UHGV virus genome: UHGV-1360762
DNA length: 25,018 nt
DNA from: a virus
Direction: 5' to 3' (one strand)
Positions 1-25,018 of the stretch are shown here, piece after piece; position 1 is the stretch's first letter; each line of letters opens with the position of its first letter. Both the position numbers and the translations under genes were made by a program. The notes under the pieces were generated by a model. That model had not been told where the DNA came from. It saw only the letters and a list, made by a program, of their open reading frames with translations, and searched no databases.

Positions 1-23
1 TGTGACTGTTGTGTGGCAAAAAA

Positions 24-58
24 TTAGCGCAAGAGGACAAAAAATCACCTTGCGCTAA
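24..58 (-). terminator. tI/sib-like hairpin beyond attP: perfect 10-bp inverted repeat TTAGCGCAAG...CTTGCGCTAA followed on the minus strand by a T-run
   Basis: Inverted repeat at 24-33 and 49-58; reverse complement of 11-23 gives TTTTTTGCC directly 3' of the stem. Position beyond attP relative to int matches lambda sib/tI. Confidence 0.6.
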
Positions 59-300
59 TGCTCTGTTACAGGTCACTAATACCATCTAAGTGGTTGATTC
101 ATAGTGACTGGATATGTTGTGTTTTGTAGCATTATGTAGTCTATTTTTTAGACTACAGGTGCTGTAACACATTGATATTAATGGTTTTTAATGTTTCACG
201 TTCAGCTTTTTTATACTAAGTTGGCATTATAAAAAAGCATTGCTTATCAATTTGTTGCAACGAACAGGTCACTATCAGTCAAAATAAAATCATTATTTGA
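55..300. other. attP: attP attachment site, lambda type, with P arm, 15-bp core GCTTTTTTATACTAA (205-219) and P' arm
   Basis: Core and right arm read as lambda attP (GCTTTTTTATACTAAGTTGGCATTATAAAAAAGCATTGCTTATCAATTTGTTGCAACGAACAGGTCACTATCAGTCAAAATAAAATCATTATTTG). Arm-type Int sites CAGGTCACTAAT (69-80), ATAGTGACTGG (101-111), CAGGTCACTAT (266-276). Confidence 0.9.
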
Positions 301-1363
301 TTTCAATTTTGTCCCACTCCCTGCCTCTGTCATCACGATACTGTGATGCCATGGTGTCCGACTTATGCCCGAGAAGATGTTGAGCAAACTTATCGCTTAT
401 CTGCTTCTCATAGAGTCTTGCAGACAAACTGCGCAACTCGTGAAAGGTAGGCGGATCCCCTTCGAAGGAAAGACCTGATGCTTTTCGTGCGCGCATAAAA
501 TACCTTGATACTGTGCCGGATGAAAGCGGTTCACGACGAGTAGATGCAATTATGGTTTCTCCGCCAAGAATCTCTTTGCATTTATCAAGTGTTTCCTTCA
601 TTGATATCCCGAGAGCATCAACATGCAATGTTGTAGGGATGGCAATTTTTACACCTGTTTTGCTTTGCTCGACATAAAGATATCCATCTACGATATCAGA
701 CCACTTCATTTCGCATAAATCACCAACTCGCTGCCCGGTAACAACAGCCAGTTCCATTGCAAGTCTGAGCCAACATGGTGATGATTCTGCTGCTTGATAA
801 ATTTTCAGGTATTCGTCAGCCGTAAGTCTTGATCTCCTTACCTCTGATTTTGCAGCGCGAGTGGCAGCGACCGGGTTTATTGTTATATGGCCTTCAGCTA
901 TTGCCTCTCGGAATGCATCGCTCAGTGTTGATCTGATTAACTTGGCTGACGCCGCCTTGCCCTCGTCTATGTATCCATTGAGCATTGCCGCAATTTCTTT
1001 TGTGGTGATGTCTTCAAGTGGAACATCAGGTAGCCCCCTCCTTATTGCTTTAATTTTGCTCATGTAATTTATGAGTGTCTTCTGCTTGATTCCTCTGCTG
1101 GCGAGGATTTTTTCGTAGCGATCAAGCCATGAATGTAACGTAACAGAATTATCACTGTTGATTCTCGCTGTCAGAGGCTTGTGTTTGTGTCCTGAAAATA
1201 ACTCAATGTTGGCCTGTATAGCTTCAGTGATTGCGATTCGCCTGTCTCGTCCTAATCCAAACTCTTTACCCGTCCTTGGGTCCCTGTAGCAGTAATATCC
1301 ATTGTTTCTTATATAAAGGTTAGGGGGTAAATCCCGGCGCTCATGACTTCGCCTTCTTCCCAT
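293..1363 (-). CDS. int: Tyrosine integrase, lambda Int
   Basis: 356-aa ORF near-identical to recalled lambda Int (MGRRRSHERRDLPPNLYIRNNGYYCYRDPRTGKEFGLGRDRR...), adjacent to attP. Confidence 0.97.
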   Translation of the reverse strand: MGRRRSHERRDLPPNLYIRNNGYYCYRDPRTGKEFGLGRDRRIAITEAIQANIELFSGHKHKPLTARINSDNSVTLHSWLDRYEKILASRGIKQKTLINYMSKIKAIRRGLPDVPLEDITTKEIAAMLNGYIDEGKAASAKLIRSTLSDAFREAIAEGHITINPVAATRAAKSEVRRSRLTADEYLKIYQAAESSPCWLRLAMELAVVTGQRVGDLCEMKWSDIVDGYLYVEQSKTGVKIAIPTTLHVDALGISMKETLDKCKEILGGETIIASTRREPLSSGTVSRYFMRARKASGLSFEGDPPTFHELRSLSARLYEKQISDKFAQHLLGHKSDTMASQYRDDRGREWDKIEIK

Positions 1364-1559
1364 TTCTGATCCTCTTCAAAAGGCTACCTGTTACTGGTCG
1401 ATTTAAGTCAACCTTTACCGCTGATTCGTGGAACAGATACTCTCTTCCATCCTTAACCGGAGGAGGGAATATCCTGCATTCGCGCACCCATCGACGAACT
1501 GTTTCAAGGCTTCTTGGGCGTCGCTGGCGTGCGTTCCACTCCTGAAGTGTCAAGTACAT
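1341..1559 (-). CDS. xis: Excisionase, lambda Xis
   Basis: 72-aa ORF MYLTLQEWNARQRRPRSLETVRRWVRECRIFPPPVKDGREYLFHESAVKVDL... matches lambda Xis; overlaps int start as in lambda. Confidence 0.95.
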   Translation of the reverse strand: MYLTLQEWNARQRRPRSLETVRRWVRECRIFPPPVKDGREYLFHESAVKVDLNRPVTGSLLKRIRNGKKAKS

Positions 1560-1664
1560 CGCAAAGTCTCCGCAATTACACGCAAGAAAAGCCGCATTGA
1601 TGCGGCAATGGTAGGTCTGGATATCTTGAGAAATGAACGGGCCTCATCGAGTGTGAGGCTGTGG

Positions 1665-2009
1665 TTAGTCCTTGCGTAACTCGCTAATTCTTCTGTAAGT
1701 CTCTGGTGCTTTGTTTCCGTGTATCTTCATTTCAGACTTCAACAGAGCAACGAGGGAATCCCATTCGGTGAGGATGCCTTTGAATGCCGGAACGCGCTTT
1801 GCAACCTTGTCGAATGAATCTCTGATTTCTGGGATCTGCTCAACCAGTGCAACGCATCGTCGGAAATCGGCTGCGTCATGTGGAGCGCCGAAGTGATGAC
1901 CATAGATATTCTTTTTCAGTCCACATGCGATTGAGGCAAGAGTTGCGCTACTGATGCCGACATCGCCAGTCGATTGCCATTTCAAAACCTTCATAGCCAA
2001 ATCTGACAT
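1665..2009 (-). CDS. Hypothetical protein (114 aa), first accessory gene after xis
   Basis: ORF with GGAG 7 nt upstream of ATG; position equivalent to lambda ea/b2-proximal accessory genes. No family recognised. Confidence 0.6.
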   Translation of the reverse strand: MSDLAMKVLKWQSTGDVGISSATLASIACGLKKNIYGHHFGAPHDAADFRRCVALVEQIPEIRDSFDKVAKRVPAFKGILTEWDSLVALLKSEMKIHGNKAPETYRRISELRKD

Positions 2010-2023
2010 TTCTTGTCTCCAAT

Positions 2024-2047
2024 AAAAAAACCGCCATCAGGCGGTTT
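2024..2047 (-). terminator. Rho-independent terminator-like hairpin (CCGCCTGATGGCGG + T7) on the leftward strand
   Basis: Plus strand AAAAAAACCGCCATCAGGCGGTTT; on the minus strand this is a GC stem followed by TTTTTTT. Confidence 0.55.
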
Positions 2048-2204
2048 GGTGTTCTTTCAGTTCTTCAATTCGAATATTGGTTACGTCTGCATGCGCTATC
2101 TGCGCCCATATCATCCAGTGGTCATAGCAGTCATTGATGTTCTCTGCTTCGATAACTCTGTTGAATGGTTCTCCATTCCATTCACCTGTAACTCGGAAGT
2201 GCAT
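2037..2204 (-). CDS. Small hypothetical ORF (55 aa, MHFRVTGEWNGEPFNRVIEAENINDCYDHWMIWAQIAHADVTNIRIEELKEHQTA)
   Basis: Not in the supplied track (under 60 aa). GGAG 7 nt upstream of ATG; fills the 267-bp gap in a leftward operon; stop lies in the terminator stem. Confidence 0.35.
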   Translation of the reverse strand: MHFRVTGEWNGEPFNRVIEAENINDCYDHWMIWAQIAHADVTNIRIEELKEHQTA

Positions 2205-2276
2205 TTATCATCTCCATAAAACAAAACTCGCCGTAGCGAGTTCAGATAAAAGAAATCCCCGCGAGTGCGAGGATTG

Positions 2277-2561
2277 TTATTCATTGTCGATATTTACCTT
2301 TATCGCGAACACCTTTACCGGTTTATCACCGAAGTGCGGATGTGTGATTGTCTTGATTTCATATCCGTCATACGGGACGTCAATTCTGCGGCTGGAATCG
2401 TCGCGCTTCGGATATCCCTTTGTGATAATCAGGCGGTCATACTCGCGGAACATAATTCGCTTATTCCAGTAGTCATTACACAAGCGATACTCTTCCGTTT
2501 TCTCTCCGCGAATCATGGCATCGAAGTATTCACTTTTAACAGCAAGTTGCAGGTTAGCCAT
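2277..2561 (-). CDS. ASCH-like domain protein (94 aa from MANLQ...)
   Basis: GxKxxExR-type motif (GEKTEEYR) typical of ASCH/DUF3850-like folds. Start chosen at the second ATG, preceded by GGAGGTGAGGTA and overlapping the upstream stop (TAATG). Confidence 0.55.
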   Translation of the reverse strand: MANLQLAVKSEYFDAMIRGEKTEEYRLCNDYWNKRIMFREYDRLIITKGYPKRDDSSRRIDVPYDGYEIKTITHPHFGDKPVKVFAIKVNIDNE

Positions 2562-2821
2562 TACCTCACCTCCAGTCTCCATACCGCCTGACCAATCCGG
2601 CTGGCATGGGTATCTTTGGATACTGTTCCGTCTTTAGCAAGCTCCATAAGAATTTTGCGCAAATCTGCCGAACGCCATTCTTCATCAGGAAATTCCTTCT
2701 CCATTGCCAACCGCAGATTCCAGGTTGCCATCCTGAATGGATATTCCCCGCCGAGAGCTTTATCTTGCAGGGCAGCCCGGGAACGCATCACCTGCAAAAC
2801 CTTCTCTTTTACATCCATCAT
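2561..2821 (-). CDS. Hypothetical protein (86 aa from MMDVKEK...)
   Basis: Start preceded by GGAGGCGAA; ATGA overlap with the upstream gene stop. The long ORF in the track (2561..2965) overlaps the neighbouring gene, so the internal start is preferred. Confidence 0.5.
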   Translation of the reverse strand: MMDVKEKVLQVMRSRAALQDKALGGEYPFRMATWNLRLAMEKEFPDEEWRSADLRKILMELAKDGTVSKDTHASRIGQAVWRLEVR

Positions 2822-3660
2822 TTCGCCTCCTGCGGCGGTTCTGGTAGCGGCATCCAGAACAAGGCGTTCCCTAACCACGATAAAGTGCCGTCGCTCAACT
2901 CCACGTATTCCCCTTGTACCTGTCCTGCCATATACTCGCCGTGCTTTGAATAAATTAAAATCCAATCATCTTGAGGGGGCATTCGCTCACTACAGCTTAT
3001 CCAACCATCCGGAGTTACCGGAGAGTTGCCTGCCAGTCTACGCAAAACAGCCTTAACAGCCTCAATACGGTCATCATCGTAACTTTCCGCCGTATCTATG
3101 CGGTCGAGCATGATGATTGCGTTATCAATATCAGGATTGCCGGTCCACTCATTACCGCGATTGGATTCGGCAGCCTGGTTGCCGCGTACTGGTTGATTGT
3201 CGGCTTTACCCAGTCTGTCGTCGCTGCATGAATGCCCTTCCAGCCAGGCCAATGCTTGTCGCATGAAATACGCAATATGTTTGCCGTGGTAATCGTCTTC
3301 ATCGATGTGAAAAGCGATACTACGAATGTATTCAATTGCGTTTTCAATGGCCTCTAACGCTATCGGCGCTGGCGGAGTGGTATATAGTTTTCGGCATTTG
3401 TTTATCCAACCGGCATGGTCAGGCGTGTCTGTAAAGCGCAAATCGTCTTCGTAGCCCTCACGACTACGTTCTTTCCATTCCGTCCACGGAACACCGCTAT
3501 TCCAGGTGGGGCGAGTGCAGGACTGATACAGAACAGGCTCTGCTTCCAGCGATGCCAGTGCGATTTCATAAGCCCGACGCTCAATATTGTCTCGAACGTC
3601 CAGGCTGCCTATGCGCTCTTTGATTTCTTTAATTAGTTCTTTGTCGGTGAACGTTGTCAT
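2818..3660 (-). CDS. Ea22-like / DUF551-containing phage protein (280 aa)
   Basis: C-terminal region DGWISCSERMPPQDDWILIYSK...LSWLGNALFWMPLPEPP resembles the DUF551 signature of lambdoid early-left proteins. Confidence 0.6.
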   Translation of the reverse strand: MTTFTDKELIKEIKERIGSLDVRDNIERRAYEIALASLEAEPVLYQSCTRPTWNSGVPWTEWKERSREGYEDDLRFTDTPDHAGWINKCRKLYTTPPAPIALEAIENAIEYIRSIAFHIDEDDYHGKHIAYFMRQALAWLEGHSCSDDRLGKADNQPVRGNQAAESNRGNEWTGNPDIDNAIIMLDRIDTAESYDDDRIEAVKAVLRRLAGNSPVTPDGWISCSERMPPQDDWILIYSKHGEYMAGQVQGEYVELSDGTLSWLGNALFWMPLPEPPQEAK

Positions 3661-3663
3661 GTG

Positions 3664-3951
3664 TTAGTCCTCATCCACTTCAACGCCATCTTTCAGCGTG
3701 ATGCCGTGCCAATCATCAGCCCAACTGGTTAGCCCTGGCGCATCAATGCTAGGCATATAAACGCTTGCAGTGTGGTAGCCCTTATCGTTATCAATGCTGG
3801 CAACGTGCTCGCCGTTGTATGCGCTCAGCGTGTCCAGGACGCTATAAAACTTTCCTCCGGCTGCCCTGAAATCCTTTACAGCCTTCACAAGGCGATTCCA
3901 CGCTTTTTCCTGTTCTGGCGTCAGGTCGATTAATTCCTGCAAAGTTGCCAT
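3664..3951 (-). CDS. Hypothetical acidic protein (95 aa)
   Basis: ORF tightly packed in the leftward operon; no recognised family. Confidence 0.5.
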   Translation of the reverse strand: MATLQELIDLTPEQEKAWNRLVKAVKDFRAAGGKFYSVLDTLSAYNGEHVASIDNDKGYHTASVYMPSIDAPGLTSWADDWHGITLKDGVEVDED

Positions 3952-3952
3952 A

Positions 3953-4441
3953 TCACTCTCCTTTGATGCGAATGCCTGCGGCGCGGATTGCAGCGATGAC
4001 TTCAGAAACTTTGTATGCCATTACCGTTTGGTAATCATCGTGAAAATCTGTTCGATGAAGCATGCTGCTACGTTCCGGGAGCAGTATTTCCCGTGCTTCC
4101 AGTTCTGCAATGCGCTTCTCTGCGGCTTCCAGCTCAACTCTCAGCTTCCCTACCGTTAGCGCAATATCTTCGTTCTCCTGGTCGCGGCGTTTGATGTACT
4201 GCTGGTTTCTTTCCCGTTCATCCAGCAGCGCCTGCACTACTTCAGGGTTGAAAGCTGCGATATAATGGGCGTTGTTCTCTGCGTTTTTCTGTCCATCAAA
4301 GCCGGTCCATTTGATAACGTCTTCACATCGTTCATCACCGGGCGTATGCACCGCATACGTACCAGTACCAGACGAAATAAATGCGACCCATTCGCCCTGT
4401 GTTGCTAACTCACGCAGTGCCTGATAGTCAATCTTGCTCAC
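3953..4441 (-). CDS. Ead/Ea22-like family protein (162 aa)
   Basis: Segment ALLDERERNQQYIKRRDQENEDIALTVGKLRVELEAAEKRIAELE and C-terminal AGIRIKGE resemble recalled lambda Ea22; ATGA overlap with the upstream gene. Confidence 0.65.
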   Translation of the reverse strand: MSKIDYQALRELATQGEWVAFISSGTGTYAVHTPGDERCEDVIKWTGFDGQKNAENNAHYIAAFNPEVVQALLDERERNQQYIKRRDQENEDIALTVGKLRVELEAAEKRIAELEAREILLPERSSMLHRTDFHDDYQTVMAYKVSEVIAAIRAAGIRIKGE

Positions 4442-4980
4442 TGGATGACTCCTTTACGAAGCTGTTCAGCAATACTTACGCATATCTCTGCGCCTCTAAT
4501 CAGCCCCGGAACGTTCTTGTTTGGCCCAACTTCACCATCAACAAAATCAATCATCGCGTTACGAGCCATATCCACCCCCTGCGCCCGCACTTCAGACAGG
4601 AAAGCATCGGTGGCTGGCATATTTCCTGTTGCCTTCATTGCCTCCAAAATAACCAGAACGCCATCTCGCCCAACCAACTCGGAGATAACCTCAGTGTTGT
4701 CGCCAACAACATCGCAGAATGCCTGAACTGCTTTACGAGCCAGCTCACTCTCCGCCGCCAGCACCGAAAACTTCTCGTGTGCCAACTTAACAGCCGAATC
4801 AGCCTGCTTAATTGACTCAATCGCTCTCTGCTGGTCTTCGGACAGAGCTGAAATTTTGGCCTCCGCTTCAGCAAATTTACGCACCAGATATTCTGCGTTT
4901 GTTTCGTTAACCTTTAAATCACTTGGGATGCATTTACCTTTCAGAAAACCATCCATCTCAATTAGTGACATTTGTTTCAT
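4438..4980 (-). CDS. Hypothetical protein with predicted N-terminal coiled coil (180 aa)
   Basis: ORF in operon context; no recognised family. Confidence 0.5.
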
Positions 4981-5159
4981 TTCTTCCCACTCCGCAACAT
5001 CGCATTCAGATACTTGTTTTGATTCACTGATGGAAAAGAATTTCTCTTAAGTAATTCCTCTCTCGATGGCATTGGCTTTACGCGTTGGCGAATAATCATT
5101 TCTGCCGGAAGAATGCCGGGATTGTATGCAAGTCCTCTCATGGTAAATTCCTCAGTCAT
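4977..5159 (-). CDS. Small hypothetical protein (about 54-60 aa)
   Basis: The 104-aa track ORF overlaps the upstream gene by 140 bp. Internal starts at 5159 (MTEEF) or 5141 (MRGLAY, preceded by GAGGAA) avoid the overlap. Confidence 0.4.
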
Positions 5160-5445
5160 TACTGATAGCGCCATAGCGTGAGCGGTAATTACGCAGGCGC
5201 GGGTCAATTTCAGGGAAGTGGGTATATGTGGCTTTGCGGAATGGTCGGATTGATGTCTGGTAAATTCGCTCGCGTTCTTCTTTCTCTGCAAGCCATATAC
5301 AGTGGCGAAATTCCTTTTCCTCTTTCGTTTCCTGCGGTAGCGACATTATCCGATCGTAGTTTTTTCTGAATTTATCCAGCACCTCCGATACGGAATTGCC
5401 GGAACAGCGGCGCGGGTCATCCGCACCATACAGAGGCGCTGGCAT
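5152..5445 (-). CDS. Hypothetical protein (97 aa)
   Basis: ORF in operon context; no recognised family. Confidence 0.5.
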
Positions 5446-5461
5446 GTTTTTCTCCTGTTGA

Positions 5462-6010
5462 TTATTTAGCTAACTTTTTCCAGATCGCTGAAACGTATTT
5501 GGCTTGGTGAATGGCATCATCAAGAGCGTTGTGGCGAGTTCCTTTGAATGGCATATCTCGCTTAGGGTCGAATCCTATTGCCTTCCCAAGTTCGACGATT
5601 GTTCTTACGTCGCGGTCATTCCACCACTGCCACGGAACTGGCTGCCCTGTCAGCGAATAACTGTTGCGGAGAATAACGCAGTCAAATGATGCTCCATTCC
5701 CCCAAACCTGAACGAATTTGTGGTTAGCGTTCTTTATGATGAATTCAGATAACCATGAAAGAGCCGTTGAAAGCTCCTGAGTGTTGCTGGTTAGCGATTT
5801 CCTGGCTTCTTCACTCTGTTCCAGCCACCATAAAATCGTTGAAGCGTCAGGACGCGCTCGATATCGCATTGATGATTCAAGCGAGATATTTACCGAGAAC
5901 TCTTCTCCTGTTTCTCCGGTATTCGGGTCAAAGAATACCGCCCCAATAGAAATAACTGGCGCGTATGGCCCGTTGCCCATTGTTTCAAGGTCAACCATCA
6001 AGTGATTCAT
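5462..6010 (-). CDS. DEDDh-type (DnaQ-like) 3'-5' exonuclease (182 aa)
   Basis: N-terminal DLETMG (Exo I motif) and C-terminal HNALDDA (Exo III motif with catalytic His) in a protein of typical DnaQ-like size. Confidence 0.7.
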   Translation of the reverse strand: MNHLMVDLETMGNGPYAPVISIGAVFFDPNTGETGEEFSVNISLESSMRYRARPDASTILWWLEQSEEARKSLTSNTQELSTALSWLSEFIIKNANHKFVQVWGNGASFDCVILRNSYSLTGQPVPWQWWNDRDVRTIVELGKAIGFDPKRDMPFKGTRHNALDDAIHQAKYVSAIWKKLAK

Positions 6011-6018
6011 GTAAGTCC

Positions 6019-6498
6019 TTAAATTGCGTGAATAGCGTGACGAGGGAAGGGGAGAGTTACTGGCTCCTCGTCTGGGTAGATAGGTTTGTTATGTTTGTGC
6101 CACTCGACATGACATGACTTGCAGAGCCACATCACATCGGTTGGTTTGCTGTAGTCGCAGTGGTGCGCCTGTGGTTTACATTCTGATCCGCAGCACTCAC
6201 ATTGTGGTGGTCGGATTAGCTTACCGTCGCGCAAAAAATTACCCACGATGATGTGGGCTTTTCTTTTCCATGGGTTGCTCTGAATGAACCGCTTTTTGGC
6301 TGCGTTACACCGTTCTCTGCCGCGTTCCGATGATTGATATTCTCTCCTTGCTGATACTCGATGTGGCAATCCCGCGCGCTCTTTGTCATATTCAGCCAGG
6401 CAAGCCCGGCAAGCGGCAGTTAATCCATCTCTGGATGCTCTTCTGATTTGAAAGTCCCTTTCTTCCTTCTGTTGATGGCATCTTGAGCAGATTTTCAT
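6019..6498 (-). CDS. Zinc-finger protein with C-terminal HNH-like motif (159 aa)
   Basis: Paired Cys clusters (CSRCH...CRAC; CECCGSEC...HHCDYSKP...WLCKSCHVEWH) consistent with a zinc ribbon plus HNH-like nuclease fold. Confidence 0.5.
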   Translation of the reverse strand: MKICSRCHQQKEERDFQIRRASRDGLTAACRACLAEYDKERAGLPHRVSARREYQSSERGRERCNAAKKRFIQSNPWKRKAHIIVGNFLRDGKLIRPPQCECCGSECKPQAHHCDYSKPTDVMWLCKSCHVEWHKHNKPIYPDEEPVTLPFPRHAIHAI

Positions 6499-6507
6499 AT
6501 TCAGCTC

Positions 6508-6981
6508 CTAGAACGGAATATCCGAATCGTCGAAGTTCATAGGTGGTTCGCTGTGATTTCCATGCTGCTGAGGTTGCTGTCTTTGTTGATGACCATTATT
6601 TCGCTGAGGTGAAGACTGTTCATTGCCTCCTTGCTTGCCACCAAGCATTTGCATGGTTCCACCAACGCCCACGATGACTTCGGTAGTGAACCGATCCTGT
6701 CCGCTTTGATCCTGCCATTTTCTTGTCCGCAACTTGCCTTCAAGATAAACCTCAGAGCCTTTTCGCAGATATTCGCTGGCAATTTCTGCCAGTTTCCCGC
6801 TCATTACCACGCGGTGCCACTCCGTCTGCTCCTTTTGCTCTCCAGTTTGCTTATCACGCCATTGTTCTGACGTAGCAACTGTAAGGTTTGCAAATGCCGT
6901 TCCTGATGGTGAATATCTGATTTCTGGATCATGCCCAAGGCGACCAATAATGATCACCTTATTTACGCCTCTGCTTGCCAT
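6508..6981 (-). CDS. ssb: Single-stranded DNA-binding protein
   Basis: OB-fold N-terminus ([17 protein letters not shown]...), Gly/Gln-rich linker and the canonical acidic tail DDSDIPF. Confidence 0.92.
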
Positions 6982-7689
6982 TTATGCCGCCTGTTTTAGT
7001 TCGTTAACTCTGATGTTCATTACCTGAACGCATTTAGCCTGCGCTTCCTCGTTGCCAGCCATTAATTGCCAGTCACGCTGATAACGCTCGATGAGTTTTT
7101 TCTTGTCAGTTTCTGTTGACGCATAATCGCTGAAGTCTTTCAGGATTTGTTCGCAGTCAACCGATGGAGATTTCTGGTTGGTATTTTCTGGTGATGGTTT
7201 GTTATCTGATGCTGGGATTGCCCAGCCCGGCAGCGATGGAGGGAGCCAGTAAAATCCTGTTCCATCCTTGAGTTTTGCCCTGTGCCATCCCTGCTTTTTG
7301 TCGAGAGATGTTTGTGCGAAACCTTCCTCAAGGTTATACAGATACCGACCGATTCCCCACTGAACGGCAGCACGCTTCATTGCACCGGAACGACCACCTT
7401 TGACGGCTTCTACCTGCGTGTTTTCAGCAGCATCCCATTTGGTTACCCATTCGGAATCAATCTTGATTGATATGCCGCATTCAACTCCGCCGTTGTTGGG
7501 AATATCGCGGTATTCATTGCGCCATCCTGCTTTGCCGCAAACATCGTCCAGGCGTTTCATGATTGCCCTGTTCGTGACATAAGCCAGCACCATAGCCCAC
7601 ACCTTTCCATCGCGTGTTTTACCGCTTTGCTGTATTCGCCATTCGATATCTTCAGGGCTGAATGGCTCATCGAATTTGTTCAAATCCAT
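6982..7689 (-). CDS. Single-strand annealing protein: Rad52/Sak-like N-terminal domain with P22 Erf-like C-terminal tail
   Basis: C-terminus DFSDYASTETDKKKLIERYQRDWQLMAGNEEAQAKCVQVMNIRVNELK matches recalled P22 Erf C-terminus. N-terminal half (FSPEDIEW..., GGRSGAMKRAAVQWGIGRYLY) looks Rad52-like rather than Erf-like. Confidence 0.8.
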   Translation of the reverse strand: MDLNKFDEPFSPEDIEWRIQQSGKTRDGKVWAMVLAYVTNRAIMKRLDDVCGKAGWRNEYRDIPNNGGVECGISIKIDSEWVTKWDAAENTQVEAVKGGRSGAMKRAAVQWGIGRYLYNLEEGFAQTSLDKKQGWHRAKLKDGTGFYWLPPSLPGWAIPASDNKPSPENTNQKSPSVDCEQILKDFSDYASTETDKKKLIERYQRDWQLMAGNEEAQAKCVQVMNIRVNELKQAA

Positions 7690-7697
7690 AATTCACC

Positions 7698-7886
7698 TCA
7701 GAATGGTAATTCGGATGGGGAGGAAAGAAATTCGCGCTCATTCATGCGCTCTCTTTGTGCTTGCCATAAACAAAGTTGTTTCTTTGATTTATCTCCCGCT
7801 TTACGCCAGTAACGAGCCTCAGCAATGTGATACTCTCTTTTTAATCGACTTAACTCTGGGGTTTTCGCCAGTTCTACCGTAATCAT
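7698..7886 (-). CDS. Small hypothetical protein (62 aa from MITVELAK...)
   Basis: GGAGG 5 nt upstream of the second ATG; lies between the annealing protein gene and kil. Confidence 0.45.
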   Translation of the reverse strand: MITVELAKTPELSRLKREYHIAEARYWRKAGDKSKKQLCLWQAQRERMNEREFLSSPSELPF

Positions 7887-7996
7887 TTTGACCTCCATTT
7901 CCTGTAGGCTTCGACAGCCTCACGAAACATCTTTTCATCGCCAATAAAAGTGGCGATAGCGAATTTAGTCTGGATAGCCATAAGTGTTTTATCCAT
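7883..7996 (-). CDS. kil: Kil (host killing / FtsZ inhibitor), lambda-like
   Basis: MDKTLMAIQTKFAIATFIGDEKMFREAVEAYRKW matches recalled lambda Kil N-terminus. Confidence 0.8.
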   Translation of the reverse strand: MDKTLMAIQTKFAIATFIGDEKMFREAVEAYRKWRSK

Positions 7997-8129
7997 TTTT
8001 TGGAACTCCTGGCTGATTAAGTACGTCGATGAGTCGTTTCCATCCGTCACGTAATTTACGGGTGATTCGTTCAAGTAAAGATTCGGAAGGGCAGCCAGCA
8101 ACAGGCCACCCTGCAATGGCATATTGCAT
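7989..8129 (-). CDS. cIII: cIII (FtsH inhibitor stabilising cII), lambda-like
   Basis: MQYAIAGWPVAGCPSESLLERITRKLRDGWKRLIDVLNQPGVPKNG is near-identical to recalled lambda cIII. Confidence 0.88.
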   Translation of the reverse strand: MQYAIAGWPVAGCPSESLLERITRKLRDGWKRLIDVLNQPGVPKNG

Positions 8130-8190
8130 GGTGTACTCCTTATTTATACATAACGAAAAACGCCTCGAGTGAAGCGTTATTGGTATGCAT

Positions 8191-8218
8191 ATAAAAAGGC
8201 CCTCACACTGGAGGGCAA
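8191..8218 (-). terminator. tL1-like rho-independent terminator between ral and cIII
   Basis: GCCCTC ACACTG GAGGGC stem-loop at 8199-8217; on the minus strand it is followed by CTTTTTATATG. Confidence 0.6.
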
Positions 8219-8352
8219 AGAAGATTTCCAATAATCAGAACAAGTCGGCTCCTGTTTAGTTACGAGCGACATTGCTCCGTGTATTCACTCGTTGGAATGA
8301 ATACACAGTGCAGTGTTTATTCTGTTGTTTGTGCCAAAAATAAAGGCCACTA

Positions 8353-8553
8353 TCAGGCAGCTTTGTTGTTCTGTTTACCAAGTTCTCTGGCAATCATTGC
8401 CGTCGTTCGTATTGCCCATTTATCGACATATTTCCCATCTTCCATTACAGGAAACATTTCTTCAGGCTTAACCATGCATTCCGATTGCAGCTTGCATCCA
8501 TTGCATCGCTTGAATTGTCCACACCATTGATTTGTATCAATAGTCGTAGTCAT
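8353..8553 (-). CDS. ral: Ral (restriction alleviation), lambda-like
   Basis: 66-aa MTTTIDTNQWCGQFKRCNGCKLQSECMVKPEEMFPVMEDGKYVDKWAIRTTAMIARELGKQNNKAA matches recalled lambda Ral in length and sequence. Confidence 0.8.
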   Translation of the reverse strand: MTTTIDTNQWCGQFKRCNGCKLQSECMVKPEEMFPVMEDGKYVDKWAIRTTAMIARELGKQNNKAA

Positions 8554-8623
8554 ACGGATAGTCCTGGTATTGTTCCATCACATCCTGAGGATGCTCTTCG
8601 AACTCTTCAAATTCTTCTTCCAT
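8537..8623 (-). CDS. orf28-like acidic micro-ORF (28 aa, MEEEFEEFEEHPQDVMEQYQDYPYDYDY)
   Basis: Not in the track (under 60 aa). GAGGTG 4 nt upstream of ATG; overlaps the ral start as lambda orf28 does. Confidence 0.45.
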   Translation of the reverse strand: MEEEFEEFEEHPQDVMEQYQDYPYDYDY

Positions 8624-8631
8624 ATATCACC

Positions 8632-8931
8632 TCAAATAAGTGGTTTGCTGCCTAATTTCATTTTCTGGCGACCAACACAAGTCACCCCCATTTCACTGCG
8701 TGGCTTGCGGTAGTAAATACGGTTCTGTTTACGCTCGACTTCATCTGCCTTCTTGCAGAGAAGGCTTCCGAGTGATGCTGCTTTGTCTGCTCTGACGCAA
8801 CCAGAGAGCTTTAGCGCAATTTTTCGCGCCAGTCGCTGCTCTTGCATCGCCTGTTCACGTTGAGCCTGTCTGCGTGCTCTGCGGCGATTTCTGGCGTTAT
8901 CGTCAGCCAGATATGTAATGACTACTGTCAT
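8632..8931 (-). CDS. N: N-type transcription antiterminator with arginine-rich motif (phage-21-like)
   Basis: ARM NARNRRRARRQAQREQ near the N-terminus; C-terminal half resembles recalled phage 21 N (…KPRSEMGVTCVGRQK.KLGSKPLI); first gene downstream of pL/nutL; GGAGGT RBS. Confidence 0.85.
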   Translation of the reverse strand: MTVVITYLADDNARNRRRARRQAQREQAMQEQRLARKIALKLSGCVRADKAASLGSLLCKKADEVERKQNRIYYRKPRSEMGVTCVGRQKMKLGSKPLI

Positions 8932-9331
8932 GTTGACCTCCGATGAAACAACTTTGGAATTTTTTTTATTACAAAGTGGTTTCCTTCCCCGCCAATTAGA
9001 CGGGGATGGAAGAGCATTTATGAGCCTTCATGGACTCTGCTCGATCAGTTCTATTTAATTAATCTCTCAACTGAATGTAAGTATTCACATAAATCCTCCT
9101 ACCTCTTGTGCAGCTTTCTTGAATATGGTGGCGGCTGCATAACGCCTATGGAATTGACTTTGGCGATTGGATGGCCGGTGCTGAACTCCGGCTTACTGGT
9201 TAGAGCGCCCGCACTACCAGTGACGCTGTCTTGAGGCGCAGATTGGTTACTGCTTGCCATGAGCGCTGTTTATACATTGGTCGAGCATCAGCCTGCTCAT
9301 TCATCCAATCCCAAAGCCAACTACTCTTTGG

Positions 9332-9373
9332 TTCCCGCATTTCGGCGGGACAATCCCATCAATGTTAAAGAGC
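9332..9373 (-). promoter_or_regulatory. nutL: nutL (boxA GCTCTTTAACA and boxB hairpin TCCCGCCGAAATGCGGGA)
   Basis: Reverse complement of 9332-9373 reads GCTCTTTAACATTGATGGGATTGTCCCGCCGAAATGCGGGAA; boxA and boxB are identical to the nutR copy at 10462-10507. Confidence 0.8.
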
Positions 9374-9414
9374 CTGCCAATCTGTTCCGTTTGGCTACCA
9401 GCGTCCTGCTGATG

Positions 9415-9500
9415 GCTTAAATTTAAGATCTCTTTAATTAATGGTCAAGAGTATTTTTGAAGAAAACTTAAATTTTCTTTCGTAACTTAAGTTTGGCTTT
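9415..9500 (-). promoter_or_regulatory. OL operators and pL promoter (P22-type operator half-sites)
   Basis: ATTTAAGATCTCTTTAAT at 9421-9438 resembles P22 18-bp operators; minus-strand TTGACC (rc of 9443-9448) with downstream TAAAT-type -10; sits between the cI terminator and nutL. Confidence 0.6.
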
Positions 9501-9515
9501 GATTTTTAAAGGAAA

Positions 9516-9541
9516 TAAAAAAAGGGGCGAATGCCCCCTTA
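9516..9541 (-). terminator. Rho-independent terminator immediately 3' of the repressor gene
   Basis: AAAAAAAGGGGCGAATGCCCCCTT; on the minus strand GGGGGCATTCGCCCC followed by TTTTTTT. Confidence 0.75.
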
Positions 9542-10189
9542 TGGAAGGTTTGCTAGTTTTGCATCGACAACTACGCCGATGATTTTGCAGTTTCCGTTGA
9601 TCTCGATCATCGGATATTGTGGGTTAAGTGGTTTTAGAAACTTCCTGCCTGCATCAATAACTAACTTCTTGAAAGTTGCCTCGTTTTCTCCTTCGAGCTT
9701 TGCAACTACCAGTTTCCCGTTACGCGGCTCTACTTCAGGATCGACGAGTATTATCATTCCTTCAGGGATACTGAGACCGGCCGGAGCCGTCATTGAGTCT
9801 CCCTTCACGTCCAACCAAAACGAATCTTCTGAACAGTCTACGGTTGTATCGTACCAGTTATCTATTGCACGCTTATGATATGGTTCTACAGCTTCCATCC
9901 AGCATCCTGCGCTCACCCAGCTAATCAGAGGGTATGACCCTCTTGGATCATGCCTACTGTGATAGGCAATGTTTGAAAGACTTTCCTCTCCTTTCATCAG
10001 ATAGTCAGGGGAACACTTCAACGCATTAGCCAGGGCGAGAAGATTCTCTCCATTTGGCTCTGTCTCAGAGCGTTCCCACTGAGATATGGCAACATTAGAC
10101 ACGCCGACCATCTTTCCAAGTGCGGCCTGCCTGATCTTGAGTTCTTTTCTCCGAGCGCGAATGCGCTCTCCCATCAATTGAGTTTTCAT
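9539..10189 (-). CDS. cI: Prophage repressor, P22 C2-type (HTH N-domain, LexA-like autocleavage C-domain)
   Basis: 216-aa protein near-identical to recalled P22 C2 (…TQLMGERIRARRK.LKIRQAALGKMVGVSNVAISQWERSETEPNGENLLAL…). Confidence 0.95.
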   Translation of the reverse strand: MKTQLMGERIRARRKELKIRQAALGKMVGVSNVAISQWERSETEPNGENLLALANALKCSPDYLMKGEESLSNIAYHSRHDPRGSYPLISWVSAGCWMEAVEPYHKRAIDNWYDTTVDCSEDSFWLDVKGDSMTAPAGLSIPEGMIILVDPEVEPRNGKLVVAKLEGENEATFKKLVIDAGRKFLKPLNPQYPMIEINGNCKIIGVVVDAKLANLP

Positions 10190-10262
10190 AGTTAAGACAT
10201 CTTAAATAAACTTGACTTAAGATTCCTTTAGTGGATAATTTAAGTGTTCTTTAATTTCGGAG
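10190..10262. promoter_or_regulatory. OR operators with divergent pR and pRM
   Basis: OR1-like ATTTAAGTGTTCTTTAAT at 10238-10255; pR -35 TTGACT (10212-10217), 17-bp spacer, -10 ATAATT (10235-10240). Confidence 0.75.
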
Positions 10263-10269
10263 CGAGTCT

Positions 10270-10455
10270 ATGTACAAGAAAGATGTTATCGACCACTTCG
10301 GAACCCAGCGTGCTGTAGCTAAAGCGTTAGGCATTAGCGACGCAGCAGTCTCTCAGTGGAAGGAAGTCATCCCAGAGAAAGACGCCTATCGACTGGAAGT
10401 CGTTACAGCTGGCGCCCTGAAGTATCAAGAAAGCGCTTACCGCAAAGCGGCATAA
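10270..10455 (+). CDS. cro: Cro, P22-type
   Basis: 61-aa MYKKDVIDHFGTQRAVAKALGISDAAVSQWKEVIPEKDAYRLEVVTAGALKYQESAYRKAA matches recalled P22 Cro. Confidence 0.93.
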   Translation: MYKKDVIDHFGTQRAVAKALGISDAAVSQWKEVIPEKDAYRLEVVTAGALKYQESAYRKAA

Positions 10456-10461
10456 GCAAAT

Positions 10462-10507
10462 TGCTCTTTAACAGTCATGGTCCTCATTCCCGCCGAAATG
10501 CGGGAAT
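10462..10507 (+). promoter_or_regulatory. nutR: nutR (boxA TGCTCTTTAACA, boxB TTCCCGCCGAAATGCGGGAA)
   Basis: boxA-like element followed by a boxB stem-loop between cro and cII; same boxA/boxB as nutL. Confidence 0.8.
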
Positions 10508-10512
10508 ACAAC

Positions 10513-10545
10513 GCGCATAAGTTGATGCGCATAACTTCTTATTTG
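10513..10545 (+). terminator. tR1-like terminator hairpin (GCGCAT AAGTTG ATGCGC) with downstream T-rich tract
   Basis: 6-bp perfect stem followed by ATAACTTCTTATTTG, just after nutR and before cII. Confidence 0.55.
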
Positions 10546-10563
10546 TTAAGGAAATACTTACAT

Positions 10564-10857
10564 ATGGTTCGTGCAAACAAACGCAACGAGGCTCTACGAA
10601 TCGAGAGTGCGTTGCTTAACAAAATCGCAATGCTTGGAACTGAGAAGACAGCGGAAGCTGTGGGGGTTGATAAGTCGCAGATCAGCAGGTGGAAGAGGGA
10701 CTGGATTCCAAAGTTCTCAATGCTGCTTGCTGTTCTTGAATGGGGTGTCGTTGACGACGACATGGCTCGCTTGGCACGACAAGTTGCTTCGATTCTCACC
10801 AATAAAAAACGCCCGGCGGCAACCGAGCGTTCTGATCAAATACAAATGGAATTTTAA
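10564..10857 (+). CDS. cII: cII transcriptional activator, lambda-like
   Basis: MVRANKRNEALRIESALLNKIAMLGTEKTAEAVGVDKSQISRWKRDWIPKFSMLLAVLEWGVVDDD... matches recalled lambda cII (97 aa). Track ORF starts earlier, but the ATG at 10564 gives the canonical N-terminus. Confidence 0.93.
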   Translation: MVRANKRNEALRIESALLNKIAMLGTEKTAEAVGVDKSQISRWKRDWIPKFSMLLAVLEWGVVDDDMARLARQVASILTNKKRPAATERSDQIQMEF

Positions 10858-10879
10858 CAACATCCAACGAGGTAATTAT

Positions 10880-11152
10880 ATGCGAAACAAAGGCTTTAAT
10901 CCACCTGATACACACAAAGAAGCTAAGCGTTTGCGCTTCCTTCGTTCCATTGATGAAAGAACTCAAATCTCTTTTGTGAAAGTTGCCAGAACTGAGCTTC
11001 TGAAGGCTGAGGCGAGGGCGTTGCTCCCGTCTCTACCAAAAGAGGAGGGATATACGTTCATTCCAAACGCATTTCTGGAAAAGCTGCTCAAAGAAGACAT
11101 ATCCGTAGGTCAGTTTAACGATGTTCTTAAGGTCTTTCGTCAAGGCAGGTAG
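10880..11152 (+). CDS. Hypothetical protein (90 aa) between cII and the replication initiator
   Basis: ATG at 10880 preceded by GAGGT; in the frame of the long track ORF 10571..11152. No recognised family; lambda has no gene at this position. Confidence 0.5.
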   Translation: MRNKGFNPPDTHKEAKRLRFLRSIDERTQISFVKVARTELLKAEARALLPSLPKEEGYTFIPNAFLEKLLKEDISVGQFNDVLKVFRQGR

Positions 11153-11154
11153 TT

Positions 11155-12102
11155 ATGAGCAATACAGCAAAAATCTACGATTTCAGCGCCGCACACGAGC
11201 GCAGGAGCAACAGGATGGAGAACCAGAAAACTGGTTACATTCCGTTGTACCGGAGCATTCTGAAACAGTCATGGGCGAAAGATGTTTATCTTCGCACCAT
11301 GTGGGAAAACCTTCTCCTGAATGCCGCCAGAAAGCCATACAAAGCGAATTTCAAAGGTAATGAATGGCATCTGCAACCCGGTCAACTGGTTGTGACAGCA
11401 GCTGATTTAGGTCTTCAGTTATGCGACAGACATGGCAAGCCAGCAAGCCGTGATCAGGTTGAGCGGATGCTTCAGGTTTTTGTGAAAGAGGGGATGATCT
11501 CCATTGATGGAGAGAAGCAAAAAGGTCGTGTGATAACAATCACAAATTACCATGAATATGCTCAAAAAATGGACAATTTACCCGCACATGAAGCCGCACA
11601 AACAACCGCACATGATGACGCACATGGCGAAGCCAGTAATGGCGCGGCTTTCAGCGTACATGCCACACATGAAAGCGCACATGAAGCCGCACAAACAACC
11701 GCACATCATGAACAAGAAGGTATTAACAAGAATATAAATAATACCCCCCTACCCCCCAATGGGGGCGGCGATGGGCAGGTTAAACCTGAACGTCGCAAGG
11801 CAGAACGAATCGACTACGAATCCTTCCTGAGCGCCTACAACACCGAAGTCGGTGACAGACTTCCACACGCTGTTGCGGTCAACGAGAAACGCAAACGCCG
11901 CCTGAAGAAAATCATCCCGCAACTGAAAACGCCAAACGTGGACGGTTTCAGGGCGTATGTCAGGGCGTTTGTGCATCAGGCCAAGCCGTTTTACTTCGGA
12001 GACAACGACACGGGCTGGACGGCCGATTTTGATTACCTGCTGAGGGAAGATTCGTTAACGGGAGTTCGGGAAGGGAAGTTTGCAGACAGGGGGATTGCAT
12101 GA
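11155..12102 (+). CDS. O: Replication initiator, O-like (origin-binding)
   Basis: Position after cII; iteron repeats and AT-rich tract inside the coding sequence as in lambda O/ori; followed by a helicase gene with ATGA overlap. Confidence 0.8.
11580..11745. repeat. ori: Replication origin: iterons within the O-like gene plus adjacent AT-rich tract
   Basis: 29-bp direct repeat CACATGAAGCCGCACAAACAACCGCACAT at 11585-11613 and 11678-11706, further GCACATG-type motifs between, then AACAAGAAGGTATTAACAAGAATATAAATAATA. Confidence 0.7.
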
Positions 12103-13475
12103 AACAGGATATCGAAGCGAGCGTTATCGGTGGCCTGCTGATTGGTGGATTAACACCAACTGCCAGTGACGTTCTGGCAACGCTGGAGCCGGAAGCGTTT
12201 TCAATTCCGCTCTACCGGAAAGCCTTCGAGGTTATCCGGAAGCAGGCGAGAAACAGAAACCTAATCGACGCGCTGATGGTTGCCGAGGCGTGCGGAGAGG
12301 AGCATTTCACGTCAATCCTGATGACCAGCAAAAACTGCCCGAGTGCCGCAAACCTGAAGGGATATGCCGGAATGGTCGCGGATAACTATCACCGCCGTCT
12401 GGTGCTGGAAATCATGGATGAAATGCGTGAACCAATTCAGAGCGGAACCATCGATACATCGAGTCAGGCGATGGACGAGCTTGTAAAGCATCTCTCAGCC
12501 ATCAGAAAGCCCCGTGACGAGGTAAAACCTGTACGGTTAGGGGAAATCATTACTGACTACACTGACACGCTTGACAGGCGTCTGAGGAACGGAGAAGAGT
12601 CAGATACCCTGAAGACCGGAATCGAAGAACTTGATGCCATCACCGGAGGGATGAACGCGGAAGACCTGGTGATAATCGCTGCTCGTCCTGGTATGGGGAA
12701 AACCGAACTGGCGCTGAAGATTGCCGAAGGCGTTGCAAGCCGCGTTATTCCTGGTTCTGACGTCCGACGCGGGGTATTGATTTTCTCAATGGAAATGAGC
12801 GCATTGCAGATTGCAGAGCGAAGCATTGCCAACGCCGGGAGGATGTCGGTTAGCGTACTGCGAAATCCTGCATCGATGGATGACGAAGGCTGGGCGCGTG
12901 TTGCTAACGGCATGAGTCAGCTTGCAGATTTGGATGTATGGGTAGTCGATGCCTCGCGGTTATCGGTCGAAGAAATACGCTCAATCGCAGAACGACACAA
13001 ACAGGAAAATCCAAACCTGTCACTCATCATGGCGGATTATCTTGGCCTGATTGAGAAGCCGAAAGCAGACCGCAACGACCTCGCAATTGCTCACATCTCA
13101 GGAAGCCTGAAGGCGATGGCGAAAGACCTGAAAACACCGGTTATTTCCCTGAGTCAGCTTTCACGCGATGTTGAGAAGCGACCAAACAAACGCCCGACAA
13201 ACGCAGATTTGCGTGATTCAGGAAGCATTGAACAGGACGCAGACTCAATCATCATGCTCTATCGGGAAGCTGTATATGACGAGAACAGTAGCGCCGCGCC
13301 ATTTGCTGAAATCATTGTGACGAAAAACCGTTTTGGCTCACTTGGTACGGTTTACCAGCGGTTCTGCAACGGACACTTTGTTGCATGTGACCAGGATGAA
13401 GCCAGACAGATTTGCACAGCATCAAATGCACCTGCTGCGCGTGGCAGACGATATGCACAAGGGGCTGACGTATGA
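12099..13475 (+). CDS. Replicative DNA helicase, DnaB-like (P22 gp12-type)
   Basis: 458-aa protein with Walker [10 protein letters not shown] and DnaB-like C-terminal domain; takes the place of lambda P. Confidence 0.88.
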
Positions 13476-13500
13476 CCATCTACATCACTGAGCTAATAAC

Positions 13501-13531
13501 AGGCCTGCTGGTAATCGCAGGCCTTTTTATT
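13501..13531 (+). terminator. tR2-like rho-independent terminator after the helicase gene
   Basis: AGGCCTGC TGGTAATC GCAGGCCT stem-loop followed by TTTTTATTT. Confidence 0.75.
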
Positions 13532-13547
13532 TGGGGGAGGGTAAATC

Positions 13548-13754
13548 GTGGTTGAATTTATGCTCGTCGCACTCAAATTCGTTGGCGTTGGATGGATTCT
13601 TCTGACGTTTTTTATTGTTCTGCATAGCTACATTCGTCTTGTGAATGACGGTAAAGAACCATGGTATACGTTGTTTGGTGCTGCATTTGTCTGGGTGATT
13701 ATCGGTGTTATGCCTGTCGCTGTAGCCAAAATGGCGTGGCGTTTTTTTAGTTGA
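13548..13754 (+). CDS. Small predicted membrane protein (68 aa, two hydrophobic helices)
   Basis: GTG start 7 nt after GGGGGAGGG; two hydrophobic segments (LVALKFVGVGWILLTFFIVL and LFGAAFVWVIIGVMPVAVA). Confidence 0.55.
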   Translation: MVEFMLVALKFVGVGWILLTFFIVLHSYIRLVNDGKEPWYTLFGAAFVWVIIGVMPVAVAKMAWRFFS

Positions 13755-13755
13755 G

Positions 13756-14208
13756 GTGACAATGAAGCAAATATACATGCTTCGCAACGAAGCAATCAGA
13801 AACAACGCCATAGACGCAATACTCTCACTTCCGATCGACGACAAGTCACCTCACGAAGTCCACGTTAAAGAACCCAAGCGGAGCAATCCTCAAAACCGCC
13901 TTATGTGGGCGTTATTGCAGGACGTATCGCGTCAGGTGCTTTGGCATGGAAAGAGACTTGCGCCGGAGGACTGGAAAGATCTGTTCACTGCCCTGTGGCT
14001 TAAGACCAAAAAACTGGAGCAACGAAGTGCGCCTGGTATCGACGGTGGCGTTGTCATGCTTGGCGTGCGTACCAGCAAAATGCGAAAGGCCAACATGACT
14101 GAGCTTATCGAAATCATGTTCTGGTTCGGCTCAGAGCGCAACGTGCGGTGGAGTGATGACTCCCGGCGAGAGTATGAATGGTCACAACGAAAAGGGGAGG
14201 CTGCATGA
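13756..14208 (+). CDS. ninB: NinB-like recombination protein
   Basis: Collinear similarity to recalled lambda NinB (…QNR.LWA.L.DVSRQV.WHG…, SDD(E)SR.EYEW..R.GE.AA C-terminus). Confidence 0.8.
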   Translation: MTMKQIYMLRNEAIRNNAIDAILSLPIDDKSPHEVHVKEPKRSNPQNRLMWALLQDVSRQVLWHGKRLAPEDWKDLFTALWLKTKKLEQRSAPGIDGGVVMLGVRTSKMRKANMTELIEIMFWFGSERNVRWSDDSRREYEWSQRKGEAA

Positions 14209-14732
14209 CTATCAAATCAAATACGCCAGCACACGACAAGGACTGCTGGCAAACGCCGCTTTGGCTTTTTGATGCACTGGATATTGAGTTTGGATTCTGG
14301 CTGGATTCGGCAGCGAGCGACAAAAATGCTCTATGTGCTCACTGGCTAACTGAGGCCGACGACGCGCTCAATTCTGAGTGGGTAAGCCACGGTGCAATCT
14401 GGAATAACCCACCGTACAGCAATATCAGGCCGTGGGTGGAAAAAGCCGCTGAGCAGTGCATGCAACAGCGACAGACGGTAGTGATGCTTGTGCCAGAGGA
14501 TATGTCAGTAGGATGGTTCAGCAAGGCTCTGGAGAGCGTTGACGAAGTTCGCATCATCACTGATGGACGGATTAATTTTATCGAACCATCGACAGGGCTG
14601 GAGAAGAAGGGGAACAGCAAAGGTTCCATGCTGCTGATTTGGCGACCGTTCATCAGTCCTCGACGGATGTTTACTACCGTATCCAAAGCGGCATTGATGG
14701 CGATCGGGCAGGGCGTAAGGAGGGCGGCATGA
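14205..14732 (+). CDS. Phage DNA N6-adenine methyltransferase (Dam-like)
   Basis: Catalytic motif IV NPPY (WNNPPYSN); ATG at 14205 preceded by AAAGGGGAGG and overlapping the ninB stop; occupies the lambda ninC slot. Confidence 0.75.
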
Positions 14733-14905
14733 GACGACAGCGACGAAGTATCACCGACATAATCTGTGAAAACTGCAAATACCTTCCAACGAAACGCTCC
14801 AGAAATAAACCCAAGCCAATCCCAAAAGAATCTGACGTAAAAACCTTCAATTACACGGCTCACCTGTGGGATATCCGGTGGCTAAGACATCGTGCGAGGA
14901 AATGA
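14729..14905 (+). CDS. ninE: NinE
   Basis: [58 protein letters not shown] matches recalled lambda NinE; start overlaps the methyltransferase stop. Confidence 0.85.
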
Positions 14906-15309
14906 CAATGCTTTTAATTCAACCTGGATTTGGACTTAGCATCAAAAAAGGCCACATGTTTGGCGAGAAAGAGTCACAACGAAAAATGGTGTCTATCCGG
15001 TTGCCATTTATCAGTATTTATTGGCTAAACAGGGAGGCAACAAATTATTGGTATACATGCGCCAGAGCAGCATTTAACGACCCTGACTGGTTTGTGAAAA
15101 ACCACCACGCAGTTCGTCAGGCAAAGAGAAAGGCCAACCTGACATACATGAAGGCGTATCAAAAAGCATGGAAAGAACACCGCGATCGATACCAGCAAGA
15201 CATGGAAAAGCTTGAATCAGAAAACATGGAATTAAGACGAAAGCTTGGTGAAGCAAAACGAGATATTGATGCTTACAAGCGACTTTTTAATGGTGAAAGC
15301 CATGCTTAG
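14902..15309 (+). CDS. Hypothetical protein (135 aa) at the ninE-ninF junction, C-terminal coiled coil
   Basis: ATG at 14902 preceded by GAGGAA, overlapping the ninE stop (ATGA). C-terminus [31 protein letters not shown] looks coiled-coil. Same position as P22 ninX; homology not verified. Confidence 0.5.
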
Positions 15310-15478
15310 TCCATCCCAATCCCTTCAATACCAGAAAGAAAGCGTCGAGCGGGCTTTAACGTGCGCTAACTGCGGTCAGAAGCTGCATGTGCTGGAAGTT
15401 CACGTGTGTGAGCACTGCTGTGCAGAACTGATGAGCGATCCGAATAGCTCAATGTACGAGGAAGAAGACGATGAGTGA
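15302..15478 (+). CDS. ninF: NinF
   Basis: [51 protein letters not shown]... matches recalled lambda NinF. Confidence 0.85.
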   Translation: MLSPSQSLQYQKESVERALTCANCGQKLHVLEVHVCEHCCAELMSDPNSSMYEEEDDE

Positions 15479-15980
15479 TGTTAAAGAAAAAGATATCCCC
15501 GGCTTTGAGGGTATATATAAAGTAACTGAAAATGGAGACATCATTTCATGCCGTAAATCAAAAAAATTATCTCATGGCATTAAACCAGGAGGATATGCAT
15601 TTGTCGGTCTGTATCCAGGTGGCGGGAAAAGACCATCATATAAAATGGTTCACAGAATTGTTGCAGAAGTATTTATTGATAACCCAGATGGCAAACCGGA
15701 AGTTAATCACAAGGATGGAAATAAACTTAATAATAAAGTTGAAAATCTTGAGTGGGTAACGCGAACAGAAAATGCGAAACATGGATTTGATTCCGGATTG
15801 CTTGTTCATGGGTTTAATCATCACTTCTGCAAACTAACGCCAGAACAAGTGAAATCAATATATAAATCAAAAGGCAAATACAGAGATATAGCCAAAGAAT
15901 TTGGTGTTTGTGCGCAGACAGTGTGCAACATAAAAAACAAATCAGCGTACCGACGTTTTTTGGAGGGGATTGATGTTTAG
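15471..15980 (+). CDS. HNH homing endonuclease (NUMOD4-like N-terminus plus HNH_3)
   Basis: GFEGIYKVTENGDIIS (NUMOD4-like) and VHRIVAEVFIDNPDGKPEVNHKDGNKLNNKVENLEWVTRTENAKH (HNH_3-like); coding sequence visibly more AT-rich than neighbours. Confidence 0.8.
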   Translation: MSDVKEKDIPGFEGIYKVTENGDIISCRKSKKLSHGIKPGGYAFVGLYPGGGKRPSYKMVHRIVAEVFIDNPDGKPEVNHKDGNKLNNKVENLEWVTRTENAKHGFDSGLLVHGFNHHFCKLTPEQVKSIYKSKGKYRDIAKEFGVCAQTVCNIKNKSAYRRFLEGIDV

Positions 15981-16248
15981 AAGCAAAAAATGGCTTCAGG
16001 CAGTCAGGGATATTGAATTTTGCGTTCTTTGCGGAAGATACGGAGTTCAGGCCGCTCACAGAAATGAAGGGAAGGGGGTTGGGATTAAAGTAGATGATTG
16101 CCTTACTGCTGCGCTATGTGTTGATTGTCATTCAAGAATTGATAATGGGAGAGATATGAGCAGGGAAGAGCGAAGGGCTGAAATGGATCGGGCCATTGTG
16201 CTTACCCTTAAAAAATTGGTTAACAATGGGAGGGTGTTTGTCCAATGA
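15970..16248 (+). CDS. YbcO-like (DUF1364) zinc-binding nin-region protein
   Basis: Cys/His pattern C..CG…AH…ALC..CH..ID and location directly upstream of rusA, as in DLP12 ybcO-rusA. Confidence 0.6.
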   Translation: MMFRSKKWLQAVRDIEFCVLCGRYGVQAAHRNEGKGVGIKVDDCLTAALCVDCHSRIDNGRDMSREERRAEMDRAIVLTLKKLVNNGRVFVQ

Positions 16249-16607
16249 ACGAATATCAGTTTGTGCTTCCATACCCGCCGTCGCTGAACACCTACTGGCG
16301 AAGACGGGGAAGCCAATATTACATAAGCGATAAAGGCCAGAAATACCGAAAAGACGTTCAGCAAATCATCCACCAACTCAAGTTAGACATTTTCACCAAA
16401 TCACGACTCCGCATCAAAGTAATCGCAGACGTTCCAGACTCCCGCCGCCGCGACCTCGATAACATCCTGAAAGGTTTACTCGACTCACTTATCCACGCCG
16501 GATTTGCGGAAGACGACGAGCAATTCGATGACATTCGCGTAATTCGTGGTGTGAAAGTACCAGGTGGAAGGCTTGGAATAAAAATCACCGAACTGGAGAA
16601 CGCATGA
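16245..16607 (+). CDS. rusA: RusA Holliday junction resolvase
   Basis: 120-aa protein with LPYPPS.N.YWRRRG and DVPDSRRRDLDNILKGLLDSL matching the RusA family. Confidence 0.9.
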   Translation: MNEYQFVLPYPPSLNTYWRRRGSQYYISDKGQKYRKDVQQIIHQLKLDIFTKSRLRIKVIADVPDSRRRDLDNILKGLLDSLIHAGFAEDDEQFDDIRVIRGVKVPGGRLGIKITELENA

Positions 16608-16792
16608 ACGCCACAATTCAAACGATACCAGAGCTTCTTATCCAGACACGAGGCAATCAGACCGAAGTGGCAAGGATGCTTTCCTGCGCAAGAGGAACAG
16701 TGCTCAAGTACAACCGAGACAGCAAAGGCGAGCGTCACGTAATAGTTAACGGCGTCCTGATGGTCAAACAAGGCAAGAGGGGAAGACGATGA
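16604..16792 (+). CDS. ninH: NinH-like DNA-binding protein
   Basis: TIPELLIQTRGNQTEVARMLSCARGTVLKYNRDSKGERHVIVNGVLMV resembles recalled lambda NinH. Confidence 0.8.
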   Translation: MNATIQTIPELLIQTRGNQTEVARMLSCARGTVLKYNRDSKGERHVIVNGVLMVKQGKRGRR

Positions 16793-17307
16793 GCATAAGA
16801 GAACTAAACCTCACCAAAGAGCAGCACGAGTGGCTGAATGGCTGGCTTGAACTGTGGGGCGCATGGGTTTATTCAGGTCGTCTGGAAAAGCGCATGAGCA
16901 GCGTAATAGCGAAGTTCATGGAGAGCGTAGAGCCGGGAAGAGTTATGACAAGGCCAATGTGCAATGATGATGATGGAATGTTGATTTCTCAGGTCGTCGA
17001 TTCCGTCATGTGCATTGACAAGAAAGCCTTTGGCATCCTCCTCAGCTACTACGCTCATGGTTCATCTAAGCGAGCAATTGCATCCTACTATCACGCGACT
17101 GCAAAGCCACGCAAGATGTGTGGACGTGGTGGCGAGGGATGGAGAAAACCTTCACTGGCAACCTGTAGAAACGAAATTGACGACATCCTGAAAGCGTCGT
17201 TATTTGTTTTGTACCAGCCAATGCAAAATGCTTTCAAAATGCGTAAACGTGTTGAGAAAGTTAAGCATGTTGCTGTTAAAAGCCTTGACATGCAATTATC
17301 CATTTAG
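16789..17307 (+). CDS. Q: Late gene antiterminator Q (phage-82-type Phage_antitermQ family)
   Basis: LELWGAW… and TRPMCNDDDGMLISQVV motifs resemble the ERWGAW / RPQCCDDD signatures of this family; followed directly by a promoter and short-leader terminator. Confidence 0.75.
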   Translation: MSIRELNLTKEQHEWLNGWLELWGAWVYSGRLEKRMSSVIAKFMESVEPGRVMTRPMCNDDDGMLISQVVDSVMCIDKKAFGILLSYYAHGSSKRAIASYYHATAKPRKMCGRGGEGWRKPSLATCRNEIDDILKASLFVLYQPMQNAFKMRKRVEKVKHVAVKSLDMQLSI

Positions 17308-17320
17308 CCATAATATTCAC
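17285..17320 (+). promoter_or_regulatory. pR' late promoter / qut region (-35 TTGACA 17285-17290, -10 CATAAT 17309-17314)
   Basis: Consensus -35 with 18-bp spacer to a near-consensus -10, overlapping the Q stop codon; terminator about 40 nt downstream. Confidence 0.6.
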
Positions 17321-17344
17321 ATATGCTGCTGCTTTTGCATTCAG

Positions 17345-17369
17345 CAACCATCACAAGCCCACCTCCTGT
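17345..17369 (+). terminator. tR'-like rho-independent terminator (AAGCCCAC CTCCT GTGGGCTT + TTTTT)
   Basis: Perfect 8-bp GC-rich stem, 5-nt loop and T-run immediately downstream of the putative pR'. Confidence 0.8.
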
Positions 17370-17501
17370 GGGCTTTTTTGCATTCGCGTGCAATCAAAAC
17401 AAGAGTCTTAGTGATATGGGCCTGAGATATGGTGGTGGAAACATCGCTCCGCTCTTGGCTGTCATATCTACGCGAACAGGCTCTATCCCTAAGGTAAAGC
17501 G

Positions 17502-18014
17502 ATGAAAGAAATAAAATTAACGCCAGAAATGGTGCTTTCTGTTGTTGATTACAATCCATCATCAGGCGACTTTCACTGGAGATGGAGGCAGGGGAGAGAG
17601 AGGACCACTTTGACATGGAACTCTCGTTTTGCTTTCAAGAAATGCTCATCAATAAATTCTGATGGGTATTTAATGATTATGATTAATGGTAAAGCATACC
17701 CTGCTCACAGACTGGCATGGTTGATTGTTTATGGCACCATGCCCGATGGTTTTATTGATCACATCAACAGGGTAAGAACAGATAACCGGATATCAAATCT
17801 TCGTCTTGTCACTCATTCCGAAAATATGCAGAACAGGAAAATTCAGAAGAATAATAAATCTGGATACCGTGGCGTGTCTTGGGATGCTAAGTACGGGAAA
17901 TGGAGAGCAAGAATTAATGCGTCTGGAAAGTGTATTAACCTTGGATACCATGACACTGCCGAACTTGCCGCTGCGGCTTTTGAGGCCGCCAGAATTAAAT
18001 ATCATACCGTTTAA
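17502..18014 (+). CDS. HNH endonuclease with C-terminal AP2 DNA-binding domain (homing-endonuclease-like)
   Basis: HNH_3-like core (…AHRLAWLIVYGTMPDGFIDHINRVRTDNRISNLRLVTHSENMQN) followed by AP2-like YRGVSWDAKYGKWRARINASGKCINLGYHDTAELAAAAFEAA; AT-rich coding sequence. Confidence 0.8.
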   Translation: MKEIKLTPEMVLSVVDYNPSSGDFHWRWRQGRERTTLTWNSRFAFKKCSSINSDGYLMIMINGKAYPAHRLAWLIVYGTMPDGFIDHINRVRTDNRISNLRLVTHSENMQNRKIQKNNKSGYRGVSWDAKYGKWRARINASGKCINLGYHDTAELAAAAFEAARIKYHTV

Positions 18015-18600
18015 AGATGTAGCTGCCGTTAGTGACTCTTAAGTTGCAACGGTGGCTTTTTTGTTTGCACAACAGGTAAGAGCATTGAACCCGCAGACCT
18101 CGCGGAATTGGTGAAAGGTGCCGCGCAGTACTCTTATCGTTGTGGTGAATACGCAGGCTGATGCGTTAATCAGGTGAACGAGACACCCGCCGGTCCGTGA
18201 TATGGCACACCGTGCCGGTCATATCTGCCGCGGTTAGGTTTACGAGGATTTCGTAAAGCTGGTCTAGGGTGAAGCCGTGAAAGCGGAGGAAGTAAAACGA
18301 GGCGTCGGTACACGCCTATCGTCATTAAGTCGGAGTTCAGCACCGACCGCCACAACCCAAACTGAGCCGTAGCCACTGGTTATCCTGAACTCATCAGTGA
18401 TAGTTATGCTGCGGCCTTCTACATATGACCTTCGTGAAAGCGGGTGGCAAGAGGCTGCGCTAACAACCTCATGCCGTTTTGCCCGTGCATATCGGTCACG
18501 AACAAATCTGATTACTAAACACAGTAGCCTGGATTTGTTCTATCAGTAATCGACCTTATTCCTAATTAAATAGAGCAAATCCCCTTATTGGGGGTAAGAC

Positions 18601-18924
18601 ATGAAGATGCCAGAAAAACATGACCTGTTAGCCGCCATTCTCGCGGCAAAGGAACAAGGCATCGGGGCAATTCTTGCGTTTGCAATGGCGTACCTTCGCG
18701 GCAGATATAATGGCGGTGCGTTTACAAAAACAGTAATCGACGCAACGATGTGCGCCATTATCGCCTGGTTCATTCGTGACCTTCTCGACTTCGCCGGACT
18801 AAGTAGCAATCTCGCTTATATAACGAGCGTGTTCATCGGCTACATCGGTACTGACTCGATTGGTTCGCTTATCAAACGCTTCGCTGCTAAAAAAGCCGGA
18901 GTAGAAGATGGTGGAAATCAATAA
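18601..18924 (+). CDS. S: Holin S (class I, dual-start MKM), lambda-type
   Basis: Near-identical to recalled lambda S ([61 protein letters not shown]...); upstream leader also lambda-like. Confidence 0.96.
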
Positions 18925-19384
18925 TCAACGTAAGGCGTTCCTCGATATGCTGGCGTGGTCAGAGGGGACAGATAACGGACGACAGAAAACCAGAAATCAT
19001 GGTTATGACGTCATTGTTGGCGGAGAGCTATTCACTGATTACTCAGATCACCCTCGCAAACTTGTCACGCTAAACCCCAAACTCAAATCAACAGCCGCCG
19101 GACGCTACCAGCTTCTTTCCCGTTGGTGGGATGCCTACCGCAAGCAGCTTGGCCTGAAAGACTTCTCTCCGAAAAGCCAGGACGCTGTGGCATTGCAGCA
19201 GATTAAAGAGCGTGGCGCTTTACCGATGATTGACCGCGGTGATATCCGTCAGGCTATCGACCGTTGCAGCAATATCTGGGCTTCACTGCCGGGTGCTGGT
19301 TATGGTCAGTTCGAGCATAAGGCTGACAGCCTGATTGCAAAATTCAAAGAAGCTGGCGGAACGGTCAGAGAGATTGAGGTATGA
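18908..19384 (+). CDS. R: Endolysin R (lytic transglycosylase), lambda-type
   Basis: 158-aa protein matching recalled lambda R ([49 protein letters not shown]...). Confidence 0.95.
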
Positions 19385-19818
19385 GCAGAGTAACCGCGAT
19401 TATCTCCGCTCTGGTTATTTGCATCATCGTCTGTCTGTCATGGGCTGTTAATCATTACCGTGATAACGCCATCGCCTACAAAGCCCAGCGCGACAAAGCC
19501 ACATCCATCATCGCTGATATGCAGAAGCGTCAACGTGATGTAGCTGAACTCGATGCCAGATACACAAAGGAGCTTGCTGATGCTAACGCGACTATCGAAA
19601 GTCTCCGCGCTGATGTTTCTGCTGGGCGTAAGCGCCTGCAGGTCGCCGCCACCTGTGCAAAGTCAACGACCGGAGCCAGCGGCATGGGCGATGGAGAAAG
19701 CCCAAGACTTACAGCAGATGCTGAACTCAATTATTACCGTCTCCGAAGTGGAATCGACAGGATAACCGCGCAGGTTAACTACCTGCAGGAATACATCAGG
19801 ACGCAATGCCTTCGATGA
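19381..19818 (+). CDS. Rz: Spanin inner-membrane subunit Rz (N-terminus lambda-identical, C-terminal half diverged)
   Basis: [31 protein letters not shown] matches lambda Rz; the remainder is coiled-coil-like but differs from lambda. Confidence 0.88.
19553..19765 (+). CDS. Rz1: Spanin outer-membrane lipoprotein Rz1, embedded in the +1 frame of Rz
   Basis: Out-of-frame ORF inside Rz with signal peptide and lipobox (…[11 protein letters not shown]) followed by a proline-rich segment ([13 protein letters not shown]). Start may be the internal Met at 19580. Confidence 0.75.
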
Positions 19819-20196
19819 TAGCGATAATTTTACTCATCATCCTTCACATCTGGCTCTGTAGACAGGGTGGTGATCACTTCTGGAGTGAATCCAGATTAAA
19901 CATCTCATTGCTGATGCTTGATATTGAGCATCTGGCGCGCGGTAAGGGGCTGCGTTGAGATAAGAGCCAGTTCATTACAAAGCCTATCTACTGGTGGGCT
20001 TGATAATGAAACCGGAATTTATTCTGGGTAACCAGTTACGGCAGTACAGCGAAACAACCCAAGCCAGTAAGTGGGGAAATAACACTGGCAGCCACTGAAA
20101 GATGAACCTCCTGCCTTATGGCAAAAAAGATTCTTTGTGGTGGCGGACTGATGGAAAGACATCCTAATCAAGCAACCACTCTACAGGGTCATAATT

Positions 20197-20568
20197 ATGA
20201 ACGACCAGCAAATCGAAAAAGAAATCGTTGAGAAAGGCAAAACGGCACCGCGAGTTACGCCAGACCATATCGAAGGAATTATTGCTCAGGAGGCATATTT
20301 CACAGCAGAGGATGGTGCCTTTGGCAAAGCCATAAAAGCGAAACATACTGGCGGAGAGGTAAACTACCAGCCGCACGAATCACTTTCTCTGCTGACGTTC
20401 TGCGTCCTGGTGCTGCGCAACGGCTTCACCGTCACCGGAGAGAGTGCCTGTGCAAGTCCGGAAAATTTTGATGCAGAAATTGGTCGGAAGATTGCCCGGC
20501 AGAATGCTGTAAACAAAATCTGGATGCTCGAAGGTTACTTGCTGAAGCAGAAGCTAAGCGAACAGTAG
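20197..20568 (+). CDS. Gp49/Sf6-gp66-like phage protein (123 aa)
   Basis: Size and position between lysis genes and small terminase match the Sf6 gene 66 family; assignment from recalled family features, not verified. Confidence 0.55.
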   Translation: MNDQQIEKEIVEKGKTAPRVTPDHIEGIIAQEAYFTAEDGAFGKAIKAKHTGGEVNYQPHESLSLLTFCVLVLRNGFTVTGESACASPENFDAEIGRKIARQNAVNKIWMLEGYLLKQKLSEQ

Positions 20569-20671
20569 TTATTACAAAAGCCATTCCTTACTGAGTGGCT
20601 TTGATAATGGCTTATACCCTACACGGGATAACTTAACTGATATCCCTTTTAACGGATAAACGGAGCCAACA

Positions 20672-20914
20672 ATGGCAGAGATTATTCCCATGACTGAAGA
20701 ACAGAAATTCCAGTTAGAGATTTACAAACTGGTCATGAACCAGAACGCAGCCGCAGAAGAAGCATTTCAATTCATCGGCACTGACGAACTGAAGCTTGAG
20801 CTATTCAAAATTCACTTCCAGTCAGGCGGCGCTAATTCAGATATCACGACCCGCACTATCGAAGCGGTGCGTAAATCGAAGGAAGCGTTAGACCTGTTCA
20901 CTACCGGAGCATAA
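20672..20914 (+). CDS. Hypothetical protein (80 aa) upstream of small terminase
   Basis: ORF with GGAG RBS, immediately 5' of the terminase genes. Confidence 0.55.
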   Translation: MAEIIPMTEEQKFQLEIYKLVMNQNAAAEEAFQFIGTDELKLELFKIHFQSGGANSDITTRTIEAVRKSKEALDLFTTGA

Positions 20915-20916
20915 AC

Positions 20917-21357
20917 ATGGCACGCCCAACAAAGTATCAAGAGGCGTATGCCGAACAGGCACGCAAACTGTGCTTGCTGGGCTACACCGATGCAGAACTT
21001 GCTGATTTCTTTGAAGTCAGTGAGTCAACTATTAACAAGTGGAAGCTTGATTATCCTAAGTTTTCGGAGTCCATAAAAAAGGGTAAGGCCGTCGCTGATG
21101 CAGAAGTTAGTGATCGTCTTTATCAACGAGCTATGGGCTTCGTGGCTCCAGACATCGATATTCGTGTTATTGAAAACAGAATTGTCGAAACTCCGCTTGA
21201 GAAGTATTACCCGCCTGATACAACCGCTGCCATCTTCTGGCTTAAGAACCGACAGAAGGATAAATGGCGCGACAAGGTTGATCACGAGCTAACAGGCAAA
21301 GACGGCGGCGCAATCCAGATTGAAACATCACCGATGAGCACTCTATTCGGAAAATGA
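20917..21357 (+). CDS. Terminase small subunit (Sf6-like C-terminus, HTH N-terminus)
   Basis: N-terminal HTH-like ELADFFEVSESTINKWK; C-terminal …GKDGGAIQIETSPMSTLFGK typical of Sf6-type small terminases; ATGA overlap with the large subunit gene. Confidence 0.8.
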   Translation: MARPTKYQEAYAEQARKLCLLGYTDAELADFFEVSESTINKWKLDYPKFSESIKKGKAVADAEVSDRLYQRAMGFVAPDIDIRVIENRIVETPLEKYYPPDTTAAIFWLKNRQKDKWRDKVDHELTGKDGGAIQIETSPMSTLFGK

Positions 21358-22766
21358 CCTCGATTAATCCTATCTTTGAACCGTTCATTGAGGCGCATCG
21401 CTACAAAGTCGCCAAAGGCGGTCGAGGTAGCGGTAAGTCATGGGCAATTGCGAGGCTGCTTGTTGAAGCGGCGCGTCGGCAGCCTGTGCGTATTCTCTGC
21501 GCTCGTGAACTGCAAAACAGTATCAGCGATTCGGTAATCCGGTTGCTTGAAGACACCATAGAGCGGGAAGGGTATTCGGCCGAGTTTGAAATTCAGCGTT
21601 CCATGATTCGTCATCTCGGAACGAATGCTGAATTCATGTTCTACGGCATCAAAAACAACCCGACGAAGATTAAATCGCTCGAAGGCATTGATATCTGCTG
21701 GGTGGAAGAAGCGGAAGCGGTAACGAAGGAATCGTGGGATATCCTGATACCAACCATCCGCAAGCCGTTTTCCGAAATATGGGTGAGCTTTAACCCGAAA
21801 AACATCCTCGACGATACCTATCAGCGATTCGTCGTAAATCCTCCCGATGATATTTGTCTGCTGACGGTGAACTACACCGACAACCCGCACTTTCCTGAAG
21901 TTCTCCGTCTGGAGATGGAAGAGTGTAAACGCAGAAATCCGACACTGTATCGTCACATCTGGCTTGGTGAGCCAGTAAGCGCAAGTGATATGGCAATCAT
22001 CAAACGTGAATGGCTTGAAGCCGCAACCGATGCGCACAAGAAACTAGGATGGAAAGCGAAAGGCGCTGTTGTTTCTGCTCATGACCCGTCAGATACAGGG
22101 CCGGATGCTAAAGGTTATGCATCGCGTCACGGTTCGGTAGTTAAGCGCATTGCCGAAGGTCTGCTGATGGACATCAACGAGGGGGCTGACTGGGCTACTT
22201 CGCTGGCGATTGAAGACGGTGCTGACCACTACTTGTGGGATGGTGATGGTGTCGGTGCAGGGCTACGCAGACAGACAACGGAAGCGTTCTCCGGTAAGAA
22301 AATCACCGCCACGATGTTCAAGGGCAGCGAATCGCCATTTGATGAAGATGCACCATATCAGGCTGGAGCATGGGCTGATGAAGTCGTACAGGGCGACAAC
22401 GTTCGCACTATTGGCGATGTATTCCGCAATAAGCGAGCGCAATTCTATTACGCGCTGGCTGACAGGCTGTATCTGACATATCGGGCGGTTGTCCACGGTG
22501 AGTATGCGGACCCCGACGACATGCTGAGTTTCGACAAAGAAGCGATAGGCGAGAAGATGCTGGAGAAGCTGTTTGCAGAAATGACGCAGATTCAGCGCAA
22601 ATTCAATAATAACGGGAAGCTGGAGCTTATGACTAAGGTCGAAATGAAGCAGAAGCTCGGTATTCCATCTCCTAACCTGGCTGATGCGTTGATGATGTGT
22701 ATGCATTGCCCGGCATTGGTCCGCGAAGAAACAGAAATATACGTTCCCTCATCCTCCGGTTGGTAA
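21354..22766 (+). CDS. Terminase large subunit (P22/Sf6-like; ATPase plus nuclease)
   Basis: 470 aa, Walker A KGGRGSGKS near the N-terminus, Walker B-like DICWVEEAE; size matches Sf6 gp2. Confidence 0.92.
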   Translation: MTSINPIFEPFIEAHRYKVAKGGRGSGKSWAIARLLVEAARRQPVRILCARELQNSISDSVIRLLEDTIEREGYSAEFEIQRSMIRHLGTNAEFMFYGIKNNPTKIKSLEGIDICWVEEAEAVTKESWDILIPTIRKPFSEIWVSFNPKNILDDTYQRFVVNPPDDICLLTVNYTDNPHFPEVLRLEMEECKRRNPTLYRHIWLGEPVSASDMAIIKREWLEAATDAHKKLGWKAKGAVVSAHDPSDTGPDAKGYASRHGSVVKRIAEGLLMDINEGADWATSLAIEDGADHYLWDGDGVGAGLRRQTTEAFSGKKITATMFKGSESPFDEDAPYQAGAWADEVVQGDNVRTIGDVFRNKRAQFYYALADRLYLTYRAVVHGEYADPDDMLSFDKEAIGEKMLEKLFAEMTQIQRKFNNNGKLELMTKVEMKQKLGIPSPNLADALMMCMHCPALVREETEIYVPSSSGW

Positions 22767-22768
22767 AC

Positions 22769-24895
22769 ATGGCAGAGACATTAGAGAAAAAACATGAGCG
22801 GATCATGCTCAGGTTTGACCGCGCCTATTCTCCACAGCAGGAAGTGCGCGAAAAGTGCATTGAAGCTACGAGGTTTGCTCGTGTCCCCGGAGGTCAATGG
22901 GAAGGAGCAACGGCGGCTGGGACTAAGCTTGATGAGCAGTTCGAGAAGTATCCTAAGTTTGAAATCAATAAGGTGGCAACTGAACTTAACCGCATCATTG
23001 CAGAATACCGCAATAACAGAATCACCGTTAAGTTTCGTCCTGGTGACAGAGAGGCAAGCGAAGAGTTAGCCAATAAATTAAATGGTCTGTTCCGTGCTGA
23101 CTACGAAGAAACTGATGGCGGTGAGGCTTGCGATAATGCATTTGACGACGCTGCTACTGGTGGTTTCGGTTGCTTCCGTTTGACGTCGATGCTGGTCAAT
23201 GAATACGACCCCATGGACGATCGTCAGCGTATTGCTATTGAACCAATATACGACCCGTCGCGCTCTGTGTGGTTTGACCCTGACGCTAAGAAGTACGACA
23301 AATCTGACGCGTTGTGGGCGTTCTGCATGTATTCGTTGTCACCTGAAAAATATGAGGCTGAATACGGAAAGAAACCTCCTGCTTCTCTGGATGTAACGTC
23401 TATGACCAGTTGGGAATATGACTGGTTTGATGCAGATGTTATTTACATAGCGAAGTATTACGAAGTTCGTAAAGAATCTGTTGACGTTATCAGTTATCGA
23501 CATCCAATCACTGGAGAGATTGCAACATACGACAGTGATCAGGTCGAAGATATTGAAGATGAACTGGCAATAGCTGGATTTCAGGAAGTTGCAAGGCGCT
23601 CAGTGAAGCGGCGTCGTGTGTATGTATCAGTAGTGGATGGTGATGGTTTCCTTGAGAAACCCCGACGTATTCCTGGTGAGCATATCCCCCTCATCCCGGT
23701 TTATGGAAAACGCTGGTTCATTGATGACATTGAGCGTGTAGAAGGGCACATTGCAAAAGCAATGGATCCACAGCGTTTGTACAACCTTCAGGTTTCAATG
23801 CTGGCTGATACTGCAGCGCAAGACCCCGGTCAGATCCCTATAGTTGGCATGGAGCAAATTCGTGGACTTGAGAAGCACTGGGAGGCTCGCAACAAGAAAC
23901 GCCCTGCGTTCTTGCCGTTGCGCGAAGTGAGAGATAAATCTGGCAACATTATCGCTGGAGCTACCCCGGCAGGATATACACAGCCTGCGGTTATGAATCA
24001 GGCATTGGCTGCATTACTACAGCAAACCAGTGCAGATATTCAGGAGGTTACAGGCGGCAGTCAGGCCATGCAGCAGATGCCAAGTAATATTGCTCAGGAA
24101 ACGGTTAACAACTTGATGAACAGAGCAGATATGGCTTCGTTTATCTATCTGGACAATATGGCGAAAAGTCTTAAACGCGCTGGTGAAGTATGGCTGTCAA
24201 TGGCGCGTGAAGTGTACGGTTCAGAACGTGAAGTGCGCATCGTTAACGAAGATGGAAGTGATGATATCGCTGTCCTGAGCGCACAGGTTGTTGACAGGCA
24301 AACAGGGGCTGTTGTTGCGTTAAATGACCTTTCTGTCGGTCGATACGATGTGACGGTTGATGTTGGGCCAAGCTACACAGCACGACGTGATGCAACGGTT
24401 TCTGTACTGACAAATGTCCTTAGCTCTATGCTTCCAACAGACCCAATGCGCCCGGCAATTCAGGGTATTATTCTGGACAATATCGATGGCGAAGGCCTTG
24501 ATGACTTCAAAGAGTACAACCGAAACCAACTGCTGATATCTGGTATTGCAAAACCACGCAATGAGAAAGAGCAGCAGATTGTTCAACAGGCGCAAATGGC
24601 AGCACAAAGCCAGCCAAATCCTGAAATGGTTCTCGCTCAGGCGCAAATGGTAGCAGCGCAGGCAGAAGCGCAAAAAGCAACTAACGAAACTGCTCAAACT
24701 CAAATCAAAGCATTTACTGCCCAGCAGGATGCGATGGAGAGTCAGGCAAACACTGTCTATAAACTGGCCCAAGCCAGAAATATCGATGACAAAGCAGTGA
24801 TGGAGGTAATGCGCCTTCTGAAAGATGTAGCCGAGTCACAACAACAGCAATTCCAGTCACCACCACAGTCTCCGGCAGACTTAATGCCGAGTTAA
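22769..24895 (+). CDS. Portal protein (P22/Sf6-like, 708 aa, C-terminal Gln/Ala-rich barrel)
   Basis: Large ORF after the terminase; ATG at 22769 (MAETLEKK...) gives the 708-aa length recalled for Sf6 portal; C-terminal Q/A-rich helical segment typical of P22-like portals. Confidence 0.9.
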   Translation: MAETLEKKHERIMLRFDRAYSPQQEVREKCIEATRFARVPGGQWEGATAAGTKLDEQFEKYPKFEINKVATELNRIIAEYRNNRITVKFRPGDREASEELANKLNGLFRADYEETDGGEACDNAFDDAATGGFGCFRLTSMLVNEYDPMDDRQRIAIEPIYDPSRSVWFDPDAKKYDKSDALWAFCMYSLSPEKYEAEYGKKPPASLDVTSMTSWEYDWFDADVIYIAKYYEVRKESVDVISYRHPITGEIATYDSDQVEDIEDELAIAGFQEVARRSVKRRRVYVSVVDGDGFLEKPRRIPGEHIPLIPVYGKRWFIDDIERVEGHIAKAMDPQRLYNLQVSMLADTAAQDPGQIPIVGMEQIRGLEKHWEARNKKRPAFLPLREVRDKSGNIIAGATPAGYTQPAVMNQALAALLQQTSADIQEVTGGSQAMQQMPSNIAQETVNNLMNRADMASFIYLDNMAKSLKRAGEVWLSMAREVYGSEREVRIVNEDGSDDIAVLSAQVVDRQTGAVVALNDLSVGRYDVTVDVGPSYTARRDATVSVLTNVLSSMLPTDPMRPAIQGIILDNIDGEGLDDFKEYNRNQLLISGIAKPRNEKEQQIVQQAQMAAQSQPNPEMVLAQAQMVAAQAEAQKATNETAQTQIKAFTAQQDAMESQANTVYKLAQARNIDDKAVMEVMRLLKDVAESQQQQFQSPPQSPADLMPS

Positions 24896-24908
24896 CCAGG
24901 AGTAATCA

Positions 24909-25018
24909 ATGGAAAACGAACTGATCATCGACGGTCAGGTTATTGGCCTGTCTGAAACACAGGAAAATGCAGAAGAAACCATCATCCAAACAGAGTCACA
25001 GCCTGAGAATGAAAGCCA
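24909..25018 (+). CDS. Putative scaffolding protein, 5' fragment (runs off the window)
   Basis: ATG at 24909 preceded by AGGAG; acidic N-terminus MENELIIDGQVIGLSETQENAEETIIQTESQPENES; position after portal as in P22-like phages. Confidence 0.5.
   Translation, partial: MENELIIDGQVIGLSETQENAEETIIQTESQPENES

Follow-up and report, generated by a model that had tools for sequence, protein, structure and literature searches.

A strand-specific stem-loop family marks cassette boundaries in the late operons of lambdoid phages

Hairpins of the RNase III and retroregulation type (e.g., the R sites of phage T7 and sib of phage lambda) are two-tier stems with a small internal loop, and they set the stability of the upstream message. 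In lambdoid phages, short conserved stretches designated as boundary sequences (bsq) join unrelated modules and have been proposed as foci of homologous exchange; the concept reportedly goes back to the papers on the HK620 and Sf6 genomes. It is cited in a passage of PMC3029335. T4-type phages possess PeSL (promoter-early stem-loop) cassettes, intergenic repeats with a stem-loop whose stem contains G-T pairs, which begin at the upstream stop codon and cluster in hyperplastic regions by ORFans (PMC2839356; PMC4122927). A PeSL carries a strong sigma-70 early promoter, its stem-loop terminates transcription, and recombination between PeSLs explains insertions, deletions and replacements among close relatives (PMC2839356; PMC4122927).

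The DNA analyzed here is a stretch of 25,018 nucleotides (the window). It is the late region of a P22-like or lambdoid phage or prophage, and its closest records are those of Sf6, CUS-3, HK620 and their relatives (Table 1). A preliminary description had placed two imperfect direct repeats, roughly 80 percent identical, around the gp66-like gene of the window, at about 19971-20008 and 20568-20609. Both copies were found within about 3 nt of these positions. Copy A (CATTACAAAGCCTATCTACTGGTGGGCTTGATAATG, 19973-20008) ends 186-189 nt 5' of the ATG at 20197; copy B (TATTACAAAAGCCATTCCTTACTGAGTGGCTTTGATAATG, 20570-20609) begins at the gp66 stop codon (TAG, 20566-20568), the last two bases of which are shared by its extended stem. 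Global alignment of the two gives 31 identical columns of 40 (78%), so that the placement and the degree of identity reported for the repeats hold. Apart from copy A itself, the highest-scoring local match to it on either strand of the whole window is copy B (score 34), and 20 shuffled windows gave top scores of 20-26; the repeat exists and, by sequence alone, is modestly above chance. An ungapped repeat finder reports as direct repeat the 15-nt 3' arm alone (D11), because copies A and B differ by indels, and it also lists an inverted repeat for each copy (I20 for A, I12 for B). The hairpin character of each copy had been overlooked before.

Table 1. Features of the late region around hairpins A and B (positions in the window)
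Feature	Position	Strand	Evidence or remark
Q gene, phage-21-type	16789-17307		Late promoter and tR' terminator near 17284-17380
Holin	18601-18924
Endolysin	18908-19384
Rz	19381-19818		Pfam Phage_lysis
Gene-65-like ORF, 50 aa, upstream neighbour of hairpin A	19806-19958	+	PHROG 11822, E 3.9e-38; Sf6 gene 65
Hairpin A, subtype A (extended stem)	19971-20010	+	Inverted repeat, RNA fold, covariance model
Conserved non-coding leader, about 155 nt, after hairpin A	20009-20163	+
gp66-like accessory gene, 123 aa, cargo between hairpins A and B	20197-20568	+	Pfam PF13876 Phage_gp49_66, E 8.6e-35; Sf6 gene 66 homologue; PHROG 322, function unknown
Hairpin B, subtype B (extended stem)	20567-20611	+	Inverted repeat, RNA fold, covariance model
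Two short palindromes after hairpin B	20613-20659	+
DUF2560 gene (P22 orf80 / HK620 hkbM)	20672-20914	+	PF10834, E 1.1e-43
Small terminase	20917-21357
Large terminase	from 21354

Hairpins A and B are built alike. The lower stem, (U)CAUUA/UAAUG(A), is separated by a 2x2 internal loop (CA/GA) from an upper stem of 9-10 bp, which begins with AAGCC/GGCUU in both, and the tip is variable. In hairpin A, the lower stem UUCAUUA/UAAUGAA and the CA/GA internal loop are followed by the upper stem AAGCCUAUC/GGUGGGCUU with three G.U pairs and by the loop UACU; in hairpin B, the lower stem is AGUUAUUA/UAAUGGCU (two U.G pairs), and the CA/GA internal loop is followed by the upper stem AAAGCCAUUC/GAGUGGCUUU and the loop CUUACU. 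The RNA fold has an MFE of -21.9 kcal/mol (z -5.9) for hairpin A and of -20.4 kcal/mol (z -5.1) for hairpin B on the + strand, versus -17.9 and -12.7 kcal/mol, respectively, on the minus strand, where the folds are weaker because several pairs are G.U. The family to which both belong has stem-loops of 42-46 nt with the arms CCATTACA / TGATAATGG and the signature CAUUA-CA-(9-10 bp stem plus loop)-GA-UAAUG; 3-5 of the 9-10 upper pairs are G-C. Two further subtypes keep CAUUA-CA...GA-UAAUG and have the upper stem wholly replaced, by GAGRCCAUUC-AAU-GAGUGGUCUC in subtype C and by GCAGGCAUUC-ACU-GAGUGCCUGU in subtype D.

A covariance model built from 73 distinct copies of relatives matches exactly two places in the window, both on the + strand: hairpin A (19970-20011, 64 bits, E 4.6e-16) and hairpin B (20567-20612, 46.5 bits, E 5.2e-11). 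There is no third copy in the 25 kb, the next match having just 12.9 bits; between the strands, the scores compare as 64 bits on + vs 12.9 on -. A third TTGATAATG at 16139 is a chance match without hairpin context. In the 73 copies, whose free columns were not filtered for pairing, 94.9% of the cells pair and 7 pairs show double-sided changes, with 25-50% in register-shifted (slid) controls. In a second set of 86 distinct copies from four subtypes, 95.3% of the cells pair (slid controls, 26-51%), compensatory change is seen in 10 of the 16 pairs, and a covariation score of 0.362 stands against 0.191 in shuffles, 0 of 500 of which reach it; since most copies were gathered with patterns that fix the arms and the others (subtypes C and D) with a filter of at least 6 inner pairs, arm conservation and part of the C/D pairing statistics are partly built into these figures. 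The top pair of the lower stem, for example, is A-U in most copies, G.U in P22 and G-C in HK620 and HK022. U.G pairs are common (27, 23 and 69 of the 86 copies at three positions), and the mirror non-pairs, which would be G.U on the opposite strand, are almost absent from these copies. As the frequent G.U pairs form on the gene-sense strand only, the fold is selected on this strand, most likely as RNA. Furthermore, all copies are co-oriented with the genes, and in loci with two copies both always lie on one strand. Each repeat is thus a conserved strand-specific stem-loop with compensatory changes, and therefore the likeness of A and B reflects selection on structure, not merely leftover homology.

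The family is by no means confined to the window. BLAST with a 51-nt segment revealed the same 36-44 nt element as hairpin A in 145 phage records (P22-like, HK022/HK97-like, ES18, Stx, Enterobacter and Klebsiella phages), the match in Stx phages being limited to the 36-nt hairpin, with unmatched flanks; the corresponding search with a 51-nt segment for hairpin B returned 31 phage records. A pattern scan of IMG/VR gave at least 120 loci. Of 5426 complete E. coli genomes, 1330 have subtype A, each of them at 1-4 places and never under an annotated feature. Among named phages, the covariance model has two matches in the whole Sf6 genome and one in P22 (40308-40350), and these copies are confined to the segment between the lysis and terminase genes, the variable accessory stretch of the late operon; in the right 4.5 kb of lambda, the model found no match.

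The element is intergenic, and its position relative to the neighbouring genes is asymmetric. In 53 cases, the CAUUA motif starts 1 nt past the stop of a same-strand ORF. Of the 139 cases in which an ORF of 40 aa or more lies upstream on the same strand, 101 have the motif at most 14 nt past its stop codon; hairpin A begins 12-14 nt past that of the gene-65-like ORF. Clustering of the upstream ORFs gives 32 clusters, 13 of which show the spacing of 1 nt (9 of those as the sole spacing). The downstream ORFs form 49 clusters, some of which are spurious, and the start codon that follows is at a distance of 16 to over 300 nt from the hairpin. With this tight spacing upstream and variable gap downstream, the element behaves as the 3' end of whichever gene precedes it. 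Genes of the Rha/KilA-N type are frequent upstream neighbours, and the commonest downstream neighbour is the DUF2560 gene (ORF cluster 0, 64 of 151).

The curated records of P22, Sf6, HK620 and HK022 have no annotation at the hairpins. No Rfam 15 family covers either hairpin at E up to 10, nor does one in seven related loci, and a literature search for the arm sequences returned unrelated primers only. The sole annotation that we met is the label "terminator" given by the depositors of phage Ayreon to its subtype-B copy. An Rfam match to STnc560 in Ayreon is weak and terminator-driven, and was traced to the unrelated ydeI/ydeE chromosomal sRNA locus. In P22, the copy is located just beyond the edge of the pid ORFan locus, which has been dissected by experiment, and the primer used for the pid deletion starts at the hairpin 3' flank; the hairpin is not addressed in the pid study. 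A conserved coding sequence in another frame, which the preliminary description had raised as a possible objection, was not found: short ORFs from the ATG of GATAATG are unconserved, and their frame stops after 3-30 codons, at differing places in Sf6, Emek, mEpX1 and the window. A promoter (ATTACA as -35 and GATAAT as -10) was rejected as well, as the spacer of 22-26 nt is variable and a promoter scan finds nothing. The stem-loop family is real, non-coding, previously unannotated and widespread.

Beyond the arms, similarity of the flanks ends after no more than 1-3 nt. On the upstream side of the DUF2560 gene, three architectures occur at the same site (hairpin subtypes in parentheses): X-(A)-DUF2560 in 23 loci, X-(A)-leader-(C)-DUF2560 in 24 loci, and X-(A)-leader-gp66 or other insert-(B)-DUF2560 in 18 loci. 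Among 166 copies, 41 classes of 5' flanks and 36 classes of 3' flanks are found in 73 combinations, with 13 four-gamete quartets. Phage phi2851 and locus L010 have the upstream gene (hkbL-like) and the downstream flank of HK620 but, in place of the two hairpins and the leader of HK620, a single hybrid hairpin whose tip is A-type and whose 3' flank is B/C-type; a crossover within the common GAUAAUG arm would produce such a hybrid. The predicted A/B hybrid junction would read ...GGTGGGCTTGATAATG/GCTTATACCC..., and the exact A/B deletion product with the window's own 5' flank was not seen among the sampled copies. Some junctions lie inside the arms and leave half hairpins. In 17 loci, a gene-65-like end is followed by TTCATTACAAA and then by an unrelated terminator module; in one further locus (L026), GCCATCACAAAA is followed by a different short leader and gp66, and the gene there stands behind a half hairpin only.

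Cassette insertions and deletions in relatives, including that of the unit of leader and gp66, thus begin and end in hairpins. The presence/absence polymorphism at the repeats for which a comparison of relatives had been proposed does exist, and the mosaic joints and indel endpoints agree with the proposal that the repeats are boundaries for cassette exchange. The notion of a single-gene cassette has to be corrected, however: the unit between the two copies of the window consists of the leader (about 155 nt) and gp66, not of gp66 alone, and by comparison with HK620/HK022 the gp66 insertion has its left edge directly after ...GACATC inside the leader, not at the hairpin. The recombination-boundary reading of the repeats is largely supported, and the earlier interpretation as a whole partly so. 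The stem-loop family marks cassette boundaries in lambdoid late operons and probably mediates them. Phage recombinases have been reported to act on diverged or very short homology (PMC2327257).

Two further conserved elements accompany the hairpins. In HK620/HK022-type genomes, the leader is a stand-alone unit between hairpin A and a subtype-C hairpin. It occurs in 38 distinct yet nearly invariant versions, i.e. it is too conserved for a covariation test to be informative; an A-run in it varies from 5 to 7 A, and therefore any ORF there would be broken. A promoter scan found no sigma-70 promoter in the leader, and the part at 20058-20093 has a weak match to Proteo-phage-1 of Rfam (16.8 bits, E 2.6). 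The palindromes TATACCC-N5-GGGATAA (20613-20631) and TATCCC-N7-GGATAA (20641-20659) follow hairpin B at the same fixed offsets as are seen after about 70 other hairpins; in 2.6 Mb, 141 of 164 palindrome matches are at +2/+3 and +30/+31 from a hairpin, and variants are present in other loci. In the MFE structure, GGGAUAA...UAUCCC followed by UUUU folds as a terminator-like hairpin. A possible likeness of the palindromes to DnaA boxes, the Fur box or the type I-E CRISPR repeat was judged by eye only and is supported by no tool result; the Rfam scan gave no match to a CRISPR-DR family.

We suggest that A and B are paralogous copies of a stem-loop that is a gene-end signal in the sense-strand RNA and whose arms provide micro-homology for cassette exchange, an account which we consider fairly probable. 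As RNA in the late transcript, the fold would act as gene-end punctuation, and candidate roles are those of a processing or stability site, possibly of the RNase III type or bound by a specific factor; the suggestion in the preliminary description that the repeats might be repeated regulatory sites points in the right direction. The invariance of the lower stem and the CA/GA loop, with the upper stem being replaced wholesale, suggests that recognition is sequence-specific. Arms of 10-12 nt that are the same at many gene ends may serve, by virtue of this recurrence, as micro-homology at which phage or host recombinases could exchange accessory cassettes, in the manner of the HK620/Sf6 boundary sequences and the T4-type PeSLs. 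Some points speak against parts of this account. Single-stranded DNA would tolerate the corresponding G.T pairs, so that a function of the fold as single-stranded DNA keeps some probability. With the internal loop counted in, the helix has about 16-19 bp, which is rather little for a classical RNase III substrate; and the joints at the hairpins may also come from illegitimate recombination and selection for intact gene ends, with which the out-of-register half hairpins fit as well. A bolder variant, to which we would assign little probability, is that the hairpin is a cassette-end signal at which a dedicated factor reads the CAUUA/UAAUG stem and the CA/GA loop, thus coupling the expression control of accessory (moron or anti-defence) genes to their exchange. 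Candidates for such a factor would be nucleases, RNA-binding proteins and recombination proteins that act on the folded single strand. If true, this would be a phage counterpart of integron attC or a modular sib-like retroregulator, in a system that would include the adjacent TATCCC..GGATAA palindromes and the conserved leader RNA.

One alternative is that the hairpins are ordinary Rho-independent terminators around a moron, which in the lysogen would halt transcription that is not antiterminated and let Q-modified polymerase pass. The depositors of Ayreon labelled the subtype-B copy a terminator, an A-tract, a GC core and, past the stem, CUU(U)GAUAAU are present in subtypes A and B, morons of this region do carry terminators (e.g., P22 pid), and hairpin B is followed by the small GGGAUA/UAUCCC hairpin with UUUU. 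However, a consensus terminator scan calls neither copy, subtypes C and D end in ...GGUCUC GAUAAUG and ...CCUGU GAUAAUG without a U tract, and the GAUAAUG tail owes its conservation to being half of the lower stem, not to U-richness. Several loci have a canonical terminator (GC stem and T6) immediately 5' of the hairpin, which would therefore be redundant as a terminator; in addition, a unit without a sigma-70 promoter in its leader is unlike a self-contained moron. Termination as the main function was thus rejected on the negative scan, the missing U tract and the adjacent canonical terminators, and the reading as a whole appears unlikely. Mere chance resemblance of two 40-mers might be suspected in view of the many other short two-copy families of like length in the same 2.5 kb. 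It had already been refuted by the matches in phage records, the covariance-model scan and the covariation in 86 copies, and we regard it as next to impossible: the local score is above the null maximum of 26, both E values of the model are minute with no other match in the 25 kb, and the same element is found in hundreds of phages and prophages.

The remaining two readings place the function in the DNA, and we find both of them improbable. According to one, the repeats are boundary linkers purely at the DNA level, kept or spread for homologous module exchange and without any function of a folded strand. The shuffling of the flanks applies here equally, and the concept is established for lambdoid phages, with boundary sequences annotated in Sf6 and discussed in PMC3029335. 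But a linker needs identity and not self-complementarity, whereas the upper stems of subtypes A-D are unrelated and paired all the same; nor does a linker account for the compensatory pairs, the G.U pairs on one strand only and the co-orientation of every copy with the genes. According to the other reading, the hairpin acts as DNA, either as a single-stranded hairpin for a nuclease or recombinase (attC-, REP- or IS200/IS605-like) or as a duplex operator for a dimeric protein, e.g. of the Rha/KilA-N type, genes for which are often located upstream. Invariant arms with a variable centre directly 3' of cassette ORFs are indeed reminiscent of attC, single-stranded DNA tolerates G.T pairs and a DNA fold is predicted on the + strand, and the paired TATCCC..GGATAA palindromes stand at fixed offsets. 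Against it, an unsystematic look at the window and the loci revealed no evident integron-type integrase, HUH enzyme or dedicated recombinase, the consensus of the attC R and L boxes is absent, as single-stranded DNA the element folds weakly (-7 to -8 kcal/mol), in copy A without strand bias, and the spacing of the arms (22-26 bp) varies in a way that is awkward for a duplex operator.

Whether mosaic joints arise via homologous exchange at linkers or via illegitimate recombination and selection is an old open argument. The hairpin is a concrete and very common linker, present in roughly one in four complete E. coli genomes as well as in P22, Sf6, HK620 and HK022, which are model phages, and its defined structure, the natural hybrid and half-site junctions and the easily engineered phages make the question directly testable. 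Furthermore, it marks the plug-in sites of accessory cargo in the late operon (the gp66/Gp49 family, Rha/KilA-N, homing nucleases, the P22 pid locus) and can be used in annotation and in the search for new accessory or anti-defence genes. The stem-loop is also a candidate for a new structured RNA family missing from Rfam.

Compared with the known systems, the hairpin resembles an intrinsic terminator in being a stable stem-loop after a stop codon with a G+C-rich stem of at least 5 pairs. It differs in that no U run (at least 5 of 8) follows the stem, the tail being GAUAAUG, and in that the conserved lower stem extends past the would-be release site, with canonical terminators a few nt away. 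With RNase III sites it shares the two-tier stem with a small internal loop and the position between or after genes in long phage transcripts. Its helix is shorter (about 16-19 bp), however, and its arms are far more conserved; with 5-8 lower pairs, the 2x2 loop and 9-10 upper pairs, equal to about 16-20 bp, the length of double-stranded RNA is borderline against about two turns. As with PeSLs, hairpin repeats border variable ORFs, and indels between relatives end in the repeats. Unlike PeSLs, neither hairpin has a sigma-70 promoter at or next to it (the hexamers ATTACA and GATAAT are 22-26 nt apart), the hairpin has no U tract and is located in a Q-antiterminated late operon, and what is conserved in it is the stem base, not promoter boxes.

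The likeness to integron attC consists in an imperfect inverted repeat directly 3' of an ORF, with conserved outer arms, a variable centre and unpaired stem positions, in the strand-specific folding, and in gene plus hairpin as the exchangeable unit. In contrast to attC, there is no IntI integrase or attI, the RYYYAAC/GTTRRRY core sites are absent at the hairpins, the annotated Sf6 and P22 genomes contain no integron integrase features, and the hairpins belong to the late operon of a phage, with RNA as the simplest reading of them; the two are alike by functional analogy only. As to the boundary sequences, none of the annotated Sf6 bsq2-bsq7 coincides with the hairpins, and bsq7, which lies under a BLAST match, is inside Rz and unrelated to them. 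A strand-specific, covarying stem-loop is no part of the definition of bsq, but the hairpins, like bsq, are conserved between phages with unrelated DNA on one or both sides, and left and right modules combine reticulately across them, as predicted for boundary sequences.

The ~155-nt segment that follows hairpin A (the conserved stem-loop copy upstream of the gp66-like gene) is almost the same in all 38 of its distinct versions, which come from phages of E. coli and Salmonella. Its A-run varies in length (5-7 A), and therefore no ORF could stay intact across it; the segment may be a non-coding RNA or a leader. In HK620 and HK022, the segment is a unit of its own with a hairpin on either side. 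It shares the motif GAAAUAACAC(U/C)GGCAGCC with the Rfam family Proteo-phage-1 (RF03044), the overall match being weak (20058-20093, 16.8 bits, E 2.6).

Features of the hairpins and the late region
Feature	Location	Coordinates	Remark
Late promoter and tR' terminator	window	17284-17380	TTGACA-17-CATAAT; AAGCCCACCUCCUGUGGGCUUUUUU
Candidate leader segment, 3' of hairpin A	window	20009-20163	near-invariant across E. coli and Salmonella phages
Two short palindromes, 3' of hairpin B	window	20613-20631; 20641-20659	TAT(A)CCC-N-GG(G)ATAA
P22 hairpin region	P22 (NC_002371; L128)	40308-40406	
Half-hairpin loci	Ayreon (L005)	2440-2545	
	L022, L028, L042		

The hairpin downstream of the gp66-like gene (hairpin B) is followed by a pair of short palindromes. 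This type of palindrome occurs 164 times in 2.6 Mb of related loci, and 141 of these occurrences lie at fixed offsets past a hairpin (+2/+3 and +30/+31). As the middle and last segments of the pair are predicted to be able to pair as a terminator-like hairpin followed by UUUU, the four segments could form an attenuator or paired operators.

In P22, the start ATG of the annotated orf25 (40329-40406) falls inside the hairpin copy, which makes it doubtful that orf25 is a genuine gene. Directly past the 3' flank of this hairpin starts the leftward pid ORFan locus, which has been studied by experiment. Free-standing homing-endonuclease genes (HNH or GIY-YIG) are also found among the cargo beside hairpins, about 50-200 nt downstream (as downstream ORFs in L038 and L040, and in epsilon34/g341c and vB_EcoP-611R6), and the conserved hairpin could be a widely shared landing site.

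Some gp66 homologues, those of L069 and its relatives (downstream ORF cluster 2), end in ...LLKQSLIESAKESSA instead of ...LLKQKLSEQ (compared with L001, 2730-2745 and 3225-3245), and this altered tail matches the C-terminus of Sf6 gene 68 (hkbN-like). Since TTGCTGAAGCAG is common to the gp66 gene and gene 68, comparison of the sequences suggests that a deletion by 12-nt micro-homology removed hairpin B, the DUF2560 gene and the start of gene 68 in L069-type loci. The homologue of the gp66/Gp49 family in phage Huey (PQ850609; H6, H102) is labeled "anti-CRISPR protein" in its record; as neither Pfam nor PHROGs assigns a function to this family, the designation is putative.

In the half-hairpin loci, TTCATTACAAA comes after the gene-65-like ORF and precedes TACCAGGATTTAGCCTCGC..GGGGCTTTTTAT, which is a canonical terminator. 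Ayreon has a full hairpin of subtype B (one of the four upper-stem versions) directly after this terminator. The tR' terminator, located with the late promoter 3' of the phage-21-type Q gene, gives a weak partial match to the covariance model built from relatives (12.4 bits), and its stem is similar to the upper stem of hairpin A.
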